This document shows positions 1 through 64,000 of a stretch of 64,000 bases of DNA, piece after piece. The notes under the pieces were generated by a model. The model worked only from the letters and a program-made list of their open reading frames with translations. It was not told where the DNA came from and did not search any database. The position numbers and the translations under genes are program-made. How positions within the stretch are numbered: position 1 is the stretch's first letter; every line of letters begins with the position of its first letter. Source of the stretch: a virus (lineage: Duplodnaviria > Caudoviricetes); the IMG/VR virus record IMGVR_UViG_3300042154_002208, one strand, 5' to 3'.

Positions 1-13
1 AAAGGTCTATATT

Positions 14-274
14 ATGAGAATGTTAACTGAAGCTGAAAGCAATCTGATCAACAACACAGAATACACTGTAGATTGGTCTGATCAAATTGATACTGACGAC
101 ACTTTGTCTGGAGCACAATGGGACTATGAGCGCGAACTCGAGCATCGCTTTGAAGTACTCGTTGCTGGCAAGTGGGATTCTCGAGATGATTTGGGTGGTC
201 TCACAGTATTCTTCAAAGAGAATAAACTCGTGGCATTTTATGACTACGAACAGTATGCTGGCACTGTATTTTAA
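14..274 (+). CDS. hypothetical acidic early protein
   Basis: 86-aa ORF preceded by AAAGG; no recognisable motif. Confidence 0.6.
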   Translation: MRMLTEAESNLINNTEYTVDWSDQIDTDDTLSGAQWDYERELEHRFEVLVAGKWDSRDDLGGLTVFFKENKLVAFYDYEQYAGTVF

Positions 275-298
275 TGTTTGCTGGCGCTAGAAAGTGAG

Positions 299-347
299 AA
301 AACGGCGTTATAAGTCTATGAAAACATTAGCTTTTTTACGCCGTTTT
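299..347. repeat. 10-bp inverted repeat (possible hairpin or terminator)
   Basis: AAAACGGCGT (299-308) and ACGCCGTTTT (338-347), directly after the ORF stop. Confidence 0.5.
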
Positions 348-421
348 TCTAAAAACATGCTAAAAGATGCCGTCCGTAGGGGTAAATACCCTATTCCCGC
401 GTATGGTCTTTGATAAAATGC

Positions 422-450
422 TTGACAGGTTGTCCAAATTGTGCTATAAT
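422..450 (+). promoter_or_regulatory. sigma70-type early promoter
   Basis: TTGACA-17bp-TATAAT with TGn extension. Confidence 0.85.
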
Positions 451-486
451 AGAGTCATATTAAGAAACAAACAACAGGAGTAGATT

Positions 487-720
487 ATGACCGATTCAGC
501 AGCCCCAATGATCCCAGATCACATTACCGTAGCAGACATGATTGCGGCATTGTCGGCATTGCCCGCAGACGCTCGCTTGGTTGTGACCCACTCCGGATAC
601 TACTGTTACGACGACTTCGCAGACATCTTCACCCCACGGCCTGTAGATTCCAATGGATCCACCTGTGCAGACGGTGACGCTATAGCGTACGCTATTGGTC
701 ACTCTCATCAGTCCTATTAA
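487..720 (+). CDS. hypothetical early protein
   Basis: 77-aa ORF, SD CAGGAG, directly downstream of the promoter. Confidence 0.75.
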   Translation: MTDSAAPMIPDHITVADMIAALSALPADARLVVTHSGYYCYDDFADIFTPRPVDSNGSTCADGDAIAYAIGHSHQSY

Positions 721-729
721 CCACACGGG

Positions 730-758
730 TTGACAGGGTATTCAAACGGTGTTATAAT
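730..758 (+). promoter_or_regulatory. sigma70-type early promoter
   Basis: TTGACA-17bp-TATAAT with TGT extension. Confidence 0.85.
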
Positions 759-782
759 AAAGACATGAACAAAGGAACACAG

Positions 783-878
783 ATGATTAAAGAGCTAGCG
801 ATAGAAGTATCCCAAGCAGCGCTGTTCGTAGCAGTTGCATTCGGTCCGTTTTTCTACTACATTTTGACAAAGGTTTAA
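783..878 (+). CDS. small membrane peptide (31 aa, MIKELAIEVSQAALFVAVAFGPFFYYILTKV); not in ORF track
   Basis: SD AAGGA, hydrophobic C-terminal half, fills the gap between the promoter and the next ORF; alternative in-frame ATG at 765. Confidence 0.55.
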   Translation: MIKELAIEVSQAALFVAVAFGPFFYYILTKV

Positions 879-879
879 G

Positions 880-1176
880 ATGACTATCAATTACAAAGCA
901 ATGGGTGAGATGATTACAAGCAACGAAAAATACAAGCGTGAGATCGCAATGTACGGTATGACCACAGACCAGATTAAAGTGGAGTACATGGCCATCGGTC
1001 GAATGACAGGCCTAGAGATGGTCGTTGCTGGCATTCTGTCAGATGTGCAAGAACTTACTGCGTACCAGCATGCGGCGGATATAAACAGCAAGGCTACAAA
1101 GGAACTTATTCGCCAGCAGTTAAACATCGCGAAATTTGTGTTATTTGAAATGATGGATCAAAAGGAAACAGCATGA
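880..1176 (+). CDS. hypothetical protein
   Basis: 98-aa ORF, ATGA overlap with the next gene. Confidence 0.7.
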   Translation: MTINYKAMGEMITSNEKYKREIAMYGMTTDQIKVEYMAIGRMTGLEMVVAGILSDVQELTAYQHAADINSKATKELIRQQLNIAKFVLFEMMDQKETA

Positions 1177-1358
1177 GCAATATGAAGAATCTATATCTAG
1201 AACTCGTAGAGTGCGTAGCAATGGGACTTAGCAACGAATCGATCGCTAAGATTACAGGTCTTCCCAAAGAGGCCGTAGCGGTTCTAGCTCACGATATCGA
1301 GACAGAACAGATGGCGAACGATCTAGCCGAAGCGTACGGCGAATACTACGGCGCCTGA
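1173..1358 (+). CDS. hypothetical protein
   Basis: 61-aa ORF, SD AAGGA. Confidence 0.7.
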   Translation: MSNMKNLYLELVECVAMGLSNESIAKITGLPKEAVAVLAHDIETEQMANDLAEAYGEYYGA

Positions 1359-1362
1359 GAAC

Positions 1363-1493
1363 AGGGGTACCCTAAATTATAGATAGGGGTACCCGTTGCT
1401 AGATCAGGGGTTAAACAACCGCCACCTTATATTCGTGTTTACTCTATTCTCAAAATTCTCTCTCTAAAAAAATTTCCCAGAAAAAATTTGCCC
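1363..1493. repeat. non-coding repeat cluster (AGGGGTACCC x2 plus AGGGG; A6-7TTT(C/G)CC x2)
   Basis: AGGGGTACCC at 1363 and 1385, AGGGG at 1406; AAAAAAATTTCCC at 1466 and AAAAAATTTGCCC at 1481. Confidence 0.6.
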
Positions 1494-1520
1494 CAAAAAC
1501 TCCGTCTAAAAAACACTGCT

Positions 1521-1934
1521 ATGAAGACATTCGTTCAATCCCCTCTTAACTCCGCATTTGGTCCTGCACCCACATTACCCTCTATCAGACAAACACCCAC
1601 CGCTAGCTGGCCCTCAGTAGATGCTGATGCCAAACCCGCTGTACGTCACCCAATTTTTAGAGCACCCCAACTCAACAAAGTCTACTTCACTAGAAAGATT
1701 CTCAAAGAGACCGTAAAACGCTATAACGCTAATACGTTACGGAATGAGATTGCCGAGGTATGGGAGATTCCTTTCTCTGTAGATGTAAATGAGCCTGTTA
1801 CTGAACTTACACAAAGAATACAAGCTGTAATGACTGCTAAGAAGATATACAAACATTGGGATATCAATTTCAATACTTTTTTAATTATTGCTTCACAAGT
1901 AACTGATACTGATGAATGGTCTACAAAGTACTAA
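1521..1934 (+). CDS. hypothetical protein
   Basis: ORF track starts at a TTG (1488); the first in-frame ATG is 1521; start uncertain. Confidence 0.55.
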   Translation: MKTFVQSPLNSAFGPAPTLPSIRQTPTASWPSVDADAKPAVRHPIFRAPQLNKVYFTRKILKETVKRYNANTLRNEIAEVWEIPFSVDVNEPVTELTQRIQAVMTAKKIYKHWDINFNTFLIIASQVTDTDEWSTKY

Positions 1935-1935
1935 T

Positions 1936-2163
1936 ATGAAATTTAACGACGTCATTCAATGGCTGGGTGCAGTTGCTATTATAATAGGACACGTTGCCAA
2001 TGCTATTGGACCTGATGCTTATCCCTGGAATATTGTTGCTTTTACACTAGGTACCGCTATGTTTCTAACATGGGCTATACGTGCGAGAAACAATCCGCAG
2101 ATGGTGGTAAATATTGTAGCAATCGTTACTTGTTTAATTGGTTTAGTTAATGCATGGAGATGA
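1936..2163 (+). CDS. small multi-TM membrane protein
   Basis: About three hydrophobic segments; ATG 1936 directly follows the upstream stop. Confidence 0.65.
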   Translation: MKFNDVIQWLGAVAIIIGHVANAIGPDAYPWNIVAFTLGTAMFLTWAIRARNNPQMVVNIVAIVTCLIGLVNAWR

Positions 2164-2164
2164 T

Positions 2165-2392
2165 ATGAAAAATTATGAACCAGACGATGGCGCTTTAACT
2201 CGCGATCAGATCGAACAAATCCGTGATCGAGTGCGACAACAGGATGAGATTGAATTGGTAGACTTTATTAGACTGGCCGTTCTAGAGGAACGCGAGGCGT
2301 GTGCAAAGTTATGTGATGACTTGGATAAGATGCGCGGATATTCTTATGCCGACAAATGCGCCGCCGCCATCAGAGCAAGAGGAAATAAATGA
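2165..2392 (+). CDS. hypothetical protein (EEREACAKLCD...AAAIRARG motif)
   Basis: SD GGAG; motif I recall as common in proteobacterial phage hypothetical proteins. Confidence 0.65.
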   Translation: MKNYEPDDGALTRDQIEQIRDRVRQQDEIELVDFIRLAVLEEREACAKLCDDLDKMRGYSYADKCAAAIRARGNK

Positions 2393-2676
2393 ACGAAGAT
2401 GATGTAAAACGAGAGGTTGAGTTTATGCTCAACAATCGTAAACAACAAAAACAATGGATGGAGAAAGAATTCGGGCAATGGGTATACTTTGATACTGCGG
2501 ATGGTAAGATTATTGGAGCAGTCTATACTGTCGGTACTAAAACAGGTATCTGGGGTGGTCGTGTATACTTGGAGAACAATATGGAAAAAACGCTTGGTCA
2601 GTTTATTGATTCCGATTGGGCCCGTAAGGGTGTAGAGCGATACTGGGAAATTGATGGACGTACTCTACTGGAGTAA
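2389..2676 (+). CDS. hypothetical protein
   Basis: 95-aa ORF, SD GAGG, ATGA overlap. Confidence 0.7.
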   Translation: MNEDDVKREVEFMLNNRKQQKQWMEKEFGQWVYFDTADGKIIGAVYTVGTKTGIWGGRVYLENNMEKTLGQFIDSDWARKGVERYWEIDGRTLLE

Positions 2677-2679
2677 TTG

Positions 2680-2931
2680 ATGAACGATTTAAAATTTACT
2701 ACCGCAGGAAATTATATGGATACTAAATTTGAAGACCTGATGTATCGGTCGGGTCTAACTGCCTCTGGTTGTTGGGATCAGCTAGACGAGTATGATCGTA
2801 AAGCTATTGAGAAATTTGGTGAGTTAATCGTTAGAGAATGTGTCGAGGTTGCTATAGATAATGGATGCGGAGATTTTGTAGATATCGAGCAATTACTATT
2901 AGAACATTTCGAAGTTAGCCGTGATATTTGA
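2680..2931 (+). CDS. hypothetical protein (EKFxELI family)
   Basis: SD GGAG; shares EKF(G/A)ELI with 3055-3261. Confidence 0.65.
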   Translation: MNDLKFTTAGNYMDTKFEDLMYRSGLTASGCWDQLDEYDRKAIEKFGELIVRECVEVAIDNGCGDFVDIEQLLLEHFEVSRDI

Positions 2932-3058
2932 CCTTATTATAAAACTATTGGGAACTGCGTTTATGACAGCAGTGTTATCCTTTTGGGGATTGATACTGAT
3001 TGTTATTGTATATTGGATTATATACTGGATAATTAAACTTTGGAGTTACTTATTATGA
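2921..3058 (+). CDS. small hydrophobic membrane protein (45 aa, GTG start); not in ORF track
   Basis: Translates to MIFDLIIKLLGTAFMTAVLSFWGLILIVIVYWIIYWIIKLWSYLL; its TGA overlaps the ATG at 3055. Confidence 0.5.
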   Translation: MIFDLIIKLLGTAFMTAVLSFWGLILIVIVYWIIYWIIKLWSYLL

Positions 3059-3261
3059 ATGAAAAAATTAAAAATTACGCAAAGCAATCGGGGCTTGATG
3101 TATATGGTCTTGGCACAGACTATGCTAAATGGAACGATGTGCTGGAAAAATTTGCCGAGTTGATTATTGATGATGTATGTGACGATATGATGTCTCTCGA
3201 ACCTATGTATCCCGCGAACATCGTTGCTTTGAAGATTCGACAAAAGTACGGAGTAAAATAA
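3055..3261 (+). CDS. hypothetical protein (EKFxELI family)
   Basis: SD GGAG upstream of ATG 3055. Confidence 0.65.
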   Translation: MNEKIKNYAKQSGLDVYGLGTDYAKWNDVLEKFAELIIDDVCDDMMSLEPMYPANIVALKIRQKYGVK

Positions 3262-3557
3262 TGAACAACTATCTGATACGCTTTAATACGAAACACAACG
3301 GCTCAAAATTAGTATGGCGAGTGTTTGAAAACGGCACAGAGAATCTGGTCGAGAATATCGACATACGTGTTCCGGTCTTTACCGAAACTTCTCGGGAAGC
3401 GGGTGAAACCAAATGGAATATCTCTTGTTCTGGCGAAATGCGGATTGTCGATGATGTAGCTTATATTAGAGACAGTTTTGTTGAGGATCGGAATCTCGGG
3501 GCTCTAGATCTAGATCTAGATCAATATGATGATCCTGCTTGGCATGGTAAGCAGTAG
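3261..3557 (+). CDS. hypothetical protein
   Basis: 98-aa ORF, SD GGAG. Confidence 0.65.
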   Translation: MNNYLIRFNTKHNGSKLVWRVFENGTENLVENIDIRVPVFTETSREAGETKWNISCSGEMRIVDDVAYIRDSFVEDRNLGALDLDLDQYDDPAWHGKQ

Positions 3558-3596
3558 GATTTCGGCCGTTGAAAAAACCGGGAAATAGGGGAACTT

Positions 3597-3761
3597 ATGA
3601 GTATCTTTAGACATATGTATTATGCGATTCGATATGGTAAATGGGAATGGGGATTTGACAACCATTCTGATAGATATCGTTTTGGCTTTAAACATAGTTA
3701 TTACGACGGTGACTGGGTTACGATCTGGTTTTTTAAATTTTATATTGCGGTAAACTACTAA
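3597..3761 (+). CDS. small aromatic-rich protein (54 aa); not in ORF track
   Basis: SD AGGGGA; MSIFRHMYYAIRYGKWEWGF...; stop overlaps the next ATG. Confidence 0.55.
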   Translation: MSIFRHMYYAIRYGKWEWGFDNHSDRYRFGFKHSYYDGDWVTIWFFKFYIAVNY

Positions 3762-4072
3762 TGAATATCTCACTTGATTACGATGACACTTATACCAGAG
3801 ACCGATATCTTTGGAACGGATTTATTAAACTTGCCAAAGCCTCTGGGCACAATGTATATTGTGTCACGATGCGATCCAATGCAGAGGGTGACGAAGTACG
3901 AAATCAATTGGGACCCATGGTTGATGGTATTATCTTTACTGCTCGCAAGGCCAAAAAAGAAGCATGCTATAAATTGGGAATACATATAGATGTGTGGATT
4001 GATGACATGCCCCTATTTGTCATTAAGGATGCACCGCCAGACCCATACTACGATGCCTCATTGGGAGATTGA
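3761..4072 (+). CDS. HAD-superfamily phosphatase-like protein
   Basis: N-terminal SLDYDDT (DxD motif I), T/S motif II, K motif III and WIDD motif IV. Confidence 0.75.
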   Translation: MNISLDYDDTYTRDRYLWNGFIKLAKASGHNVYCVTMRSNAEGDEVRNQLGPMVDGIIFTARKAKKEACYKLGIHIDVWIDDMPLFVIKDAPPDPYYDASLGD

Positions 4073-4100
4073 TATATAACACATACTATGGAGATTCAAT

Positions 4101-4352
4101 ATGTCAAAAGAAGAAGATCGTTTTAAACATTCTAAACGAATTTACCAAAAAGAGACCAAAATACATAAGCAAGAAGTTATTGCTAAAACATTTGGAATCC
4201 CTGTTAAAGAACCGCATAAATTTAATAAACACCATGCCATGGCTTGCGGAAATCCAAATTGTGTAATGTGCGCAAATCCCAGAAAAACATTTGGTGAGCT
4301 AACATACCAAGAACAAAAATTATATCAACATGACAAGGAAATTGAATTATGA
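4101..4352 (+). CDS. hypothetical protein with CGNPNCVMC Cys cluster
   Basis: SD GGAG; H...CxxxxCxxC possible Zn site. Confidence 0.65.
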   Translation: MSKEEDRFKHSKRIYQKETKIHKQEVIAKTFGIPVKEPHKFNKHHAMACGNPNCVMCANPRKTFGELTYQEQKLYQHDKEIEL

Positions 4353-4558
4353 GTACAACCTATGATATTGAAAAATACGGTCACGAAATGACGTCTCCGT
4401 ATAATGATGGATACACTGCTTTCCATTACAAACAACAAATCATGCAAACTTTATGGGAATGTCAATATTGGTTGTCCAAATCTCCCACATTTGCCGGTGA
4501 AGATGAGTGGATTGCCGAAAATAAACCAAAAAAATTGGATAACCTCAGTACAATTTAA
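4349..4558 (+). CDS. hypothetical protein
   Basis: 69-aa ORF, ATGA overlap. Confidence 0.65.
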   Translation: MSTTYDIEKYGHEMTSPYNDGYTAFHYKQQIMQTLWECQYWLSKSPTFAGEDEWIAENKPKKLDNLSTI

Positions 4559-4565
4559 ATAAAAA

Positions 4566-4576
4566 GATGTTATAAT
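4566..4576 (+). promoter_or_regulatory. extended -10 promoter
   Basis: GATGTTATAAT, identical to the core of the other early promoters; -35 weak. Confidence 0.55.
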
Positions 4577-4582
4577 AGTAAC

Positions 4583-4762
4583 ATGGAAGATAAACAATCT
4601 ATAAAAGAATTGTTAGAAGAAATCCATTTCGCACTCACTAAAGATAGAATTTTAGTACGTAAGAAATGGGTATGCAGACTACTAAGTCCCGATAACTATA
4701 ACCACCTAATTCCTAAATTGGAAAAAGCAATCGAACAACTTGAGAAAGAAAGTAAAAAATGA
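4583..4762 (+). CDS. hypothetical protein (59 aa), possibly leaderless; not in ORF track
   Basis: ATG 6 nt after TATAAT; MEDKQSIKELLEEIHF...; TGA overlaps ATG 4759. Confidence 0.6.
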   Translation: MEDKQSIKELLEEIHFALTKDRILVRKKWVCRLLSPDNYNHLIPKLEKAIEQLEKESKK

Positions 4763-5226
4763 TGGAAGAAGACGACGAGCAATATACAGACTTTGATATT
4801 AATTACGACAATGTGATTGCCAGCAAAGAATGTTTATCTATGACACGTATTCTTGCTGCAGATTTGAAAGCCAACCCATATATGACGGTTGGGGATTTTC
4901 TAATGAATATTTCCAAAAGTGATTTGGCAATTCTTAGTGATATCGTTGAACAACATATGGGGTTTGACGAAGACGATGAAGTGACCGACGAGCGAATGGC
5001 AGACTTTGTTCTTATGACAGAAATGCTTTCTCGTGCAGAAGGTTTAATATCTGAAGATGACGATGACCTAACACGAAAAATTAGTCAATTCATGATAATG
5101 GTTACAATGGAGAACCTTTATCGAAAAGGACTGATTAAGTTGTACCATGAAAATATGTCATTTGGTAAAGATGTAGAACATAGAATTGTTGCAGAAAAAA
5201 TTAAAGGTGCGGGGGATGAGGATTAA
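4759..5226 (+). CDS. hypothetical acidic protein
   Basis: 155-aa ORF. Confidence 0.7.
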   Translation: MMEEDDEQYTDFDINYDNVIASKECLSMTRILAADLKANPYMTVGDFLMNISKSDLAILSDIVEQHMGFDEDDEVTDERMADFVLMTEMLSRAEGLISEDDDDLTRKISQFMIMVTMENLYRKGLIKLYHENMSFGKDVEHRIVAEKIKGAGDED

Positions 5227-6046
5227 TATAGCGTCTGATATTCATTTAGAATTCGGACCAATTGAAATTAAAAATACAGAGAGGGCAGATGTCCTTATTC
5301 TGTCTGGTGATATTTGTGTTGCGATTGATGTAATGCATAAAGATGATTTAGATAACAAGTCTAGAAAGATTCACGATTTCTTTGAAATGTGTTCTAAAGA
5401 ATATAAAAATGTAATTTATATTGTTGGTAATCATGAACATTATAATGGCGACTTTCAACAAACAATTCCTCATCTAAAAAGATCCTTTGAGTATTTGGAT
5501 AATCTACATATTCTCGATAAAGAAATTGTTACTATCGAAGATGTTACATTTATCGGCGGAACCTTGTGGACTGATATGAATAAAGAAGATCCATCAACCC
5601 TAATTAGTATTAGTGGTATGATGAATGACTTTATAAAAGTGTCTAATGGTAAATTAGATAATAATTCTAATAAACCATATTATCGTATTAGCAGATTAAA
5701 ACCTGACGATGTAGTAGTTGACCATAAAGAACTGTTGGAATATATTCGAACAATCGTTAAAGGTAAATCCGATCAAAAGTTTGTAGTTGTTGGTCATCAT
5801 GCACCAAGCAAGTTATCTACAAAACCAAGATATCAAGATGATTATCTTATGAATGGTGCATATTCATCTGATCTATCAGAATTCATTTTAGATCATCCGC
5901 AAATTAAAATGTGGACACACGGACACACGCATGATACTTTCGATTATCTTGTGGGTAGTACTAGAGTAGTTTGTAATCCGAGGGGATATGTTAATTATGA
6001 GCAAAGAGCTGATGATTTTGATCCCAATATTATTTTTGAAGTTTAA
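5216..6046 (+). CDS. calcineurin-like metallophosphoesterase
   Basis: SDIH, GD, GNHE, GHH and HGHTH motifs. Confidence 0.9.
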   Translation: MRINIASDIHLEFGPIEIKNTERADVLILSGDICVAIDVMHKDDLDNKSRKIHDFFEMCSKEYKNVIYIVGNHEHYNGDFQQTIPHLKRSFEYLDNLHILDKEIVTIEDVTFIGGTLWTDMNKEDPSTLISISGMMNDFIKVSNGKLDNNSNKPYYRISRLKPDDVVVDHKELLEYIRTIVKGKSDQKFVVVGHHAPSKLSTKPRYQDDYLMNGAYSSDLSEFILDHPQIKMWTHGHTHDTFDYLVGSTRVVCNPRGYVNYEQRADDFDPNIIFEV

Positions 6047-6058
6047 GGAGTTTATATT

Positions 6059-6334
6059 ATGAGTAAAGTTGAGCAATATTCGCGTCCATGGGTAACATTT
6101 AATCCAACCGATAAAACACACCGTGAAATTTTCCATACAGCATTAAAACATAATACGTGGGGAAAATCCCCTGTTCGGTTTTGGCTAGAAGGAGAAACAT
6201 CTAGTTTAATGGATCAATGTACTCAAAAAATGGCCAGATATTATATGGAACAAGAATTTGGTAGAATCAAAGATAAAACGATTGCAGATGAAATTAATGT
6301 TATTAATCAATATCGATATGTTTCTACAGCATAA
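6059..6334 (+). CDS. hypothetical protein
   Basis: SD AAGGAG. Confidence 0.7.
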   Translation: MSKVEQYSRPWVTFNPTDKTHREIFHTALKHNTWGKSPVRFWLEGETSSLMDQCTQKMARYYMEQEFGRIKDKTIADEINVINQYRYVSTA

Positions 6335-6345
6335 TACCCTTACGG

Positions 6346-6374
6346 TTGACAGGGTTACTAAAAGATGTTATAAT
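6346..6374 (+). promoter_or_regulatory. sigma70-type early promoter
   Basis: TTGACA-17bp-TATAAT, TGT extension. Confidence 0.85.
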
Positions 6375-6394
6375 ATAGCATGAAAAGGAAAAAT

Positions 6395-6700
6395 ATGACA
6401 GATACCGAAAAATACACAGGAGCATGGTACGCCTCTGCTTCAGACCAAGAACGCGATATATTTAAAAGTTGGATCAAGAGTCATCTTGCAATGGGTGAAA
6501 TGAAAATTAAATTTACCAAAAAAGATAACACGATTCGAGATATGCGTTGCACTCTCGGTGCAGGATATTTGCCTGTAACTGAAGAAAAAGAAATTAAACG
6601 AAAAGAAAACACAGAAGTACTTGCAGTGTGGGATATGGATAAAGGTGCATGGCGTGCTATTCGATATGAAACAATCAAAGAAATCCGCTTCGACATTTAA
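6395..6700 (+). CDS. WYL-like/SH3-fold (DUF2693-like) protein
   Basis: FTKKDNTIRDMRCTL...VWDMDKGAWRAIR pattern; SD AAGGA favours ATG 6395 (in-frame ATG also at 6380). Confidence 0.7.
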   Translation: MTDTEKYTGAWYASASDQERDIFKSWIKSHLAMGEMKIKFTKKDNTIRDMRCTLGAGYLPVTEEKEIKRKENTEVLAVWDMDKGAWRAIRYETIKEIRFDI

Positions 6701-6802
6701 GCCAACAAAATTGATTGAAAATAAACGCAAGTTTATTCCTGATCCGTTACTAAATAAACGTGATCTTAGAGAATTTAAAAAATTAGTAATTAAGGAAAAA
6801 TA

Positions 6803-7891
6803 ATGGCACGTGTATCACTTGACGCTGAACCTAGCATTGCTGTACTATCTCCAGAAGAAAATACTTATAATGTTCAATTGATGAGAATCATGAACTGGTA
6901 TTCTGCTGAGAAAGCAAAAGCTGACGCTCGCAAGTATATGCGAGAATATGTCAAAGCTAAAATGCCAAGTGAGTTGAACACATTTGACCAGGTTAAAGAT
7001 GTAAACATTGTAAATACATATGGTTGGATTTCTCGTATTATTATGCGCAATGGTAAAATATCAGATAAGCATGTGACAAAACTTACAGGTTATCTAAAAG
7101 ATACTTTGGCTTCTACGGTTTATATTCCAGAACCAGTACAACAAAAGGTTGTTGTATCTGCACCCAAGCCTTCAATCCAAGATGCAATGAAAGAAAAGAT
7201 TTCAGAATACTTGGGTGAATTAGAAGGATCGTTTGATTCTGTAGTTAAGAATAAAGAAGACTTTTCGTTGTATAAAAATATGCAAGCGAATCAAATTCCA
7301 AAACCTTATGTTGCTGATATTCAAGAATGGTCCAAGCGTAAACTTCGCGAATATATTCAAGTATATGAAGGCAAGGATTCTCAGATTGTAGAAGGTTATT
7401 CTAATATTACAAAACGAGACGTAAAAAGTATTGTAAAAATGCTTGCACAATTTATTGAAGATTGTGATAAATATTCAGAGTTCAAGAAAGCAAATCGTAA
7501 ACCCCGAGCAGTTAAGGCAAAGCCTGCGAGTGTTCAAGTTAAGAATCTCAAGTATAAAAAAGAAGATACGGAGATAGGCATTACATCTGTGGATCCTGCA
7601 GAGATTATTGGCGCGCAACAAGTATGGGTGTTTAACAGTAAAACTCGTAAGTTGGCTCTGTATAAAACAGACTCGGCTATGGGTATTATTGTTAAAGGTT
7701 CTAGCTTTCAGAACTACGATCCAGAAATGGGTTGCCAAAAGACTTTGCGTAAACCTGCAGATCAACTTAAAGATTTGATGGGTGCTACAAAGGTACAATT
7801 AAGAAAGTATATGGATAGTGTAAATTCTAAAGCATCGCCTGCAAATGGCAGAATGAATGCTGATACATTAATCCTTCGAGTTATTAAATAA
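6803..7891 (+). CDS. conserved T4-like phage hypothetical protein
   Basis: 362-aa ORF, SD AAGGA; C-terminal WVFNSKTRKL...KTLRKP region I recall from T4-like phages. Confidence 0.75.
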   Translation: MARVSLDAEPSIAVLSPEENTYNVQLMRIMNWYSAEKAKADARKYMREYVKAKMPSELNTFDQVKDVNIVNTYGWISRIIMRNGKISDKHVTKLTGYLKDTLASTVYIPEPVQQKVVVSAPKPSIQDAMKEKISEYLGELEGSFDSVVKNKEDFSLYKNMQANQIPKPYVADIQEWSKRKLREYIQVYEGKDSQIVEGYSNITKRDVKSIVKMLAQFIEDCDKYSEFKKANRKPRAVKAKPASVQVKNLKYKKEDTEIGITSVDPAEIIGAQQVWVFNSKTRKLALYKTDSAMGIIVKGSSFQNYDPEMGCQKTLRKPADQLKDLMGATKVQLRKYMDSVNSKASPANGRMNADTLILRVIK

Positions 7892-7899
7892 GGTTTCAA

Positions 7900-8808
7900 A
7901 TGGCGTTAAAAATATCATATTGCCAATTAATTAAGATTGTTCTTGCACAGATTGGCGGTAGTCCATTACAACAGGTTTATACCCAATTATCACAGGGCAT
8001 GAAGCAAATATCTACACGAGGAATTATTCCTTCGGAGATTGCACAAATCAAAGCATTTATTGATCAGGTAACTACCACACTAAATGGAATATCGGGTGAC
8101 GTAAATGCCATGCAACAAATGGCTAATCAGTTTTTCTACAATCCAGTAGGAACGGTTACTACAGAAACTATAACACAGATTAATTTGCGGCTTGCTCAAA
8201 TTACACAAGATCTCGGTGCCGGCCCGGTAGTTATATCTGGTAATGAGACTGAATATGCATATTTAAATAGTTTAAAAACTGAAATGACAAATTTTAAAAC
8301 TCATAGTGATAGATTGTCAGGCCAAGCTGATCCCGAAGATGGTAAACCATTTGGTGGGTGTACGCTTGCAGATTTGTTGGGAGATGGATGTAGTCCGGCA
8401 GGTGATGTACCAGATGTTGACCTTCAAGTTCTTGTAGATGGATTTAAATCTGGCGCTATTATTACCGGTGCAAAGAATGCACTGACTCAAGCAGTACTTG
8501 CTAATACTGGGGGTGCAGCATTAATTAGTGCGCTTGGAAATTTACAATCAACAGTTAATACTTTCAATACTACGGTGACTACCAAGATTAATAAACTTGC
8601 AATTAAACGAGCGGTCGAATCTTACGTAAATTATGTTGTTTTTAACTTATTAACAGGATGTAGCAACACGTTATTAAATGCAACACTAATACCTTCAGTA
8701 AAAGAAGCTATAACCCCGTATGCTCAATATATACAGAAACAACAACTTGATGCGGCTTTGGATGGCGCAACCGGTCAACCGTTTACAAATACTACACTCG
8801 CAACCTAA
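7900..8808 (+). CDS. hypothetical protein (Gln/Thr/Asn-rich, helical)
   Basis: 302-aa ORF, SD AAGG. Confidence 0.7.
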   Translation: MALKISYCQLIKIVLAQIGGSPLQQVYTQLSQGMKQISTRGIIPSEIAQIKAFIDQVTTTLNGISGDVNAMQQMANQFFYNPVGTVTTETITQINLRLAQITQDLGAGPVVISGNETEYAYLNSLKTEMTNFKTHSDRLSGQADPEDGKPFGGCTLADLLGDGCSPAGDVPDVDLQVLVDGFKSGAIITGAKNALTQAVLANTGGAALISALGNLQSTVNTFNTTVTTKINKLAIKRAVESYVNYVVFNLLTGCSNTLLNATLIPSVKEAITPYAQYIQKQQLDAALDGATGQPFTNTTLAT

Positions 8809-8823
8809 ACAGAAAGATATATT

Positions 8824-9711
8824 ATGATTGTTGTTGATTACAGCCAAACGGCTATTTCAAATTTGATGGCAGAAATTGGCGGTAGAAAAGATATTGAAAT
8901 TCAAGTGCCACTATTGCGTCACATGATTTTAAATTCAATTCGAGGTTACAAACAAAAATTCGGAAAAGAATATGGGCAGTTGGTTATTGCCGTAGACAAT
9001 AGAAATTATTGGAGGAGACAAGAATTCCAATATTACAAAGCTGGCCGCAAAAAAGCTCGTGAGGATTCTGGTCTAGATTGGAAAACAATCTTTGAGGCTC
9101 TTGATCTAATCAGAAATGAGATCGATAAGTTTTTCCCCTATAAGGTTGTTAACGTCGATGGCGCAGAAGCAGATGACGTTATTGCAGTTTTAGCAGAGTG
9201 GTCTCAGACAAATGATTTTGCCGGTGGTGGAGTATTTGAAGATGATCCTAAACCGTTTCTAATTGTTTCCGGTGATCATGATTTCATTCAACTTCAAAAG
9301 TTTAAGAATGTCAAACAATTTTCCCCGGTACAAAAGAAATATGTTAAACCTGAGATGTCACCTAAACAGTACATCTTTGAACATACAATTAAAGGCGATA
9401 AGGGGGACGGAGTACCTAACGTATTGTCAGCGGATGATAGTATTGTTGCAGGTGAACGACAAAAACCAATTACAACTAAAAAATTAGAAGTGTGGTATAA
9501 AGATGCAACTACCATGCCGCAGGATGATGAATTTAAAAATAGATTTGAGCGCAATCGCAAATTGGTTGACTTTACCTGCATCCCAGAAGAGATTAAAAAT
9601 TCTATTATAAATAACTACACAGGTCAGCCTGATAAAAACAAGAGTATGCTTTTGAACTTTTTCATTGAGCATAAAATGAAGAATATGTTGGAATTAATTG
9701 AGGAGTTCTGA
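8824..9711 (+). CDS. rnh: T4-type RNase H / 5'-3' exonuclease
   Basis: IVVDYSQ, EADDVIA, SGDHDFIQL and KGDKGDGVPN motifs. Confidence 0.92.
   Translation: MIVVDYSQTAISNLMAEIGGRKDIEIQVPLLRHMILNSIRGYKQKFGKEYGQLVIAVDNRNYWRRQEFQYYKAGRKKAREDSGLDWKTIFEALDLIRNEIDKFFPYKVVNVDGAEADDVIAVLAEWSQTNDFAGGGVFEDDPKPFLIVSGDHDFIQLQKFKNVKQFSPVQKKYVKPEMSPKQYIFEHTIKGDKGDGVPNVLSADDSIVAGERQKPITTKKLEVWYKDATTMPQDDEFKNRFERNRKLVDFTCIPEEIKNSIINNYTGQPDKNKSMLLNFFIEHKMKNMLELIEEF
9606..9613 (+). promoter_or_regulatory. candidate T4 late promoter inside rnh
   Basis: Exact TATAAATA about 100 nt upstream of ORF 9711; could be chance in AT-rich DNA. Confidence 0.35.
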
Positions 9712-10223
9712 TGCGAACAACTATACCACAAATTTTCGAGGAAGTCGAAAAAACAAACGGCAAAGATAAAAAGATTGCTGTATTACGATCATACCATAGC
9801 CCACAGCTTGAGGGTGTTCTACAAATCAATTTTAACTCAGATGTTAAATTAGATTTACCAGAGGGTGAGCCACCATTCAAGAAAGATGAGAAAATTCCAA
9901 TTGGATATTCTGAAACAAACTTGTATGCAGAATTTAGACGTATGTATATTTGGCTAGAACCAAATATTAACCTATCCAAAATTAAAAAAGAACAACTGTT
10001 TGTTCAGATGCTTGAAGGTATTCATTGGACAGAGTCTGAAGTAATATGTTTAGCTAAAGATAAGGCTCTTGAAACTAGATATAAGACACTTACTGAAGAT
10101 TTAGTTAGAGAAGCATTTCCGAATATTCTTCCTCCTGCTAAACCAAAAACTGTTGTGGATATTATCCCAGTTCTCAAGAAAGAATCAAAAGCAAAAAAAG
10201 CCGCAGTCTCTTTGAAAGATTGA
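9711..10223 (+). CDS. conserved T4-like hypothetical protein (rnh-associated)
   Basis: LPEGEPPF...QLFVQMLEGIH pattern; SD GAGGAG. Confidence 0.75.
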   Translation: MRTTIPQIFEEVEKTNGKDKKIAVLRSYHSPQLEGVLQINFNSDVKLDLPEGEPPFKKDEKIPIGYSETNLYAEFRRMYIWLEPNINLSKIKKEQLFVQMLEGIHWTESEVICLAKDKALETRYKTLTEDLVREAFPNILPPAKPKTVVDIIPVLKKESKAKKAAVSLKD

Positions 10224-10343
10224 CTAGGTTCTTCAAACGAGACGAACCCGAACCAGTCGTAAGTAATTGGTTAGTTTCGGATGATATGCCAGATGACCCA
10301 ATGTATGACAGTAGAACGGTAAACCACCACAAATATCGAGCAT

Positions 10344-10372
10344 TTGACAAATATTGAAAAAGATGTTATAAT
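10344..10372 (+). promoter_or_regulatory. sigma70-type promoter
   Basis: TTGACA-17bp-TATAAT, TGT extension. Confidence 0.85.
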
Positions 10373-10391
10373 ATAGTATGGGAGATTTAGT

Positions 10392-10787
10392 ATGACAATG
10401 CACATCGTTGGACCCTGGTTATCTACAACCGGAAAAAAGAAATCAAAAGTTAAATTTAAAAGTGCAGACGCGGCACGTAATGCTCGAGATCTTGCACAGG
10501 AGTGGTCTTCTATGAAAAAGAAGTGGGGCGTTGAGATTGATGATACAAAACGCAAACGTGCAATGGCGGCCGAGATATATTCCCCTCCGGTATCTTCTAA
10601 TCCCCGAGGCGTTACACATAAAAATATTCAAAGTTTAAATGATAAAATAACAGGTGCGGTTTCTAGCAAGCCAGCATCCGTGTATACTGGAACAAAGGTT
10701 CTAGGTATTGGTACAATGCACAAGTCTAATGCTGTCCCTATCTTTAGTGATGACGAGGCAAAAGAAATTTCTACAATGAGGCGATAA
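10392..10787 (+). CDS. conserved phage hypothetical protein
   Basis: SD GGAG; C-terminal YTGTKVLGIGTMHKSNAVPIF motif. Confidence 0.75.
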   Translation: MTMHIVGPWLSTTGKKKSKVKFKSADAARNARDLAQEWSSMKKKWGVEIDDTKRKRAMAAEIYSPPVSSNPRGVTHKNIQSLNDKITGAVSSKPASVYTGTKVLGIGTMHKSNAVPIFSDDEAKEISTMRR

Positions 10788-11560
10788 TGAAAAAAATAGT
10801 TTTAGTCACAGGCGGATTTGATCCTGTGCATTCTGGGCATATTGCATATTTTAAAGCAGCCAAAAAGTTAGGAGACTACTTGGTTGTAGGCGTAAACTCT
10901 GACGCATGGCTAACACGTAAGAAAGGCGCACCGTTTATGCCAGTATGGGAGCGGGTTGCTTTATTACAAGAATTTAAATGTATCGATCAGGTTGTATTCT
11001 TTGATGATAATGCAGATGCTGACGGAAGCGCCAAACACTTTATAAAAGAAACATTAGATATCTGGCCAGACTCTGAGGTTATCTTTGCTAATGGTGGGGA
11101 TAGAACTGATAAGAATATTCCAGAAATGGATATACAAAATCCTCGTCTAAGTTTTGCGTTTGGCGTAGGTGGTGAAGATAAAAAGAATTCTAGCTCTTGG
11201 ATTTTGCAAGAATGGAAAGCTCCTAAGACCTCGCGCGCGTGGGGATATTATCGTGTTCTACATGAACAAGGTAAAGATGTTAAAGTAAAAGAATTAACGG
11301 TTGCTCCTGGCAAATGTTTAAGTATGCAACGACATAAAGATCGAAGCGAGCATTGGTTTGTATCAGAAGGAACCGCTACGGTTTATACGTTAAATTGTAG
11401 CACAGATGTTGAACTAATTGGAACATTCAATAAATTTGAAAATCTCCATATTGGTAAAACAGAGTGGCATCAGCTTTGTAATGAAACTGAGTCACCATTG
11501 AAGATTGTCGAAATCCAGTATGGCGACAATTGTATTGAAGATGATATTGAAAGGAAATAA
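10787..11560 (+). CDS. cytidylyltransferase-like (HIGH motif) domain fused to a mannose-6-phosphate isomerase-type cupin
   Basis: TGGFDPVHSGH and FANGGDR; C-terminal WGYYRVL...SMQRH..RSEHW. Confidence 0.85.
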   Translation: MKKIVLVTGGFDPVHSGHIAYFKAAKKLGDYLVVGVNSDAWLTRKKGAPFMPVWERVALLQEFKCIDQVVFFDDNADADGSAKHFIKETLDIWPDSEVIFANGGDRTDKNIPEMDIQNPRLSFAFGVGGEDKKNSSSWILQEWKAPKTSRAWGYYRVLHEQGKDVKVKELTVAPGKCLSMQRHKDRSEHWFVSEGTATVYTLNCSTDVELIGTFNKFENLHIGKTEWHQLCNETESPLKIVEIQYGDNCIEDDIERK

Positions 11561-11563
11561 ATT

Positions 11564-11836
11564 ATGGCAGGTATCCCATCCAGTCCAACGGATCGTAAAG
11601 CAATTCTTGATTGTATGAAAGAACTATCGGCGAGCATGACTCGTACTGAAGGTGAACGTGAGTTTCAGCGAGAAGCAATTAAAGAGTTATGTGACAATCT
11701 AGAACTTAGCAAAAAGACATTTCGTCGTATGGCTAAGGTATATCACAAACAAAATTTTACCAAAGAAATTGAAGAACATGAAGAATTTGAAACAATGTAT
11801 GAGACCATTACAAATTCTACAAGAATGTCTGCATAA
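11564..11836 (+). CDS. dsbA: T4 DsbA-like double-stranded DNA-binding protein
   Basis: Size and the FRRMAKVYHKQNF pattern match T4-like DsbA. Confidence 0.7.
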   Translation: MAGIPSSPTDRKAILDCMKELSASMTRTEGEREFQREAIKELCDNLELSKKTFRRMAKVYHKQNFTKEIEEHEEFETMYETITNSTRMSA

Positions 11837-11837
11837 T

Positions 11838-12026
11838 ATGAAAAACTTGTATATTTTAGAAGCTGAATGGCGAGACACTATTGGTCGTACTCGAAAACAA
11901 GATATTATTGGTGTTTATGATGATATCGAAAAATTAGAAAAAGCCAAACAAGCGGTTGAAGATACTCCTCATAAGTATACAAGTATTACTTACAAAATCA
12001 ACACCGAAATGCGACCATTTGCTTAA
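11838..12026 (+). CDS. hypothetical protein
   Basis: ATG 1 nt after the dsbA stop. Confidence 0.6.
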   Translation: MKNLYILEAEWRDTIGRTRKQDIIGVYDDIEKLEKAKQAVEDTPHKYTSITYKINTEMRPFA

Positions 12027-12045
12027 AAAATGAGCACTTTTATGC

Positions 12046-12074
12046 TTGACACTAATCGAAAAAGGTGTTATAAT
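12046..12074 (+). promoter_or_regulatory. sigma70-type promoter
   Basis: TTGACA-17bp-TATAAT, TGT extension. Confidence 0.85.
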
Positions 12075-12097
12075 AAAGTATATGAAGAAAGGCTAAT

Positions 12098-13432
12098 ATG
12101 ACAACGGTATATGATATTTTAGATCAACTTGCATCCGACAATTCTCGCTTGGCTAAAGAAGCTATTCTTACAACCAATAAGAATAATGCTGACCTACAAG
12201 AAGCGTTTCGAATTGCTCTAGATCCTCTTATCAGTTATTATATTCGCAAAATTCCAGCATACACCAAACAAGCCAAAGGCAAAAAATCTTTAACTTGGGC
12301 AATGCAAGAACTACTTAATGAATTTGCAACCCGCAATTTTACGGGAAATGCAGCAATTGAACATCTAACCTTTGTATTGGAGTCAGTGAATGAAAAAGAT
12401 GCCAGCGTTATTGAGCGTATCATCAAGCAAGACCTTCGTTGTGGAGTCAGTGAAGCGACCGCAAACAAAATCTGGCCCAAGCTTATCTCAACATACCCGG
12501 TTATGTTGGCTTCTGGATTCGACCAAAAGCTTGTCGACAAAATTAAATTCCCGGCATATTGCCAATTAAAATTAGATGGCATGCGTTTTAACGCAATCGT
12601 TCGTAATGGTACAGTAGAATACAGGAGCCGTAATGGTAAAGAACTTAATATTCCAAGTAAGCTATTTAGCGATGCTTTACTCAAATTGGCTTCTTATTAC
12701 GGTGCCAATTATGTTTTTGATGGCGAGCTATTAGTTGTAGATTCTGCAGGAAAACCGCTTGATCGCAAAACCGGCAACGGCATCTTAAGTAAAGGTGTTA
12801 AGGGCACGATGTCAGAAACAGAAGCAAGTTCTGTTCGTGTAACATTGTGGGATGCTATTCCATATGATGATTTTAAAATTGGTAAATTTACCACACCGTA
12901 TGTAGATAGATTTCAATTTTTAGTTAAACGCGTTATTAATCTAAAAACATCAAATAAAGCATTAGGTGCATTGATTGATTGTGTTTGGACTAAAGAAGTT
13001 GATAATCAATTTGAAGCACAAACGATTTTTGAGAAATTCTTAGCAGAAGGTCAAGAAGGTACTATTCTTAAATCTAAAACAAACATCTGGGAAGATAAAC
13101 GCTCTAAGGAGCAAATTAAATTCAAAGGTGAATTGGAATGTGATCTTGTTGTTGTTGATTGGGAAGAAGGTACAGGCAAAAATGTTGGTAGGTTAGGAGC
13201 ATTGGTTTGTGAGTCATCTGACGGATTAATTCAAGTTAATGTAGGGTCAGGATATTCCGATGAACAACGTAAAGAATTTACCAAACAAGCTGTACTTGGA
13301 AAAGTTGTAACTGTTAAATATAACGCACGCATTAAAGATCGCGGAGACGGCGTAGAACGTCTATTCTTGCCTACATTTATTGAAATGCGTGAAGATAAAG
13401 ATGTAGCAGATTCGAGCAAAAAAATAAAATGA
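12098..13432 (+). CDS. lig: ATP-dependent DNA ligase (gp30)
   Basis: KLDGMR motif I, FDGEL, EGTILK motif IV, OB-fold VNVGSG and RLFLPTFIEMREDK motif VI. Confidence 0.95.
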   Translation: MTTVYDILDQLASDNSRLAKEAILTTNKNNADLQEAFRIALDPLISYYIRKIPAYTKQAKGKKSLTWAMQELLNEFATRNFTGNAAIEHLTFVLESVNEKDASVIERIIKQDLRCGVSEATANKIWPKLISTYPVMLASGFDQKLVDKIKFPAYCQLKLDGMRFNAIVRNGTVEYRSRNGKELNIPSKLFSDALLKLASYYGANYVFDGELLVVDSAGKPLDRKTGNGILSKGVKGTMSETEASSVRVTLWDAIPYDDFKIGKFTTPYVDRFQFLVKRVINLKTSNKALGALIDCVWTKEVDNQFEAQTIFEKFLAEGQEGTILKSKTNIWEDKRSKEQIKFKGELECDLVVVDWEEGTGKNVGRLGALVCESSDGLIQVNVGSGYSDEQRKEFTKQAVLGKVVTVKYNARIKDRGDGVERLFLPTFIEMREDKDVADSSKKIK

Positions 13433-13677
13433 GTAAAATAACAAGTACGGAAATAAATAATACTCTATATAATAGAAAATATGGAATAATTGAATATGAT
13501 CGTAAACTTGAAAGATTTGAAAACGAAAAACTAAAAGAAGCTACGGAACAAGCACGACGCATTCTTGCAATTCAATTAATGAAAGAAATCGAAAAAATAC
13601 GAGAGTATGAACGTATTAGACAAAAGAAACAATTCGAGATTCATCAAAGAGGTTCTAATATTGATACTTATACATGA
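13429..13677 (+). CDS. hypothetical charged protein
   Basis: 82-aa ORF, ATGA overlap. Confidence 0.6.
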   Translation: MSKITSTEINNTLYNRKYGIIEYDRKLERFENEKLKEATEQARRILAIQLMKEIEKIREYERIRQKKQFEIHQRGSNIDTYT

Positions 13678-13683
13678 AAAACT

Positions 13684-13712
13684 TTGACTTGTTCGGCAAT
13701 TTGTTTTATAAT
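13684..13712 (+). promoter_or_regulatory. sigma70-type promoter
   Basis: TTGACT-17bp-TATAAT. Confidence 0.75.
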
Positions 13713-13789
13713 AAAGATGACGCAATATTTTTATTTGTAGTAGTATTATTTGAGATTGCCTTTGTTGTTTTTGCCATATACTGTTTATT

Positions 13790-14332
13790 ATGAATATTTT
13801 TTATCTACACAATGACCCTAAAATTTGTGCCGAGCTACACAACGACAAACACGTCGTTAAAATGATACTTGAATATGCTCAACTTCTTTCTACTGCTCAT
13901 CGTGTTCTTGATGGTGTTCAATCTGTGGGTGTCAGTAAAACTAATCGAAAACAAACCAGGTATGTTATTTCCGATGAGCGTGAATATACTTTGTACCGTT
14001 CTACTCATACTAATCATCCTTCAGCGATTTGGGTAAGACAATCCTATGAAAATTATGAATGGCTATATAAGCTATTCATTGCAGTATTAGAAGAATACAC
14101 GTATCGATATGGTAGAACACACGCAACTGCTCGATTAGTAGATGCATTGTATAAGCCGCCTACTAATATTCCAAAAGGCGTAGGATTCACTGAACCCACT
14201 CCGGCAATGCCAGATGAGTATAAGGTATCCGGTAATTCCGTCAGATCATATATAAATTATTACCTGGGTGCAAAGCAGCATCTAGCATCTTGGAAAAAAC
14301 GACAAATACCTGAATGGTTTACATATGCCTAG
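13790..14332 (+). CDS. denV: pyrimidine dimer DNA glycosylase / endonuclease V family (DenV-like)
   Basis: MNIFYL...DKHVVKMILEYAQLLSTAH...HTNHPSAIW. Confidence 0.85.
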   Translation: MNIFYLHNDPKICAELHNDKHVVKMILEYAQLLSTAHRVLDGVQSVGVSKTNRKQTRYVISDEREYTLYRSTHTNHPSAIWVRQSYENYEWLYKLFIAVLEEYTYRYGRTHATARLVDALYKPPTNIPKGVGFTEPTPAMPDEYKVSGNSVRSYINYYLGAKQHLASWKKRQIPEWFTYA

Positions 14333-14582
14333 TTATACATTAAAATGCAACGATTGTGAGACAGTATTCGACGTGCTATGTCGTTATGATGTTCGTCCAG
14401 AACAACAATGCCCATCCTGCAAATCAACAAATCACGAAAACATCATCACAGGTGCTCCTGCACTAGGTGACGCCGTTCGTCTCGGTATCACTCAACCTGA
14501 TGGTGGTTTTAAAGAAGTCTTGTCTAAGATACACTCTAATAATTATAAGAGTAACTTGGCAGACAAATTAAGTAGACGATAA
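14325..14582 (+). CDS. FmdB-family zinc-ribbon protein
   Basis: MPSYTLKCNDC...CPSC (two CxxC pairs). Confidence 0.8.
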   Translation: MPSYTLKCNDCETVFDVLCRYDVRPEQQCPSCKSTNHENIITGAPALGDAVRLGITQPDGGFKEVLSKIHSNNYKSNLADKLSRR

Positions 14583-14608
14583 AATGTTTCAATTCAATTT
14601 TTTACCTG

Positions 14609-14650
14609 AGGGGGCAATAGCACGGTAGGCTAATGTCCTTTCTTTTTCTT
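14609..14650 (+). terminator. intrinsic terminator-like hairpin in the phoH leader
   Basis: AGGGGGCAATAGC / GCTAATGTCCTTT stem (G-U pairs, one mismatch), 7-nt loop, followed by CTTTTTCTT. Confidence 0.6.
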
Positions 14651-14662
14651 AAGAGGGTATAC

Positions 14663-15415
14663 ATGGCAAAGTCTAAAAATAATCTTCAATTGCAGCCAAC
14701 TCATCCACCGCTCAATTTAGTTGTTAATAACAAACTAAAAATGAGATTAGATGATATGAAAACAATTGATCCATTGACAGACAACCAGCGGCGAGTCTTT
14801 GATGCATATGATAATTCTAAAATCATGTTGCTTCATGGGGTAGCCGGGACAGGAAAAACATTCATAGCGCTCTATCACGCATTGGAGGAAGTATTAGATA
14901 AATCAAATCCATATCGACAAGTAATAATCGTTCGATCAGCTGTTCCTAGCAGAGAAATCGGACATCTACCGGGAGATGAAAAAGAAAAAACAGAAGTGTA
15001 TACTGAACCGTACGTTGGCATTTGTGAAGACTTATTTGGTCGTAGCGATGCATATCAAAGACTGTCAGAACAAGGTGCAGTAAAGTTTTTAATTACGTCG
15101 TTTGTCAGAGGCATTACTCTAGATGATTCTATTATCGTTGTAGATGAATGTCAGAATATGACGGATATGGAACTTAATTCAATTATGACTCGCGTAGGAG
15201 AGCGGTCAAAAATTATATTTTGCGGCGATTTTCGCCAAACGGATTTGTATAGAAAAACCGATATGTCTGGACTAAAAAAATTCATGGCAATTGCCGACCT
15301 TATGCCCTCTTTTAAGGTCTTCGAATTTGGTGTAGATGATATCGTTAGATCAAAACTTGTTAAGGAGTATATTCTTGCTAGATTAGACTACGAAAGTAGA
15401 CACATCGTTCATTAA
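14663..15415 (+). CDS. phoH: PhoH-like ATPase
   Basis: Walker A GVAGTGKT, RGITLD, Walker B VVDECQN, IFCGDFRQTDL; SD GAGGG before ATG 14663. Confidence 0.93.
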   Translation: MAKSKNNLQLQPTHPPLNLVVNNKLKMRLDDMKTIDPLTDNQRRVFDAYDNSKIMLLHGVAGTGKTFIALYHALEEVLDKSNPYRQVIIVRSAVPSREIGHLPGDEKEKTEVYTEPYVGICEDLFGRSDAYQRLSEQGAVKFLITSFVRGITLDDSIIVVDECQNMTDMELNSIMTRVGERSKIIFCGDFRQTDLYRKTDMSGLKKFMAIADLMPSFKVFEFGVDDIVRSKLVKEYILARLDYESRHIVH

Positions 15416-15423
15416 TATAAATA
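15416..15423 (+). promoter_or_regulatory. T4 late promoter
   Basis: Exact TATAAATA, intergenic, upstream of the secreted protein and endolysin. Confidence 0.75.
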
Positions 15424-15454
15424 AAAGAGTCGAGCTAATAATTCGACTCTTTTT
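15423..15454 (+). terminator. intrinsic terminator after phoH
   Basis: AAAAGAGTCGA / TCGACTCTTTT 11-bp stem with T-tract. Confidence 0.8.
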
Positions 15455-15471
15455 CATCCAAGGAAACCAAA

Positions 15472-15774
15472 ATGAAAAAACTTCTAATTCTTATTACTTT
15501 ATTATTTTCAGCAACTGCATCAGCGCAATATATGCATTGGCAGTCTAGATACACCCCATATTATAGTGGGGGAGGTAGCGGATGGATTGCTCCTGTGATT
15601 ATAGGAGGTGTAATTGGGTATAGTATTAATAGAGCACAACAACCCAATACAATTATAATTCAACAGTCGCAACCTAGTGTAACTGTAGAAAACAATATGG
15701 AATGTTCTGCTTGGAGAGAAACACAACAACCTGATGGCACAATAAAACGAGAAAGAATTTGCTATCAACGATAA
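15472..15774 (+). CDS. secreted/periplasmic protein with signal peptide
   Basis: MKKLLILITLLFSATASA signal (AxA), central hydrophobic Gly-rich segment, two Cys near the C-terminus. Confidence 0.7.
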   Translation: MKKLLILITLLFSATASAQYMHWQSRYTPYYSGGGSGWIAPVIIGGVIGYSINRAQQPNTIIIQQSQPSVTVENNMECSAWRETQQPDGTIKRERICYQR

Positions 15775-15786
15775 AGGAAAATAAAA

Positions 15787-16425
15787 ATGTCTGATGGATT
15801 TGATTTCGATTTTAATTTAGAAAAAGTACAGCATTTATTGCCAAGAGTTAAAAATCACCAAGAATGGTATGACTCTATGGTAGAAACATTGCCGCAATAT
15901 GGTATTAACGATATCGCGCGCGTATCCGCATTTATTGCACAATGTGCTCATGAATCAGGCGGATTTGCAGTTATGCAAGAAAATCTAAACTATAGTGCAG
16001 ATGGCCTACAAAAGATATTTGGTAAGTATTTCCCGAATCCTCAAATTGCAGCACAATATGCAAGACAACCTGAAAAGATTGCTAATAGAGTTTATGCAAA
16101 TAGAATGGGTAACGGGGATGAAGCAAGCGGAGAAGGTTGGAAGTTTAGAGGTCGCGGACTAATTCAATTGACAGGTAAACATAATTACACAAAATGTTCC
16201 GAGGCATTTTTTGAAGACCACACCCTATTAGATAAACCCGATATTTTAGTTCAACCTTACTATGCTTTAAATTCAGCATGCTGGTTCTGGAATGCTAATA
16301 ATTTAAATGTGCTTGCTGATGCGCAAGATATTAAAATGATGACAAAGAAAATCAATGGTGGATTTATTGGTCTTGAAGATAGACTTAAACACTACAATCA
16401 CGCAGTCGAAATATTACAGGAATAA
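15787..16425 (+). CDS. glycoside hydrolase family 19 endolysin
   Basis: FIAQCAHESGGF, YANRMGNG, FRGRGLIQLTGK and TKKINGG motifs. Confidence 0.92.
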   Translation: MSDGFDFDFNLEKVQHLLPRVKNHQEWYDSMVETLPQYGINDIARVSAFIAQCAHESGGFAVMQENLNYSADGLQKIFGKYFPNPQIAAQYARQPEKIANRVYANRMGNGDEASGEGWKFRGRGLIQLTGKHNYTKCSEAFFEDHTLLDKPDILVQPYYALNSACWFWNANNLNVLADAQDIKMMTKKINGGFIGLEDRLKHYNHAVEILQE

Positions 16426-16427
16426 GA

Positions 16428-17102
16428 ATGATCTATAATCATGTTAAGGTGAAAGAATTTGAGGAACTGGAACAAGTTACTCGAGAAGATGGAGTAAGAT
16501 TTTACGCAACACCCAAAGGTAAAAAATATCCTTCGGTGACTACTGTTTTATCAGCGCATGGTAAACAAGGATTAATGGAATGGCGTAAAAGAGTAGGTGA
16601 AGAACAAGCAAATAAAATTTCAAGCGCTGCCGCAAGACGTGGCACTAAAATGCACTTGCATTGTGAAAATTATCTTAATAATGTCAATGTGCTAGATACA
16701 ATTCCAGTATTTCAAAAAGAATTGTTTGAAAGTATTATCCCATATCTACATAAAATTAATAATGTTCATGTTCAAGAACAAAGATTATATTCTGACCATT
16801 TAAGATTGGCAGGAACTGTAGATTGTGTTGCCGAATATGAAGGTCGCTTAGCAATCATAGATTATAAAACATCTAGCAGACGAAAAGCTAAAGAACACAT
16901 TCATAATTATTTTATGCAGTGTGCTGCATATGCAGTTATGTATGAAGAACGAACAGGTACACCTGTAAGCAAATTAGTTATTATTATGGCAGTCGAAGAC
17001 GATGAACCTCAAGTATTTGTCGAAAAACGAGATAATTGGGTAACCAAATTATTGGAGTACAGAGATTTGTACGAAAAGGACAAACAACTTTTGACTTCTT
17101 AA
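16428..17102 (+). CDS. PD-(D/E)XK Cas4-like exonuclease
   Basis: YPSVTTVL, RGTKMH, LAGTVDCV, IIDYKTS, YFMQCAAYA. Confidence 0.88.
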   Translation: MIYNHVKVKEFEELEQVTREDGVRFYATPKGKKYPSVTTVLSAHGKQGLMEWRKRVGEEQANKISSAAARRGTKMHLHCENYLNNVNVLDTIPVFQKELFESIIPYLHKINNVHVQEQRLYSDHLRLAGTVDCVAEYEGRLAIIDYKTSSRRKAKEHIHNYFMQCAAYAVMYEERTGTPVSKLVIIMAVEDDEPQVFVEKRDNWVTKLLEYRDLYEKDKQLLTS

Positions 17103-17119
17103 ACAAAAGGCATTATAAT
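17091..17119 (+). promoter_or_regulatory. sigma70 promoter of the tmRNA gene
   Basis: TTGACT(17091-96)-17bp-TATAAT(17114-19); predicted start near 17126. Confidence 0.85.
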
Positions 17120-17133
17120 AGAGTTATTGCTGT

Positions 17134-17331
17134 ATGAAGCAAAGAGAAACAGATTCTGGACGCGGGTGCGAATCCCGCCAGGTCCACCATAAAGATTTAC
17201 CGCCCGAACCGCAGAAGCCAAATTCTTGTTGCGGTAAAGGATGCGAGGGTTGTGTTTGGATTAGTTATTTTGAAGCACACAACCTTTGGAAAAGTCTTTA
17301 TGATGGGCCTGAAATAGATTCGACAGGGTAA
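17134..17331 (+). CDS. Cys-rich Oxidored-like (PF09791-type) mini-protein overlapping the tmRNA
   Basis: PPEPQKPNSCCGKGCEGCVWISYFEAHNLW matches, from memory, the P-x-P...CC-x-x-GC-x-x-CVW-x-x-Y pattern; no clear SD, ATG about 8 nt from the predicted transcription start. Confidence 0.6.
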   Translation: MKQRETDSGRGCESRQVHHKDLPPEPQKPNSCCGKGCEGCVWISYFEAHNLWKSLYDGPEIDSTG

Positions 17332-17388
17332 AGAGTACCAGAGTGGACAGCACATCAGAGTAGATGTTAAAACTAAAACAAAGTAAAC

Positions 17389-17421
17389 GCAAACGACTCA
17401 CAGTTCGCATTAGCAGCCTAA
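17389..17421 (+). other. tmRNA proteolysis tag reading frame (A)ANDSQFALAA
   Basis: Resume codon GCA after TAAAC; C-terminal LAA degron. Confidence 0.9.
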
Positions 17422-17504
17422 ACTCTGCTTAGGGTTTCGATAGGTTTCCTCGTAACAGAATAACCTATCATTTCACAAACACTCATACACACAAGGAGAT
17501 TAAA

Positions 17505-17777
17505 ATGAGTAATATGACACCGTTCGAAATTAGATTAGAACTTTTAAAAATGGCCAAAGATATGCTTGGTGACGATTACTACGGTAAACGTGAAGTAATA
17601 TCTAACGATTGGGCTACTAAGGTAGAGACAGCTAAACATGCTGGCCAAACACCTCCAGAGCATCCGGGCTATCCTGCCTACCCCTCAGAAACTGATATTA
17701 TTGCAAAGGCTCATGTATTGAATGGCTTTGTTTCTAACATTCCTCAAGATAATATAAAGACTATTAGTAAAAAGTAA
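17505..17777 (+). CDS. conserved phage hypothetical protein
   Basis: Strong SD AAGGAG after a CA-rich leader; MTPFEIRLELLKMAKDML. Confidence 0.8.
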   Translation: MSNMTPFEIRLELLKMAKDMLGDDYYGKREVISNDWATKVETAKHAGQTPPEHPGYPAYPSETDIIAKAHVLNGFVSNIPQDNIKTISKK

Positions 17778-17814
17778 TCTGAAGGCAGGGGGAGAAATCC
17801 CCTTGCATAGATAA

Positions 17815-18345
17815 ATGAAAACATATACACAAACATTTTTAGTAGCAGTATCTGCAGTATTGTTGGTATCAATACTAACACAAGTAACAACATCGAAATT
17901 ACATAAGTTAAAACAATCGAACTTTGCAGATACTACTGCAACGGTTGCAGTTAGAGAACAGCAATTAGATTGTTTGGCAAAAAATATTTACCACGAAGCA
18001 AGAAGTGAACCATTTGAGGGCAAGGTCGCTGTAGCGCAAGTTACAATGAACCGGGCCGCCAATGCAGGTTTCCCAAACGATATTTGCCGTGTGGTGTATC
18101 AAAAGAATGTGGTATATGAAAAAGTTATTTGTCAGTTTAGTTGGTACTGCGAGACAGCTACAAAAACAAAACCAATTCACCAATCCGCATATAAAGAATC
18201 TTATGAAGTAGCTAAGAAAGTCTTACTTGAAGGATTCCGATTAGCAGGATTAACTGACGCACTTTATTATCACGCAACATATGTTTCTCCTGGATGGAAA
18301 CGACAACAAATCGCACAAATTGGCAATCACATTTTTTACAAATAA
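17815..18345 (+). CDS. SleB-like cell wall hydrolase (Hydrolase_2) with N-terminal TM/signal
   Basis: CLAKNIYHEARSE, VAVAQVTMNR, CQFSWYC, YYHATYVSPGW, IGNHIFY. Confidence 0.9.
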   Translation: MKTYTQTFLVAVSAVLLVSILTQVTTSKLHKLKQSNFADTTATVAVREQQLDCLAKNIYHEARSEPFEGKVAVAQVTMNRAANAGFPNDICRVVYQKNVVYEKVICQFSWYCETATKTKPIHQSAYKESYEVAKKVLLEGFRLAGLTDALYYHATYVSPGWKRQQIAQIGNHIFYK

Positions 18346-18348
18346 ATT

Positions 18349-18654
18349 ATGAAATACCCCACACTACAAGATGTTATTAACTATTGCAAAACAACCTTAA
18401 CGGTTGCTACTGCAGAAACAATTGCCTGGATCGGCATTGTACTTATTCATGCGGCAACTGTGCCTACAATGATTTCAATTATGTCTGGTCTATCAGATAA
18501 AATGCCGCCGGTTGATCTTATTCTATTCATTTGGGGCGGCCTATCAATGTTGTTTGTGCGAGCAGTAATCCTTAAAGATATTCTACACATAGTAACTATT
18601 GGAGTTGGATTTATTATTCACTCTGCACTTCTTGCTTTAATTCTATTTAAATAA
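18349..18654 (+). CDS. small membrane protein (about 3 TM)
   Basis: Three hydrophobic stretches. Confidence 0.7.
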   Translation: MKYPTLQDVINYCKTTLTVATAETIAWIGIVLIHAATVPTMISIMSGLSDKMPPVDLILFIWGGLSMLFVRAVILKDILHIVTIGVGFIIHSALLALILFK

Positions 18655-18656
18655 TT

Positions 18657-19184
18657 ATGTCTACATTAAAAGAACAAACTTACGAAAAACACAAAGAAGC
18701 GGAAACCCAAGCTTTTATCAAAGAGATTTTTCAAAAGAGAGTTGATAAAAATAAGTATGCGGAATACCTCTATCAATTATACTTAGTATATCATGCAATG
18801 GAAAACATTGCAGGTCCAAAATTAGGTGCATATGAAGGTATCCCTGGTCTTTACAGATCTAAAGCAATTTTTGAAGATTTTCAGGAATTGGCAGTACCGG
18901 ATAAAACATATACCATTAAAGAATCCACATTAAGGTATATTCAGTATATCATGGACATTACTAAGCATGATGATTTAATTGCACATATGTATGTAAGATA
19001 CTTAGGTGATTTAAATGGCGGACAAATTTTTGCTAAGCTTGTTCCTGGTTCCGGCAAAATGTTTCAATTCGAAAATAAAGAAGAGCTAACAGAAAAGTTC
19101 CGAGCCAAATTAAAAGACGACATGGGTAAAGAGGCCTGTGTTGGATTTGATTATAATATACAAATTGTTAAGGAATTTAACTAA
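18657..19184 (+). CDS. hemO: heme oxygenase
   Basis: Proximal His in TYEKHKEAE; distal AHMYVRYLGDLNGGQI. Confidence 0.9.
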   Translation: MSTLKEQTYEKHKEAETQAFIKEIFQKRVDKNKYAEYLYQLYLVYHAMENIAGPKLGAYEGIPGLYRSKAIFEDFQELAVPDKTYTIKESTLRYIQYIMDITKHDDLIAHMYVRYLGDLNGGQIFAKLVPGSGKMFQFENKEELTEKFRAKLKDDMGKEACVGFDYNIQIVKEFN

Positions 19185-19873
19185 TGTCTTCGGTGTGGGA
19201 TACGTTAATTAAGATTGAACAATATCTTGAACATAAATTTTATGCTACCGGTAGTATTATACACGAACCAGCCATGGAGCGTTTTAATCAGCCGGGTTGG
19301 GTAAATAAAGTATGGGCCAGTAGCCGATACCGAAGAGCACACATTGACGTGGTAGATGCTCGTGAAACTAAAGGACTTTGGATGATGCATTGTTGCATCT
19401 TTCCGCATACACACAATCCCGCACCTATCTTTGGATTTGATGTTATAGCAGGTAAAAATAAGATTACCGGGTGTTTTATTGATTACAGTCCTGCGGGCGA
19501 TGTGAACCACCACATGATTAAATATTTTGGTGAAGAAGTTAGAAAATACGAATGGAATAAAAAACGCAAACTACCAGACTGGGCCGAACGTATTTTCAGT
19601 GAGCATATGGTAGCTGCTGGTAACGTAAGTGAAGAAAATGAATTAAAACAACTTACAAGTTTGGCACATATCCTAGTTAATCATTATGTAGACACAGTAG
19701 ATGAAACTAATCAAACTGCTAACGATACAGCACCTGAACAGAATTATTATTGTGAAAATCAAAAACAAAATCCGCACACTCCTAAAGTTATGGTTAGTTT
19801 GGGGTTGAGTGAAGATGATGTTCGGCATTTTATTCAGGAATGCTTGTTCCCAGAATTACAAAAATTAAAATGA
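19184..19873 (+). CDS. pcyX: ferredoxin-dependent bilin reductase (PcyA/PcyX type)
   Basis: RRAHIDVVD, MMHCCIFP, IFGFDVIAG, NYYCENQKQNPHT; adjacent to heme oxygenase; the subfamily call is an inference. Confidence 0.8.
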   Translation: MSSVWDTLIKIEQYLEHKFYATGSIIHEPAMERFNQPGWVNKVWASSRYRRAHIDVVDARETKGLWMMHCCIFPHTHNPAPIFGFDVIAGKNKITGCFIDYSPAGDVNHHMIKYFGEEVRKYEWNKKRKLPDWAERIFSEHMVAAGNVSEENELKQLTSLAHILVNHYVDTVDETNQTANDTAPEQNYYCENQKQNPHTPKVMVSLGLSEDDVRHFIQECLFPELQKLK

Positions 19874-19894
19874 ACAACTTGATTTTTAAATCTA

Positions 19895-19923
19895 TTGAAC
19901 TTTTACCATTATACCTATATAAT
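19895..19923 (+). promoter_or_regulatory. sigma70-type promoter upstream of gp33
   Basis: TTGAAC-17bp-TATAAT. Confidence 0.6.
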
Positions 19924-19948
19924 ATAGATATTAATAAAATAGGATACA

Positions 19949-20218
19949 ATGACAGAACTTAATTTGAATGAAGTATTGACCGACAGTTTAATTATTACCA
20001 AAAGATTTCGATCGCAAAATGAATTCTCTTTGTATATTGAAGAAAAGGTCTTATCTGAAAGTATAGGATATATGGATGCAGTAATACAATACTGCAATGA
20101 AATTGATATAGATGTTGCAGCTGTTGCCAATCTAATTAATCAATCACTAAAAGATAAGATTCAAAATGAAGCAGAAGAGCAAAACTATATGAGGCCGCGT
20201 GGTAAATTACCCCTATGA
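19949..20218 (+). CDS. gp33: late transcription coactivator gp33
   Basis: FSLYIEEKV...YMDAVIQYC...SLKDKIQNEA; located before gp59 and gp32. Confidence 0.85.
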   Translation: MTELNLNEVLTDSLIITKRFRSQNEFSLYIEEKVLSESIGYMDAVIQYCNEIDIDVAAVANLINQSLKDKIQNEAEEQNYMRPRGKLPL

Positions 20219-20835
20219 TAATGGATGAATACTCAGTTTATAAAATGTACTTAGCTTTGCGATTACATTTCACAACAGACAATTATGATGTAATTCAACA
20301 AAAAGGCAGAGTGCGGGCAAGTCGTCAAGCATATGCCAAACGCAAAGATTTGTTTTCAATTAGAAAAATTGCCAAAAGTTATTCAGATGAAGAAGTTGCA
20401 AATTTTCTAGTAGCGAATTTTGTGTCAGGTGATCGCTGGGGCGGAATGTTTGATCTAGAAGCCGGACAAAGATATAAAGAATGGAAAAAGCGAGTCGAGA
20501 GTTTATCGTATAATTTTGAACAAGAATTAGATAATATCGTCAATGATTTAGAAGAATCTAATCTAAAAATTGAGGGTATTTTTACCGTGTCAAAAGGTCA
20601 GCATCCATATATAATTAAAGCATTCTTACGAAACACAATTAGTATAGAAACTTTAGTGATATTGGAAAGACTAAATAAATTTACCGAGAGGTTTGATCGA
20701 GAGATCAGCGACACCGTGGTGTGGCCTGATGTTTCTAGACTTATTAAAAAGTACAAACCATTTCTTTTAATCGACATGGAAAAATACGATGCAATCTTTA
20801 GAAGACGAGTTGGAACTAAAAACGCAGAAGATTAA
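20215..20835 (+). CDS. gp59: helicase loader gp59
   Basis: YKMYLALRLHFTTDNYD...ISIETLVIL...KKYKPFL. Confidence 0.88.
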   Translation: MIMDEYSVYKMYLALRLHFTTDNYDVIQQKGRVRASRQAYAKRKDLFSIRKIAKSYSDEEVANFLVANFVSGDRWGGMFDLEAGQRYKEWKKRVESLSYNFEQELDNIVNDLEESNLKIEGIFTVSKGQHPYIIKAFLRNTISIETLVILERLNKFTERFDREISDTVVWPDVSRLIKKYKPFLLIDMEKYDAIFRRRVGTKNAED

Positions 20836-21010
20836 GCGTTTAGAACAAGATATTTTAATGTTACAAGAATCGCTTTTTACAACACAGGAATCTTTGAAAG
20901 AGACTCAGAGATATTTAATTAAATTGGCACATAGCCAAATGGAATTAAATAAAAGAATGGCGGCTTGGCCTTTCCTCAAGGTTAAAGCTAAAGGAAAAGA
21001 AGATGTTTAA
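20789..21010 (+). CDS. hypothetical coiled-coil protein
   Basis: 73-aa ORF overlapping the end of gp59. Confidence 0.55.
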   Translation: MQSLEDELELKTQKIKRLEQDILMLQESLFTTQESLKETQRYLIKLAHSQMELNKRMAAWPFLKVKAKGKEDV

Positions 21011-21039
21011 CTTTAAGGTAGGAGCCTTGATTTTTTAAA

Positions 21040-21228
21040 ATGGAAAAGTTTAAGAAGAACGATTATAATGATCGTGAAAAGAAAATGCGCCGAGTTGAAA
21101 AGGGCACACAGAAGATTGACAAACATCGAAAGATTATATATAATGTAGCATCGTTCAATAAAGACGACGATGCGTTTGATGAGTACCTAGATTATGCATA
21201 CGCTAATCAAAAATTTAAAAAACGTTAA
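21040..21228 (+). CDS. hypothetical basic protein
   Basis: 62-aa ORF. Confidence 0.6.
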   Translation: MEKFKKNDYNDREKKMRRVEKGTQKIDKHRKIIYNVASFNKDDDAFDEYLDYAYANQKFKKR

Positions 21229-21273
21229 TACTAAAACGAAAAACCATACACCGTTAATACGAAAGGACATACT

Positions 21274-22206
21274 ATGGCTTACACTTCACTAGCAGATCTC
21301 CGCAAATCCCGCGGCGGCTTCGATTCTTTAATGAAAGAAGTTGAAAAGATCGCAAATCCACAATCCGAATCTAACAATAGAAATGACGACCGCTTCTGGC
21401 AACCCGAGGTTGACAAAGCAGGCAACGGCTACGCTGTTATTCGTTTCTTAGCTCCTCCTAAGGGCGAAGAACTTCCATGGGTTAGAGTTTGGAATCACGG
21501 TTTCCAAGGCCCAACCGGGAAATGGTACATTGAAAATTCACTAACAACTATTGGCAAGACCGATCCTGTATCTGAGTTTAATACTGAGTTATGGAATTCA
21601 GGCTCAGAGGCCAATAAAGAAGTTGCTCGAAAACAAAAGCGTAAACTAACTTACTACACAAATATTCTTATCGTTCAGGATTCTAAACACCCTGAAAATG
21701 AAGGCAAAGTATTTTTGTTTAAGTTTGGTAAAAAGATTTTCGACAAAATTAAGGATGTTGCTGAGCCACAGTTCGAGGACGAAAAGCCACTTAATCCGTT
21801 CGACTTTTGGGAAGGTGCAAACTTTAAATTAAAAATTCGTAATGTGGAAGGATATCGCAATTACGATAAATCAGAGTTTGATACACCAAGCCCAATTTCC
21901 GAGGATGATTCTATTATCGAGAACATTTGGAACAAGCAACATTCTCTTACAGCGTTTCTTGACCCTAAAAACTTCAAGTCATATGAAGATCTTAAGAAAA
22001 AACTAGATATGGTTCTTTCTGGAGGCACAACTGCAATTAAGAAAGCAGAAGAAGTTACATTGGGCGAAGATGCAAATTATGTGCAACCTGCAACACCTGC
22101 AGCACGCCCAGCAGCCGCGCCAAAGGCAGCTCCTACTAAGGAAGTTGACTTTGATGATGATGACGAGTCATTGTCATATTTCTCAAAACTAGCGAGCGAT
22201 GATTAA
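21274..22206 (+). CDS. gp32: single-stranded DNA-binding protein gp32
   Basis: DKAGNGYAVIRFL, GKWYIENSLTT, FKFGKKIFDKI, FDFWEGANFKLKI, acidic C-terminal tail. Confidence 0.95.
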   Translation: MAYTSLADLRKSRGGFDSLMKEVEKIANPQSESNNRNDDRFWQPEVDKAGNGYAVIRFLAPPKGEELPWVRVWNHGFQGPTGKWYIENSLTTIGKTDPVSEFNTELWNSGSEANKEVARKQKRKLTYYTNILIVQDSKHPENEGKVFLFKFGKKIFDKIKDVAEPQFEDEKPLNPFDFWEGANFKLKIRNVEGYRNYDKSEFDTPSPISEDDSIIENIWNKQHSLTAFLDPKNFKSYEDLKKKLDMVLSGGTTAIKKAEEVTLGEDANYVQPATPAARPAAAPKAAPTKEVDFDDDDESLSYFSKLASDD

Positions 22207-22237
22207 GCTTGCGACTATTCTTTTTGGAGAAGATAAC

Positions 22238-22483
22238 ATGAAATCCCTTATTGTATTTCTAGCCGCAATGGCTATGGCTCATTCTGGTTTTGCAGCAGAA
22301 CCTGCAGAAAAGAAAAAAGAGCCAGCAAAAACTACCAAGGCAAAGCCTGCAGCACCGACACCCACAGCAACACCGGGTGTTATTAAAATAGAGAAAAAAG
22401 AAGGGGCGGCCAAAGAAGAGAAACTTCCAAAGCCAACTGTTAAACGACCTGAAGAGTTAGCTGCTGAAAAAGCGAAGAAGTAA
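22238..22483 (+). CDS. signal-peptide-bearing Lys/Ala/Pro-rich small protein
   Basis: MKSLIVFLAAMAMAHSGFA signal; SD GGAG. Confidence 0.7.
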   Translation: MKSLIVFLAAMAMAHSGFAAEPAEKKKEPAKTTKAKPAAPTPTATPGVIKIEKKEGAAKEEKLPKPTVKRPEELAAEKAKK

Positions 22484-22487
22484 AAGG

Positions 22488-22515
22488 AAAAGCCCAGTTA
22501 ATTCTGGGCTTTTTT
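22488..22515. terminator. bidirectional intrinsic terminator between convergent blocks
   Basis: AAAAGCCCAG-TTAATT-CTGGGCTTTTTT. Confidence 0.85.
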
Positions 22516-22532
22516 GTGACAGCATATGTAGA

Positions 22533-24116
22533 TTAATACCGCTTATCTTGCCAACGATCAACTCCATTTGAATTTGGATATGGTCTTGGAGGAGATGTTA
22601 CAAATTGTTGTGTACTGTTATCTACAGTTCTATTCGTTATCATAGGTGCAAGTATTTGCGATATAGATTCCTTTGCTTCTTTTAGATCCATATTTTCATT
22701 TTCTAATCGTTTTAATATATCTATTTTTTGATCGCCGGTTGTAGCAGCTTGCAATTGTTTAAGGGCCTCATTTGAAAAACTACTAGCAAGATTTGAATCT
22801 AATGATTGCTCTTGATTAGGTCCTACCTTATCAGCAGTTGCTGAAGATTGTTTGGTTTCAATATTGGCATATCGATTTAATCTTGCGGTTTCTGCTGCCA
22901 TTTGGTCTGGCATATCCGCAGTTGGAATACGTTTGTTTAACGTATCTATATCTGTTTGTAACTTATCTCTATATTGTTTATTTGATTCTAGCGATGGATC
23001 TAAATTATTAAGACTTTGTTCCTTTATTCTAAGTTGTTCTTTTAAATCTTTAGAAGAACTAGAACTTTCAAAATCAGTGTTAGCTATTTTTAATAATGCT
23101 TCTCTGCCACCTAATTTTTCTATATCACGGTTACTCCCACCTAGAGCATTTCTTGCTTCTTCAGGAGTCATACCCATTTTAGTGGGATCGATAGTAGGGG
23201 CAACATTTTCTCTAAATGCCTTTTCTGCAGTCTTGCCTGCACCGGCAGCCATTTTATCCCCATATCCGGTTTCACCCAGAAATTCGCTTGCTTCATATGC
23301 ACCGACGGCAAGACTAGCCGGACCTAATAATCTTCCACCCAATCCCAATTTTCCGGGGACTTTTCCCCCCGTTGGTACTTTGCCGCCGCCAGGTACCGGT
23401 GGTACTTTGCCGCCGCCAGGTACCGGTGGTACTTTAGGTGTTTTACCTAATAATTTACTTAGACCAAGTGCCTCAAGTATACTTGAAATTATACCACCCA
23501 AACCACTTCCAGAATCTTGATTGCCGAGTCCAATATTTTTTAATTTATCTGCAATAGCTTGTGCTAGCAATTCTCTATCTCTTTGTTTATCTTCTTCAGT
23601 ATTAGGTTCTAAGCCTGACCCCGATAATGCGGGCACTGTACTTTTATTATCACCGTAACCAGCTTTTTGTGCAACAATTTTTCGTATTACAACTACTTCC
23701 GCAAGTAAATTCTTTTCCAATTCTGTATTTTTCATCTTCAACAATTCATTTTTAAATTGTGATAATGTTAATACTTTATTTTCAGATTTATCCTCACCGT
23801 CTGCGGTTTTCAACTCCATATTTTCGGGCATTGCATTTTTGCCACCTAATACGTATTTTTTTGCGTCAGTAAACGGAGTAATAAACCCCTTTCCAAAGTC
23901 TTTAAGATCGCCAATCAGTGTTCTTTGTTTATCTTCTTTATCCTCGGTAGACTCGGAAGATTTTTTAGCTTTACCTACTCGTCGTTCTAAAATCTTAGAT
24001 AAATTATTTATTGATTTATTCAATGCTTCAATATCTTTGCTTTTAGATGTCGCAATGAAAGAATCAAATATTGAATTCATAACACCTGAAGAATTGCCTG
24101 GTTGTTTAGTCGCCAT
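22533..24116 (-). CDS. hypothetical protein, candidate tape measure / gp29-like
   Basis: 527 aa, helical with Gly-rich hydrophobic stretches; lies downstream of the gp54-gp26-gp51-like genes; function inferred from position. Confidence 0.5.
   Translation of the reverse strand: MATKQPGNSSGVMNSIFDSFIATSKSKDIEALNKSINNLSKILERRVGKAKKSSESTEDKEDKQRTLIGDLKDFGKGFITPFTDAKKYVLGGKNAMPENMELKTADGEDKSENKVLTLSQFKNELLKMKNTELEKNLLAEVVVIRKIVAQKAGYGDNKSTVPALSGSGLEPNTEEDKQRDRELLAQAIADKLKNIGLGNQDSGSGLGGIISSILEALGLSKLLGKTPKVPPVPGGGKVPPVPGGGKVPTGGKVPGKLGLGGRLLGPASLAVGAYEASEFLGETGYGDKMAAGAGKTAEKAFRENVAPTIDPTKMGMTPEEARNALGGSNRDIEKLGGREALLKIANTDFESSSSSKDLKEQLRIKEQSLNNLDPSLESNKQYRDKLQTDIDTLNKRIPTADMPDQMAAETARLNRYANIETKQSSATADKVGPNQEQSLDSNLASSFSNEALKQLQAATTGDQKIDILKRLENENMDLKEAKESISQILAPMITNRTVDNSTQQFVTSPPRPYPNSNGVDRWQDKRY
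23374..23435. repeat. 27-bp tandem repeat, about 2.3 copies (GGKVPPVP-type peptide)
   Basis: GGTACTTTGCCGCCGCCAGGTACCGGT at 23374 and 23401, partial copy at 23428. Confidence 0.85.
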
Positions 24117-24700
24117 TATACGGGTCTTCTAACTATTGGTTTAGTTTGAACTGAGCCAAATCCTGCATCCGGTGTAGAATCAAATCCGCCGGTATACCCA
24201 GATGATGGGGTCGGAGTAGATCCAAATGAATTTGTTGATGCACTTGCTACTGGTGCAGAATCAAATCCTCCGCCAAATGAGGGGGTTGATGTTCTTGATG
24301 CTGGTGTGGAATTAAATCCCCCGCCGAAAGAGCTAGGAGATTGTACTGGAGGAGCACTGTTTAACTCTGGAGTAGGAACATTGGTTGAAACATTTGTTGC
24401 ACCTGCAACTTTTTCCTGTGTTCTACCATAAGCAGAAACACCTAATACGCCACCCATTGCTACGTGGAATAATCCGCCGCCTTGTAGTGTAATCGGAACC
24501 CATTGTCTAAATGCGTCATTCGCAGCTTGTACTTCCCAAAACTGCACAATAGTAAACATAATTGGAAACAAGGCAAAATCAAACAAACAGCAAGTCATGT
24601 ACATCATTGCCATCATTGGCCGCCATTTCTTTGTCATCCAATCTTCATCTGGTTTCTTTTTTTCTTCTACAACTTCTTCAGTTTTATTTTTACCAAACAT
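24116..24700 (-). CDS. 3-TM holin-like protein (GTA_holin_3TM type) with low-complexity tail
   Basis: KWRPMMAMMY...WVPITLQGGGLFHVAMGGVLGVSAYGRTQEK; SD AGGGG before ATG 24700. Confidence 0.7.
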   Translation of the reverse strand: MFGKNKTEEVVEEKKKPDEDWMTKKWRPMMAMMYMTCCLFDFALFPIMFTIVQFWEVQAANDAFRQWVPITLQGGGLFHVAMGGVLGVSAYGRTQEKVAGATNVSTNVPTPELNSAPPVQSPSSFGGGFNSTPASRTSTPSFGGGFDSAPVASASTNSFGSTPTPSSGYTGGFDSTPDAGFGSVQTKPIVRRPV

Positions 24701-24704
24701 ATAA

Positions 24705-24836
24705 TTACCCCTGTTTCTTAGTTTGTATTTTACGATTTTCCTCACCAATATAATTAATCAACATAGACACATAAATTTCTCTTTCCCATGGAATCATATT
24801 TTCAATTTCTGTTAATGAGTATTTATGGTGCTGCAT
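24705..24836 (-). CDS. gp51: small gp51-like baseplate hub assembly protein; not in ORF track
   Basis: MQHHKYSLTEIENMIPWEREIYV...; the frame is open upstream through the gp26-like stop. Confidence 0.75.
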   Translation of the reverse strand: MQHHKYSLTEIENMIPWEREIYVSMLINYIGEENRKIQTKKQG

Positions 24837-24886
24837 TAATGAGAAATTCAATTGATAATAATTCACTAAACTATCATGAGAAAGAG

Positions 24887-25582
24887 TTAGACGAAAAAAT
24901 TTTGCAGGCCCTCTAAATCCACCGTATTTTTCTTACCGCATGCTGGGCAATCTGCTTCGATATGTTGTACAATTCTTGGCAACTTCTCAAAGAATTTTTC
25001 TAATAGATCAAACTGTTTCTTTGAGAATGAACTAATAAAGTCGTCTAATTCTTTTTCAGAATATGTGTCTTTATCAAAGTATTCTTTCTTTGTATAAACA
25101 GCATCAATGCAATTTCCAACCAATGCTAAAATTTTATCGGAATTTGAGTTTTCGTATATATCTAATATTTCGTCAAATCTAGGATATCGCATAACAACGC
25201 CAATATCTTCGGTCAACATGATTTTGTTTTCTATATCAGTTGGTTTATCGACTTCAATCTTTGTTAAATCCATACTGTAGTCTATTTTTTCTCCGCAGTC
25301 ACAATTAATAATGATATCAGTAGTTTCGCTTATAGACCTTGCTCGTATGTTTAAGAATAAATATTCTATATCGAAGCTTGCTAATTTATCAATATCTAAT
25401 TTTTTAAATGTGCAATTATCTACAAGTTCTGTAACTATTCTAGATATCTCTTTGCTTTCTGCTTCCATTGTCGTTAATAGAATTTTATATTCTTTAACTA
25501 GAAATGGTCTATATTTAATTTTTTTGCCGGTTGATGGTAACATCAATTCATAGTTTGGCGTTTCTAATATTGGTAAAGGCAT
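24887..25582 (-). CDS. gp26: gp26-like baseplate hub assembly protein
   Basis: MPLPILETPNYELMLPSTGKKIKYRPFLVKEYKILL...FDIEYLFLNIRARS...CPAC. Confidence 0.85.
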   Translation of the reverse strand: MPLPILETPNYELMLPSTGKKIKYRPFLVKEYKILLTTMEAESKEISRIVTELVDNCTFKKLDIDKLASFDIEYLFLNIRARSISETTDIIINCDCGEKIDYSMDLTKIEVDKPTDIENKIMLTEDIGVVMRYPRFDEILDIYENSNSDKILALVGNCIDAVYTKKEYFDKDTYSEKELDDFISSFSKKQFDLLEKFFEKLPRIVQHIEADCPACGKKNTVDLEGLQNFFV

Positions 25583-25596
25583 AATAATTTCCTATG

Positions 25597-26223
25597 TTAA
25601 AAATTTAATTCGTTGCTGTTAAATGCTGCTGTTGGCCGATCATCTATCCCAGATCCGGCGGGATCAAACCTTAGTCTATTTAAGAATTCGCTTTCAGAGA
25701 ACCATCTTCTGTACGCAAATGTAACATTTAATTTGTGTACTTGATTTGTTGACCCCATATTTAAATCTAACATATTAACTGCTCTGGGAAATGCATCTTC
25801 TAGATATATTGAATAATTTTCATTATTTTTTTCATCTAATTGTGCTATTTTAATTTGCGACACATATTCCCGCTGATAACTAACATTAAAAGAATTTGGA
25901 TTGACAACTTTGAACATCCATGCGTCAAAGAAAGATTTAACTTCCATTTGGTTATCTATGTAGAAAGATAAAGTTATTCCATCCCCATTAAATTCTGAAG
26001 ATACTGGTCTTTGATAACTTGCCCCGTAAATTCTATAAGGCTTTGTAGAAATACTCATTGCAGGTAAACTAGCAGACTCGCATAGTAAACTAACAAGTCG
26101 TCCGCTACCTGTTAAAGCCCCCAATCCGGGAGGCGGAAGAATAAATACTTCAAATCTATTAGGTCTAGCTAAACCTCTAATATTTACTTCCGAAATAAAA
26201 TTTGATATGCTAAAGTTTGACAT
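25597..26223 (-). CDS. gp54: baseplate-tail tube initiator (gp54-like, gp19 fold)
   Basis: LARPNRFEV...LCESASLP...LEDAFPRAV...VTFAYRRW. Confidence 0.75.
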   Translation of the reverse strand: MSNFSISNFISEVNIRGLARPNRFEVFILPPPGLGALTGSGRLVSLLCESASLPAMSISTKPYRIYGASYQRPVSSEFNGDGITLSFYIDNQMEVKSFFDAWMFKVVNPNSFNVSYQREYVSQIKIAQLDEKNNENYSIYLEDAFPRAVNMLDLNMGSTNQVHKLNVTFAYRRWFSESEFLNRLRFDPAGSGIDDRPTAAFNSNELNF

Positions 26224-26231
26224 TATGTCCT

Positions 26232-26792
26232 TTATAAGGTTTTGTTAAAGTCTTGCCAGACTTTAGTTTTCTGTGCACCGACAAATTTTTCAACAGGTAA
26301 TTGAGAAGCAGTTACCCAATCGGTATAGGGTATTTTATAAAGACGAGATTTGACGTGTGAATTTAAATAGTGTTTTACTGCAAATTTTGCCGGATGTAAT
26401 CTTGAAGAGGCATTTAATAGTCTCCAAGATAATTGAATTCTAGTATCTTCATCTTTACCGGTTGCATAATCAGATAAAAGTCCCAATATCCTAAATCTCA
26501 TCATATATGGTAGGTAGTGCAGATTTATTCCATAAAACCCATCAGGTACTTTTCTAAACGGCAATACTAAGGGCAATCTATCATAGTAAGGTAACGTGTC
26601 TTTATGTTTAGGATCATAAAAGAACAAGTACATTTCTCCCGGAATAATTCGCGTAGCAACTTTTGTATCCTTCAATATTTGATTGGTATTGGATAACTTG
26701 CCTAACGATGAAATTTGTTGTCTATACCATTGATAGGATTTTTCTTCGCCTGCGGCATTCAGTCTAATTGTTTCAAAAGCGTTGGTGGCCAT
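26232..26792 (-). CDS. gp2: DNA end protector protein gp2
   Basis: SYQWYR, FFYDPKHKDTLPYYDRLPLV, GINLHYL. Confidence 0.9.
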   Translation of the reverse strand: MATNAFETIRLNAAGEEKSYQWYRQQISSLGKLSNTNQILKDTKVATRIIPGEMYLFFYDPKHKDTLPYYDRLPLVLPFRKVPDGFYGINLHYLPYMMRFRILGLLSDYATGKDEDTRIQLSWRLLNASSRLHPAKFAVKHYLNSHVKSRLYKIPYTDWVTASQLPVEKFVGAQKTKVWQDFNKTL

Positions 26793-27241
26793 TACTTGGA
26801 TAATCCTAAATCTTTTTCGGTTAATACTATAAATTTCATATTTCGATCAGTACAAAATTCAAAGGCTGCTTTCCATTTAGCTTCATTTACGCCGTACTGG
26901 AAAACTTCGTCAATAAACCGTTTTGTTTTCTTTTTAGGGATTTCTGGCGGTTTAGTAAATTTTTCGGGTTTTATTTCTATGAGGAACTTCTCAGTCGTAT
27001 TGTTCTTAGATTTAACTTTTATATAAAAATCTACAAAATATCTGTGCACCTTTTTATCAACCGGGGACACATAGGGTATTATAACAGTCTCAGACCCCCA
27101 TTCTATAATTGAGGGGCTCTGATCGCACCATTTCATAAATCTAAGCTCCCATAGAGACCTATAGATTACAGTAGTAATGTCGCCTTTATATTTTGCAGGA
27201 TTCAATACCCTAAATCGGCCTTTGTAGGTTTTGGTGTACAT
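26792..27241 (-). CDS. gp4: head completion nuclease gp4
   Basis: KYKGD..IYRSLWE...WGSE..HRYFVDF..IEIKP..KWKAA. Confidence 0.92.
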   Translation of the reverse strand: MYTKTYKGRFRVLNPAKYKGDITTVIYRSLWELRFMKWCDQSPSIIEWGSETVIIPYVSPVDKKVHRYFVDFYIKVKSKNNTTEKFLIEIKPEKFTKPPEIPKKKTKRFIDEVFQYGVNEAKWKAAFEFCTDRNMKFIVLTEKDLGLSK

Positions 27242-27247
27242 AACTCA

Positions 27248-27255
27248 TATAAATA
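27248..27255 (+). promoter_or_regulatory. T4 late promoter (gp48 operon)
   Basis: TATAAATA. Confidence 0.8.
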
Positions 27256-27269
27256 ATTAATAACTATAA

Positions 27270-27277
27270 TATTTATA
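27270..27277 (-). promoter_or_regulatory. T4 late promoter (gp4 operon)
   Basis: TATTTATA on + equals TATAAATA on -. Confidence 0.8.
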
Positions 27278-27285
27278 GGCAAAAT

Positions 27286-28386
27286 ATGGCAGATATCCCA
27301 AAAGACATACGAGAATATACGGAAAATAGAGCTAAGAAATACGACGCTCCCTTTAGTTTTCCGGAATCTAACAAGTATAATGTTAACCAACATACATATC
27401 CTAGCGGTGTGGGCAAATCTCCGGATTTACAACACTATGTAGCATTCTTTGTTAATATTCGAGGTAAATCTAAATTTTTTGAATCTTATCAAAAAGCAGA
27501 TGTTAATGTAAGAAATAGACGGCCAGATAATATAAATTTAACAGCCTCCGGTACAGGAACTGTTACTAAAATAGGAGCCTTATCTGCGGCAACAGGCGTT
27601 GCTGCTGCATTACAAACAGCAATAGATAATCCTAGTAGAGCAGGAGCGGTAGGTATAAAAACTGCTCTGGTAACAGCGGCGACCGCTGGGGCGGTCGTTG
27701 CTGCAGCTACATTAGGCGAAACATTAAGGCCTGATAATAAATCAAGATTAAAAGATGTTATAACATTGCACCTTGAAGAAAGACCAAGTGTAAAATATGG
27801 CATAAATTATCAAGACAAAGATATGGGAATACTTGGAGGATTTTTAACCGATAATTCATCAATAACCGAATCTTTTAAAAATAGTGGCGGAGAACTTGGA
27901 TCAGCATTTGCCTTGCAGTTAGCTAAAATCCCATCCATGTTGCCAGGATTTGGATCAGCTGGTTTGGGAGATATTGCGCAATTAAGTGCAAAGGTTAGAA
28001 CAAATCCGTTTAGAGAGGTATTTTTTGAAGGTGTTGATTATAGACAATTTAATTTTAGGTATAGATTTATGCCTAAAGACAGAACAGAGTCTCAAGCAGT
28101 ATACAACATTATTCAAACATTTAAAGAACATATGCACCCTGAATTATCTAAGGGAGGATATTTTTACATTTATCCTTCGGAGTTTGAGATTGTTTATTAT
28201 TATAAAAATAAGGAAAATCCATACTTTAACAGAATTTCTCAATGTGCTTTAACTGATATGTCTGTAGATTACGGCGGCGAACAATTTGCATCATTTTTAG
28301 ATGGGTCACCTACAGAAATTAACATCACATTAAGTTTTAGGGAATTGGAATTGTTAACTAAAGATTCCATTAAACAAGGGTATTAA
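27286..28386 (+). CDS. gp48: baseplate tail tube cap gp48
   Basis: NPFREVFFEGVDYRQFNF, YPSEFEI, EINITLSFRELE. Confidence 0.85.
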   Translation: MADIPKDIREYTENRAKKYDAPFSFPESNKYNVNQHTYPSGVGKSPDLQHYVAFFVNIRGKSKFFESYQKADVNVRNRRPDNINLTASGTGTVTKIGALSAATGVAAALQTAIDNPSRAGAVGIKTALVTAATAGAVVAAATLGETLRPDNKSRLKDVITLHLEERPSVKYGINYQDKDMGILGGFLTDNSSITESFKNSGGELGSAFALQLAKIPSMLPGFGSAGLGDIAQLSAKVRTNPFREVFFEGVDYRQFNFRYRFMPKDRTESQAVYNIIQTFKEHMHPELSKGGYFYIYPSEFEIVYYYKNKENPYFNRISQCALTDMSVDYGGEQFASFLDGSPTEINITLSFRELELLTKDSIKQGY

Positions 28387-28980
28387 ATGTTTTTTAATAA
28401 ATTTCCACTACTTGCGTATACGCTTGATAACACAAGTACATATCAACTTGTGCCTGATATTTTAAGACGAGTAAAATTCTCAGATCAGTTAAAAAACAAT
28501 GATGCATTTTTTGATAAGTATGATGTGCGTGACGGAGAAACTCCTGAAATTTTAGCAGATAAATTTTATGGCGACTCAACTTTTCATTGGATTATATTAA
28601 TGGCAAATGACATTATTGATCCTAGATTTGATTGGCCCATGGATTTCAATATGTTGAACGAATATTGCAGTGGTAAATATGGTAAGAATCAAGTATACCA
28701 TATACATCATTATGCTAATCAAGCGGAATATATTATCAATGGTTACAGAATGCTACAACCTGGATCTACAATTAGTAATCCTATTTCATTGGTAGTACAA
28801 AGTTCTGGCACTTTTTCTTCACCAATTGTAAGTCAAAATGCTCCTACTAATAATTTATTTCCAATTACAAATTTTATGTATGAGGATTCGTTAAATGAAA
28901 AAAGAAGACGTATTAGTATTTTAAAACCCGAATTAGTATCGGGAATAGATTCTGATTTTAATAAGATCATAAAAGAATGA
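28387..28980 (+). CDS. gp53: baseplate wedge subunit gp53
   Basis: MFFNKFP...YDVRDGETPEILADKFYGD..WIILMAN..DWP. Confidence 0.88.
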   Translation: MFFNKFPLLAYTLDNTSTYQLVPDILRRVKFSDQLKNNDAFFDKYDVRDGETPEILADKFYGDSTFHWIILMANDIIDPRFDWPMDFNMLNEYCSGKYGKNQVYHIHHYANQAEYIINGYRMLQPGSTISNPISLVVQSSGTFSSPIVSQNAPTNNLFPITNFMYEDSLNEKRRRISILKPELVSGIDSDFNKIIKE

Positions 28981-30314
28981 GTAACACGGTTCAAGATGGG
29001 TTACAGACCCCGGGCGAGGTATTAATAGAAGAATTATCTCTGATATCTACTAACGGAAAATCTATCTCTCTAATAGATTATCTTATAGAATTAAATTTAT
29101 ATGAAAGCATATTTAGTAATGTTCTAAGTGGAGAAATAATATTATCAGATAGTGCAAATTTAATAAGACATTTTCCAATTACTGGAGAAGAATATTTAAG
29201 CGTGCGTTTAAAAACACCTGGATTTAATAATGATAACAAATATAAAATTGAAAAAATATTTAGAGTTTTTACAGTTGAAGATAGAGTCTTGGCAAGAGAT
29301 CAAAATACTCAAATTTATAAACTAAAGTTAATTTCCCCTGAGGCAATTGTAGATTCATATTCAATGTTATATTCCCCATTTAAAGGAAATATAACAAAAA
29401 TAGTACAAGATTTATTTAACAATAATTTAAAAATGGGTAAAGACTTAATTGTTTTTACCGGTGCAGATAACAATGTGAAATTTCTAAGTAATGGATGGAG
29501 TCCCTTTAAATGTATAAATTGGTTAGCAAAGAAAACTATTCCTAGCGACGGAAAAGCCTGCAATTTTTTATTTTGGGAATCAACTAAAGCATTCTATTTT
29601 GGTAGTTTGGAAACCTTATTTCAAAATGGAAATTCTATAGGTGATTATAGATATGCTGCAACCAGTGTATCTGTTGGTACCGACGATATAGAAGAAAAGA
29701 TGACTTTAATCACAGAGTTATCTGTACAAAATGGGCTTGACTATATTGTAGGATTAGATTCTGGGTATTTTGCAAGTAAATTAATTTCATTAAATTTATA
29801 CAATAAAAAACAAGAAGTTACAGAATACGATCATGTTGAGCAATACTCAAAGTATAAACACTCAACAGAATATAATCCTTCTCCTTTATTTTCAACGAAT
29901 GCGATTACACGAAATGTAAATTCTCATGTGCGTGTTTATCCTAAATATCCTAATCTGCACACCGGAGTTAAAAAGAATTATAATGAACGCATGGGTGAAA
30001 TTTATGGCAATAGATTATCAAACATAAAAGAGTTAAGCAATTTAAAATTAAACATAATAATACATGGCCGAACAGATATAGAAGCTGGGCAATTTATGAA
30101 TGTAAAATTTCCTGATATGGATCCTCCTAGCGAAGCTGATATTGCCAGAGATAAAATTGATCCTAAGTATTCTGGAAGATATTTAATAACTGCAATCAAT
30201 CACAAAATTAATATATTAACTCATAGTATATCTATGGAAATAATAAAAGATTCGTTTGATCCTGCTGGCGCAACTTTAATAGATGCCACAAATGTATCAA
30301 CTACTGCGTTTTGA
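28977..30314 (+). CDS. baseplate hub protein (gp27-like)
   Basis: Position between gp53 and gp5; ELNLYESIFS..LPITGEE-like N-terminus, YSGRYLITAINH C-terminus. Confidence 0.7.
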   Translation: MSNTVQDGLQTPGEVLIEELSLISTNGKSISLIDYLIELNLYESIFSNVLSGEIILSDSANLIRHFPITGEEYLSVRLKTPGFNNDNKYKIEKIFRVFTVEDRVLARDQNTQIYKLKLISPEAIVDSYSMLYSPFKGNITKIVQDLFNNNLKMGKDLIVFTGADNNVKFLSNGWSPFKCINWLAKKTIPSDGKACNFLFWESTKAFYFGSLETLFQNGNSIGDYRYAATSVSVGTDDIEEKMTLITELSVQNGLDYIVGLDSGYFASKLISLNLYNKKQEVTEYDHVEQYSKYKHSTEYNPSPLFSTNAITRNVNSHVRVYPKYPNLHTGVKKNYNERMGEIYGNRLSNIKELSNLKLNIIIHGRTDIEAGQFMNVKFPDMDPPSEADIARDKIDPKYSGRYLITAINHKINILTHSISMEIIKDSFDPAGATLIDATNVSTTAF

Positions 30315-30323
30315 AAGATAATT

Positions 30324-32390
30324 ATGAATAACCTGTATGGCGGACAAAATTTTACCTGGTGGGTAGGGGTAGTTGAAGATAGACAAGATCCTGAAAAATT
30401 AGGTAGATGTAAAGTAAGAATATTTGGATATCATATAGATGATTTGACCGTGTTGCCTAAAGCAGATTTGCCATGGGCTATTCCCATGCAGCCAATAACA
30501 TCTGCCGCTACATCTGGTATCGGTATTGCACCTGTCGGCCCGGTTGAGGGTACTTGGGTGTTTGGTTGGTTCTTAGATAATGAAGAAGGCCAACAACCTG
30601 TAATGATGGGTACACTTGCGGGTAAAAATGAAAAACATCCAAACGCTGATAAAAAAATTGCACAAGATCAATTAGCTGCAAACAATTTATTAACAACTTC
30701 TTCGGGCAATCCAGTAACCGATAGTTCAGGTAACCCAATACAAACTGGAACAGATGTTGCAGATTCTAATTATGATCAGAACTCATCATTTTTAAATCAT
30801 CCGAATAATCCAAAAGCTGCATCTTTCGGTCCTTTAAACAATCCATCAGATGTAAAGGCCAAAGCATTCAAAGATCCAAATGGAGTGTATCCTAAGATCG
30901 AGTATTCAGAAAAACCTGACACTAATAAATTAGCAGCTGAAGATAAATCACATAAGTATTTTGCGGTTAAAACTAAAAATAGAAAAACAAGTATAGCCAA
31001 AGCGCAATCAACGGGAACATGGGATGAACCGGAATCAGCATACAATGCCTTGTATCCTTACAATCAAGTTATTGAAACTGAAGCAGGACATGTCATTGAA
31101 TTAGATTCTAGTCCAAATGCTGAAAGAATTCACATATATCATAAAAAAGGATCCTATATTGAAATAGATGTAAATGGTTCATCTGTTAAAAAGACTATAG
31201 GAGATAGTTATGAGCTAACTGATAAAAATGGATATGTATATGTTAAAGGTGCCTATAATTTAACAGTAGGTGGTACTACAAAAATACTAGTACAAAACGA
31301 TGCTGATATTGAAGTAGACGGGGAAGCCAGTATCTTAACACATAGATCTGCGTTAGTACAAGCCGCGCAAACAGTTCAAATTGTTGGAGATGATATTAAA
31401 GTATCGGGCAAATCTAGTGTACAAATTACAAGTGACGGGCCTGTTAACATACAAGGTAGTAGTATCACACTAAATGCAAAAACCGGCGCATTTGCTGCAA
31501 AAGCTGCAAAAGAAGTTGCATTACAAGCAGGCACAACCGCAAGTGTAAAGGGCGGGTTAGAATTGTTACTAGATGCGGCCACCGTAAAAACAAAAATGGG
31601 AGCTATTCAAGTATCGTCTACTAAACTTCCAGTGCCAACCCCGCCGGAAGTCAAATCACCTACTCCTGTAATTATTAAAGATTCAGTAAGACCCGATAGC
31701 CCAGAGAGTATATTCTTAGGGGATTCTTTAGATAAAAGTGCAGAAACTTTTACTGCAGCAAGAATTAAAAATAATGAGATTTCTACAAACTTAGAAGATC
31801 TAACAACATTATCCAGAGATACTAATACAGAAAAATCCTCAGCAATAACCGGAGGCGTTCAACCAACACCGGTAGATGTATCAGAATTTGCAGGATTGAA
31901 GACTTTCCCAGATTCTATGAAGTTATCAAAATACTTTACTTTAGGAGATCTTTCAACAAGAACTGCAGCTACATCATACGCAGTTAAAGATCAAAATGGA
32001 CTAACCGCTGCTCAGATTGTTGGAAATTTAAAACACTTATCTGTAAACGTATTAGATAAAATAAAAGAACAATATCCTGATATGATTATTACTAGCGGAT
32101 TTAGAAGTAAAAATGAAGGATCTGATCACGATAAAGGGCAAGCAGTAGATATACAATTTACAGGCAGGTCAAACGATGACTATTATGATATTGCAAAATG
32201 GATAGAGGCAAATACCCCGTATAAACAAGTATTGCTTGAATATGCTAAAAAACCAAATGGAAAAATAGTTGCTTGGATACACGTTGCGGCAGCTAGCAAC
32301 GGATCGAAATCTGCAATGCCTATAGGTACATTAGTAAATCACAGTGCCAATGCCCCAGGGGCACGTAATTCGTTTGTAAATTACGGATAA
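30324..32390 (+). CDS. gp5: baseplate central spike gp5 with C-terminal peptidase M15 domain
   Basis: OB-fold WWVGVVEDRQDPEKLGRCKVR; YPYNQVIETEAGH; C-terminal SKYFTL..ITSGFRS..SDHDKGQAVDI..WIHV. Confidence 0.88.
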   Translation: MNNLYGGQNFTWWVGVVEDRQDPEKLGRCKVRIFGYHIDDLTVLPKADLPWAIPMQPITSAATSGIGIAPVGPVEGTWVFGWFLDNEEGQQPVMMGTLAGKNEKHPNADKKIAQDQLAANNLLTTSSGNPVTDSSGNPIQTGTDVADSNYDQNSSFLNHPNNPKAASFGPLNNPSDVKAKAFKDPNGVYPKIEYSEKPDTNKLAAEDKSHKYFAVKTKNRKTSIAKAQSTGTWDEPESAYNALYPYNQVIETEAGHVIELDSSPNAERIHIYHKKGSYIEIDVNGSSVKKTIGDSYELTDKNGYVYVKGAYNLTVGGTTKILVQNDADIEVDGEASILTHRSALVQAAQTVQIVGDDIKVSGKSSVQITSDGPVNIQGSSITLNAKTGAFAAKAAKEVALQAGTTASVKGGLELLLDAATVKTKMGAIQVSSTKLPVPTPPEVKSPTPVIIKDSVRPDSPESIFLGDSLDKSAETFTAARIKNNEISTNLEDLTTLSRDTNTEKSSAITGGVQPTPVDVSEFAGLKTFPDSMKLSKYFTLGDLSTRTAATSYAVKDQNGLTAAQIVGNLKHLSVNVLDKIKEQYPDMIITSGFRSKNEGSDHDKGQAVDIQFTGRSNDDYYDIAKWIEANTPYKQVLLEYAKKPNGKIVAWIHVAAASNGSKSAMPIGTLVNHSANAPGARNSFVNYG

Positions 32391-32397
32391 TTCGCCT

Positions 32398-32405
32398 TAT
32401 AAATA
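32398..32405 (+). promoter_or_regulatory. T4 late promoter (gp25)
   Basis: TATAAATA, intergenic. Confidence 0.8.
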
Positions 32406-32445
32406 ATAATGTTCTAGCCCTTTACCAAAAACAATAAATATAAAA

Positions 32446-32847
32446 ATGGCAACCGTAAATCGAATCGTACGAAGATATACAGATTTAAATCTGTTATTTA
32501 AGCCACATCCTTATTCAAAGGATGTTTTAACTAGAACAAATGCTGACGCAGTAAAAACTGCTATTCAGAATTTAATTCTGACAAAAAATTATGAGAGACC
32601 GTTTCACCCCGAAATAGGTAGTCAAGTTAATGCGTTAATTTTTGAGAATTTTATACCATCTACAATTACCGCATTAGAAAAATCAATTGAAACTACTATA
32701 AGAAAATTTGAGCCAAGGGCAAGAATTTTGGATATTCATATTAATGATAATTCCGATAAAAACGCAATTGATATAGAAGTAACATTCGCACTTAGTAATA
32801 CCGAAGAACCTATAACCGTAGCAACAACTATTAGCAGAGCAAGATAA
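32446..32847 (+). CDS. gp25: baseplate wedge subunit gp25
   Basis: YTDLNL..NLILTKNYERPFHPEIGS..FEPRA. Confidence 0.92.
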   Translation: MATVNRIVRRYTDLNLLFKPHPYSKDVLTRTNADAVKTAIQNLILTKNYERPFHPEIGSQVNALIFENFIPSTITALEKSIETTIRKFEPRARILDIHINDNSDKNAIDIEVTFALSNTEEPITVATTISRAR

Positions 32848-34721
32848 TGTCCAATCTAAGAATAGCGGAATTAGATTTTGATACAATAAAATCAAATCTA
32901 AAAGACTTTTTAAAAAATTACGTTGATGACGATGGTGCACCATACTTCACAGACTTTGATTATGAAGGATCTGGATTATCTATTCTGCTGGATGTACTAT
33001 CTTATAATACACACTACAATGCTTATTTAGCAAACATGGTAGTCAATGAGATGTTTTTAGACTCCGCGGTTAAAAGAGCATCGGCAGTTTCTATTGCAAA
33101 GCATTTGGGATATACTCCGATTTCAACACAGGGAGCAAGAGCGTTATTATCATTCGAGGTTGATTCCCCTACAAATAATCCAAACTTTTTAACACTCGAA
33201 AGATTTACCCCATTTACAACTACTATAAATGATAATACTTTAACCTTTGTTAATTTAAATTCTGTAACGATTCAACCCAATGTTGGAACATATACATTTA
33301 CTGATGTAGAAGTTGTAGAGGGGATTCCGTTAGAATACGTATTTACTGTAGATGTTCCTAGTACTGCAGAAAAATATGTGATACCCAATGAAAATTGTGA
33401 CGTTTCATCTATTCAAATTATTGTGCAAAATTCATTATCAGATACAACAACTACGGTTTATTCATTAGCCGAAGATACTTTAAATATTGACGGGACATCT
33501 AATGTTTATTTCTTAGAAGAAAATACATCCGATAGATATCAAATACATTTTGGTGACGGCATCTTAGGTAAAAAATTAAATAGAGGAAATCTTGTTAAAG
33601 TTACCTATTTAATTAGTAATGGTACGCTTGGTAATGTTTCCGGTAATATTTCTCAAGAATTTTTTTGCGGTTCTCAAATTGGCGGGGGTTCAGTTACAGG
33701 TATAATTACGCCTACTTCAAATTCAAGAGGCGGAACTTCTAGAGAAACAATTGAAAGTATTAGATTCAATGCTCCAAAATTTGGGTCTTCACAAAATAGA
33801 GCAGTTACTGCAGACGATTATAAAGTTCTAATATCTAAAAATTATCCGTTGGTTGAATCTATATCGGTTTGGGGCGGCGATGATAACGATCCTCCAAAAT
33901 ATGGTAAAGTTATTATTTCATTAAAACCATATGATGGATATGAGGTAACCCAACAAACTAAAGACGATATTTCAAATTTAGTTTTACAAAGTAAACAAGT
34001 ATTATCTATTGTCCCCGAGTTTATTGAGCCAGATTATTTTTATATTAATTTAGCAGTAAATGTTAAATATAATTCTAAAACTTCTACATTGTCAGCAACC
34101 CAAATTAAAAATTTAGTTGTATCTACAATACAAACGTATTTTAGCAATGACTTGCAAAAATTTGATAAAGATTTTGTTTATTCCAAATTATCAAGAACAA
34201 TTGATGCAGCCGATAATTCAATTGTAGGTAATTTGATGACTGTTAAGCTACAAAAAAGAATAACACCTGTATTAAATTATGATAATCACTATGTGGTAGG
34301 AGATACTGTTAAATTTAAAAACGGAATTGAGCCTGGCAGTTTAGAGACTACTAGATTTGTTGTTTCGCAAAACGGCAATTCGGTTGAAGCTAGGATTAAA
34401 GATGTTCCCAATGATATCGTCCCTAACAGAGTAGGTTCCGGTATACTTAAATTGGTAAATGCCGATACAGATAAAACTATTATAGCAGATTATGGAACTA
34501 TTGATTACAATACAGGGGTAATTTCAATTGATGCTTTACACCCAACAGGATACACAGAAGATAGTACAGATGTTAGATTATCAGTAACCGTGCAAGATTC
34601 ATATTTAGATGTTATGGTCAGTAAAAATGAAATTTTATTATTAGATGATAGTACGTTCAATGGTGCCGCTAATAGATTACAAGGATTAACTGTTAACACG
34701 ATTGCAGTTGTAACCGAATGA
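32847..34721 (+). CDS. gp6: baseplate wedge subunit gp6
   Basis: ELDFDTIK, DYEGSGLSILLDVLSYNTHY, QNRAVTADDY. Confidence 0.92.
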   Translation: MSNLRIAELDFDTIKSNLKDFLKNYVDDDGAPYFTDFDYEGSGLSILLDVLSYNTHYNAYLANMVVNEMFLDSAVKRASAVSIAKHLGYTPISTQGARALLSFEVDSPTNNPNFLTLERFTPFTTTINDNTLTFVNLNSVTIQPNVGTYTFTDVEVVEGIPLEYVFTVDVPSTAEKYVIPNENCDVSSIQIIVQNSLSDTTTTVYSLAEDTLNIDGTSNVYFLEENTSDRYQIHFGDGILGKKLNRGNLVKVTYLISNGTLGNVSGNISQEFFCGSQIGGGSVTGIITPTSNSRGGTSRETIESIRFNAPKFGSSQNRAVTADDYKVLISKNYPLVESISVWGGDDNDPPKYGKVIISLKPYDGYEVTQQTKDDISNLVLQSKQVLSIVPEFIEPDYFYINLAVNVKYNSKTSTLSATQIKNLVVSTIQTYFSNDLQKFDKDFVYSKLSRTIDAADNSIVGNLMTVKLQKRITPVLNYDNHYVVGDTVKFKNGIEPGSLETTRFVVSQNGNSVEARIKDVPNDIVPNRVGSGILKLVNADTDKTIIADYGTIDYNTGVISIDALHPTGYTEDSTDVRLSVTVQDSYLDVMVSKNEILLLDDSTFNGAANRLQGLTVNTIAVVTE

Positions 34722-36508
34722 GCCGAATAACAGAAAAATTATCAAGAATATTTTCAAAGCAGATCCCTGAATTTCTGCGGGTGAGCGAAGCTGAGGCGGC
34801 AACCTATTCAATAGGTTCTACCGTTTCTGGTTCCGATATTGTAACTGTAAACGATAGCATTGATATCGATGTGGGCGATAAATTATCTCATGCTCAAATT
34901 TCTAGTTCAATTTATGTCATAAGTATTTTATCAAGTACTAAAATTCAAATTAGTGCTGTTGCTCCAGTAACATTAACTTCTGTAAAATTAAATTTTGTAA
35001 AAACAAATACTAATTCTAATTTTATAAAATTTTTAGAAGCATATTATAAGTTCTTAGAACAAGATCAACAGCCGCAAGAGCTATTACAAAACGCAAGGCA
35101 ATATGCGGATAGTGAGCAAACAATTGATTCGCTAATTGAGAACTTCTTTAAAAATTATGGTAATGATATTCCTCGTAACATCATTACAGATAAACGTGCG
35201 TTCATTAAACATTTTAAAGATATCCACAAGACAAAAGGAACCGAAGAAGCATACAAATTATTATTTAGAATTATATTCAATGACGAAGCCAGTTTCTTTT
35301 ATCCGGATACAGTAATTTTAAAAGCTTCAGATGGCGTATGGAAAAAAGATTATACTTTAAGAGTTATATCTATAGATAATTCTAATATATTTGATTTTGT
35401 TAATACCAAAATTATAGGGGATATATCGAAAGCAAGTGCAGTTGTAAACAATGTAGTAAAATTTAAACCTGCAGATGGATTTATAACTGACGTATATGAA
35501 TTATCATTAGAAAATATTAAAGGTAATTTTTTAATAGAAAATATTACCGCAACTAAACTAATAGATGCTGTAACAAATACAAAAGAAATTATAAACGCAG
35601 AAATTATACCGCAATTAATTAAGGTGGATATAATTGATGGTGAAAACGGATATAATGCAAACACTAAAATTAGTGTACTTGATGCTAATGTTAAAATAAG
35701 CGGGTTTACAAACACAGGCGGAATTCGAAAAATAAGTATTGTGAATTCTGCGGCATATCTTAATTTAAAACCTGTAATAAATAACGGAGTTATTTTATCC
35801 GGATTAAATATTAATGTATCTTTAAGCGATCCTTTAAATATAGTATCGGGAAATATTACACTTAGTAATACTATTGGTACTTTTACTTCAGATGTTCCCC
35901 ATGGATTATCTAGAGGTAAAACGGCAAACTTAATTTTTTATGGTAATTCTAGTAGTTATATAAATGGTGCTGAGAATGTAATAACCGTTACCACAGTTTT
36001 AGACTCCTCACGATTTAGATTTAATATGGTTGGGCTGTCACCTACCTCGCTTTCTGCAAATTTAAAATACACCCGAGCAGCAAATCTATATAGTAATGTG
36101 GGTGCGGTTTTAGAAAGTGATGGGTATTGGTTAAATAATAGAGGAAAACTTTCTGAATTAATATACGTCCAAGGACCTGCCTTAGATTCCACAAATAAAT
36201 CTAAAATATTCTATCAACCGTATTCATATGTTGTACGAAGTGGGGAATCTATTGATAGTTGGAAAGACATTGCTAAAGCCACAGTTCATCCTGCAGGAAT
36301 GGAGGTGTTCGGTGAAATTTATATTAATAATCAAATTTCAGCAAATGTAGAACCAACGGTTGATAACGAGGTCTGGGATTATTTAGGTATAACCTCGGAT
36401 ATGAGTATACCCCCATTTGATGCCAGTATGACTACTTATTCAAATAGTAGAGTACAAAATTTACCTATATCTACAGATCATGTGTATTACATATTCAATA
36501 TACTGTAA
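34718..36508 (+). CDS. gp7: baseplate wedge subunit (gp7-like)
   Basis: FIKFLEAYY, KTKGTEEAYKLLFR, YQPYSYVV..VHPAGMEVFGE. Confidence 0.75.
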   Translation: MSRITEKLSRIFSKQIPEFLRVSEAEAATYSIGSTVSGSDIVTVNDSIDIDVGDKLSHAQISSSIYVISILSSTKIQISAVAPVTLTSVKLNFVKTNTNSNFIKFLEAYYKFLEQDQQPQELLQNARQYADSEQTIDSLIENFFKNYGNDIPRNIITDKRAFIKHFKDIHKTKGTEEAYKLLFRIIFNDEASFFYPDTVILKASDGVWKKDYTLRVISIDNSNIFDFVNTKIIGDISKASAVVNNVVKFKPADGFITDVYELSLENIKGNFLIENITATKLIDAVTNTKEIINAEIIPQLIKVDIIDGENGYNANTKISVLDANVKISGFTNTGGIRKISIVNSAAYLNLKPVINNGVILSGLNINVSLSDPLNIVSGNITLSNTIGTFTSDVPHGLSRGKTANLIFYGNSSSYINGAENVITVTTVLDSSRFRFNMVGLSPTSLSANLKYTRAANLYSNVGAVLESDGYWLNNRGKLSELIYVQGPALDSTNKSKIFYQPYSYVVRSGESIDSWKDIAKATVHPAGMEVFGEIYINNQISANVEPTVDNEVWDYLGITSDMSIPPFDASMTTYSNSRVQNLPISTDHVYYIFNIL

Positions 36509-36537
36509 TAAATAATTAAAAAATTAATGGAATTATA

Positions 36538-37848
36538 ATGGCGCAAATCATTACAGAAAATTTTAGGGTATTCAACGCTACTCGTTTCGTAGAGTATGTT
36601 GTTGATACCAATAACCTGTATCTTTTTATAGGTAGACCTCAAAGTTGGGATAACGAACCAACGGCACCCACACCAGTAAATGTTCCATATCAAGATACAG
36701 TTTATTGGGCAGATACAGTTGCGCTAAAAAGAATTGTTCCAAATGATTTTAAACAAGTTGTAGAACGTAAGAATTGGTCTGCGGGCATAGTATATTCACA
36801 ATATGACAATGCAAGCTCAACTTTATACGGGTCTAATTTTTATGTACTAACACAAGATAACAATGTTTACAAATGTATATCTAATAATTTTGGGGCAGCT
36901 TCATCTATTAAACCAACCGGAACATCAACAAATATTATAACAACATCCGATAATTATCGTTGGAAGTACTTGTATTCGTTAACTGATACAGACTTATTAA
37001 AGTTTTTAACTAACGATTATATGCCAGTAAATTTAAACTATGATGTATTAAATACTGCAATTAAAGGAACAATTGATAACTTTGTGGTAACAAATATAGG
37101 TAGCAATTATAGTGTTGCTTCTAATATTTCTGTTAATATTTTGGGAGACGGATTAAATGCAAGAATAGGCAATGTAGTTTTATCCGGAGCAAATACAATA
37201 GATCGCATAACACTTAATACGTCAGGATCAGGTTATACATTTGCAAATTTATCAATATTAGATTCGGGAGGTGGGTCTAATGCAACTGCAAGAGCTATTG
37301 TTTCTCCTATAAATGGGCATGGCGCAGATGTGTTAACTGAGTTAGGTGCTAGATATGTAATGATTAATACTAGACTTAATTATGCTGAAGGTGGCGGAGA
37401 TTTTCCTGTAGTAAATGATTATAGACGAATTGGTATAGTAAAAAATCCAATATCAAACGCAACATCTACAATGGCGACAGAGACAACACTTGATGCGACT
37501 ATTACGTTAAATCTTTCAAACGTTACTGGCACATTTGCATTAGATGAATATATTAGAGGCGATAATACCAACTCAAACGCATTTATAGTTAGTGCAAATG
37601 CGAATGTTTCATCCGGAAATGTTACTATTAGATATATCACCCCCATTGAATTATTTGCCGGTAATATTATATTTTCGGCAGGTGAAACAATTCGCGGAGC
37701 AAATTCATTGGCGGTAGGAACTATTAGTACAATAACCCCTGCCGAGGTAAAGAAAAATACTGGTCAAATTTTATATGTGGAAAACCGCGCTAAAATTACA
37801 AGAGCTTCAGACCAAGCAGAAAATATTCATATAGTTATAGAATTCTAA
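36538..37848 (+). CDS. gp8: baseplate wedge subunit gp8
   Basis: YLFIGRPQSW, NFYVLTQDNNVYKCISN, DNYRWKYLY, GQILYVENR. Confidence 0.88.
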   Translation: MAQIITENFRVFNATRFVEYVVDTNNLYLFIGRPQSWDNEPTAPTPVNVPYQDTVYWADTVALKRIVPNDFKQVVERKNWSAGIVYSQYDNASSTLYGSNFYVLTQDNNVYKCISNNFGAASSIKPTGTSTNIITTSDNYRWKYLYSLTDTDLLKFLTNDYMPVNLNYDVLNTAIKGTIDNFVVTNIGSNYSVASNISVNILGDGLNARIGNVVLSGANTIDRITLNTSGSGYTFANLSILDSGGGSNATARAIVSPINGHGADVLTELGARYVMINTRLNYAEGGGDFPVVNDYRRIGIVKNPISNATSTMATETTLDATITLNLSNVTGTFALDEYIRGDNTNSNAFIVSANANVSSGNVTIRYITPIELFAGNIIFSAGETIRGANSLAVGTISTITPAEVKKNTGQILYVENRAKITRASDQAENIHIVIEF

Positions 37849-37860
37849 GGTAAATCAAAA

Positions 37861-40800
37861 ATGGCCGTAAATTTAACAACAAATCCGTATTATGACGATT
37901 TTGACAGCACTAAGAATTTTTATAGAATTCTTTTTAAGCCAGGCACGCCTGTGCAGGCAAGAGAACTTACACAAATTCAAAGTATTTTACAGGATCAGAT
38001 AAAGAAATTTGCAAATCATATTTTTGTAGATGGAAGCAGAATATTAAGTGACGATCCCGTAGCAGTTACTATTAACGATGCCGGCAGAGCAGTTAAATTA
38101 CAAGTAGACGCAAATACCGCAAATTTACAGGTATATTTAAACAAATATGTTTCAGGTACTACTTCTAACATTATTGGTAGAGTAGATTTTGTATTTGATG
38201 AGGATAATCCTGATGTAGGAGACCCACCTACTTTTGTGATGTCTTTAATTAAATCAGAAGGAACAAGTGAATTTAATTCCGGCGAAACTCTATATTTTCA
38301 TAATACAATTGCCGCTGCAAATTCTAAAACTGCAACTGCGCTAACAGTATCTACTGTTTCAGATTCCTACATTGTAGGCACTGCAAGTATAAACGAATAC
38401 TCTGATATAATTACTCTATCTGCATCTGCCGGAACGATTAAAGTAGGTGATCAAATTATTGCATCAAGTTTGGGATCTGATTTATTTGTAGTTGAAGTTA
38501 TTACAAGCACTAGTATTAGAGTTAATAGAAATGTAGGCATTACTGATAGTAACGTTAGTATACAGTTTAAAACAAGAAATACTAGCCCAACATTGATATT
38601 TGGAACTAGTGCCGGCACCTATTATAAAAATGGATTCTTTATACAAACTGCGAAACAAAAAATTGTACCTCAGAAATATACAGCATATCCTACTAAATCT
38701 ATTGTTTTAAGATATCAAGAATATATAGTTGATTACAATGATGATAGCAGTTTGCTTGATCCAGCATTTGGTAGCTCAAATTATTTAGCTCCCGGCGCTG
38801 ATAGATTAAAAATGGAATTAATTTTAGACAGTGTAGATTTAAAAGCTGATAATAAGCCAGACATAACTGGAACATTTTTAGAAATAGGTAGATATAAAAA
38901 TGGTAATTTGGATTTAGTTGAGTCCACCGGGGATTCTAAATATGCAGAACTTGCAAAAACTCTAGCATCAAGAACATATGCAGAATCTGGAAATTACATA
39001 GTTTCCCCGTTTAAATTACAGACAGCAGGCCCATCACCTGACGGACAGGATGAAAAATTTTATGTTACCCCTGGAAGAGCATTCGTTGGTGGATATGATA
39101 TTGCAACTTCTGGAAAAACTGAAATTTCAATACCTAAAGCAACAACAACCGATACTGTAGAAGCACTGAATATAGATACATTTTTTGGAACTTATGTTGT
39201 AATTGAAGCACCTACTTTTGGATTGCCGCAATTAGCAGATTTAGATGGCAAAGATTTCTACGAGTGTCATTCTACAACTAATAGAACTGCAATGAATAAT
39301 TCCACACTTGTGGGATATGTGGTACCTAAACATATGCAGTATGAAACTGGATATGGGGCAAATTCATCTTTTAGATTTTATTGGTATTATTATGAGCAAG
39401 CATCTACAACATTAACTCCTGATAGTATTAGATCTGTTATAGGGGTTCAAAATCCATTCTCAATAAATTATGGCAATAATGGTACTTATGCCAAACCTAC
39501 ATTTTTTGCGAATATACATCCAACGTACGGATTAATTGATAATAGACTAAGATACTATGATGTTGGACAAAATAGAAATGTTTTTAAAATACCAAAAAAT
39601 AATGTTAAGCAAGTATCAAAGAATAAAGTTGTATATTCTCAACTATACCCAAATACTTTAGGTACTGGGGGAATTGTAACTTTAAGTACCGGTTCACCTA
39701 ATAAATTTGTAGGGCCACTGGGATCGTCTTTAACTGACTCAATAAAAAGAGAATATTATACCATGGTAGTACGGGATGCTTACACCCCAGGATATCCTGG
39801 TAATATTTTTGTTCCTATGGAAAACATTACAGCTACATTAGATGGTACAGGCACGCAATTAACTATAAATTTTAATAATATTATATTATCCGGCACTGTT
39901 GATATTATTGCAACTTTAGAAAACGATACTTTACAAAGAAGAACAAAAACATTAGTTGAAAATCAAACATTCAATGCCAACATTCAAATTTCTCAAGTAA
40001 ATTATTCAGTACTAAAATCAGATGTGTATGCATATAAAGGAATTTATAAGATAGGAAGCAATTCCTACGTAGGAAATTATAATTCAGCTACCACTTATTC
40101 TACAAACAATTTAGTTCAATCTAATGGATTAATTTTTAGAGCGAACACTGCAAGTACCGGAGAATCTTTAACAAATATCGCATATTGGGAAAAGGTCAAA
40201 AAAGAATCGCTATTGTCTTATAGTTTAGATACCGGGCAAAGTGATAATTGGTACGATCACGGATCCGTTAGATTCTTGGGAGCACAAAATGATGTGCCAG
40301 GTAATGTATTAATTACTTTTGATTATTTCACGCACTCCGGCACCGGTGCATTAGATGCCGGATCATATCCTGCAAATCTATACACAAGAATCCCTACCTA
40401 TAGATCTGTAATAGATGCTGAAGAATTTAATTTAAGAGATTGTCTAGATTATAGACCACGTAGACAAGATGATACTCCGTTAAGCGTTCAACCGGGATAC
40501 GATGGCAGAACGTCAAATATATTTTATTTTGATTCTCATATTAAACCAAATCCATCAGAAGTACCAGGTACAGAAGCAGATGTGGAATTTTATTTAGGTA
40601 GAGTCGATAGACTCTATTTAAATAATAGAGATGCTAGTGTAAACAAAACTCAAAATAAATTTAGTATTGATTCTGGTATACCTGATTTAAATCCAAAAGC
40701 ACCAAAAGATTTTACGGATAGTACTAGACAATTGATTGCTACATTATATGTGGATCCATATACTGCAAGTTATCAAGATATATTGATAGAATATAATGAT

Positions 40801-41490
40801 GCGCCTCGCTATACTATGAAAGATATTTCTATAATTGATCAAAAATTAACCTCATTAGAAAAACGTGTTAAGAAACAAGGATTAGATATTATTGCTTTAA
40901 ACAATGTGGTGTTTGATAGAAATGGATCTCAAGGAAATATATTATACAAAACAGGAATGCTTGTAGATAATTTTTCAGGATACGGTCCAGGATATGTAAA
41001 GAGCCCCGATTTTACTGCGGCCATAGATACTGCTAGACAAGAATGCCGACCAGCGTTTGCAGCAATAGAACATAATTTGTTTTATGTTACAGATCCGGAT
41101 GTTTCAATATTAAATGATTTAGTCTATATGAATTATACCGAAGAAGAGTTTATTAGTCAAACTATTGCAAGTAGTAGGAATGTGAATCCTAATCCAGATG
41201 GTGTTATTGGAGATAACGCAAGAGCAGTTATATATCCTCCAGTAATTACCGGCGGCGGAGATCTTGCATCATTAGTATATGACAATATCGTGCAGGAAAA
41301 TCAATTAACAGTTCAACAGCAAAATATTACAATCGATCAAACCTCGGGGGTAACAGGTGCAACATCCACAATTGCTGGCGAAACAAACACAGTTACAACT
41401 ATTGTTAAATCATCATCAACCGGTTCTACTGTATCAAGTTCTGGCGGCGGCAAAGGCGGGGATGCAGATACTAGTTATATGGTAGTGTAA
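37861..41490 (+). CDS. large virion structural protein (VrlC/DUF4815-like, N-terminal part)
   Basis: PYYDDF..FYRILFKPG.PVQARELTQIQSILQ; APGADRLK; TGMLVDNF. Confidence 0.8.
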   Translation: MAVNLTTNPYYDDFDSTKNFYRILFKPGTPVQARELTQIQSILQDQIKKFANHIFVDGSRILSDDPVAVTINDAGRAVKLQVDANTANLQVYLNKYVSGTTSNIIGRVDFVFDEDNPDVGDPPTFVMSLIKSEGTSEFNSGETLYFHNTIAAANSKTATALTVSTVSDSYIVGTASINEYSDIITLSASAGTIKVGDQIIASSLGSDLFVVEVITSTSIRVNRNVGITDSNVSIQFKTRNTSPTLIFGTSAGTYYKNGFFIQTAKQKIVPQKYTAYPTKSIVLRYQEYIVDYNDDSSLLDPAFGSSNYLAPGADRLKMELILDSVDLKADNKPDITGTFLEIGRYKNGNLDLVESTGDSKYAELAKTLASRTYAESGNYIVSPFKLQTAGPSPDGQDEKFYVTPGRAFVGGYDIATSGKTEISIPKATTTDTVEALNIDTFFGTYVVIEAPTFGLPQLADLDGKDFYECHSTTNRTAMNNSTLVGYVVPKHMQYETGYGANSSFRFYWYYYEQASTTLTPDSIRSVIGVQNPFSINYGNNGTYAKPTFFANIHPTYGLIDNRLRYYDVGQNRNVFKIPKNNVKQVSKNKVVYSQLYPNTLGTGGIVTLSTGSPNKFVGPLGSSLTDSIKREYYTMVVRDAYTPGYPGNIFVPMENITATLDGTGTQLTINFNNIILSGTVDIIATLENDTLQRRTKTLVENQTFNANIQISQVNYSVLKSDVYAYKGIYKIGSNSYVGNYNSATTYSTNNLVQSNGLIFRANTASTGESLTNIAYWEKVKKESLLSYSLDTGQSDNWYDHGSVRFLGAQNDVPGNVLITFDYFTHSGTGALDAGSYPANLYTRIPTYRSVIDAEEFNLRDCLDYRPRRQDDTPLSVQPGYDGRTSNIFYFDSHIKPNPSEVPGTEADVEFYLGRVDRLYLNNRDASVNKTQNKFSIDSGIPDLNPKAPKDFTDSTRQLIATLYVDPYTASYQDILIEYNDAPRYTMKDISIIDQKLTSLEKRVKKQGLDIIALNNVVFDRNGSQGNILYKTGMLVDNFSGYGPGYVKSPDFTAAIDTARQECRPAFAAIEHNLFYVTDPDVSILNDLVYMNYTEEEFISQTIASSRNVNPNPDGVIGDNARAVIYPPVITGGGDLASLVYDNIVQENQLTVQQQNITIDQTSGVTGATSTIAGETNTVTTIVKSSSTGSTVSSSGGGKGGDADTSYMVV

Positions 41491-41510
41491 TAAATTATTT
41501 AAGGTAAAAA

Positions 41511-42182
41511 ATGGCGAATTTTTTCAAACAATTAGTTAAATCATCTGGCGATGTAAATTCTGCATCCACTGCAGTTGCGATGGTAACCAGTTTGGGCGCA
41601 TCTAAAGATGCTGCTATAGATTTAGCAAAACTTATTCTTAAAGATGAGAATAATAAAAACAGCGCAAATACAAACGGCTTATTGCTAACGGTTCAACGTA
41701 TAAATGTTATTGCTACCGCAGATGCTATAAGAGATTTAAAAATAAATGAAACTGATACGGGCCGGGCGCTTGCAGATACGCTTACTAATAAAAGTGCAGG
41801 CAATGTCGTAGATCAAACGGCAATTGAAAATACTATTAGAAGTATCCCTTCAAATTTTAATACCGCAAATGGAATTGTTGCAAATAGTTTTCAAGTGATT
41901 ATTCCTGAGAAAAAATTCTACAGCAATGTTATTGGGTTTTCTTCAAATGTAAATGCTTTAGATTCTTTTGTTAACTCTACATTAAATAATAATGTGTATG
42001 TTACATCAAATATAACGACATCTTCAGATTATACAATAAATAATGGATACTTAAATTCTTATGTTCAAGTATCTTCTAGAGATTTAGATTTATCCCCGCA
42101 TACGACAGGTGTGCAAGATTTAGCAGAAGAAAATTTAGCAAAATTAAAAACTGCATTTTTAACTAACAACTTTTTAAACTAA
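41511..42182 (+). CDS. hypothetical structural protein
   Basis: 223 aa, Asn/Ser/Thr-rich, SD AAGG. Confidence 0.65.
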   Translation: MANFFKQLVKSSGDVNSASTAVAMVTSLGASKDAAIDLAKLILKDENNKNSANTNGLLLTVQRINVIATADAIRDLKINETDTGRALADTLTNKSAGNVVDQTAIENTIRSIPSNFNTANGIVANSFQVIIPEKKFYSNVIGFSSNVNALDSFVNSTLNNNVYVTSNITTSSDYTINNGYLNSYVQVSSRDLDLSPHTTGVQDLAEENLAKLKTAFLTNNFLN

Positions 42183-42186
42183 AAAA

Positions 42187-43902
42187 ATGAATAATGTAAC
42201 ACGTTTATCCTCTTCTGTTGTTAATTTTGATGTATTTAATTTGCCACCTCACACTAGAATTGCGGTTCAAGTTGGCGGAGTAGATCATAGTTCCATGTGC
42301 GTAAATGATGATGGTACTGCAGGTGATCCATTAATCTCAGATGGTACAGGTAGAATAAAAGGCAAACTTATTTTAAATAAATGGTGGTCTTCTTATACTT
42401 CAGGTGATATACAAATTACGTTTGGTAGCTCAGAGGGGGCAACACAATCATTTGATCCGCCGATTTATGCTATTGCTAATTTGTCTAATAGATTAGATAA
42501 TACATTAACAAGCGGTGGAAAAGTTGTAGCACCTACAAATGCGGCAGGTATACAAGAAGCAACTACCACATTGAGCCCAGTCACTCAAACATTTTTTGTG
42601 CCCGAGAGATATAGTCAAGGAATTGTTGTTACTTCCCTTGAATTATTTTTTGCCACAAAGGATTCAGAATTGCCCGTTTCTGTAGAATTAAGACGTCTTA
42701 TAAATGGATTGCCATCTGCAGGAACCGTTATAACAGATACTACAGTTGTTAAGAATCCTTCAGCTGTGAATGTGCCTGCTAATCCAAATTTTGGCATAGG
42801 GTCTTCCACAAAGTTTTCATTCCCTCCCGTATATTTAGCTCCCGGTGAATATTCTTTTTCTGTTTTGTCAAACTCTCCAAATTATACGTTGTTTGCAGGA
42901 AAACTAGGAGAAACTATTTTAGGTAGTACTTCTATTGTGAGTAAAGAACCATATACGGGAAGACTATTCAAAGCACAAAATACAAATCAATGGTTGGAAG
43001 AAACAAATACTGATCTTTGTTTTAAAATAAACAAAGCAAAATTTGAAACTGGCGTAAAGAGTTTTGAACTGCAGACTGCAGCTATTCCTAGAACAGAATT
43101 TGATAATATCTTTTTAGATACTGCACAATATAATTTCGGAGATTTAACAAAGATAGATTACGAAGTTAAGGGGATTCGTTGGTCAGATAATGTCCAGCAA
43201 TCATATGCAGCATTCAAAGAAAAGACTCCTTTTAAACTTATTGCTAGATGGGTAACGGAAAATGTAGGTGATTCCAAAGTACAAGTTACATTTACAAATA
43301 ATTCTACAGATGTCTCCCCTGCAATAGATAAAGCAAGAACTAAACTATACTCATTTAAAAATTTAATTGATCCGTTTGAGGTAGATACACGGGCTTCAGA
43401 ATTGCAATATAATAATGGAGTTGCTCAATCTAAATATATTAGTAAGATTGTTACGTTGGAGGATGGATTTGATTCTACAGGATTGGAAGTTAAATTAGAC
43501 GTTAATAGGAAAACAGGTACAGATATAGATGTATTTTGTAGGGTAATTAGTTCTGCAGATAACGGAATAGATGCTTCAATAGAAAAGAAAAATTGGAGAT
43601 TGTTGCCATTCTTTAATCAAACGGCAAATGCTATTAATCAAAGTAGTATTAGCGGAAATATTGGTAAAAAATATGTTGCCGGCTCTGAAACAGAGTTTAT
43701 TACTGAAACATATAAGATTTTAGAAGGCGACTCTTTGGTAACAACCGGTACTCCTAATTTATCATATACTTCAAATGTTGGGGTAGGAGCAGCTACAACA
43801 TTTACATCCTTTAACAAGTTTCAAGTCAAGGTTGTATTTTATGCAGAAAATACTACAATTGTGCCAAAAATTAAAAACTTAATAGCAACTGCGGTTATTT
43901 AA
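42187..43902 (+). CDS. virion structural protein (DUF4815-like C-terminal part)
   Basis: PVTQTFFV..VTSLELFFATKDSELPVSVELR..GRLFKAQN..DLCFKINKAKF. Confidence 0.75.
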   Translation: MNNVTRLSSSVVNFDVFNLPPHTRIAVQVGGVDHSSMCVNDDGTAGDPLISDGTGRIKGKLILNKWWSSYTSGDIQITFGSSEGATQSFDPPIYAIANLSNRLDNTLTSGGKVVAPTNAAGIQEATTTLSPVTQTFFVPERYSQGIVVTSLELFFATKDSELPVSVELRRLINGLPSAGTVITDTTVVKNPSAVNVPANPNFGIGSSTKFSFPPVYLAPGEYSFSVLSNSPNYTLFAGKLGETILGSTSIVSKEPYTGRLFKAQNTNQWLEETNTDLCFKINKAKFETGVKSFELQTAAIPRTEFDNIFLDTAQYNFGDLTKIDYEVKGIRWSDNVQQSYAAFKEKTPFKLIARWVTENVGDSKVQVTFTNNSTDVSPAIDKARTKLYSFKNLIDPFEVDTRASELQYNNGVAQSKYISKIVTLEDGFDSTGLEVKLDVNRKTGTDIDVFCRVISSADNGIDASIEKKNWRLLPFFNQTANAINQSSISGNIGKKYVAGSETEFITETYKILEGDSLVTTGTPNLSYTSNVGVGAATTFTSFNKFQVKVVFYAENTTIVPKIKNLIATAVI

Positions 43903-43903
43903 A

Positions 43904-44125
43904 ATGTATGTAAAATTAGAAAATGAAAATAGTTTTGTAAAAAACATAGAAAATCTTGCATTGATTAATCGTGATATTGCAGGATTGAAAGAGTATAGAA
44001 ATAAAAAAGAAACAACTACCAAAATGATGCACATCTCAGATGAAATAAATAATATGAAATCGGAAATTACCGAGATAAAATCATTGCTTCAACAATTGGT
44101 AAATAATTCTCAGTCGGGAAAATAA
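43904..44125 (+). CDS. small coiled-coil hypothetical protein
   Basis: 73 aa; INNMKSEITEIKSLLQQL pattern. Confidence 0.7.
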   Translation: MYVKLENENSFVKNIENLALINRDIAGLKEYRNKKETTTKMMHISDEINNMKSEITEIKSLLQQLVNNSQSGK

Positions 44126-47100
44126 ATGTCAAATACATATTCTGTAAGTAACGTAAACACGGGCACCGTTGCAAATGACGGCCAGGGTGATCCTTTACGC
44201 ACTGCCTTTTTAAAGATAAATCAAAATTTTGCAAACGTATATGCCTATGCAAATTTAGCATATTATAATGGTCAAGGCGGAGGAGGCGGAAACATTGTTT
44301 ATTATAATAATACGGTTACAAACGTAACGTATTATAATAATACGTCTGCAAATCTAGTTGGGTATGTAAACTTAACGTTACTTAACGCAGAATTGGCAAA
44401 TGTAAGAGCAGTAAATTTAGCAAATCTAAACGCAGAATTGGCAAATATACGAGCAGTAGATTTATCAAATCTAAATGTTAGATTGGCAAATCTTAGAATT
44501 GACTTAGGTATATTGGATAATAAACTTGCAAATGTTTCTGTTGTTAATTTGAGCGATGTTACTAACGCATTAGCAAATATTAGTAATATTACATCATTGG
44601 GAAATTTGGGAAATATTATTGGCTCAATTGCAGCAAACGCAAATGCAGTGGCTAGAGTAGCATTGGTGTCTAATTTATCCGCAAATGGTACAGCAAACGG
44701 ACAACAGGCATATAATACAACAGACGGCGGGCTATACATTTGGCAAGGCAATGCTTGGGTAAGCCCAGGTGCAGCATTTACGCCCACTGCAAGTTCTATT
44801 AGTGGTGTTGAAATATTCACAGTATTTTCATTGCCAACCGGCCCAGGCGATGGCCGAGACTTTAATGGCAGACAAGGATTTTATAATGGTAATTTATACA
44901 TAAGAACAAGTGGTGCATGGGCATCCTATAATAGTTTTATTACTGGGTCGGGAACTCCTGTTTTATCTGCGGGTATTATTACAGCAACTGAACTTGCTGC
45001 AGGTTCAGTAATTGCAGGTAAAATTGGTGCAGCTGCAATTAGTGCTGCTGAAATTGCTGCAGGGGCAATTACTGCTAATTTAATTGCTTCTAATTCTATT
45101 ATTGCGGGCAAAATTGCGGCAGGTGTAATTAGTGCAACTGAAATTGCTGCAGGTGCAATCACCGCAGATAAAATTGGTGCAAGTTCAATATATGCAGGTG
45201 CAATTCAAGCAAACGCAATTACCGCAGGTAAAATTGCCTCAAATGCAATTTTTGCAAATAATATTGCAGCATATCAAATTACAGCAGGCAAAATTGAAGC
45301 AAATGCTATTACTGCAACAGAAATTGCTGCAGGTGCTATTTATACTCGCAATTTAACGGCAGGATGTGTGTCGGCAAATGAAATTGCAGTAAACTCAATA
45401 TATGCGGGGGCAATTCAAGCATTGGCAATTACTACAGACAAAATTGAGGCTAATGCAATTACTGCAGTAAAAATTGCTGCAAGTTCAATTTATGCTGGTG
45501 CAATTCAAGCAGGCGCAATTACTGCGGACAAAATTGAGGCTAATGCAATTACTGCAGTAAAAATTGCGGCAAATTCAATATATGCAGGTGCAATTCAAGC
45601 AGGCGCAATTACTGCGGACAAAATTGCAGCAAATTCAATTACTGCAGTAAAAATTGCAGCTGGATCTATTACTGCTGATCTAATAGATTCTAGAGGATTG
45701 ACAATTAAAGATTCAGCAGGTACAGTTTTAATATCTGCGGGTAGCATTTCAGGTTCAATTCCTGTTTCAATTGTTGGCGGATCTCCTACAACTCTTCAAA
45801 ATCTTGCATCAAGTGCCACTGCAAAACTCTTAGATTTGCAAAATGATTTTCCAGGATTTGGTGTATCTAATGGTACATATACTAATACGTCTGAGATAAC
45901 ATTAACTGCTATCCTAACCGGACTAACAGGTACGGTTACATTTACTGTTACAGCTGGAACAGCAACTTTGACAAGCGGCGCAACTACAAATGCTAGAAAA
46001 TTAACATTTGCGAATATGGGGTCTGATTCTGTAACAATTACAGCAACACTTACAGACTCTGGAACAACTTATAGCGATATTGTTAGTTTATATAAAGTGT
46101 ACAATGGTAGCACTACTCCCTTAATGTATTTAACAGATGAAAATAGAACTTTGCCTGCAGATTCTTCAGGCACAGTTAGTTCTTTTACAGGAGTTTCTAC
46201 TGAGGCAGTAGTATATGAAGGATTAAATGTTTCAACAGCTTCTTGGACTTTTAATTCAACAGCATCCGGATGTACTATATCAACAAGCGGAGTAGGGAAT
46301 AAAGTTATTAATGTTACTGCAATGTCCGCAGATACTGCAACGGTTACAATTGTAGCAACTAGATCAGGATATGCATCTTTAACAAGAATATATAAATTAT
46401 CTAAAGCAAAAGCTGGCCCACAAGGTACTGCCGGTACAAATGGAACTAACGGAGCAGCTGGCGCAAGGGGAAGTATTAGAACATCATACCCATATCCCGG
46501 CCCATGGAGTGATTCAATTGCAGCGTATGCCATATCACTTGCGAACGGAGGATCGCCTATAATAACAGATGAAGTTACTCTATATAATGGTTCGGTAAAT
46601 TATTCTGAAACTAAAGTATATACCGGTTCTGGCTGGTCAAGTGTTGTTGCGTCATTCAATGGCTCTATATTAATTAACGGCACAGTTATTGCATCTAAAA
46701 TTGCAACTGGCGCAATTACTGCAGATAAAATTGGTGCTGGAGCGATTACTGCAGCCAAAATTGATGCAGGTGCAATTACCGCAGATAAAATTGGGGTAGG
46801 TGCAATTACCGCAGATAAGATAAGTGCAGCTACAATTACTGCGGATAAAATCCAATCAAGTACCGGTACAACAGTTAGTTATGGAAAATATGGATTTGGA
46901 GCAGGTGCTCAAATTGGCAACTATAATGGGGTTCTTACTGCAGAAACAGTGAATCCAAATTACTTTGGTATAATAGGTGCAAGTAATACTTCTCAACCGG
47001 GTATAGTTGCAGGTAATAGATATGGATTGCAACAAGGAGATGCATTTGCATTTTTTAGAATGTCTGGAGGACAATATAGTTCTTCGTCTACAGATTGGAG

Positions 47101-47911
47101 AACATATGGTATTCTTGGCGGCTATTTTATAGGCGGCCAAATAGTTTGTCAAAACGATTATTTGGGCCCTGCTCCTGGTACTCCTAATAGTACAGCAACT
47201 CTTGCACAATACGGTGTAGCTGCGGGACAGTTTACACACTTTGCTTTCGGTGGAACTCAACTTTCTAAAGCAATAATTGCAGACGCCACAGGCAATTCTT
47301 TCAAAGCCATACAAGGGCCGGTAAATTTAAACGGGCAAGGGTTTGTGCAATTTACAGGATCGCACGACGGACTTATAGAACTAAATGAGGCTGTAGATAT
47401 AGGAGATATTTTAGTTGATGTACGTATAGTTGCTTCAAAAAATATAAGTGATGCTGTAAGTATTGTTACAAAATCTACACAAATAAATCAAAAATCAGTA
47501 TTTGGCATTATGCGAGAATATCCATATGAAAAATATATCCCATATACATTAGTTGAAGAATATGAATATGAAAAAATTACAGAGACTCCGTTCGGAGGAG
47601 ATACCGCTAACAGTGAAGTTGCACCTACTATTGTAAAGGATGAAAGATTAAATCCAATTTATCAATCTTTAACAGATACGCATAAATTTGTATTTATCAA
47701 TAGCGTAGGCGAAGGCTTAGTTAATGTATGTGGCGAAAATGGCAACATAGAAATTGGAGATTACATCACAACATCTTCAATACCGGGTAAAGGCATGAAA
47801 CAAAGTGATGATTTAATGCGCAATTATACTGTAGCAAAATCTAGAGAAAATGTTACATTCTCCTCACCAACTGAAGTTAAGCTGGTTGCTTGTACATACC
47901 ACTGCGGATAA
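44126..47911 (+). CDS. long tail fibre / receptor-binding protein with 10-aa repeats and C-terminal chaperone-like domain
   Basis: N-terminal GTVANDGQGDPLRTAFLKINQNF; AGAITADKI repeats; C-terminal GEGLVNVCGENG..IGDYITTS..ACTYHCG. Confidence 0.8.
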   Translation: MSNTYSVSNVNTGTVANDGQGDPLRTAFLKINQNFANVYAYANLAYYNGQGGGGGNIVYYNNTVTNVTYYNNTSANLVGYVNLTLLNAELANVRAVNLANLNAELANIRAVDLSNLNVRLANLRIDLGILDNKLANVSVVNLSDVTNALANISNITSLGNLGNIIGSIAANANAVARVALVSNLSANGTANGQQAYNTTDGGLYIWQGNAWVSPGAAFTPTASSISGVEIFTVFSLPTGPGDGRDFNGRQGFYNGNLYIRTSGAWASYNSFITGSGTPVLSAGIITATELAAGSVIAGKIGAAAISAAEIAAGAITANLIASNSIIAGKIAAGVISATEIAAGAITADKIGASSIYAGAIQANAITAGKIASNAIFANNIAAYQITAGKIEANAITATEIAAGAIYTRNLTAGCVSANEIAVNSIYAGAIQALAITTDKIEANAITAVKIAASSIYAGAIQAGAITADKIEANAITAVKIAANSIYAGAIQAGAITADKIAANSITAVKIAAGSITADLIDSRGLTIKDSAGTVLISAGSISGSIPVSIVGGSPTTLQNLASSATAKLLDLQNDFPGFGVSNGTYTNTSEITLTAILTGLTGTVTFTVTAGTATLTSGATTNARKLTFANMGSDSVTITATLTDSGTTYSDIVSLYKVYNGSTTPLMYLTDENRTLPADSSGTVSSFTGVSTEAVVYEGLNVSTASWTFNSTASGCTISTSGVGNKVINVTAMSADTATVTIVATRSGYASLTRIYKLSKAKAGPQGTAGTNGTNGAAGARGSIRTSYPYPGPWSDSIAAYAISLANGGSPIITDEVTLYNGSVNYSETKVYTGSGWSSVVASFNGSILINGTVIASKIATGAITADKIGAGAITAAKIDAGAITADKIGVGAITADKISAATITADKIQSSTGTTVSYGKYGFGAGAQIGNYNGVLTAETVNPNYFGIIGASNTSQPGIVAGNRYGLQQGDAFAFFRMSGGQYSSSSTDWRTYGILGGYFIGGQIVCQNDYLGPAPGTPNSTATLAQYGVAAGQFTHFAFGGTQLSKAIIADATGNSFKAIQGPVNLNGQGFVQFTGSHDGLIELNEAVDIGDILVDVRIVASKNISDAVSIVTKSTQINQKSVFGIMREYPYEKYIPYTLVEEYEYEKITETPFGGDTANSEVAPTIVKDERLNPIYQSLTDTHKFVFINSVGEGLVNVCGENGNIEIGDYITTSSIPGKGMKQSDDLMRNYTVAKSRENVTFSSPTEVKLVACTYHCG
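44384..44473 (+). repeat. 45-bp tandem repeat x2 (NAELAN.RAV.L.NL)
   Basis: AACGCAGAATTGGCAAAT at 44384 and 44429. Confidence 0.8.
44970..45690 (+). repeat. 30-bp (10-aa) repeat array with a 90-bp higher-order unit
   Basis: GACAAAATTG at 45437, 45527 and 45617; a second shorter array at about 46680-46860; edges approximate. Confidence 0.85.
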
Positions 47912-47914
47912 TAA

Positions 47915-49024
47915 ATGGCAATAACTAAAAATTTAGTAATAGATCAAGGCAGTACATTTACTGCCAATCTACAATACGTTACAAATAGTAAAATTCCTGT
48001 TGATTTAACGGGGTACACTGTTAGAAGCCAATTGCGCAAATCTTATAAAAGTGCAAACTCTGCCTCAATTGCAGCAACTGTTATAAACGCAGCATATGGA
48101 AACATATCATTATCGTTGTCGGCAACTCAGACTTCAAATTTACCACATGGAAGATATGTTTACGATGTTGAAGCCTTGCAAGGAAACACCGTTATACGAA
48201 TCGTTGAAGGAATTATAACTGTATATCCCGGAGTTTCTGGAATAGCAACCGGATCAATTTTAATAAATGGTAAAAATACTTCGGATATATCTGAAGGTAC
48301 TAACTTATATTTTACAAATGCAAGAGTATATGCAAATGTCATAAGTTTATTGCCAAATAATACAACAAATGTTAAAGCTGATTATTTTACAGGTAATGGA
48401 TCATTATTAACTGGTATAATTGGATCGAATGTTGTGGGAACAGTACCAGCCTCAAATATTGTAACAAACCCTATCCAAACAAATATTACCGGGGTTGGTA
48501 CTTTAACCGCATTAACAATAGCAGGAACTTTAACTGGTAATAATATTGTTGCGTCTGGAAATATAACTGCTTCAAATTTTGTAGGATCGGGGGCAGGTAC
48601 ACCCGCTATATCTTCAGTAACCAATTTAGATTTAATACCTACTATTGCTGTTAGGATATTAGGTAGTGGAACTTTAACGGCAATTGGTGATATAACAAGT
48701 TCAAATTTACTCACAAGAAATTATTTAATAAATTCAATACAAACAAATATTTCTGCAGCTGGAACTACGCAAAATACTGCCACATTATTGGGAAATACAA
48801 TTAACATCGTAAATACCGGTATAAGCGGATCGGGTGTTATTTTGCCAAATGTAAATCCTGGAATTGTAATTTTTATTAAAAATGCAACAGGCAATGATAT
48901 ATCAGTATACCCACAATTAAATGCACAAATCGATGGGGCATCTGCTAATACTGCATATGTACTAACAAGTAGCAACAATACTCTTCGTTTAATTTCTGCA
49001 AGTTACACACAGTGGTATACATGA
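47915..49024 (+). CDS. tail/baseplate-associated protein with BppU-like N-terminus
   Basis: NLVIDQGSTF..DLTGYTVRSQLRKSY..GRYVYDVE..RIVEGIITVYPGV. Confidence 0.7.
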   Translation: MAITKNLVIDQGSTFTANLQYVTNSKIPVDLTGYTVRSQLRKSYKSANSASIAATVINAAYGNISLSLSATQTSNLPHGRYVYDVEALQGNTVIRIVEGIITVYPGVSGIATGSILINGKNTSDISEGTNLYFTNARVYANVISLLPNNTTNVKADYFTGNGSLLTGIIGSNVVGTVPASNIVTNPIQTNITGVGTLTALTIAGTLTGNNIVASGNITASNFVGSGAGTPAISSVTNLDLIPTIAVRILGSGTLTAIGDITSSNLLTRNYLINSIQTNISAAGTTQNTATLLGNTINIVNTGISGSGVILPNVNPGIVIFIKNATGNDISVYPQLNAQIDGASANTAYVLTSSNNTLRLISASYTQWYT

Positions 49025-50607
49025 TGCAGACAGAATTTAAAGAATATATTGTGGGGTTGAAAGAGAACGTAGATTATAATACTTTTTGGTATGAAATTGA
49101 AAATGAAATTCTCGAAACTGAATATGTTCCAAGTCGCCCAGTAGAAATTATTAATGAGAGACCTTTAAGTACACGGTGTTGCCATTACGCATTAACTGAC
49201 TTAGAGGCGATTGCATTAAGACAAGATTCCAGAGTACAATGTGTTGAAATTCCCGCAGATCAGCGAACAGATATTAAAATTAAATCTTTTGCAAGCCAAT
49301 CTGGGATTTATTATAAATTTCCAAATACAGGTAGAAATCCCAACAATGCATTGGGTGTAAATTGGGGATTATTCAGACTAAACAGTACTACAAATAATAC
49401 CATAGGAGCATCTGGAAATTTATTATATAACTATCCGTTAGATGGAACAGGCGTCGATATAGTAATTCAAGATGGAGGATTACAATGCGATCATCCAGAA
49501 TTTGAAAATTCCAAAGGAGAAACCAGAGTTCAAAAAATAAATTGGTATTCTGCTAGTGGATTACCTGGCACACAACCAGCTGACAATCTTTTCTATATTG
49601 ATACCGACGGACACGGAACTCATGTTGCAGGAATTGCTGCTGGAAAAACTTATGGCAGAGCAAAAAACTCCAACATTTATTCTATTACAGTTGACGGATT
49701 AAACGGTGCAAATTCACAGGGCATGCCTATTAGTGATGTGTTTGATGTAATTAAAGGTTGGCACAATAATAAACCAATAGATCCTGCAACAGGATTTAAA
49801 CGCCCTACTGTTGTCAATATGAGTTGGGGGTATACCGCTGCGTTTCAAAATATAACTGGCGGAAATTATCAAGGCAACGCGTGGACAGGAACAACCAAAC
49901 AAGCTGCGTACGGTATGATTGGAAGCGATACCAATACTCACGGTGTTAGAATAAGTTCTGTAGATATAGACATTAGCGAAATGATAGCAGCTGGCATTGT
50001 TATATGTGGCGCTGCTGGAAATAATTATCAAACAATAGATACTCCTACTGGAATAAATTTTAATAATTACTATAATAGCAGCGTATATGGGCAGGTTTAT
50101 TATATGCAAGGCGGTAGCCCAACCGCAGCTTCAGGTGTAATTACTGTGGGAAATATATGGACAGGAGATCCTTCCATAGGATTTGCCGAACAAAAGGCAG
50201 CATCCAGTGAGTCTGGCCCAAGAGTCGATATTTATGCTCCTGGCACATTTATTATAAGTACAATGTCAACTACAAATGCATTTAGTTGTAATACGCAGTA
50301 TCCTAATAACAATTCTTTTTTAATAGGAACTTTATCTGGAACTTCAATGGCTGCACCGCAAGTTGCAGGTATGTGTGCGCAATTGTTACAAGCATATCCC
50401 TCTTATACTCCGGCACAAATCAAAGCAAAGATAGTTACTGATAGCGCAGCCAATGTTTTGTATGATACTGGGTTAACTGACGATTATAGTGTACTGTACA
50501 CCCTACATGGTAGCCAAAATTCTTATGCGTTTCAACCGTTTAACGCTGCAACAAATTTTAATGTTGCCTCCGGTGTTGTAATGAATAATATTACAATAAA
50601 TACATAA
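49021..50607 (+). CDS. subtilisin-like serine protease (S8)
   Basis: Catalytic triad DIVIQDGG / GHGTHVAG / GTSMAAPQVAG; oxyanion AAGN. Confidence 0.9.
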   Translation: MMQTEFKEYIVGLKENVDYNTFWYEIENEILETEYVPSRPVEIINERPLSTRCCHYALTDLEAIALRQDSRVQCVEIPADQRTDIKIKSFASQSGIYYKFPNTGRNPNNALGVNWGLFRLNSTTNNTIGASGNLLYNYPLDGTGVDIVIQDGGLQCDHPEFENSKGETRVQKINWYSASGLPGTQPADNLFYIDTDGHGTHVAGIAAGKTYGRAKNSNIYSITVDGLNGANSQGMPISDVFDVIKGWHNNKPIDPATGFKRPTVVNMSWGYTAAFQNITGGNYQGNAWTGTTKQAAYGMIGSDTNTHGVRISSVDIDISEMIAAGIVICGAAGNNYQTIDTPTGINFNNYYNSSVYGQVYYMQGGSPTAASGVITVGNIWTGDPSIGFAEQKAASSESGPRVDIYAPGTFIISTMSTTNAFSCNTQYPNNNSFLIGTLSGTSMAAPQVAGMCAQLLQAYPSYTPAQIKAKIVTDSAANVLYDTGLTDDYSVLYTLHGSQNSYAFQPFNAATNFNVASGVVMNNITINT

Positions 50608-50632
50608 TAAAAATAAATATAAAGGATATCAC

Positions 50633-51376
50633 ATGGCGTCAATAACATCTAGAGAACAATTAAAAGAATATTGCCTACGACGACTAGGTGCTCCTGTTAT
50701 TGAAATCAATGTAGATGAAGATCAACTTGAAGATCGTATTGATGATGCATTTCAATTCTACAGAGAGTATCATTATGATGCTGTAGAAAAAGTTTATCTA
50801 AAGCATTTGGTAACTCAACAAGATTTGACCAATTTGTATATACCTATTCCTGATGCGGTTGTAGGAGTAGAGCGCGTATTGCCTTTTAGTAATAAATCAA
50901 CGGGGATAAATATTTTTGACATTAGATATCAAATTCTAATTAACGACCTTTATTCTTTAATGTCAACTGATTTAATTTATTACACGCAAGTTAGACAACA
51001 ATTGGAATTGATTAACCAAACGTTAGTAGGTGTAAAACCTGTTAGATTTAATCGCCATATGAATCGTCTATACATAGATATGGACTGGGCAGCGGATGTT
51101 GATGTGGGAAGTAATATTGTTGTTGAAGCATGGCGAATCTTAGATCCAGACACATATACAGATGTTTATAATGATATGTTCCTGAAAAGGTATACGACAG
51201 CTTTAATTAAGCGGCAATGGGGAACAAATATGAAAAAATTTGACGGAGTGCAACTTCCTGGAGGAGTTGTTTTAAATGGTGGCAAAATATATGATGAAGC
51301 AGAAGATGAATTACTAAAAATTGAAACTGAAATACAATCTAGATTTGAATTACCAGTAGATTTCTTTACAGGCTGA
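50633..51376 (+). CDS. gp13: neck protein gp13
   Basis: REQLKEYCLRRLGAPVIEINVDEDQLEDRID..KRQWGTNMKKF. Confidence 0.92.
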   Translation: MASITSREQLKEYCLRRLGAPVIEINVDEDQLEDRIDDAFQFYREYHYDAVEKVYLKHLVTQQDLTNLYIPIPDAVVGVERVLPFSNKSTGINIFDIRYQILINDLYSLMSTDLIYYTQVRQQLELINQTLVGVKPVRFNRHMNRLYIDMDWAADVDVGSNIVVEAWRILDPDTYTDVYNDMFLKRYTTALIKRQWGTNMKKFDGVQLPGGVVLNGGKIYDEAEDELLKIETEIQSRFELPVDFFTG

Positions 51377-51440
51377 TACTTAATATCACCTAACCTCATA
51401 GCATATACTAACACCGAAGTCAATAGAAGTCTATAGAATT

Positions 51441-52190
51441 ATGGCAACAGTTAACCATTATTTTCAATCTGGCATTCCGATAGGCAGAGCCTCGGAGCAG
51501 AATCTCTACGAAGATCTAATAATCGAATGCCTACAAATCTATGGTTTCGAAGTCTATTATATCCCACGAACATCCTTTAATGAGGATCGTATTTTGGTTG
51601 AAGATCCGTTAAATCATTATGAGAATGCGTATCCTATTGAGATGTATTTGGAAAACACAAATGGATTTGAGGGTGAGGGAGACCTACTAACAAGATTTGG
51701 GGTCGAACTTCGAGACAGCGCATCCTTTGTAGTATCAAGACGTAGATGGGATAAAGAAGTTGGTAGTAAAGGTCAAACAGTTTTGGCTAACAGACCAGCT
51801 GAAGGCGACGTATTATACTTCCCATTAACCAAATCCTATTTTGAAATACGCAAGGTAGAAGGAGATACTCCATTCTATCAGCTTGGCAAACTCTACATAT
51901 TTAGAATGCAATGTGAGCTGATGCAATTCTCTAGCGAGAACTTTAATACGGGTATTGATGAGATTGATACCTATGCAGATTCGATAGATCAAAATTTAAA
52001 CAACTTTGAATTATTGGTAGAATCAGACGGCCCATTATTATTAGAATTTAACACAGAAACACCGATGATTCTAGAAAGTTACAAAATAACAACAGTTGAT
52101 GCCGGTGCTAGAAACGACGACTTTGATACTGGTATTACAGACATATTAGATTTTACAGAAAGAAATCCATTTGGTGAGGTATTTAAATAA
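51441..52190 (+). CDS. gp14: neck protein gp14
   Basis: EDLIIECLQIYG..YPIEMYLE..RPAEGDVLYFP. Confidence 0.92.
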   Translation: MATVNHYFQSGIPIGRASEQNLYEDLIIECLQIYGFEVYYIPRTSFNEDRILVEDPLNHYENAYPIEMYLENTNGFEGEGDLLTRFGVELRDSASFVVSRRRWDKEVGSKGQTVLANRPAEGDVLYFPLTKSYFEIRKVEGDTPFYQLGKLYIFRMQCELMQFSSENFNTGIDEIDTYADSIDQNLNNFELLVESDGPLLLEFNTETPMILESYKITTVDAGARNDDFDTGITDILDFTERNPFGEVFK

Positions 52191-52942
52191 TGTTAGATCA
52201 AAGATTTTACTGGGGAACAACTAGAAAAGCAATTGTTGCTTTTGGTAATATGTTTAATTCTATTACCATTGATCGTAAAGATGCAGATGGGAATAGTGAG
52301 GAAACATTAAGAATACCTTTATCATATGCGCCTAAAACAAAGTTCTTAGCTAGAATACAACAGCAACCTAATGTGGATGAGCGGCCAGTTCAAGTAGTAT
52401 TACCAAGAATGTCTTTTGAGATGTTGTCGTTGGAATATGATGTTAATCGAAAAATAAGTCCGCTTCAACAAAATAGAGCAATTAATTCTACAATTAATAC
52501 CTTAGATACTCAGTATGCACCTACTCCGTATAATATACAAGTTGCATTATATGTATATGCTAAGAATCAAGATGATGGTTTACAAATAATAGAACAAATT
52601 ATACCATACTTTAATCCTGATTATAATTTAACGATGAAAGTAATCCCGCAGATGGGTATTAAAAATGATTTGCCAATTTTGTTAAATGGTATAAGCTTTG
52701 ACGATACGTATGAGGGCGATTTTTCAGATAGACGGTCTATTATTTGGACATTAAATTTTACAATGAAATTAAATTATTATGGCCCAATTAATAGACAGGG
52801 TGTTATTAAGAAAGTTATTGCTAACACTTATAGTAATGAAAATTTAACTGAAAAGCAATCATCTATTACTATACAACCAGATCCATTGACAGCTAAGCCT
52901 GGAGATGATATTGGCTTTATTGAAACCTTTGAAGATTTTTAA
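52190..52942 (+). CDS. gp15: tail sheath stabiliser / tail completion gp15
   Basis: IVAFGNMFN, IPLSYAPK, LPRMSFE, QIIEQIIPYFNP. Confidence 0.92.
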   Translation: MLDQRFYWGTTRKAIVAFGNMFNSITIDRKDADGNSEETLRIPLSYAPKTKFLARIQQQPNVDERPVQVVLPRMSFEMLSLEYDVNRKISPLQQNRAINSTINTLDTQYAPTPYNIQVALYVYAKNQDDGLQIIEQIIPYFNPDYNLTMKVIPQMGIKNDLPILLNGISFDDTYEGDFSDRRSIIWTLNFTMKLNYYGPINRQGVIKKVIANTYSNENLTEKQSSITIQPDPLTAKPGDDIGFIETFEDF

Positions 52943-53364
52943 TGAAAAATATACCAGAACTTGATAAGATTTTTGATATTGAACCACAATCTCCTGCGGA
53001 GAATTTGCCTGCAATTGCTCCAGAAACTGGCAAGAATATAGATCAAGAAGATGATTACCAATTGGCAAGAAGCACATTGCGCAATCTAATATATAAAAGT
53101 GAGAACACTTTAGATGACATGATTGAACTTGCTAAAAATTCCGAGCACCCTAGAACATATGAAGTAGCAGGCCAGCTAATTAAAACTGTATCAGATGTTG
53201 CTAAAGATTTAATTGAATTGCAGAAAAAAGTTAAAGATTTAAAAGACGGCGACTCTGTATCTGCAAAGAATGTAACAAATAATAATGTGGTATTTGCTGG
53301 ATCAACAGCTGAGTTATTTAAGATGTTGAAAAACAAAGACGACGGTAAGACAATTGAGCAATAA
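52942..53364 (+). CDS. gp16: terminase small subunit gp16
   Basis: DDYQLARSTL..SEHPRTYEVAGQL..VFAGSTAEL. Confidence 0.92.
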   Translation: MKNIPELDKIFDIEPQSPAENLPAIAPETGKNIDQEDDYQLARSTLRNLIYKSENTLDDMIELAKNSEHPRTYEVAGQLIKTVSDVAKDLIELQKKVKDLKDGDSVSAKNVTNNNVVFAGSTAELFKMLKNKDDGKTIEQ

Positions 53365-55057
53365 ACAAATATCATATAACGGCAATCCCAATCTTAAACC
53401 GATAGGAATTGTTGAATCCTACAGCGCAGAGCAAGTTAAAGAACTTATGCGTTGTATGCAGGATCCTATCTATTTTATTGAGAACTACTGTAAGATCGTT
53501 TCTCTTGATTACGGACTTGTACCATTTAAATTATATGAGTGTCAAAAAGAAAAAGTACACGTAATACTTAATAATCGTAAAGTTATTCTGATGGAAGGTC
53601 GCCAGCAGGGCAAGACCATCACTTCTGCAGCATGTATTCTTTGGTATACGTTATTTCAAGAAAATAAAACCGTTGCTATTCTGGCAAATAAATCGTCGGC
53701 AGCTCGAGAGGTTCTTTCTCGATACGAATTAATGTATGAGATGCTTCCTATGTGGATGCAACAAGGTGTCAAGACATTCAACAAGGGCGACATTGAACTT
53801 GAAAATGGATCTAAAGTATTTACGTCAGCTACCAGCTCATCGGGTATTCGAGGTAAATCTGTAAACTGGTTGTATATTGACGAAGCAGCAATTATTCCTA
53901 ATAATGTTGCAGAACAATTTTTCACATCTGTTTACCCTACAATTTCTGCAGGACAAACAACAAAGATTCTTCTTACATCTACACCGTTGGGATATAACCA
54001 CTTTTGGAAATTCTGGAATGAAGCAGAGCAAGGATTAAACGGGTTTGTCCCGTTGTTTATTCCTTACAACAGAATTCCGGGTAGAGATGAGAAATGGGCG
54101 GCAGAACAAAAATCTATGCTTGGCGAACTAAAGTTCAACCAAGAGGTTTTATGCAGATTCTTAGGTTCATCTAATACTCTTATTAATCCCGACACAATTT
54201 CTCAGATGTCTACTCGTCAATTCGTTTATACGAAAGACGGCTTAGATATACTAGAAGAACCAATTAGAGCGACTAAGAAAGATGATGGAACTTACGAGGG
54301 ACAAGATCATATCTATATGCTTGTCGCGGACACCTCGCGAGGCGTTGGGGGAGATTACTCAGCATTTGCGGTTATAGACATTACTGCATATCCATACAAA
54401 GTGGTTGCAAAGTATAGAAGTAACAGAATCAGTCCGTTGATGTTTCCTAATGTAATATATAAAGTAGCAAAAGATTATAATAAAGCTTACTGTTTAGTTG
54501 AGATTAACGATAACGGACAGCAAGTAGCGGATTCGTTGTATATGGATTTAGAATACGAAAATGTATTTTTTGTGGGAAGTAACAGCAAAACGGGACAATA
54601 CTTGTCTGGCGGATTTACCCATGGGGCGACTCTTGGTGTTAGAACTACTAAACAAGTTAAAAGATTGGGATGTACGTCATTTAAGAGTTTGGTAGAAGCT
54701 ACGAAACTATTAATTCACGATGCAGAAATTATTGAGGAAATATCTACATTTATTGAAGTTCGAGGAACCCACAAAGCAGATGAAGGATACCATGACGATT
54801 TGGTCATGTGTTTGGTCTTATTCTCTTGGGCAACAAACGAACCATTCTTTAAGGATTTGACAGACACAAATCTTAGAAAAGTATTATACGAAGATCAATT
54901 TAAACAGATTGAGGAAAATCTTACACCGTTTGGAATTGTTAACGATGGATTACCGGAAAGAGCACAACCCGAAGTTATCGATTCTGATTTATGGTGGAAT
55001 CAGGACCCTGAAGCAGAAATGAAAAAGATGAAAAGAAATTGGTTGGAAAATGTCTAA
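53354..55057 (+). CDS. gp17: terminase large subunit gp17 (TTG start)
   Basis: YNGNPNLK, Walker A GRQQGKT, LYIDEAA, STPLG, DDLVMCL. Confidence 0.95.
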   Translation: MSNKQISYNGNPNLKPIGIVESYSAEQVKELMRCMQDPIYFIENYCKIVSLDYGLVPFKLYECQKEKVHVILNNRKVILMEGRQQGKTITSAACILWYTLFQENKTVAILANKSSAAREVLSRYELMYEMLPMWMQQGVKTFNKGDIELENGSKVFTSATSSSGIRGKSVNWLYIDEAAIIPNNVAEQFFTSVYPTISAGQTTKILLTSTPLGYNHFWKFWNEAEQGLNGFVPLFIPYNRIPGRDEKWAAEQKSMLGELKFNQEVLCRFLGSSNTLINPDTISQMSTRQFVYTKDGLDILEEPIRATKKDDGTYEGQDHIYMLVADTSRGVGGDYSAFAVIDITAYPYKVVAKYRSNRISPLMFPNVIYKVAKDYNKAYCLVEINDNGQQVADSLYMDLEYENVFFVGSNSKTGQYLSGGFTHGATLGVRTTKQVKRLGCTSFKSLVEATKLLIHDAEIIEEISTFIEVRGTHKADEGYHDDLVMCLVLFSWATNEPFFKDLTDTNLRKVLYEDQFKQIEENLTPFGIVNDGLPERAQPEVIDSDLWWNQDPEAEMKKMKRNWLENV

Positions 55058-55068
55058 AAAGAGATACT

Positions 55069-55076
55069 TATAAATA
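55069..55076 (+). promoter_or_regulatory. T4 late promoter (gp18)
   Basis: TATAAATA. Confidence 0.85.
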
Positions 55077-55129
55077 AATAGTAATCAATAGTTATATTGG
55101 ACTATCTATAAAATCTTAAGGAGAATAAG

Positions 55130-56851
55130 ATGGCATTTCAGCTTTCACCTGGCGTACTAGTACAAGAAAAGGATCTATCTGCGATAGTGCCTGCTGTTGC
55201 TACATCCGCTGGCGCATTCGCTGGCGCCTTTCAATGGGGACCTGTTGGGCAAGTTACCACCGTCGATTCTGAGAATAATTTGGTTAAGTTTTTCGGCGGG
55301 CCTACTGACGAAACTTATACATCATTTTATACTGCAGCTAACTTTTTATCATACGGTAATAACTTACAACTAGTTCGTGTTGTTAACGAAGGAGCCGCGA
55401 AAAACGCAATTGCAAACGCAAGCGCAACCGCAATTTTAATTAAAAATGAAGATGACTTTTTAAACGGTGCATATTCGGCAGGCGGGTTAGGCCGCGGCGA
55501 ATTTGCTGCAAAATACCCAGGTAATCTAGGTAACTCTTTAAAGGTTGTTTTAGTAGATGCAAACACATTTGCAACTACCGCAGTTACTCCTAATATTATA
55601 GGACAATTTGACAGTTCTCCAGGAACGTCAACATATGCAACTTCAGTTGGCGCAACGAATGATGAAGTTCACGTTCTCGTTATTGACGAAGACGGATTAT
55701 GGTCTGGCGGTACACGCAACTCAGTATTAGAAAAATTCGCATTTTTGTCAAAAGCATCAGATGCTAAGAATACTAACGGTTCTTCCAATTACTATAGAGA
55801 TGTAATTAATACATCTTCAGAATATGTTTGGTCTATAGATCATCCAACAGGCATGACATCTGGCGCAAACGCGTGGGGAACTGCAGCAATATCAGGTAAG
55901 GCATTTACTTCTTTATCCACCGGTGTAGCCGCATCCTTGTCTCTAGGTGTTTCTGCAGAGACTACCATAAGTAATGGCAATGTTATTGCCGGATTTGATT
56001 TATTCTCCAATGACGAGCAGTTCGATGTTAGTTTAATTCCTGCAGGTCCATGGAGTAACACCACCGTTGTTAGTAGTTTAGTAGCGCTTGCAGAAGACAG
56101 AAAAGATTGTATGGTATTCTTATCACCTGAGTTATCAGATGTGGTAGGCGTTACTCCTTCTCAACAACCAATTAATGTTGTAGATTATAGAAATAATCAG
56201 ATCTCTGTAAATTCTAGCTATGCTGAAATGGATTCCGGATGGAAATATCAGTATGACCGTTACAACGACAAATATCGTTGGGTCCCATTAAATGGCGACG
56301 TTGCCGGTCTATGCGCAAGAACAGATTTCGTAGCAGATCCATGGTTCAGCCCTAGTGGTTACAATCGCGGCCAAATCAGAAATGTTGTTAAATTAGCTTT
56401 TAGTCCAGGTAAAACTGACAGAGATACGTTATACAAAGCAGGTATTAATCCTGTAGTAACATTCCCAGGTCAAGGTACTATATTGTTTGGCGACAAAACA
56501 ATGCAGTCGAAACCAAGCGCATTTGATAGAATCAATGTTCGTAGATTGTTTATCGTATTGGAAAAAGCAGTTGCTACAGCCGCAAAATTCCAGTTGTTTG
56601 AATTTAACGATCAATTCACACGTGCTCAATTTAGAAATCTAGTTGAACCATTCTTAAGAGATGTTCAAGGTCGTCGTGGTATTACAGACTTCAAAGTTGT
56701 TTGTGATGAAACAAACAATACTGGTGACGTGATTGATAGAAATGAATTTAGAGCTGACATTTTTGTTAAGCCTGCTCGTTCTATTAATTTTATAACATTG
56801 ACATTTGTCGCCACAAGATCAAGTATTTCTTTCGAAGAAGTCGGCGCTTAA
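55130..56851 (+). CDS. gp18: tail sheath protein gp18
   Basis: LSPGVLVQEKD, WFSPSGYNRG, SAFDRINVRRLF, PARSINFI. Confidence 0.95.
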   Translation: MAFQLSPGVLVQEKDLSAIVPAVATSAGAFAGAFQWGPVGQVTTVDSENNLVKFFGGPTDETYTSFYTAANFLSYGNNLQLVRVVNEGAAKNAIANASATAILIKNEDDFLNGAYSAGGLGRGEFAAKYPGNLGNSLKVVLVDANTFATTAVTPNIIGQFDSSPGTSTYATSVGATNDEVHVLVIDEDGLWSGGTRNSVLEKFAFLSKASDAKNTNGSSNYYRDVINTSSEYVWSIDHPTGMTSGANAWGTAAISGKAFTSLSTGVAASLSLGVSAETTISNGNVIAGFDLFSNDEQFDVSLIPAGPWSNTTVVSSLVALAEDRKDCMVFLSPELSDVVGVTPSQQPINVVDYRNNQISVNSSYAEMDSGWKYQYDRYNDKYRWVPLNGDVAGLCARTDFVADPWFSPSGYNRGQIRNVVKLAFSPGKTDRDTLYKAGINPVVTFPGQGTILFGDKTMQSKPSAFDRINVRRLFIVLEKAVATAAKFQLFEFNDQFTRAQFRNLVEPFLRDVQGRRGITDFKVVCDETNNTGDVIDRNEFRADIFVKPARSINFITLTFVATRSSISFEEVGA

Positions 56852-56866
56852 TACCGGAGAAAATAA

Positions 56867-57463
56867 ATGGCAAGCAATTTTAGAATAGATCAATTTAAAA
56901 CGCAACTTAAGAACGGCGGAGCTCGTCCTAATCAATTCCAGGTTAGAATTGGGTTCCCGGCTTATGTTCAAAACGACAGACAACTATTAGAATCTAGTAG
57001 TTTCTTAGTTACAGTAGCAGAACTTCCAGGCCAGACCATAGGTACCACCCCGGTATTTTATAGAGGCAGAGAAGTTAAACTGGCTGGCGATAAAGTATTC
57101 GCACCTTTCCAATGCACAATTTTAAACGACACAGATTTTAAACTAAGAAATGGTATAGAAGAGTGGATGAATGGAATTGAGAACATGGGACTAAAAACTG
57201 GTTTTACTAATCCTAATGCATATCAGTCAATCATTGATGTTATGCAATTGGATAGAAATGGCGCAACTTTAAGATCATACAAAATGCTAGGTGCATTTCC
57301 AGTGGATATTTCTCCTGTTGGATTGGACTTTAGTGCAAACGATCAATTATCTACATTTACAGTTTCGTTCCAATACCAACACTTTGAGTATGGTTTAAGA
57401 GCAGCTGATAGTGTGGCCGCTTCTACACTAATAGCAGGAACAGTGGCTGGATTGACTGTTTAA
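56867..57463 (+). CDS. gp19: tail tube protein gp19
   Basis: GGARPNQF, YRGREVKLAGD, LGAFP, FTVSFQYQ. Confidence 0.93.
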   Translation: MASNFRIDQFKTQLKNGGARPNQFQVRIGFPAYVQNDRQLLESSSFLVTVAELPGQTIGTTPVFYRGREVKLAGDKVFAPFQCTILNDTDFKLRNGIEEWMNGIENMGLKTGFTNPNAYQSIIDVMQLDRNGATLRSYKMLGAFPVDISPVGLDFSANDQLSTFTVSFQYQHFEYGLRAADSVAASTLIAGTVAGLTV

Positions 57464-57481
57464 TTTTTTGGAATTTAAATA

Positions 57482-59029
57482 ATGGCAATTAATTTATTTG
57501 GCTATACAATTAGCCGTGACGATGTAAATGATATTAACACGGTGGCGCGGAATCAATCTTTCGTGCCACCTGTTACTGACGATGGAACAGCAACCGTACA
57601 GGGTGGAGGCCATTTTGGTACTTATCTTAATATGGATGCTACTGCAAAGTCTGAATCTGAGTTAATTACTCGATACAGAGAAGCATCTATGTATGCAGAT
57701 TGTTCCAGCGCAATTGATGAAATTGTTACTGAAGCAATTGCGGCGGTAGAAGATGAAGCTGCAGTACAAATTAATATTGATGGATTAGATTTACCTGACA
57801 ACATTAAAACAGCAATTACGGAACAGTTTAATACTGTTGTGCGATTGCTTGACTTTAATATGAAGGGCTTTGATATATTCCGCAGTTGGTATATTGACGG
57901 AAGAATATATTATCAAAAAATTATTGATACTAAGACTCCTAAAAAGGGAATCTTGGAATTAAGAAAAATTGACCCAAGAAAGATTCGTAAAGTCCGAGAA
58001 GTTAAAAAGGATAAAGATCAGAAAACGGGTGTTGATTTAATTAAGTCAATTGAGGAATATTTTATCTATAGCGAAAAAGGGATTAACTATAATCCCAATT
58101 ATCAAACTTCAGTTTCTGGTACAAATCAGGGATTAAAGGTTGCTATAGATTCTATAGCATATGTTCCTTCTGGTTTAAATGATTCGGAACAAAATGTAGT
58201 TTTAAGTTATTTACATAAGGCTATTAAGCCGGTTAACCAACTTAAAATGATGGAAGACGCGTTGGTCATTTATAGACTTGCTCGTGCTCCAGAACGAAGA
58301 ATATTTTATATTGATGTGGGCAATTTGCCCAAATTAAAAGCTGAACAATATCTAAAAGATATTATGGCTCGTTATAGAAACAAGATTGTTTATGATTCTG
58401 CCACTGGCGAAATTAGAGATGATCGTAAATTTATGTCAATGTTGGAAGATTTTTGGTTGCCTCGTAGAGAAGGCGGCAGAGGGACTGAAATTACTACTTT
58501 GCCCGGTGGTGAAAACTTAGGTCAAATTGAAGACATAGTTTATTTTCAGAATAAGTTATATCAGGCATTGAATGTTCCTTTATCAAGAATGCAACCTCAA
58601 CAGGGCATTTCATTTGGTAGAGCAACGGAGATTACTAGAGATGAATTAAAGTTTGCTAAATTTGTTGGCAGACTGCGTAAGAAGTTTAGTGAATTGTTTA
58701 ATGATGTTCTTAAAACACAACTGATCTTAACAGGTGTTATAACCGACCAAGATTGGGATGAGATTAAAGAAAAAATACAATATAAGTTTGCACAAGATCA
58801 ATATTTTGAGGAAATGAAAAATTCCGAAAATCTTCGCAACCGCGTAGATATTATTAATCAGATGCAACCGTATGTTGGTACTTATTTTAGTAAGCAATAT
58901 ATAATGAAAAATGTGTTAAGAATGACTGATGAAGAAATTGGGCAGATGGAAGAACAGATTGAATCTGAACCTTCACCTACATTGGGCGCTGGCGGGCAAC
59001 CTCTAGATGCTATAAATAATCAACAGTAA
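57482..59029 (+). CDS. gp20: portal vertex protein gp20
   Basis: WYIDGR, RAPERRIFYIDVGNLP, WLPRREGGRGTEITTLPGG. Confidence 0.96.
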   Translation: MAINLFGYTISRDDVNDINTVARNQSFVPPVTDDGTATVQGGGHFGTYLNMDATAKSESELITRYREASMYADCSSAIDEIVTEAIAAVEDEAAVQINIDGLDLPDNIKTAITEQFNTVVRLLDFNMKGFDIFRSWYIDGRIYYQKIIDTKTPKKGILELRKIDPRKIRKVREVKKDKDQKTGVDLIKSIEEYFIYSEKGINYNPNYQTSVSGTNQGLKVAIDSIAYVPSGLNDSEQNVVLSYLHKAIKPVNQLKMMEDALVIYRLARAPERRIFYIDVGNLPKLKAEQYLKDIMARYRNKIVYDSATGEIRDDRKFMSMLEDFWLPRREGGRGTEITTLPGGENLGQIEDIVYFQNKLYQALNVPLSRMQPQQGISFGRATEITRDELKFAKFVGRLRKKFSELFNDVLKTQLILTGVITDQDWDEIKEKIQYKFAQDQYFEEMKNSENLRNRVDIINQMQPYVGTYFSKQYIMKNVLRMTDEEIGQMEEQIESEPSPTLGAGGQPLDAINNQQ

Positions 59030-59037
59030 GGAAAATT

Positions 59038-59220
59038 ATGGAAACTACAGCAACGCTTAGAAACATGGTAGATGATATTTTAGCTGATCGTTCAAACGAT
59101 GCAGTTAATCAATTTAATGCAGCAATGGGATTTAAATTATCCAATGCATTAGATACAAAGAAACAAGAAATAGCAGCTTCAATCGGACAAAAAGAAGAAC
59201 AAGAAAATGAAGAAGTTTAA
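59038..59220 (+). CDS. small prohead core protein (gp67-like)
   Basis: Position after the portal; size; acidic C-terminus. Confidence 0.65.
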   Translation: METTATLRNMVDDILADRSNDAVNQFNAAMGFKLSNALDTKKQEIAASIGQKEEQENEEV

Positions 59221-60541
59221 TCAAATAAGATTAGATTTAATAGAAAAAACTCTTACTCCCGCTGAAAAGAAAAAGCGAGAGGAAATTGCTATGGCCATGG
59301 AGCGTGAGAATCCAGGTATGGACATGGGCAAAAAGATGGCTATTGCTACAGCAGCCGCTAAAAGAGTTGCTGAAGAAAATCTTGATGAAATATCAACAAA
59401 GATTTTAGCTAAAGCTGCTAAGTCAGCATCGGATCCTGATTCTGATTATTACTATGGTAAGTCACACGATCCTCAAAAATTTGCAGACCATGCCAAAAAG
59501 ACTAAAGATGCAAAATCTGCGGCCGCTGTTCAAGGTGCTGCTGATGCTAAAAGTCACTATGCAAGACCAGGTCATACACTTGGAAGTTATGATAAACTTG
59601 CACACAGAACTCCTGCTCGTGTAACTAGCACCGGAAAAGCAAATAAACAAGATGTTAAAACTTTAAAAGGTAACATCCAAAGAAATGAAGAAGTTACAAC
59701 AACTCGCGAAGATCCGTTAGTAGTTACAAAAGACTCAGAAGGTAATATTCATACTCACGCTAATTTATCTGTTGCCAATGCTATTCACGGTACAAATGTT
59801 AAGCATCAAGCTATTCATACAGGTATGCCTGTACAAGCTGGTAAATTTACATTTGAGCTATCAAAGCATCACGCTTCACAAGTTAAAGAAGCCAAAGAAA
59901 AAACAGAATATGATTACGAAGGCGATATGGCCCGTGGTCAATTACAAAGTATTATCATGAATGCTCAAAGAGTCCATGATATGCTAGAAGACAATGATAA
60001 TCTTCCTGAGTGGGTACAATCAAAAATCACGCTTGCAGAAGATTATATTTCAACAGTTTCAAACTATATGTCAAGTGAAATAGATGAAGCTGCAATAAAC
60101 GAATTATCAAAAGATACATTACGTGATTATATGGTAGCTGGTCATAAGAAATTTGACAGTATACGAAATAATACAGATGCAGCCTCAATGGCTAAAAAAG
60201 CTAAATTAGATAAAGGCGGCAAAGCTGCTTACGCTAAAAGGTATCCAAAGCCTGCAAGTACACCTGCTCCCAAAGCAGACCCCAATAGCAGAGGATATGA
60301 AAAAGGTCGTTATATGGGTGATAGCGTTGAACAAGATGACGAAAAACAAATTGATGAATTAAAATCAACTACATATCAATCGTATGTGAATAGAGTTGCA
60401 GATCCCAAAATTGCTTCAAAGCGGGGTAACACGCAAAAAGGTGTACCTAAAAGCATTAAAGCAATTGGTAGCGTAACTAAAGCTATTGGTAAACAAAATT
60501 TTGCTGCAAGACTAGCGTCTGCTGCATCTAAAAACTTTTAA
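59207..60541 (+). CDS. prohead core / internal head protein with repeated (L/I)xE motifs
   Basis: Position in the head cluster; LDEISTK, INELSKD and IDELKST repeats. Confidence 0.65.
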   Translation: MKKFNQIRLDLIEKTLTPAEKKKREEIAMAMERENPGMDMGKKMAIATAAAKRVAEENLDEISTKILAKAAKSASDPDSDYYYGKSHDPQKFADHAKKTKDAKSAAAVQGAADAKSHYARPGHTLGSYDKLAHRTPARVTSTGKANKQDVKTLKGNIQRNEEVTTTREDPLVVTKDSEGNIHTHANLSVANAIHGTNVKHQAIHTGMPVQAGKFTFELSKHHASQVKEAKEKTEYDYEGDMARGQLQSIIMNAQRVHDMLEDNDNLPEWVQSKITLAEDYISTVSNYMSSEIDEAAINELSKDTLRDYMVAGHKKFDSIRNNTDAASMAKKAKLDKGGKAAYAKRYPKPASTPAPKADPNSRGYEKGRYMGDSVEQDDEKQIDELKSTTYQSYVNRVADPKIASKRGNTQKGVPKSIKAIGSVTKAIGKQNFAARLASAASKNF

Positions 60542-60550
60542 GAGGCACAA

Positions 60551-60955
60551 ATGGCTGTCACAAAAACGGTAATTAAAAAAGTTAGACAACAGGCGGTTGT
60601 TAAATTTGTCGGCGACGGTCAGGCCAACGTTGATTTAAATTCTGATTTGGCTTTAGCGGATGAAACTTTTTTAGGTTACGCTAATACTAATGTTACAATT
60701 ACAGGCATGGTTTGGTCTGCATCCGATTCAGTTGCATCCCCCATTGTTATTAAAAGACCACATACTGCAGCTGCAAATACATTGATATTGTTTGGTAATG
60801 ACAATTGGTCCTTAACACAAATGTTTGGATTTGCTGATAATGCAAATTCTAGTTCTAATATACATATTGTAATGCCACCAGCTGGCGGAACATTATATTT
60901 AACATTGACAAAGAAAAACGGGTATCAAGAACCCGATCAACAAACTAAAGTATAA
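60551..60955 (+). CDS. hypothetical head-cluster protein
   Basis: 134 aa, SD GAGG. Confidence 0.7.
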   Translation: MAVTKTVIKKVRQQAVVKFVGDGQANVDLNSDLALADETFLGYANTNVTITGMVWSASDSVASPIVIKRPHTAAANTLILFGNDNWSLTQMFGFADNANSSSNIHIVMPPAGGTLYLTLTKKNGYQEPDQQTKV

Positions 60956-60968
60956 TAGGTAGATAAAA

Positions 60969-61619
60969 ATGCGTTTAATTACAGAAGTCGTACAAGACCT
61001 ACAATATCTTGAAGAAGATAAAAAAGGTGGCGGTAAGAATGTTTTCATCGAAGGCATTTTTATGCAGGCAGACCAATCCAACAGAAATGGTAGAATGTAT
61101 CCCATGGCTGTTATGGAAAAAGAAGTTGCTCGATATCAAAAATTAATTGATGAGAAACGTTCCTTGGGAGAATTGGGTCATCCTGCTAACCCAACACTTA
61201 ATTTAGATAAAGTATCTCACCTAATTACAAGCCTTCGTTTTGAAGGTAAAAATGTAATTGGTAAAGCAAAGATTTTAGAAACACCAATGGGTAACATTGC
61301 TCGCAATTTGATTGAGAACGAAATAATGTTGGGAGTTTCATCTAGAGGTTTAGGATCATTAAAACTCAATAAAGAGGGTGTTAATGAAGTACAGGATGAT
61401 TTTCATCTTGCGACTGTAGATATTGTCGCAGATCCGTCAGCACATGATGCCTATGTTCAAGGCATTTATGAGTCTGCAGAATGGGTTTGCGAAAACGGAG
61501 TTTGGAAAGCGATTGACGTCGAACGAGCGCAACAAACATTAAAGAAGGCATCTAAAGCTAATCTCGAAGAGACAAAATTAAAGATGTTTGAAGAGTTTAT
61601 ATCTAGATTATCTAGATAA
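60969..61619 (+). CDS. gp21: prohead protease gp21
   Basis: MRLITE, NRNGRMYP, GELGHP, GVSSRGLGS, DIVADPS. Confidence 0.95.
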   Translation: MRLITEVVQDLQYLEEDKKGGGKNVFIEGIFMQADQSNRNGRMYPMAVMEKEVARYQKLIDEKRSLGELGHPANPTLNLDKVSHLITSLRFEGKNVIGKAKILETPMGNIARNLIENEIMLGVSSRGLGSLKLNKEGVNEVQDDFHLATVDIVADPSAHDAYVQGIYESAEWVCENGVWKAIDVERAQQTLKKASKANLEETKLKMFEEFISRLSR

Positions 61620-61626
61620 CCAAACT

Positions 61627-61634
61627 TATAAATA
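61627..61634 (+). promoter_or_regulatory. T4 late promoter (gp22-gp23)
   Basis: TATAAATA. Confidence 0.85.
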
Positions 61635-61663
61635 ATTAAGAACAATCCATTTAGGAGACACTA

Positions 61664-62800
61664 ATGTCAGTAGAAAGCAAAATTAAAGAATTGCTAGAGC
61701 GTGTAGATGCTAAAGCAAGTCTTGAAGAGGCTGATATGATGGGCGCAACCGGCGTCAACAAAGACAGCACTATCAAGCCAGCGAATAGCGGCGATGCAAC
61801 AAACCCAAAACAGGGCGACTCACAGGACGCTTCTTACGAAGTACGTGATGAGAAGGAAGAGAATCAAGGTGCCAAAGTTTCTGGTAATGTTAAGAAAAAT
61901 ACATTAACACAGTCTGGCCCTGGTGCTGCTCCTAATTTCACTACTACGACAGATCCTACTTCTGTTGTTGGTCAATCCACTTCTGCAGGAATGCGCGAAG
62001 AAGATGAGACAGCCGACGATACAGACGTTGTAGCTGAAGATGAATATGAAGTTGTAGCAGCCCCTGCCGCAATTGATCTATCACCAATCTTTGGTGACGA
62101 TCTTTCAGAAGAATTCAAAGAGAAGGCCACCTCTATTTTCGAAGCAGCAGTTATTGCTCGCGTTAATGCGGAAATGGACAAAGTAACTTCTTCTCTAGAA
62201 GAAAAGTATGCAGCTGATGTAGCTGACTACAAAGAAGGTATTGTTGAGAAAATTGACTCGTATCTAAACTATGTGGTTGAAAACTACATTAAAGATAACG
62301 AATTAGCCATTGAGAATGGTCTTCGCACAGAGATTGCAGAAGACTTCATGGCAGGACTAAAGGTATTATTCAAAGAACACTACATTGAAGTACCTGAAGA
62401 AAAATATGATGTAATCGGTGAACTACAAGCCAAGGCAGAAGAACTAGAAGCAAAACTAGACGAAGCTATTGGTCACAATGTAGACCTTAACAAAGAAGTC
62501 ACTTCTTTAAAGCGAATTGCAGTTGTCGAAGAACTGTCCAAAGATCTAGCTGATACAGAAGCAGCTAAATTAGGTAAGCTTTTAGAGGGTGTTGATTTTG
62601 AGAATGAAGATCTATATAGAGAGAAAGTTTCTGTTATTAAGGAAAATTATTTCCCTAAGAAACAATTAACAGAATCTAAACAGGCTTCACAAGTTCAACA
62701 AACTTTAATTGAAGACACTGGCGTTGCACCTGATTACACAGGTGACACCGTAGTCAACGCATACGCGCAAGCGCTTTCAAGAACAATCAAAAGAGCGTAA
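61664..62800 (+). CDS. gp22: prohead core scaffold protein gp22
   Basis: LSEEFKEKATSIFEAAV, YLNYVVE, GLKVLFKEHYIEVPEEK. Confidence 0.92.
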   Translation: MSVESKIKELLERVDAKASLEEADMMGATGVNKDSTIKPANSGDATNPKQGDSQDASYEVRDEKEENQGAKVSGNVKKNTLTQSGPGAAPNFTTTTDPTSVVGQSTSAGMREEDETADDTDVVAEDEYEVVAAPAAIDLSPIFGDDLSEEFKEKATSIFEAAVIARVNAEMDKVTSSLEEKYAADVADYKEGIVEKIDSYLNYVVENYIKDNELAIENGLRTEIAEDFMAGLKVLFKEHYIEVPEEKYDVIGELQAKAEELEAKLDEAIGHNVDLNKEVTSLKRIAVVEELSKDLADTEAAKLGKLLEGVDFENEDLYREKVSVIKENYFPKKQLTESKQASQVQQTLIEDTGVAPDYTGDTVVNAYAQALSRTIKRA

Positions 62801-62829
62801 TTTTTACGTTATCCATCAAGGAGAAAAAA

Positions 62830-64000
62830 ATGTTTTTATCTGAAAACTTACAACAAAAATGGCAAGCCATTTTAGAGCACCCTGATCTTCCAGCGATCAA
62901 GGATTCCTACAAACGTGCAGTTACATCTGTATTGTTAGAGAACCAAGAGCGTTCACTACGTGAAGAGCGTAGCGCAATGTTTGAGGCAGCTCCGGCAAAC
63001 AATATTAACGCAACAAGCGGTATCGACAAGTATGATCCGATCATGATCGGTTTAGTACGTCGTGCAATGCCTAACCTAATGGCTTATGACATCTGCGGCG
63101 TTCAGCCAATGACAGGTCCAACGGGTTTGATCTTTGCAATGCGTTCTACATATGGTACAGAGCGTAACAATACTTCAACTCGCGTTGAAGCATTGTACAA
63201 TGAAGCTAACACCGCATTCTCCGGAACTGCAGGTTCAGCAACAGGGTCAAATCCTGTTAGCGGTACTTACACAACAGGTCAAGGCGTTGCTACAGCAACT
63301 GCTGAAGCTATGGGCACTACTGGTGGTCAAGCATTCAACGAAATGTCTTTCTCTATTGACAAGACAACAGTTACTGCGAAATCACGTGCTTTGAAGGCTG
63401 AGTACACTGTTGAATTGGCACAAGACTTGAAAGCTATTCACGGTCTTGACGCTGAAGCAGAATTATCAAACATCTTGTCACAAGAATTCATGTTTGAAAT
63501 TAATCGCGAAGTTATTCGTACAATTTACAAAGTTGCTAAACCAGGTTCGCCTGCAACAGCATCTGCTGGTACATTTGACTTAGACGTTGACTCTAATGGA
63601 CGTTGGTCTGTTGAGCGTTTCAAAGGTCTATTGTTCAACATTGAACGTGATGCTAACCACATTGCACAAGACACACGTCGTGGTAAAGGTAACTTCATCG
63701 TTTGCTCTGCAGACGTTGCAAGTGCATTAGCTATGTCTGGTGTTCTAGACTACGCTCCAGCTTTGAGCACAGGTCTAAATGTTGACGATACAGGCAATAC
63801 ATTCGCAGGTGTTCTAAACGGACGCTATCGTGTTTATATTGATCCGTATTCCAGCAACCTAGGTTCAGCAAGCCAGTTCTACATGGTTGGTTATAAGGGT
63901 TCTTCTCCTTATGACGCAGGTATGTTCTACTGCCCATATGTTCCTTTACAAATGGTTCGCGCAGTTGATCCTAACAGCTTCCAGCCAAAGATTGGCTTCA
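62830..64000 (+). CDS. gp23: major capsid protein gp23 (truncated by window end); not in ORF track
   Basis: ATG 62830 after AAGGAG; MFLSENLQQKW...LVRRAMPNLMAYDICGVQPMTGPTGLIFAMR...SRALKAEYTVELAQDLKAIHGLDAE. Confidence 0.96.
   Translation, partial: MFLSENLQQKWQAILEHPDLPAIKDSYKRAVTSVLLENQERSLREERSAMFEAAPANNINATSGIDKYDPIMIGLVRRAMPNLMAYDICGVQPMTGPTGLIFAMRSTYGTERNNTSTRVEALYNEANTAFSGTAGSATGSNPVSGTYTTGQGVATATAEAMGTTGGQAFNEMSFSIDKTTVTAKSRALKAEYTVELAQDLKAIHGLDAEAELSNILSQEFMFEINREVIRTIYKVAKPGSPATASAGTFDLDVDSNGRWSVERFKGLLFNIERDANHIAQDTRRGKGNFIVCSADVASALAMSGVLDYAPALSTGLNVDDTGNTFAGVLNGRYRVYIDPYSSNLGSASQFYMVGYKGSSPYDAGMFYCPYVPLQMVRAVDPNSFQPKIGF

Follow-up and report, generated by a model that had tools for sequence, protein, structure and literature searches.

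A PF09791 mini-protein gene probably read in frame through the permuted tmRNA gene of a freshwater T4-like phage

Introduction

Can the spacer of a two-piece tmRNA gene, whose RNA is discarded when the tmRNA matures, also be part of a protein gene that is read straight through the tmRNA itself? Permuted two-piece tmRNA genes have been described in aquatic T4-like phages, namely the OM43 phage Melnitz and the pelagimyophages (PMC9004378), and two-piece genes are also known from Alpha- and Betaproteobacteria and from cyanobacteria (Keiler 2000 and Sharkady & Williams 2004 via PMC9004378; PMC11915505). The 2025 tmRNA database paper lists as unusual spacer contents a tRNA-Ala gene and a repeat element only (PMC11915505), and neither that paper nor the Melnitz paper mentions spacer ORFs (PMC9004378, PMC11915505).

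The question is raised by a 64,000-nucleotide stretch of viral DNA (IMG/VR record IMGVR_UViG_3300042154_002208; Caudoviricetes), here called the window. A preliminary description had reported a 65-codon ORF at 17134-17331 that crosses the T-arm and CCA end of a permuted tmRNA, its whole 115-nt intervening segment (IVS) and the 5' acceptor strand; we confirmed this ORF in every detail. It had also supposed the arrangement to be undescribed, and we found no earlier account in the searchable literature: full-text searches returned no description of a tmRNA-spanning ORF of this kind.

Results

An intact permuted tmRNA with an ORF running through it

ARAGORN called a permuted tmRNA at 17097-17512 with the tag ANDSQFALAA, the sole tmRNA of the window. 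With cmscan against Rfam, the locus scored 113.1 bits on RF04321 (tmRNA_permuted; cut-off 47) over 17128-17421 and 103.6 bits on RF01850, the betaproteobacterial two-piece model (cut-off 84). Its parts follow the permuted order of 3' acceptor half, spacer, 5' acceptor half and tag frame (Table 1). The alanine identity pair G3:U70 is present as G17307:U17183, the CCA end is encoded, and the tag tail is of the LAA type. A consensus scan predicted a near-consensus promoter at 17091-17119 (TTGACT-17-TATAAT, 11/12 matches), placing the predicted transcription start near 17126, about 8 nt ahead of ATG 17134, as the preliminary description had proposed. The 5' end of the acceptor piece (17126) is taken from the same prediction.

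The IVS boundaries are identical in 56 Oxidored-type loci, and the two ends of the IVS are predicted to fold into a 9-bp closing stem (17190-17198/17292-17300). This stem covaries across 65 unrelated IVSs, with a mean of 10.1 bp compared to 6.1 bp when the arms were given mismatched partners. The acceptor piece supplies residues 1-19 of the ORF, the IVS residues 20-57, and the coding piece residues 58-65 and the stop, which falls 27 nt past the inferred RNase P site at 17304/17305; mature tmRNA therefore serves the ORF as codons over 83 nt. There is no start codon within the IVS; the frame opens ahead of it, at 17134, and closes at 17331 in the mature RNA. AUG 17134-17136 sits in the hexaloop of a predicted hairpin (17127-17131/17138-17142), and the UGA that overlaps it is the stop of the upstream gene in other phages.

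Table 1. Features of the nested gene and its permuted tmRNA in the window, with examples of other spacer-borne genes in related loci
Feature	Position	Strand	Basis	Remarks
Promoter, sigma-70-type (predicted)	17091..17119	+	Consensus scan	-35 TTGACT 17091-17096; -10 TATAAT 17114-17119
tmRNA acceptor piece	17126..17189	+	cmscan alignment and sequence	3' half of tRNA-like domain
GUAUGAAG motif	17132..17139	+		Holds ORF AUG 17134-17136; conserved in the phage tmRNA clade
ORF P0001	17134..17331	+		ATG 17134 to TAA 17329-17331; 65 codons
T-arm	17162-17178			T-stem 17162-17166/17174-17178
3' acceptor strand	17179-17185			
Discriminator plus CCA	17186-17189			CCA 17187-17189
IVS	17190..17304	+		115 nt, between CCA end and G1 of GGGCCUG
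IVS closing stem, 5' arm	17190..17198	+	Fold prediction	Doubles as codons K20-D21-L22
PF09791 (Oxidored-like) core	17197..17295	+	Pfam	Residues 22-54
Four cysteines	17227-17253	+		C32, C33, C37, C40
IVS closing stem, 3' arm	17292..17300	+	Fold prediction	Doubles as codons around K53-S54-L55-Y56
tmRNA coding piece	17305..17470	+	ARAGORN and cmscan	3' end approximate
5' acceptor strand	17305-17311	+		GGGCCUG
Tag reading frame	17389-17421	+		ANDSQFALAA, then stop
Cargo examples (L106-L185 and others)	L069:1568-1669; L074:1569-1640; L111:2964-3227(-); L174:10238-10609(-)			Spacer-borne small genes

Among the carriers of the nested module that we scanned, the tmRNA is likewise intact, with 96-127 bits on the permuted model and with tag frames ending in LAA or LAV in every carrier that had an ARAGORN call. 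Carrier tags fall into two very different classes, 10-residue ANDxxFALAA tags and 27-residue tags, indicating that the same cargo occupies different tmRNA backbones. The 27-residue tags that share spacer cargo with the ANDxxFALAA class were seen in L001, L014, L054 and L065 (e.g. ANANTTVTVSGKNIKFSARTAKESLAV).

The spacer encodes a PF09791 module

A resemblance to the Oxidored-like family had been proposed in the preliminary description, and the Pfam HMM bore it out: residues 22-54 match PF09791 with an E value of 2.5e-10 and 40.3 bits (gathering cut-off 24), well past what chance would give. The IVS-encoded module carries the P..P..CC.xGC..CVW..Y signature with its four cysteines. A word-indexed protein search found five homologue clusters that retain the cysteine motif, with homologues at 62-97% identity. 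Across 74 aligned homologues C32, C33, C37 and C40 are invariant, and P26, P29, G34, G36, V41, W42 and A48 are each at least 90% conserved. The expectation that relatives would keep the cysteines thus held for this alignment but not for every nested copy. Tyr replaces the second cysteine in L058 and L059, and L060 (L060:1435-1641), a member of the ACG lineage described below, has lost the motif through an in-frame 57-nt deletion; these copies look impaired.

AlphaFold2, run with the 74 homologues, gave a pLDDT of 86-93 over residues 21-50 with a helix at 41-56, compared to less than 52 in the tmRNA-encoded N-terminal tail and 49 at the last residues. The folded unit would therefore consist essentially of the spacer-encoded residues, and the tmRNA-encoded residues are modelled as disordered N- and C-terminal tails that flank it. 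A fold search of the PDB with the module model returned no match, and the weak matches in Swiss-Prot were all other PF09791 proteins; the PF09791 region of yeast YPL107W superposed at an rmsd of 1.4 A over 32 residues (47% identity; weak Foldseek E value of 0.7). By sequence profile, PDB 7zm7 chain o matches the family (E 6e-13). This single solved match to the PF09791 profile is a 380-aa "oxidoreductase-like domain-containing protein" of Chaetomium thermophilum complex I (7zm7/7zmb/7zmg chain o), which we take to be possibly the subunit that the authors of the structure call Ct-NDUFV3. The complex I paper behind 7zm7 does not name chain o in its text, and we dropped the transfer of a function from it for this reason. 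A PHROGs search gave no significant family, and a search of the literature for a function of PF09791 found none.

The spacer evolves as coding sequence

A scan of IMG/VR gave 232 related stretches, 80 of which we examined. Once loci were anchored on the CCA end and G1, 56 had an Oxidored-type IVS; these IVSs, 109 or 115 nt long, comprise 35 distinct DNA sequences, and the 35 copies, all of the nested type, were used for the selection tests. On the 31-codon core without the stem-forming ends, the GY codon model of IQ-TREE gave an omega of 0.073 (lnL -797.6); fixing omega at 1 on the same tree cost 110.5 log-likelihood units (lnL -908.1). Pooled Nei-Gojobori (NG86) pN/pS was 0.24-0.27 in the ORF frame, compared to 1.96 and 0.97 in the other frames, with a pooled pS of about 0.5 and pN of 0.13. 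Variable sites at codon positions 1, 2 and 3 numbered 13, 16 and 30. The single indel among the copies, the 6 nt by which the 109- and 115-nt forms differ, is in frame, and in several sets an identical peptide is encoded by different DNA versions. The window IVS folds better than shuffled sequences (z -2.8), and RNAalifold found no compensatory pair inside the IVS. The IVS is real coding sequence under strong protein-level purifying selection, and the frame preservation and synonymous bias anticipated for 17190-17304 are thus borne out across the 35 copies.

Free-standing relatives and two topologies

At E <= 1e-3, an exhaustive search with a profile of the 38 IVS-encoded residues matched 420 proteins, and the closest of these are 47-62-aa proteins with their own Met just ahead of the domain. 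In related phages the mini-gene stands free, encodes 43-56 aa and lies directly upstream of the tmRNA (L100, L102, L061, L064-68), with its stop inside the conserved GUAUGAAG motif; a free-standing phage copy scored 46.8 bits on PF09791. Free-standing phage proteins (L100, L061, L102; P0009, P0011-16) have the same PxPxEPTxCCGxGCxxCVW..Y core as the window module at up to about 90% identity, and the Burkholderiales proteins (Variovorax, L095-L098) have it at 50-61%. Unlike the window module, these genes have their own start and stop, and their domain does not overlap an RNA gene.

The two arrangements are best seen in L100 and L049 (the same contig as L113). The gene order in L100 is PhoH, 2OG oxygenase, GH19, MazG-like, PD-(D/E)XK, a 69-aa ORF, thioredoxin and a 50-aa Oxidored-like gene. 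The Oxidored-like gene starts at an ATG that shares an ATGA with the stop codon of the thioredoxin gene, and it ends at the TGA within GTATGAAG, the sequence with which the permuted tmRNA gene begins. In L049 the thioredoxin gene itself ends in the GTATGA element, where its TGA overlaps the ATG of the tmRNA-spanning ORF with the nested module, again as ATGA. The two are colinear at 77% identity save for the relocated acceptor piece, which follows the mini-gene in L100 and precedes it in L049. Judged from these gene overlaps, the thioredoxin and mini-protein genes stay coupled through ATGA in either topology. No thioredoxin gene occurs in the window's own phage. The four invariant cysteines and the repeated translational coupling to a phage thioredoxin gene together suggest a thiol, metal or redox role for the module.

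Two motif patterns found five bacterial relatives among 185,579 species genomes, in Variovorax, other Burkholderiales and Competibacteraceae. All five are free-standing with no tmRNA detected nearby, and we discarded bacterial tmRNAs as a source of the nested gene on this basis. Ahead of the mini-gene, a phage-like contig (L012:1068-1967) and Variovorax soli (L095:178-1329) each have a gene for a TctC/Bug-family binding protein. Joint capture of the two genes from a betaproteobacterium was considered and rejected; the two TctC proteins are merely 23% identical, so that the shared neighbour looks coincidental.

A second family also occupies both slots: a 41-aa gene ending in GTATGA lies upstream of the tmRNA (L044:1371-1496, L060:1368-1493), and a 42-aa homologue with 41% identity to it lies within the IVS of L189 (1827-1955), with its own Shine-Dalgarno (SD) sequence and ATG. 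From such placements, genes seem to shuttle between the slot upstream of the tmRNA and the spacer slot.

The start codon and the transcript

ATG 17134 is the sole canonical in-frame start between the upstream stop at 17119-17121 and the motif, a stretch with no other ATG, GTG or TTG. We infer that AUG 17134 is the start codon, and translation from this position is likely; the best available support is the ATGA-coupled thioredoxin/mini-protein unit found in both topologies. Conservation of the ATG, which the preliminary description had put forward as a check, is itself unspecific. GTATGAAG is present in 64 of 76 sampled related phage tmRNAs whatever the IVS cargo, and the ATG therefore belongs to the tmRNA; moreover, one sub-lineage has ACG in its place, with L044 and P0010 retaining the cysteine motif. 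The ATG frame is open through the IVS in 7/7 Oxidored-type versus 5/48 other distinct IVSs. Transcription from the predicted promoter would give a leader of about 8 nt that has no SD sequence. In the ACG lineage, we considered an upstream extension of the frame (87 aa from an ATG at L044:1438) and discarded it: it overlaps the real 41-aa gene in another frame, and the open 87-aa frame in L044 is thus probably incidental.

Metatranscriptome contigs of relatives from six runs cover both mature tmRNA parts and mostly skip the spacer core, though contigs from such libraries cannot reveal RNA ends. One 193-nt metatranscriptome contig spans 17210-17401 across the RNase P site, at 92% identity and a depth of 2.9 that leaves room for DNA carry-over. 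A search with the IVS alone matched no run on record as RNA. The spacer-skipping contigs and the 193-nt junction contig are compatible with a short-lived precursor.

Other small genes in the spacers, and the phage

We performed an exact-pattern scan for the T-arm and acceptor end, which gives a sample unbiased towards the ORF. The resulting 77 loci held 66 distinct spacers of 25-491 nt, seven of them Oxidored-type; the spacer is hypervariable in this clade. At least 25 of the 77 loci, all of other types, have an SD sequence and ATG directly after the CCA, and the remainder had no obvious ORF. Other cargo includes hydrophobic peptides of 20-41 aa, an 86-aa CxxCxxCC (PF03692) protein and a 123-aa protein, and pairwise pN/pS was 0.13-0.41 in six families of spacer-borne genes. 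The window ORF is thus one case of a wider habit, in which the tmRNA spacers of these phages hold many small genes. Most of the others have their own ribosome-binding site and start codon; the window module has neither.

An 88-nt spacer type (L004:3001-3171, L062, L083, L158) may be a second read-through cargo. Its tmRNA-internal ATG frame is open as a 56-aa ORF, and differences among the copies are 3 synonymous and 1 non-synonymous. Upstream of it, at about 2918-3001 of L004, a 27-codon hydrophobic ORF ends in the GTATGA overlap.

The neighbours of the tmRNA in the window include PhoH, a GH19 lysozyme-like protein, a PD-(D/E)XK nuclease, a cell-wall hydrolase and haem oxygenase, and syntenic relatives add gp59 and a transcription co-activator. 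Pelagibacter phage HTVC008M matches the window's ssb region at 75% identity, and the window DNA recurs in lake-water metagenomes. On this genomic evidence the window is assigned to an uncultured freshwater T4-like myophage of the pelagimyophage/Melnitz kind. The haem oxygenase gene (Pfam E 9e-26) is found at 18657-19184, some 1.2 kb downstream from the tmRNA. The gene after it in the syntenic L004 encodes a ferredoxin-dependent bilin reductase and by synteny would correspond to 19184-19873 of the window. This pigment-pathway pair is better known from cyanophages.

Discussion

The explanation that best unites the observed gene anatomy, family membership, purifying selection, intact tmRNA and topologies of the relatives is that a nested PF09791 mini-protein gene is read in frame from AUG 17134 through a functional-looking permuted tmRNA, to which we give a probability of roughly 0.7. 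Given the selection on the nested frame, and with no other transcript able to carry the module, one transcript appears to act as both messenger and stable-RNA precursor. Translation would start in the GUAUGAAG element, cross the T-arm, CCA end and spacer and end in the mature coding piece. RNase P cleavage at 17304/17305 would separate the final eight codons and their stop from the frame, and trimming back to the CCA end would take away the rest; since these steps destroy the frame, the messenger could only be the unprocessed precursor or a longer read-through transcript. Ribosomes on the nascent transcript would keep the acceptor and closing stems open, and after they leave the stems would fold and the RNA would be processed into two-piece tmRNA. 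Because the acceptor stem (17179-17185/17305-17311) and the closing stem need the whole, ribosome-free spacer, we favour an order in which the RNA is translated first and processed afterwards, which is at least as likely as the mutually exclusive fates suggested in the preliminary description. The start codon, the timing and the function of the protein are the parts of this account that we propose.

Several other readings of the locus deserve consideration. The motif could be an untranslated relic of a recently captured gene fragment, conserved merely because its copies are young, as might be expected in a tmRNA clade whose spacers are often swapped for unrelated inserts. Yet the copies have diverged widely at synonymous sites (pS about 0.5 against pN 0.13), their one indel keeps the frame, an omega of 1 fits 110 log-likelihood units worse than 0.07, and carriers differ in tmRNA backbones, tags and flanking genes, leaving this explanation very improbable. 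Conservation for an RNA function, such as processing signals or a structured spacer with the open frame as a by-product, is more improbable still: the IVS ends do form a conserved covarying closing stem, and the window IVS has its fold z of -2.8, but variation is concentrated at third codon positions, there are no compensatory pairs inside the IVS, and the peptide family has free-standing members in phages and bacteria. We reject both explanations on the omega value, the third-position variation and the lack of internal compensatory pairs. Nor do we expect the tmRNA to be a decaying remnant at what is now merely a small protein gene. High covariance-model scores, the G3:U70 pair, the CCA end, intact LAA/LAV tag frames in every ARAGORN-called carrier and metatranscriptome contigs of relatives covering both mature pieces make this, too, very improbable.

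A more serious alternative, although one we still consider unlikely, is that the module is translated from somewhere other than AUG 17134, that is from a non-canonical start near the CCA, by ribosomes arriving from the upstream gene along read-through transcripts, or from the excised spacer RNA. The ACG sub-lineage with its intact motif in L044 and P0010 would fit such a route, as would the poor initiation context of a short SD-less leader and the absence of a + strand terminator between the upstream PD-(D/E)XK gene and the tmRNA. Against it, the stretch between the 17119-17121 stop and the motif offers no other in-frame ATG, GTG or TTG, the three IVS subtypes share no other conserved start, the ATGA overlap in L049 falls on the very ATG that matches 17134, and an excised spacer would be without any start codon. 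Somewhat less likely again, we think, is a tighter link in which synthesis of the mini-protein is wired to tmRNA maturation: the RNase P cut would make a non-stop message at whose new 3' end ribosomes stall, and the nascent mini-protein would be marked for degradation by its own tmRNA. Accumulation of the protein would then be confined to times of low capacity for processing or trans-translation, such as the early phase of infection, and the stop/start overlap that recurs at the GUAUGA element would belong to this coupling too. The analogy is with arfA, a non-stop mRNA regulated by trans-translation, in that a processing cut within the ORF would give a non-stop message that tmRNA can tag; if true, the locus would work much as ArfA control does, as a timer or sensor that refers to itself.

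Reading from AUG 17134 through the tmRNA, the explanation we prefer, has parallels among known systems. SgrS/SgrT, RNAIII/delta-haemolysin and SR1/SR1P are dual-function RNAs in which the mature regulatory RNA is itself the messenger. Like them, the window RNA would combine a non-coding job with a small protein from one transcript; unlike them, its maturation would destroy the messenger, so that the RNA would code in one processing state and act as stable RNA in another. Closest among published cases is the S23p ORF of Coxiella burnetii, which lies in an excised 23S rRNA IVS and is reported to be decaying and probably not synthesised in vivo (PMC4990558). Both ORFs occupy a stem-closed spacer excised from a stable-RNA precursor. 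The S23p ORF is contained wholly in its IVS, which is excised by RNase III, whereas the window ORF extends into mature RNA on both sides of a spacer removed by tRNA-processing cuts, and it is under selection (omega 0.07) where S23p is reported to decay. The Melnitz and pelagimyophage tmRNAs share with the window the order of acceptor piece, spacer and coding piece, an early promoter, and the co-activator and gp59 neighbours. In the Melnitz and tmRNA database papers the spacer is discarded RNA, whereas the window spacer is selected coding sequence (PMC9004378, PMC11915505). A gene nested in a stable-RNA spacer and a dual-function transcript are thus known kinds and not a new category; what is new is that the cargo has no ribosome-binding site of its own, that its frame passes through mature tmRNA, and that two topologies exist.

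In genome annotation, a gene caller will hide the tmRNA at this locus and a tmRNA finder will hide the ORF. For PF09791, a widespread family with the mitochondrial members OXLD1 and YPL107W, it adds a minimal 38-residue form and a thioredoxin-linked context. The locus also illustrates gene movement between two positions, one just ahead of a stable-RNA gene and one within it, and offers a compact natural system for translation versus stable-RNA processing on one transcript. A spacer formerly seen as throw-away RNA is here under protein-level purifying selection, and with 83 nt of mature tmRNA used as codons, the same bases would be under three constraints at once, those of tRNA-like structure, processing signal and protein.
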